Shown here piece after piece: positions 1 to 13,723 of a DNA stretch of 13,723 nucleotides. Each line of letters opens with the position of its first letter. Position 1 is the stretch's first letter. This DNA comes from Promethearchaeota archaeon (GTDB taxonomy: Archaea > Asgardarchaeota > Lokiarchaeia > Sigyniarchaeales > SOKP01), in NCBI GenBank assembly GCA_048940925.1, contig JBHLOC010000071.1, positions 1-13,723 on the forward strand, given 5' to 3'. Position numbers and translations under genes: made by a program. The notes beneath the pieces are model-generated. The model was not told the DNA's origin. It searched no databases and saw nothing but the letters and a program-made list of their open reading frames with translations.

Positions 1-32
1 CTTTATTAATTTACATTAATCCTTTAAATTTT

Positions 33-1553
33 ATGATAAACATCGAAAATTATATCCACATTTGTAGAAAGTTTAATAAATATAAATTACCAAAATTAAG
101 ATTTAAAGAATTAGATGAAAGATATTATGAAATCTATAAAAATAATTATAATATTGAAGTAGATGATATAAATAAAGCTAGTTTTATAATATTTTTAACC
201 TCATTATTTATCGTTCTAATATTAACAAAACTTTTTACTTCAATAAATGTTTTAATCTTGTTTCTTTTCTCAGTAATAACCGCCCTAATAATTGCGTATA
301 AATTTAATTTAATTCTTTATTATGAGGTTAATAGAAATGAATCAAAGATTAACTCATTACTTCATTTGATTAAGATTGAATTTTCATTAATTGAAATGAC
401 TTTAAAGAAATCCTCAGACAATTGTCTTCATTTCCTACAAATAATTAAAAACTTTAGAAGTCCTCTTTCTTTATATTTCAAAAACATTTTAAATAAAATT
501 CATGAAGGTGGATTGCCAGAAAGAGAATTAACTAGAATTTTAACACCCTCAAATGAATTTAACAATTATTTAAAAAGACTTGTGCTAACTGATTTTTCTA
601 TTAAATCAAATGACCCTAATAACTATCCCTTAGAAATCCAATTTAAAATCTATTTAAGAGAATTACATTCAAAAATCAGTATTATATTTTTTATAGGATT
701 ATTTGGCCCAATTGGTTTATGCTTTCTAATTTTATTTCAAATAGTTAATTTATTATTTTTAATCTTTTTTATTCCTTTTTTTTTGATCTCTCTAAATTTA
801 TTATTTCGGAAGTTTATTAGAAAAAATTCTTATATGATAGGGCTTTTAAATGAATATTCAAATTTTGAAAGAAAAAAATTTGATGAATTCTTAGTATTTC
901 TAAAAAGTTTCGCTAGCAATCTAAAAAATGAAACATCACCGGAGCAAGCTTTCTTTAAAGCTTATTCTCATACTAAAAAATTCATAATATCATTAAAAAA
1001 ACCTTTACAAGATCAAATAGCTTCGCTTTTAAATTTCTCTAACTCTTTTGGTGAAATTATTGAGAATTTAAAATTGGAATTACAAACCATTCATTATTGC
1101 ATGCTTTTAGAGGTGATTGGTAGAATTATTAAAAGAGATTCTTACCTTTCCTCTGATAAAATATTTGAAATCTTAAAATTGATAAATAAACATCAAAAGC
1201 TTGAAAAAAAATTAGAAATAATTGTTAAAGGAGAAAAATTTAAGATTTTTTTCTTTATCTTCCTTTTACCGATAATAATTGGGAGTATCTCAGGATTTTT
1301 CCCCCTATTTACAGGAATAATAAAGACTATTAATTTAAATAGTAATATTCTCTTGAATATCCTTAATACTCCTGTAAACTTTTTCAATGTAGCAGCTATT
1401 TTTATAATCTTGTTATCAAGTGTCTCAATTACTACCAACTATTTCTTGAAGATCATTAATTATAATAAAAGACTTATATTGATTTTGGCAACCAACATAG
1501 TATATACTTTAAGCTTTTTAATCTCATTTATTAGTATTCTTAGTTTAATTTAA
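33..1553 (+). CDS. Type II secretion/type IV pilus platform protein (TadB/TadC/FlaJ-like, two T2SSF-like halves)
   Basis: 506 aa in which TM hairpins alternate with two soluble helical regions. These carry T2SSF-like motifs (IHEGGLPEREL; LKNETSPEQAF), and there are several C-terminal TMs. A prepilin peptidase gene lies about 1.5 kb away. Confidence 0.6.
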   Translation: MINIENYIHICRKFNKYKLPKLRFKELDERYYEIYKNNYNIEVDDINKASFIIFLTSLFIVLILTKLFTSINVLILFLFSVITALIIAYKFNLILYYEVNRNESKINSLLHLIKIEFSLIEMTLKKSSDNCLHFLQIIKNFRSPLSLYFKNILNKIHEGGLPERELTRILTPSNEFNNYLKRLVLTDFSIKSNDPNNYPLEIQFKIYLRELHSKISIIFFIGLFGPIGLCFLILFQIVNLLFLIFFIPFFLISLNLLFRKFIRKNSYMIGLLNEYSNFERKKFDEFLVFLKSFASNLKNETSPEQAFFKAYSHTKKFIISLKKPLQDQIASLLNFSNSFGEIIENLKLELQTIHYCMLLEVIGRIIKRDSYLSSDKIFEILKLINKHQKLEKKLEIIVKGEKFKIFFFIFLLPIIIGSISGFFPLFTGIIKTINLNSNILLNILNTPVNFFNVAAIFIILLSSVSITTNYFLKIINYNKRLILILATNIVYTLSFLISFISILSLI

Positions 1554-1580
1554 AATACATCTTATTTAGAAATTGTAGAT

Positions 1581-1880
1581 TTAGCATAAAAATGTAAGAT
1601 ATATTATTTCAACAAATAAGAATATCCCTATGAATAGAGTTATAAGAATTGAATAATAAAAAACTAGTTTGAAAAAACTATAAATTTCCAAATTATCAAT
1701 AAAAAATAAAAGTTTTAATTTTTCTAATAAAAAATAGAGAGGAATTAATAAAATTAAAAATAATAAAAATGCTAATAACGTTATGACAGTATCAGTTGCA
1801 AATATTGAATAAATAAAAATAAATATAAATAGGACGAGAATTACATTAATCTCAAAAATTAATATTTCGAATTCTATCAT
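1581..1880 (-). CDS. Small hypothetical membrane protein (about 3 TM)
   Basis: 99-aa ATG-start ORF that fills the gap between neighbours and is almost entirely hydrophobic segments. Confidence 0.6.
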   Translation of the reverse strand: MIEFEILIFEINVILVLFIFIFIYSIFATDTVITLLAFLLFLILLIPLYFLLEKLKLLFFIDNLEIYSFFKLVFYYSILITLFIGIFLFVEIIYLTFLC

Positions 1881-2040
1881 TCACTATATAGTTTATTATA
1901 GAATTATTTAAAGGTCTCAACATAAGAAAAAATTAGAAATCGAGATTTTTTATAGTATTTCTTATATTTAAAAGATAATATTTTCAGAAAGTTAGAAAGT
2001 CTTAGAAAATATTATATAATAAAAAAAGCTGATAATAATT

Positions 2041-2532
2041 ATGAAGACTTTAAAAATTAAAGGTTTAAAATATAATAAAGGCAAATATATGTTATTTAAT
2101 GACCGATTTGTATTTTTTCCGCCACAAGTAATCGATATTCTATCGTCAATTTACGGTGAAGGTGTGAAATCTTTATTGGTTTGGCTTGGTAAAAAAGCAG
2201 GTTGGACATTAATTCAGAATTGGGATGAAAATTTGAAATCAAAAACTTTAGATGATTTAGTAAATCAATTCTGTAATATTTTAACTAATCACGGGTGGGG
2301 CAGATTTGTCCCTAAAAAGATAAATGATGATTTGATTATTATAAATCTTTTTTATAATATTTCCACTGAATTAGAAAATAAATCAAAATACTTCTGTTAT
2401 TTTTTAAAGGGATTATTAACAGGTTTTGGGGAATTTGCTTTATACAAAGTAAATGTCATTGAAAATCAGTGTTGTATTGAAGATAATAATTTAGAATTTT
2501 GTGAATTTAAAATTGAAATGAAAAAAATGTGA
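2041..2532 (+). CDS. V4R-domain protein (Bet3/TRAPP-related fold)
   Basis: Hallmark V4R motifs: LGKKAG, GWGRF, CYFLKGLLTG, and C-terminal ENQC...CEFKI. Confidence 0.85.
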   Translation: MKTLKIKGLKYNKGKYMLFNDRFVFFPPQVIDILSSIYGEGVKSLLVWLGKKAGWTLIQNWDENLKSKTLDDLVNQFCNILTNHGWGRFVPKKINDDLIIINLFYNISTELENKSKYFCYFLKGLLTGFGEFALYKVNVIENQCCIEDNNLEFCEFKIEMKKM

Positions 2533-2538
2533 CATGTA

Positions 2539-2931
2539 TTACCAAGGATCCCATTCTTCGGGATTTAATTTTTCATTGACATTTTCTTTCATGTCTTTTT
2601 TTTCAGGTTTATCATTAATCTGAGATAAAAAATCATTTGACTCCAAAACTTCTGGAAGTCCTAATTGATCACTTTCAATTAAATCAGACTCATCATCCAA
2701 AAAAACAGATTCTTCTCCTATAACAACATCTTTGAACGCTGAAATTAAAGATAGAAAGTTGAAGAATTCCTCTTTACTCATCTCAACTTTTAAGGAGTTA
2801 TCGTTATTAAATAATGCTAATTTTATAATTCTTACTTCTCCACTAACTTCAACAGAAGTAATTTCAATATTTTCCTTATTATTCTTTAATTGAATTTTCC
2901 ATGAAGTTTCTCTAGTTTTTTCAATCTCCAT
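2539..2931 (-). CDS. Hypothetical protein with a beta-rich/helix N-domain and an acidic tail ending EEWDPW
   Basis: 130-aa ORF with ATG start and a GGTGA Shine-Dalgarno-like site at 2946-2942. Confidence 0.75.
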   Translation of the reverse strand: MEIEKTRETSWKIQLKNNKENIEITSVEVSGEVRIIKLALFNNDNSLKVEMSKEEFFNFLSLISAFKDVVIGEESVFLDDESDLIESDQLGLPEVLESNDFLSQINDKPEKKDMKENVNEKLNPEEWDPW

Positions 2932-3015
2932 CTTTTACTTTTCACCATAATAATCATTAAAATTCATTAAATTAATAAAAATTATTAAATTTAAAATTAA
3001 TTCGAAGTAAAATAA

Positions 3016-3684
3016 TTAACAACATATTATTAAATACAACAAAATAGTATAAGAGAGAATTATTATTATAATCAGTGGAGGTCGATATTGACATAACATT
3101 TGGAATTTTAACTTTTTATCATTATAAACCAAAATTAATGATTTTACTGGATTCTTAACAATTTTATTTGTATTTAAATCTGTAAAATTACAAAATTTAA
3201 AGAAAGATTTCAAAAAAAGTTTCTGTAAATTCGACATTTTTGAATTTATATTGAATAAAATATAAAAGGCATTATTTTTTATAAAAAAGCTATTAACAAC
3301 TAAGTTTATTATAAAGATGATAATAAAAAAAATTGAGAATGATAAGAAGAATAGCATAATATATAATAAATTTAAATGATGAATAGGAAGTATTAAAAAA
3401 ATTAATATAAATAGCTTTCCATCGCTCCCTCCAATTATTTTTAAATTAAACAATAAAACAGAAATGATTAAAATAGAAAAAAAAAAAAAAAATCTTATAT
3501 ATAAAATTAGAAATATATTGTTAACAAACAATAATGATTCAATTAAATTGAAAATTAACCCTATAGTATATGTGATTTTAAATAATTTCAGAGAAATCTT
3601 CCTTGATTTTAAATCTAAATAAAGAAAAATAAAAAATATTATATATATGAAGCATTGGTTTATTAAAAAATAAATAAAATTCAA
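3016..3684 (-). CDS. Prepilin/preflagellin peptidase, family A24 (FlaK/PibD-like)
   Basis: Both catalytic Asp motifs are present (YLDLKSRKI and IGGSDGK). The protein is polytopic, with a C-terminal PPLIIIIILSY segment. TTG start lies directly after the upstream stop. Confidence 0.85.
   Translation of the reverse strand: MNFIYFLINQCFIYIIFFIFLYLDLKSRKISLKLFKITYTIGLIFNLIESLLFVNNIFLILYIRFFFFFSILIISVLLFNLKIIGGSDGKLFILIFLILPIHHLNLLYIMLFFLSFSIFFIIIFIINLVVNSFFIKNNAFYILFNINSKMSNLQKLFLKSFFKFCNFTDLNTNKIVKNPVKSLILVYNDKKLKFQMLCQYRPPLIIIIILSYTILLYLIICC
3477..3492. repeat. A16/T16 homopolymer inside the peptidase gene
   Basis: 16 consecutive A on the + strand; encodes RFFFFFS in frame on the - strand. Confidence 0.9.
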
Positions 3685-3685
3685 A

Positions 3686-3982
3686 TTAATGATGAAAATC
3701 CTCCCAAATGTCTAAAAAATTTTTAAAACCACGTGCCTTTATATTTTCTATCTTATATCTAAATATTTTAATACGTCCAAATCTTTTTTCTTGGATCATA
3801 TTTATTTTTTTTAGATAATTTAGATGTTTGACAACATTTGAGTAGTTTAATCTTGTATTATTGATGATCAATGAAAGAGTCAATTCCTTATTTCTAGCCA
3901 AGGTTTTTAAGATCTTTACTCTAGCTTTTGAACCGAGAACATTTTCGATTAAATTTTCTTTTTCTGAAACTTCTACGTTCAA
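3686..3982 (-). CDS. ArsR-like winged-helix DNA-binding protein
   Basis: Pattern LGSKARVKILKTL...LTLSLI...LNYSNVVKHLNYL...IQEKRFGRIKIFR. Its TTG start overlaps the cdc6 TGA stop (TTGA). Confidence 0.85.
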   Translation of the reverse strand: MNVEVSEKENLIENVLGSKARVKILKTLARNKELTLSLIINNTRLNYSNVVKHLNYLKKINMIQEKRFGRIKIFRYKIENIKARGFKNFLDIWEDFHH

Positions 3983-5193
3983 ATTTTCAAACCTTTAGAA
4001 TATAATAATTCTGTAATAATTTTTTCTAAATTTGATAGGTTGATTTCAGGTACTTGAATTAAGGCTTTTCTTCCTTTGATTTTCTCACTTAGAATTTTAG
4101 TATATATTATATTGTCTCTTTTAAATTCCTGAAGATAATTCCACAATTGAGAATATGATTTTGGATTTAATCCTAAGTTTTCACATATTACATGATAACT
4201 TTTTAAAATTTTAAGAAATGATATTTCAGTTAAATCACTAATTTTTAATGCCTTAATTATAGCATATAAAAAAACTAATTTTTCCGATGATATATACTTC
4301 AATACATCTAATGTTGAGAAAGGTACTAATTCTTGACTTCCAAGTCGAACACATTCAGCTGATATATATTTTAAATTTTTGCTTTCAGCTATTTTAGTAG
4401 CTTTCCATAAATTATTCAATCCATACCTTACATCGCCATTACTATATGTTGATTCAGAAATCATTTCAATCAATTCATTAGATATAACATTTTTTTTCAA
4501 ACTTATATCTGCTCTATATTTCAAAATATCAAATATTTGTTGTTTAGAATAATTATTGAACTTTATAATATTTCTTTGTAATGTACTCAATGTACTATTG
4601 TCTAAATGACTTATACACGTAATGTCTCTTACAATTCCAATTATAGAAATTCTTTGCTGAGAATCAAGGGAATCATCATAAATTCGGGTTAATAAATAAA
4701 TCAAATCTTCACCTTTATTGATAAGATAATTCAACTCATCTAATACAATCAATAAATGTAAATTCTGTATATTTAGTAGTTCTAATAATATTTCTAATAA
4801 ATCTTGAGGAGAATAACCTCTTTTAGGAAAGTCATTATTAATCATTCTAATTATTTTGATTAATACTTTGTAGCTAGTTCTTTCTTTTCTACAATTAATA
4901 TGAACATATTCAATAGCTATATTTCTTTCATTTGATACCTTTTTAAGCAAATCTCCGAAATACTTTACGGTTACTGTTTTACCTATTCCAATTTTACCTG
5001 TTATTAGAATCTTTCTTGAGATTGAATTTGGATTTGTGATTACAGTTAAAAAAAGCTGCGATAATAAAGATAATTCTTTATCTCGGTGTGGAAGTTTATC
5101 TGGAACATAGTTTATATCAAGTTTTCTCTCATCTTGAAACAATGTTGGCTTTTTTAGTAAATCTTCAAAATACTCCATATTTAATAAAATCAC
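3979..5193 (-). CDS. cdc6: Orc1/Cdc6 replication initiator (AAA+ ATPase plus C-terminal winged helix)
   Basis: YVPDKLPHRDKE N-terminal motif, Walker A GKIGIGKT, YVHINC, Walker B LIVLDE, sensor-2 GDVR, C-terminal wH with GRKALI. The true start may be the ATG at 5178. Confidence 0.95.
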   Translation of the reverse strand: MILLNMEYFEDLLKKPTLFQDERKLDINYVPDKLPHRDKELSLLSQLFLTVITNPNSISRKILITGKIGIGKTVTVKYFGDLLKKVSNERNIAIEYVHINCRKERTSYKVLIKIIRMINNDFPKRGYSPQDLLEILLELLNIQNLHLLIVLDELNYLINKGEDLIYLLTRIYDDSLDSQQRISIIGIVRDITCISHLDNSTLSTLQRNIIKFNNYSKQQIFDILKYRADISLKKNVISNELIEMISESTYSNGDVRYGLNNLWKATKIAESKNLKYISAECVRLGSQELVPFSTLDVLKYISSEKLVFLYAIIKALKISDLTEISFLKILKSYHVICENLGLNPKSYSQLWNYLQEFKRDNIIYTKILSEKIKGRKALIQVPEINLSNLEKIITELLYSKGLKI

Positions 5194-5346
5194 ATCTTAG
5201 AAATTTATTATGATTAAGGAGGGAGTTGTTTATAATAAAATACAGACTAATAATTTATTGTTATAAAAGATTTATTTTGTTAGATATCATATAAACTTCA
5301 TCGAAGCAAGATAATATTATTATTAACTTCTAATTTTTTTTTAATT

Positions 5347-6630
5347 TTAATATTTTATTGTAATGTCCGCCAAGATTTTCTCTTTCCGTCTTTTATAATA
5401 ATTAAATATACCCACAGAGAGTACCGCTAATAGAACACTTATAAAAATGACAATAAACAAATAATTATATTGAAAAGGTGAATTTTGTTTAGTTGCTAAG
5501 CTTACTCTGGCTGTTAAAATTAGTTTTTCATTTTCTAACAAAAAAGTTCCATTAAAGAAAAACTCAATAACTATTAATTTACAATCGACATTAAAAAGGA
5601 AAAATTCTTGAGAAAGAGATAAATTCAAAAAGCCAAATTGATCAGTGAAATAGTTCTTTGCATATGTTAGGGATTTATCATTAAATATTATCACTCTTAT
5701 ACAATGATTATTAAGTGTATTTAAGGAATTATTTAGAAAATAGTAAAAGCGTAATATGATTTTTAAATCTTCATTCTTACCCAAATCTTCTTTAAATTCA
5801 ATAATATCAACAAAAACAGGTATTTTCTCAAGAAAAATCTCATAGAAAAACATGGAGTCATTGTAAACAATATTGTTTTTAAAAATAAATATTAAAATGT
5901 TCTTCCCTAATTTTAATTGTTCAGATGGAATAAGATTGAATTTAATCATTCCAGATTCATTTATAATATAGTTTGACTGGAAAATCAATGATTTGTTCGA
6001 AATGATTTTAAATAAAATTGATTTGTTTATTAAAAAAGAATTATCTCCTAAAAACTCATCATAAAAGATTGCTGTAATACTTAAATTCTCACTAATATTT
6101 AGATGATTTTTAAATCCAATTAAATCACAAAAGAGTGTTCGTTTCATTATTTCAATTTCTATTGTTTCTAGATAAGTTATTACCATATCCATTGTACTTA
6201 TTTGGTAATAATAACTAAGGAATTTGATAAAAAGAGTATTGGAACTATTTGAAAAAGAAACATTCAAATTAATTATACTAATATTCCAATTTTTTTCAGA
6301 AAAACCTATTTGATCATACTTTGATGAATTCCAAACAATATTATTATAAGAATCAAAAATCTGTATTTGAATGTAAGCAATTTCATTAAATTGATTATAA
6401 TCTAATTCCCAAGATGCATTAATATGAATACTTTCATTAGTATAATATTTTTGGCTGTTTGAATTAAAATAATATAAATTACAGTAAAAACAAGCTCCAA
6501 AATTAGTACAATTAGAGAATGATATGAGAATAATGAATGGAATAATATGAAGAAATTTCTTTTTCACATAATATTTTTTTTTAAAAGTATAAAAACCAAA
6601 ATAATTTATTTTACCAAATATTGTAATCAA
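5347..6630 (-). CDS. Membrane-anchored extracellular protein with tandem beta-sandwich-like repeats
   Basis: N-terminal KKK plus hydrophobic signal, C-terminal TM followed by KRRKEK, many N-x-S/T sequons, and an internal duplication. The true start may be the GTG at 6567. Confidence 0.7.
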   Translation of the reverse strand: MITIFGKINYFGFYTFKKKYYVKKKFLHIIPFIILISFSNCTNFGACFYCNLYYFNSNSQKYYTNESIHINASWELDYNQFNEIAYIQIQIFDSYNNIVWNSSKYDQIGFSEKNWNISIINLNVSFSNSSNTLFIKFLSYYYQISTMDMVITYLETIEIEIMKRTLFCDLIGFKNHLNISENLSITAIFYDEFLGDNSFLINKSILFKIISNKSLIFQSNYIINESGMIKFNLIPSEQLKLGKNILIFIFKNNIVYNDSMFFYEIFLEKIPVFVDIIEFKEDLGKNEDLKIILRFYYFLNNSLNTLNNHCIRVIIFNDKSLTYAKNYFTDQFGFLNLSLSQEFFLFNVDCKLIVIEFFFNGTFLLENEKLILTARVSLATKQNSPFQYNYLFIVIFISVLLAVLSVGIFNYYKRRKEKILADITIKY

Positions 6631-6659
6631 ATAAGAAGAAACGAGGTTTATTAATAGAA

Positions 6660-6854
6660 ATGGGAAAGGTTAGAACAGTTTTAATTAAAAATGTTTCAAA
6701 AGAATTAATAGATAAGTATCCTAGTGTGTTTACTACTGATTTTGAGAAAAATAAAAAATTATTAGATAAATATTCAGAAATAGATTCAAAACATTTAAGA
6801 AATAGAATTTCAGGATATATTGTAAATTTATTAAAAATTAAAAGTAAAGAATAA
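6660..6854 (+). CDS. rps17e: 30S ribosomal protein eS17
   Basis: MGKVRT...F TTDFEKNK...SKHLRNRISGY signature; GAGG site upstream. Confidence 0.97.
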   Translation: MGKVRTVLIKNVSKELIDKYPSVFTTDFEKNKKLLDKYSEIDSKHLRNRISGYIVNLLKIKSKE

Positions 6855-6931
6855 ATAATATAGCTTTAATTATCATAGTTTGACAATTATAAAGAATTTA
6901 AGGGATTAGTATTAACGAAGATTCAAGAAAA

Positions 6932-7318
6932 ATGGCAGATCTTCTTAGATCTGGTTACACTATGCTGAACATTGCATGTCCAGTTTGTCAAAATCCACTT
7001 TTTCGAAATAGAAATAAAGAAACTTTTTGCCCAATTTGTAATAGAAAAGTATTAATAGTAGAAAATGAATCCAGCAAAGTTAATGAACGTTCAAAAAAAA
7101 AACAGTTCCAAGATTCATTTAATCTAGTGAAAGAATCGCTAGATTATAATAATATCAATAATTCTTTAAAATTAGTAATTTTTGATAAAATAAAATCGAT
7201 ATCAGAAAAACTAAAAAATGAAAATCAGTTGAAATTAATCGAAAACTATATAAAAGTTTTGTTAAATCTCTATAAATTACTTGAAAAATTATTATCTATG
7301 GATAATTATGAAAAATAG
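6932..7318 (+). CDS. UPF0148 / Sjogren-scleroderma autoantigen 1 (SSSCA1)-like zinc-ribbon protein
   Basis: MADLLRSGYTML..CPVCQNPLF...FCPIC, followed by a C-terminal helical region. Confidence 0.88.
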   Translation: MADLLRSGYTMLNIACPVCQNPLFRNRNKETFCPICNRKVLIVENESSKVNERSKKKQFQDSFNLVKESLDYNNINNSLKLVIFDKIKSISEKLKNENQLKLIENYIKVLLNLYKLLEKLLSMDNYEK

Positions 7319-7401
7319 TGTTATAATAAGTCCTATTTTACATTTAATTTATTCTTAAATCAGACCCTTTTTATTAATGGAACAGATTTAAGTATTTTTA
7401 G

Positions 7402-7513
7402 TGCTTCTGCCGGGATTTGAACCCGGGTCCCGAGGGTGAGAGCCTCGTATGCTCAGTCTTAATCCGAAATTATATTTTTCTGGAAAAAATTGACCACACT
7501 ACACTACAGAAGC
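7402..7513 (-). tRNA. tRNA-Glu(CUC) with a 37-nt intron in the D-arm; CCA not encoded
   Basis: Acceptor stem GCUUCUG/CAGAAGC with discriminator A. Anticodon arm CGAGG-CU-CUC-AC-CCUCG. T arm CCGGG-UUCAAAU-CCCGG. Removing 7453-7489 gives a 75-nt cloverleaf. Confidence 0.93.
7453..7489 (-). other. tRNA intron at non-canonical position 21/22
   Basis: Central helix GGUC/GACU is flanked by AAU and GAG unpaired segments. Cutting after the second nucleotide of each restores GGUCAA-GCAU. Confidence 0.8.
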
Positions 7514-7538
7514 ATTTTATTAATTAAAATCTCAAGCG

Positions 7539-7554
7539 TTATAAATTTTATAAA
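7539..7554 (-). promoter_or_regulatory. TATA-box region of the tRNA-Glu promoter
   Basis: Two TTTATAA elements on the - strand about 25-40 nt upstream of the mature tRNA 5' end. Confidence 0.5.
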
Positions 7555-7660
7555 TATAACTTAATTAAAAAAGTTAATATCATTTAACTATTATCAAGCG
7601 TAAAAAATCAGAAATATAAAGAATTTTTTACCTAAAATATATTAATTGCAATAGAATTTG

Positions 7661-8734
7661 TCAAGAATTTAAAGTGTTTAAAAAAAGAGGTTTAAGGAGA
7701 TTTACATAATGATCACGTATTGAATATTCTGCGATGTTGGTTACTTCAGAGATAATTTTTTGGGTTAGAATAGCTTTTTGTGAATTTCTTTTAGCTAATA
7801 ACTTATCTGCTAAATATATAATTGCACCTGTCAGAATAAATGGATTTCTCCCTCCACGTAAACTGACAGGTAATGCTTTTAGTATTTTACGACATTCTAA
7901 TATTAACTTATTTTGGAATTCTCTTTTTGACCAAAAGACACCTTTTTTCTTTAACCTTTCTACTAAATCTTTGTGATTTACTACTTGATTAATTAGTCTT
8001 ATTAGATAATCTTCACTTTTATGAGGTAAAGAGTGATTTTTTATAAAGTGTTTATATTTTACTCCATCTCTTAAGATTAATCTAGGATTAACTCTATGAC
8101 CGTAGTTTTGAAAAGCTTTAGAAATTTCATTGATAGTAATTGGTGCATTATGATATTCCTTTCTTACAGCATAAAATATACAAAAAGCAATTAATGAGAT
8201 ATTATTAATTACTTTAGATTCACTCTTAATTATTTTTTTATAATAATATGCCGCGTTATTTCTGATATTTTTATTTAAATTTAGGTATAATGAGATTTTA
8301 TTTAAAATGTTAAAGATTCTATACTCCGTTTCATGATTTTTAATCCTTAAAAATTGATCATAATTTTTTTTGAGTCTTCTAAACAATTTTTGTTCATTTG
8401 GGGGTAAAAGCTTTCCTGTTTTATCCTTTAAAAATATAGAATTTTCATAATCAATAAATGAACCTAATCCGCCTATAAAATCTGTCCTTGTCCCCAAAGA
8501 AACATACTGTTTACTTAAATTATTTAGTTTATCATTTTGATTGAAAATAAAAGATGATTCTCTAAAAAATTCATTAACTATTAACCCACATCTATTGCAA
8601 ATTCTTTCAAAGCTATTGATAATTATATTTCCACCACATTCAGGGCATACTTCAAAGGCATTATTATTATCTTTTTTTTCTTTTTGATTAATAGATATCA
8701 CTAAATTCAGGGAATTTAAGACAAATAAATTCAC
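7661..8734 (-). CDS. tfb: Divergent transcription initiation factor IIB (TFB) paralog
   Basis: Zn ribbon CPECGG...CNRCG, two cyclin-fold repeats, GRNP..TGAIIY, and a C-terminal TQKIISEVTNIAEYSIR HTH. Start uncertain (GTG at 8734 or 8701). Confidence 0.85.
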   Translation of the reverse strand: MNLFVLNSLNLVISINQKEKKDNNNAFEVCPECGGNIIINSFERICNRCGLIVNEFFRESSFIFNQNDKLNNLSKQYVSLGTRTDFIGGLGSFIDYENSIFLKDKTGKLLPPNEQKLFRRLKKNYDQFLRIKNHETEYRIFNILNKISLYLNLNKNIRNNAAYYYKKIIKSESKVINNISLIAFCIFYAVRKEYHNAPITINEISKAFQNYGHRVNPRLILRDGVKYKHFIKNHSLPHKSEDYLIRLINQVVNHKDLVERLKKKGVFWSKREFQNKLILECRKILKALPVSLRGGRNPFILTGAIIYLADKLLAKRNSQKAILTQKIISEVTNIAEYSIRDHYVNLLKPLFLNTLNS

Positions 8735-8929
8735 TCAAATTTTAATTTAACTTCGTGGAATAATAATATGTTAAAAAGAAATTCCATTTCTCGAAAATAG
8801 AATAATCTACCATAGTGAATGAGAGTGGGATCGCAAAAAATAAAAAATGTTGAATTTAAAACATTCAATTTAAAGTTATAATGACTTGAAAGAAATGTTT
8901 AGCACATTATTAAAAGGTCATGAAATAAA

Positions 8930-9166
8930 ATGAATCAGACTTCTAATTATATGGAAAAAATTAAGAAAATACCATACAATAATTTAAAATTTTTGAAAGA
9001 AATAATCAATAAGTTAAATAAAATATTTTCTGGAAAAAGAGAAATTATGTATTCTGATATTATAAATTTAATTTCTAGAGAAGGAAATTCGGGAGAAGAA
9101 TATAATCAAATACTTTTATGGTGTAACTATAAAATTAGATTAGGAGAAATTTTTTTTGAGGTTTAA
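8930..9166 (+). CDS. Small hypothetical protein, possibly winged-helix-like
   Basis: 78-aa ATG ORF in an otherwise empty gap, with a helix-strand-helix-helix-strand pattern. Confidence 0.6.
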   Translation: MNQTSNYMEKIKKIPYNNLKFLKEIINKLNKIFSGKREIMYSDIINLISREGNSGEEYNQILLWCNYKIRLGEIFFEV

Positions 9167-9370
9167 ACATTACTTTTAATTTTAAACTTTTTTCTCAGAT
9201 AGTTAATTTGTAAAAAAGTTAAAATAACAAAAAGGACTTATAAATACTTAATTATAATAATACGTATTAACTTAATTTAATAAAATTAGAAGAATATTTC
9301 ATTAATTACATATTCTTAATTAAAAACATTAAAAGGAACGATATCTTCACTGTTTAATTTAATATAGAAG

Positions 9371-10063
9371 GTGGATTTCACTATGGTTCGATTTACAGCA
9401 GATCATAAAGTTTATATTAAGATTCTTTATTGGGGTATGGCAGGTTCAGGAAAGACTACAATTGTAGATACTCTCTACAGATATACAAAAGAGAATGATA
9501 AAGATATAGCCCCTACGGGTAATCTCACTAAAATTTCTATGGCGAGTGGATCAACATTATATTTTGATAGAGGTATCTTTAGATCCACAAAACAACAAAG
9601 TAGAGGAAAAGTTTTTTATCATGTATACACTGTTGCAGGTCAACGGAGATTTTCTCCTTTAAGAAAGAAAATCTTTAAGGGAACAGATGGAGTTATTTTT
9701 ACTGTTGATTCACAAACTCATTTCTTTGAAGATAATATCGAATCTTTAAAAGAATTGAAGAATATTACAAGAGGAAAATTAATTAAGGAAATTCCTCTCA
9801 TTGTTATGCTCAATAAACAAGATCTTACAGAGGTGATAGGTGAAGAAGATTTTAAGCAAGTCTTAAAAGATGAAAAACTTTGGTATGAACCAGATGCTAA
9901 ATTATATTTTTGGAATCCAATAATATATAAAACTTGTGCTCTCTATGAAAAAAGAAAGGATGTATATCGCAGTTTTTCTGAATGTGCAAGAAGAACAGGA
10001 TTATATCAAATATATGGTGATGGAGAAGCTCCAGAAGAATTTAAAGAGTTCCATGATTTTTAA
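9371..10063 (+). CDS. Small Ras-superfamily GTPase, MglA-like (paralog 1)
   Basis: G1 GMAGSGKTT, G2 STLYFD, G3 YTVAGQ (MglA type, no Asp), DGVIFTVDSQ, G4 NKQD, G5 TCA. The start may be the ATG at 9383. Confidence 0.9.
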   Translation: MDFTMVRFTADHKVYIKILYWGMAGSGKTTIVDTLYRYTKENDKDIAPTGNLTKISMASGSTLYFDRGIFRSTKQQSRGKVFYHVYTVAGQRRFSPLRKKIFKGTDGVIFTVDSQTHFFEDNIESLKELKNITRGKLIKEIPLIVMLNKQDLTEVIGEEDFKQVLKDEKLWYEPDAKLYFWNPIIYKTCALYEKRKDVYRSFSECARRTGLYQIYGDGEAPEEFKEFHDF

Positions 10064-10146
10064 ATAGTATAAATTATAAAATACTATTACTTTACAATTA
10101 GAACTTAATAGATATTATTTATATATTATTTAAATCAATATGATAA

Positions 10147-10264
10147 AAAGGAGTCAATGAAGGTTGTAAAGATTCGATGAAAACGACTAAATAAGGATGA
10201 TCTACTATAAGTAGGAATGATAATTTATAGTTACTTTGAGGATTATAAAAACCTTAACTCCTTT
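10147..10264 (+). ncRNA. Candidate structured non-coding RNA (unassigned)
   Basis: Terminal pairings AAAGGAGT/ACTCCTTT and AAGGTT/AACCTT, internal hairpins, and a TTTATATA box at 10118-10125. Confidence 0.3.
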
Positions 10265-10338
10265 GAGCAAATTTTACTAAATATAAATAAAATATAAAAG
10301 TTTATGTACATTTTTATGAATAACTTTTAAAAGAACAG

Positions 10339-10539
10339 ATGTGGATTAAAACGGGTTTATATAATAATATAAAGGATAATTTACCGAAGCAGTTTTCTAT
10401 TTTTCAATTAATGAGTATTCTAGGAATTGAAGCATTGGAAGTGAGAAAGGTAAGAAATTTATTAAAACAATTTTACTTACAGGGTTATGTAAAAAGAATA
10501 TCAAAAAATATGTATAAAAAAGTTGAAATTAAAGATTAA
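10339..10539 (+). CDS. Small winged-helix-like protein
   Basis: 66 aa with FSIFQLMSILG...VRNLLKQFYLQGYVKRISKNMY, a typical wHTH recognition helix plus wing. Confidence 0.7.
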   Translation: MWIKTGLYNNIKDNLPKQFSIFQLMSILGIEALEVRKVRNLLKQFYLQGYVKRISKNMYKKVEIKD

Positions 10540-10549
10540 TAATTAAAGA

Positions 10550-11161
10550 CTAATTATTAATACTTAAATTAATAACTACTTGAGGAAATATATAATTAAT
10601 TAACTGACTAAATGAATCCAATAGTCCTTTTCCATTTATAGCAACAGTTCTTTTTAATGTAAGATTTTTATATTTATTATAATCAATTAGGGATAAAAAT
10701 TCTGATTCACTTATTTTTTTGGTATCCCTTAGATCATACTTATTTAATGAAACTACAATGGGAATATTATATATCTCCATTCCGAATAACATTTTCAATT
10801 CATTCCATGATCTTAAATTATGTTCCAAAAATTTATTTTGAGAATCAACGACGAAAATTATACCATCTACTCCCTTTAGAGTAGCTGGACGAGTGCCTGC
10901 ATAAAAATCCTGACCTGTAGCAGAATATACTAAAAACTTTAAATCCCACTTAGTCCCGCTAAATTGTAATACTCCAAAATCAAAAAAGAGTGTTCTTCCA
11001 ACAGTACTATCAATTGATTTTAATGAGTTTTCTTTTTTGAAAAAAGAAAAAAGATATTTTACAGAAGTTGTTTTTCCTGACATTGCAGGACCGTAATATA
11101 CAATTTTTACTTGTAATGTTTTTTTCTCAAAATCAAATATCATACCTAATTCTAACCCCAT
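10550..11161 (-). CDS. mglA: MglA-family small GTPase (paralog 2)
   Basis: KIVYYGPAMSGKTT, GRTLFFDF, YSATGQDFY, LKGVDGIIFVVDSQ, NKYD and TVAINGKG closely parallel Myxococcus MglA motifs. The start is probably the ATG at 11143. Confidence 0.9.
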   Translation of the reverse strand: MGLELGMIFDFEKKTLQVKIVYYGPAMSGKTTSVKYLFSFFKKENSLKSIDSTVGRTLFFDFGVLQFSGTKWDLKFLVYSATGQDFYAGTRPATLKGVDGIIFVVDSQNKFLEHNLRSWNELKMLFGMEIYNIPIVVSLNKYDLRDTKKISESEFLSLIDYNKYKNLTLKRTVAINGKGLLDSFSQLINYIFPQVVINLSINN

Positions 11162-12048
11162 AATGAAACTATTTTATCACCAATAAAAGTTTTCTTACCA
11201 TCTTCAATCAAATCAGAAAAATTTTCACCCCATTCTTTAAATATAAATGATATAATACGTTCAATAGGCGCTTCCTCATAATCAATAGTTTCTAAAAGAG
11301 TTTTACTTCCTATTTTAGCTTGCATTTCGATATTTTTTAATAAATTCAACCTTGATAAGATGAAAAAAGCACGTTTTGAACCAGAATAGAAATTTTGAAT
11401 CTCTCTTTTAAAAATATTTTTCTTTAACTCAATTTTTTCTATTCCAAAATCTAATAATGTTTCTATTAAATCTTTATCAAGGTTATTCAATTTTGTCTTA
11501 TCATTTAAAACTCTTTTCATTTTTATAATAGATTTTTCTGTATCTTGAGAAATCTTTTTAAATATATTTTGTTCTAATGGTAAATCCAGTACTTTCGTAT
11601 TTATTTTTTCAAGATTTACTAAAAACCTATTGGAAGAAAGAGTTATGTATAGTACTTCTTTAACTTTATCTCTTATCTGACTTCTTATTGCAAAAAAATC
11701 TTCTTTATTAGGAGGAATAATTATTCCCATTAGCCAAGACTCAAATTTGTTAAATTGACTTAATGCTTTGAATGCAACATTACAAGGGCACCTAATGTGT
11801 GCTCTTTGAGAGTTATAGTCAACATTTTCATTAAAAATTAAACTTTCATACTCCCTATTAGAAATGAAATCAGTATTAAAGATGTATTCTTTTCTAAAAT
11901 GTATAAGTTCAGATAAATCAATTAATAAGTTATCAATTTTATCTGAATCATCACCAAAAACGATAATGGGAATCCTATCTAAAAGGCAATATAGAATTAA
12001 GGAAGAATAGTTTCTTTTGAATTTATCTAAAATTTCGAAAAATTTCAT
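11152..12048 (-). CDS. Hypothetical protein with a DENN-core-like (cDENN/dDENN) pattern
   Basis: FFEILDKF..SSLILYCLLDRIPIIVFGDDSDKIDNLLIDLSELI, then SWLMGI, VLYITL and a helical C-terminus. GGTGA SD at 12057-12053. The ORF is secure; the fold call is by eye. Confidence 0.55.
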   Translation of the reverse strand: MKFFEILDKFKRNYSSLILYCLLDRIPIIVFGDDSDKIDNLLIDLSELIHFRKEYIFNTDFISNREYESLIFNENVDYNSQRAHIRCPCNVAFKALSQFNKFESWLMGIIIPPNKEDFFAIRSQIRDKVKEVLYITLSSNRFLVNLEKINTKVLDLPLEQNIFKKISQDTEKSIIKMKRVLNDKTKLNNLDKDLIETLLDFGIEKIELKKNIFKREIQNFYSGSKRAFFILSRLNLLKNIEMQAKIGSKTLLETIDYEEAPIERIISFIFKEWGENFSDLIEDGKKTFIGDKIVSLWG

Positions 12049-12060
12049 ATTTTCACCATG

Positions 12061-13098
12061 CTATTTAATAATTAATTCTCCTAACATCCTTTTAACATCA
12101 AATGTCCTATGTTCTTGAATATCAGACGCTTCTTTAATAAGTGTGCTAACTTTATTCGTAAATTTGGGAAGGATTAGTCTTATTAAACCTAATTTTTGTC
12201 TCATTTTTCCAATAATGGTATTGAATACAGCTCTTCCTAATCCCTCGATAAATTGAAAGGTATTATCACAATCTAATAGTATTCTTTCAGCATGCATTTT
12301 TTTTAACATCCATGCACATCTATTAGCTGTTTGAAAAAGAGAATAACTCATTGCTGATATCTTATCTAACGTCTCTGAACTCATTTCAACCTTTTTTAAT
12401 AATTTTGATGCGATAAATCCCCCTTCAATAGTTATAAAAGCATACTTTAAATCGGGAATTGTTAAAGAGATATTATTCAAAACTTTTTTTAATTCTAAAG
12501 ATATTGCTCTTGAGAAGCTTAATGAAAAGGGAGAGATTTTTAGATTGAATTCTTCATTTTCTTTAAGATTAAATCCTTCGATAATGCTTTGAATTTTCTG
12601 ACTATTAAATTGTATTAAGGGTGGTTTAAAGGACTCTCCAGATGTTATTAGACTAGTTTTAATTTTCCTTAAACATTCATTAGTTTGTAAAAATATTCCC
12701 CCTAAATTGATATTAGGTTGTGCTGTAATTGCGATAAAGAATTCATGATTTTCGTCTAAAATATTTTGTAATTCTAAAATCTTATTTAATGACTTATGGA
12801 CAGGATTATTTAAAGGAGCAATTAAAATTTTTGCTTTTTTCCCTTCTATCAAGATATATTTTAGATCATTAGGATGTAAATGAATACCAACATTAAAAAT
12901 TGCACTGGTAGCAGAACTTACATTAAAAATTTCATCTTTTGAAAACCAAACTCCAGTCGATTGAATTGGATTCCCGTCTCTTTGTGTTAAAACTGCATTC
13001 TCTACACCTTTTATCTGCTTTATTTGGTCTAAGTGGATTCCTATTTTCTCATGGAGGTTCATTTTATAACAAATATTCCTTTTATGAAATGATATCAT
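12061..13098 (-). CDS. Tandem Roadblock/LC7 (MglB-like) domain protein
   Basis: Domain 1: GVENAVLTQRDGNPI...ILIEGKKAKILIAPL...NLGGIF. Domain 2: AFITIEGGFIAS...ISAMSYSL...KLGLIRL. The start is probably the ATG at 13062. Confidence 0.88.
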   Translation of the reverse strand: MISFHKRNICYKMNLHEKIGIHLDQIKQIKGVENAVLTQRDGNPIQSTGVWFSKDEIFNVSSATSAIFNVGIHLHPNDLKYILIEGKKAKILIAPLNNPVHKSLNKILELQNILDENHEFFIAITAQPNINLGGIFLQTNECLRKIKTSLITSGESFKPPLIQFNSQKIQSIIEGFNLKENEEFNLKISPFSLSFSRAISLELKKVLNNISLTIPDLKYAFITIEGGFIASKLLKKVEMSSETLDKISAMSYSLFQTANRCAWMLKKMHAERILLDCDNTFQFIEGLGRAVFNTIIGKMRQKLGLIRLILPKFTNKVSTLIKEASDIQEHRTFDVKRMLGELIIK

Positions 13099-13165
13099 TT
13101 AATTTTAAAATAGACTTTTAAACTACGAAATTTTAACAAATTTTATTCAGTTTTATGCGAGAAAA

Positions 13166-13181
13166 CACAAAAATTTATAAT
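13166..13181 (+). promoter_or_regulatory. Putative BRE/TATA promoter of the rRNA transcript
   Basis: An A-rich CACAAAAA directly precedes TTTATAAT (13174-13181), about 30 nt before a GC-richer structured leader. Confidence 0.55.
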
Positions 13182-13204
13182 ATATTTTTCCTATATTATA
13201 TAAT

Positions 13205-13723
<519 letters not shown>

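Follow-up and report, generated by a model that had tools for sequence, protein, structure and literature searches.

The window, i.e. the whole stretch of 13,723 nucleotides that was analysed, is archaeal DNA with a G+C content of about 23%, and the close relatives of its genes are found in MAGs labelled Promethearchaeota or Promethearchaeia (Lokiarchaeia-type Asgard archaea). Three genes of this window, encoding a tandem Roadblock protein (P0001), a DENN-fold protein without a longin domain (P0002) and an MglA-family small GTPase (P0003), are the subject of the present analysis (Table 1). An earlier note on this DNA had described them as co-oriented and tightly packed, with a 12-nt gap containing GGTGA followed by an abutting or overlapping junction. 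Both the coordinates and the motif could be read directly from the sequence. The GGTGA, a Shine-Dalgarno-like motif at 12057-12053, ends 4 nt ahead of the ATG of the DENN gene. The second junction depends on the start codon: the annotated ATG of the GTPase gene (11161) gives a 10-nt overlap with the DENN stop, and the ATG at 11143 (M7), the conserved GTPase start in most relatives, gives an 8-nt gap. Based on homologue lengths, which suggest M7 (197 aa), the latter is probably the true start; likewise, the Roadblock gene probably begins at M13 (13062, 333 aa). Situated 29-47 nt past the GTPase stop codon, two T6 runs plausibly serve as the archaeal oligo-T transcription stop of the operon. The three can be regarded as real genes and not chance ORFs, because the DENN protein has 387 relatives and the order of the trio recurs in 119 of 123 loci.

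Table 1. Features of the operon and its surroundings in the window
Feature	Positions	Strand	Remarks
Tandem Roadblock/LC7 gene (P0001)	12061..13098	-	345 aa ORF
Roadblock/DENN intergenic gap	12049..12060	-	12 nt, catggtgaaaat on the coding strand, direct reading
Longin-less DENN-fold gene (P0002)	11152..12048	-	298 aa ORF
MglA-family small GTPase gene (P0003)	10550..11161	-	203 aa ORF
Two T6 runs	10503..10521	-	10521-10516 and 10508-10503, direct reading
Convergent second MglA-family GTPase gene	9371..10063	+	230 aa; PDB phmmer MglA E 1.2e-19; Pfam Arf 2.1e-17
Archaeal 16S rRNA gene, 5' end	13406..13723	+	Rfam RF01959, 245.6 bits

On one side, the operon faces the convergent GTPase gene, whose product lacks the intrinsic arginine and carries S-T-L-Y-F-D. 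Synteny indicates that the family of the window keeps this second GTPase as a neighbour of the operon, unlike distant families. On the other side, the Roadblock gene and the 16S rRNA gene diverge with approximately 310-345 bp between them, an adjacency also present in two of the families (f1 and f2). Elsewhere, the window holds Orc1/Cdc6, an ArsR-type regulator, a prepilin peptidase, ribosomal protein S17e and a TFIIB-like protein.

A phmmer search of the PDB with P0003 returned MglA of Thermus thermophilus (3t12_A, E 1.5e-26) and of Myxococcus xanthus (3e-26), compared to only about 5e-6 for the next-best families Arl6, Ran, Arf1 and Rab (best 4.7e-6). The motifs comprise a P-loop (G24-T31), a switch I arginine (Arg56, in GRTLFFDF), a G3 motif (S80-A-T-G-Q84) and a G4 motif (N140-K-Y-D143). 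Arg56 lines up with the MglA arginine of R-T-L-F-F-D-F. The G3 motif lines up with T-V-P-G-Q of MglA and replaces DxxGQ, its first position being S or T in all orthologues; we take this [T/S]xxGQ form to mark a group-1 MglA. Residues R56, T82, G83, Q84, N140, K141 and D143 are invariant among 23 orthologues. As for bacterial mglA genes, an mglB-like neighbour is present, since the operon also contains the Roadblock gene, placed upstream of the GTPase gene with the DENN gene between. For two paralogous MglA-like GTPases of this genome, the ORFs located upstream have no Roadblock similarity. Judged by its sequence, P0003 is clearly MglA-type and not Rab-like, and the call of an MglA-like GTPase in the earlier note stands with the search values and the invariant Arg56 and Gln84.

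In P0001, Pfam recognizes a single Roadblock/LC7 domain (21-98). The AF2 model (pLDDT 78.6) contains two complete Roadblock modules, at approximately 15-153 and 197-327, with the alpha-beta-beta-alpha-beta-beta-beta-alpha order of the fold, the C-terminal one being MglB-like, which upholds the tandem Roadblock proposed before. The N-terminal module has a lineage-specific insert at 99-119, and the chain ends in a short, low-confidence helix (335-344). MglB itself is a single-domain homodimer, whereas P0001 joins two diverged Roadblock domains in one 345-aa chain. The two halves are not equally conserved: the N-terminal core has a mean identity of 60% with nine invariant columns, against 37% and one invariant column in the C-terminal domain, a pattern that fits a fixed asymmetric platform. 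A G-x-P preceding strand 2 is a general trait of Roadblock domains, and in P0001 the D41-G42-x-P44 at this place is invariant. In longin-type GAP complexes, a conserved catalytic arginine finger is located in the longin/Roadblock domain, beside a Gly-Pro motif before strand 2 (PMC12290439). The only arginine in the beta1-beta2 loop of P0001 is R40, and because this residue varies among orthologues (K, V or Q), a FLCN-type arginine finger is unsupported.

The AF2 model of P0002 consists of an alpha/beta cDENN (approximately 1-150), an all-helical dDENN (approximately 157-275) and a C-terminal tail (285-298). The cDENN part is a three-layer alpha/beta sandwich with a roughly five-stranded sheet (28-32, 53-57, 83-87, 105-110 and 132-137, plus 142-147) alternating with helices. 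Nucleotide-binding motifs are absent from it, and a Walker A or GxxxxGK[ST] motif was looked for in P0002 and not found. The dDENN follows right behind with helices at 157-184, 192-198, 202-239, 248-254 and 262-273. In the tail, the last 14 residues contain a conserved G-D-x-I-x-S-L-W-G, modelled with low confidence, that may be a docking peptide.

An exhaustive VIA-align search against this model matched the C-terminal domain of Folliculin (6nzd_H and 3v42_B) with a score of 13.0 (185-186 residues aligned, rmsd 3.4, model residues 1-275), SMCR8 (6lt0_B), C9orf72 (7o2w_A) and DENND10 (8p0v_M) with 11.2 each, and DENND1A (6ekk_A) with 10.1. Secretion-type ATPases were also matched (2oap_1 and 4ihq_A, 9.4 and 9.0). 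Their alignments end near residue 223 of P0002, whereas those of the DENN structures extend to about residue 275. Another possibility might be that P0002 is a degenerate, inactivated P-loop/RecA-like ATPase of the secretion-ATPase type with a helical tail, its DENN shape having arisen by convergence. As described by Zhang et al. (2012), cDENN has a minimal P-loop-like topology without the nucleotide-binding residues, and therefore a resemblance to ATPases is to be expected; we consider the convergence reading very improbable. In a language-model search, all named look-alike clusters belong to the DENN superfamily (C9orf72-like, Folliculin_C/SMCR8_C, SPA, Avl9, DENND11 and Afi1), which is an independent lead and not an HMM match.

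Profile and sequence methods return far less. Pfam and NCBIfam assigned no family to P0002, and no Pfam HMM of the DENN superfamily matched it above the curated cut-off. Among 42 relatives, Pfam found Folliculin_C in two (best E 4.8e-4) and DENN in one (0.093), and ten divergent relatives had no DENN-type match. Searches of the own genome with PF02141 and PF16692 gave no match, but the control genomes were silent too, which makes this negative uninformative. Foldseek of the DENN model against the PDB yielded nothing at E ≤ 1e-3; DENND1B appeared only at 6.6e-3, among ATPases. The sole returns of the DENN-family profile against PDB sequences were ferritins (E about 1e-3), which were rejected as spurious. 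Among the 120 relatives listed, nearly all have 298 aa, are 66-88% identical and are annotated as hypothetical. Just 85 clusters matched when 1.8 billion cluster representatives were searched exhaustively with HMMER, and the family is therefore small and lineage-restricted.

In the AF2 model, the N-terminus of P0002 lies only about 25 residues ahead of the first cDENN strand, and the chain has no N-terminal longin (uDENN) domain, which stands ahead of cDENN and dDENN in all eukaryotic DENN modules; it is the upstream gene that encodes a longin-related Roadblock protein instead. For fused, longer forms, proteins of 523-2000 aa were covered and none of them scored, which is weak evidence. Pfam found no domain in relatives of medium length (323-434 aa), two of which (P0144 and P0189) were also tested for a Roadblock and gave no signal. 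By its model, P0002 is thus best named a longin-less DENN-fold protein and not a full member of the DENN module, because cDENN and dDENN are present and the defining longin is missing. The DENN-core-like middle protein postulated in the earlier note is in this way supported by the model, the structural matches and the language-model look-alikes.

When 301 sampled Asgard genomes were searched with a profile, 167 yielded the DENN gene, in most cases with one match per genome. It is near-universal in some families (57 of 68 and 74 of 76 genomes in two large ones, 15 of 19 in another), and the same search did not find it in others (0 of 28, 0 of 11 and 0 of 11). The order Roadblock-DENN-GTPase, whose loss was to count against the original proposal, held across Asgard families in 119 of the 123 loci examined, including all 20 taken from nine other, distant families, where identity to the window proteins is 24-36% for DENN, 25-49% for Roadblock and 40-51% for the GTPase. 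In the four other loci, the DENN gene stands alone, adjoining a pyruvate-formate-lyase-like gene. One of these unlinked cases, genome G138, has the Roadblock and GTPase genes directly adjacent without a DENN gene between them. This shows the mglB-mglA-like core exposed, and a DENN gene normally inserted into such a core fits the distribution.

Tran et al. (2024) reported that GTPase genes of MK-D1 are generally outside operons with Roadblock or longin genes, which would agree with a trio that shares its transcript for historical reasons only, its members having no action on one another. Tight spacing and an order that persists down to 24-30% protein identity make this scarcely credible, as does the fact that all three families interact elsewhere (MglB on MglA, DENN on small GTPases). 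According to a different reading, the operon is in essence an mglB-mglA pair. Instead of regulating the nucleotide cycle, the DENN protein would be an output protein or effector of the GTPase in its GTP-bound state, or else a localisation factor, and its fold would merely offer a binding surface. The arrangement in G138 and the four loci with DENN alone speak for this reading, as does the fact that MglA-type GTPases bring their own catalytic Arg and Gln. In addition, M. xanthus MglB has been reported with both GAP and GEF activities, and therefore a separate GEF may be unnecessary. In the available text of PMC13408092, RomRX, formerly taken as the MglA GEF, is moreover reinterpreted as an effector. 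Nevertheless, the solved DENN modules among the structural matches of P0002 either regulate GTPases themselves or belong to regulator complexes, and the very strong conservation of partner order suits a stoichiometric complex, so that we regard the effector reading as improbable.

The three genes are best read as the Lokiarchaeia-type version of an operon that is conserved in Asgard archaea and builds on the prokaryotic mglB-mglA cassette, with the putative Roadblock and DENN roles outlined below included (probability roughly 0.7). According to the available text of Liu et al. (bioRxiv 10.1101/2020.10.19.343400; Nature 2021), an operon 'conserved in most Asgard archaea' was predicted in which a DENN protein is encoded together with a small GTPase and a LAMTOR1-like member of the Roadblock superfamily. 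Its GTPase is outside the Rag family and called Rab-like, and a folliculin-like GEF module was proposed for it. The three classes of protein combined in that putative operon, with a non-Rag GTPase, are thus those of the window. As far as that text goes, and judging from the present distribution (one such operon, in 167 of 301 genomes), it is very probable that the two are one and the same. Therefore, the arrangement is not new, and the novelty implied in the earlier note was overstated. The GTPase is described there as Rab-like, whereas that of the window belongs to the MglA family, and the tandem Roadblock and the missing longin are absent from the description in the available text. No later literature characterising this Asgard operon was found; Tran et al. 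mention MglA-like GTPases in MK-D1 and not this operon. The additions made here are modest refinements: the MglA-type GTPase, the tandem asymmetric Roadblock, the longin-less DENN, its occasional unlinking and the conserved divergent 16S neighbour.

Compared to the bacterial MglA-MglB switch of M. xanthus and T. thermophilus, in which MglB is a homodimer of single domains, the window has a fused, diverged Roadblock pair. No DENN gene is inserted in the bacterial case, whereas here one lies between the two. That switch governs polarity in bacteria; the host of the window is an archaeon, in which gliding machinery is not known. In eukaryotic longin-DENN regulators (FLCN-FNIP, C9orf72-SMCR8 and DENND1-Rab35), the longin is part of the same chain, unlike in P0002, and their clients are Rab, Rag or Arf GTPases, whereas the putative client here is MglA-type. 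FLCN-FNIP and C9orf72-SMCR8 are also DENN-DENN heterodimers, compared to a single DENN protein in the operon. With respect to the Roadblock dimers of Ragulator (LAMTOR2-5) and the Rag C-terminal domains, the window has one fused chain instead, and its operon contains neither a Rag-type GTPase nor a LAMTOR1-like wrapping subunit.

For the conserved three-gene operon proposed here, it is quite probable that the Roadblock, DENN and GTPase proteins act on one another. The tandem Roadblock would fold as an intramolecular pseudo-dimer, replacing the MglB homodimer as a platform for one GTPase molecule, with the nearly invariant N-terminal half making the contact. It would stimulate GTP hydrolysis in the manner of MglB, through placement of the Arg and Gln that the GTPase itself provides; by analogy, a role as GAP or platform is rather likely. 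The DENN protein may dock either to the GTPase or to this platform, and together with the Roadblock protein it would then amount to a eukaryotic longin-DENN module split over two chains. The DENN protein might act as an exchange factor, as DENND1 does on Rab35, or as a regulatory scaffold comparable to the DENN halves of FLCN-FNIP and C9orf72-SMCR8. A function as scaffold, regulator or effector is a possible one, and that of a GEF, suggested by analogy, is tentative.

Eukaryotic cells rely on DENN and longin/Roadblock proteins to control the Rab, Rag and Arf GTPases that act in membrane traffic and nutrient signalling; where these regulators came from is a question in eukaryogenesis. Zhang et al. 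(2012) derived the longins of DENN modules from MglB-like GAPs of MglA-like GTPases, a scenario with which the operon fits. A further step would be to see it as a living 'pre-fusion' longin-DENN module, in which the DENN/dDENN protein is still separate from a Roadblock pseudo-dimer and the two, assembled on an MglA-type GTPase, exert joint GAP and GEF control. In this view, the conserved back-to-back arrangement of operon and 16S rRNA gene in Lokiarchaeia-type genomes might point to a connection of the switch with growth or ribosome output. We consider this reading rather unlikely; if it were true, the cassette would be the direct archaeal ancestor of FLCN-FNIP, C9orf72-SMCR8 and the DENND regulators. 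The value of the present analysis lies in the confirmation and sharper description of an arrangement that was very probably already published as a prediction. Since a small, expressible cassette here unites an MglB-like platform with a DENN core and an MglA-type GTPase, ancestral DENN-domain activity could be tested on it directly, and it is an appealing system for studying how DENN-type GTPase regulation arose.

Based on a comparison of loci, the back-to-back layout of the Roadblock gene and the 16S rRNA gene is present in the window's family and in one sister family of the same order (loci L043, L044, L047, L068, L098, L105, L107, L114, L053, L054 and L056), and absent from five distant families. 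Upstream of the DENN gene, many assemblies end within 0.9-2 kb, probably because the 16S rRNA gene lies back to back with the Roadblock gene. The informational genes elsewhere in the window (see table) are ordinary and show no obvious connection with the operon.

Features in and around the operon
Feature	Location	Strand	Remark
Second MglA-family GTPase	window 9371-10063	+	E 1.2e-19 to MglA; convergent with operon
DENN C-terminal tail, G-D-x-I-x-S-L-W-G	P0002 residues 285-298, window 11155-11196	-	conserved, low model confidence
Helical insert, N-terminal Roadblock domain	P0001 residues 99-119, window 12742-12804	-	about 20 residues
Orc1/Cdc6, ribosomal protein S17e, TFIIB-repeat protein	3979-5193 (-), 6660-6854 (+), 7661-8734 (-)		neighbouring informational genes
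16S rRNA gene	window 13406-13723	+	divergent neighbour of Roadblock gene
Spacer, Roadblock gene / 16S rRNA gene	window 13099-13405		
Operon-GTPase paralogue, window's genome (L125)	G000:C41:119215-119772		
Operon-GTPase paralogue, window's genome (L126)	G000:C40:7669-8223		
Operon contigs in bacteria-labelled MAGs	L071 (JANBVM010000002.1); L106, L110 (DATKTW010000036.1, DATKTW010000131.1)		

The tail of the DENN protein has a mean identity of 49% with a pLDDT of 41-57 in the structure model and looks like a short docking motif; its final codons overlap an alternative start of the GTPase gene. The insert in the Roadblock protein (alignment columns 101-120) is restricted to the window's order and absent in distant families.

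The operon was also found on contigs of MAGs named 'Patescibacteria group bacterium' and 'Candidatus Nanopelagicaceae bacterium', where the DENN protein is 59-71% identical to its counterpart in the window. Most likely, these are mis-binned Asgard contigs. Outside the operon, a solitary DENN gene (about 61-63% identity) occurs in a few Promethearchaeota genomes (L025, L091, L092 and L094), where it is divergent from a 229-230-aa ORF and, at L094, lies upstream of a pyruvate-formate-lyase-like gene. One of these genomes with the DENN gene outside the operon, G138, has its Roadblock and GTPase genes side by side at a separate site, L124 (G138:C76), with nothing between them.

The window's genome holds a single tandem Roadblock gene and a single DENN gene, despite two further close paralogues of the operon GTPase (E 9e-72 and 3.5e-70). 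Each paralogue is preceded by an ORF of 133 or 147 aa, neither with a Pfam match or a Roadblock signal, and a Ras-family GTPase gene also lies upstream of one of the two. Closer by, the second MglA-family GTPase is retained beside the operon at almost every locus from the window's own family. At the arginine-finger site it reads S-T-L-Y-F-D, whereas MglA and the operon GTPase have R-T-L-F-F-D. This protein could be a second client, one that requires an external arginine.
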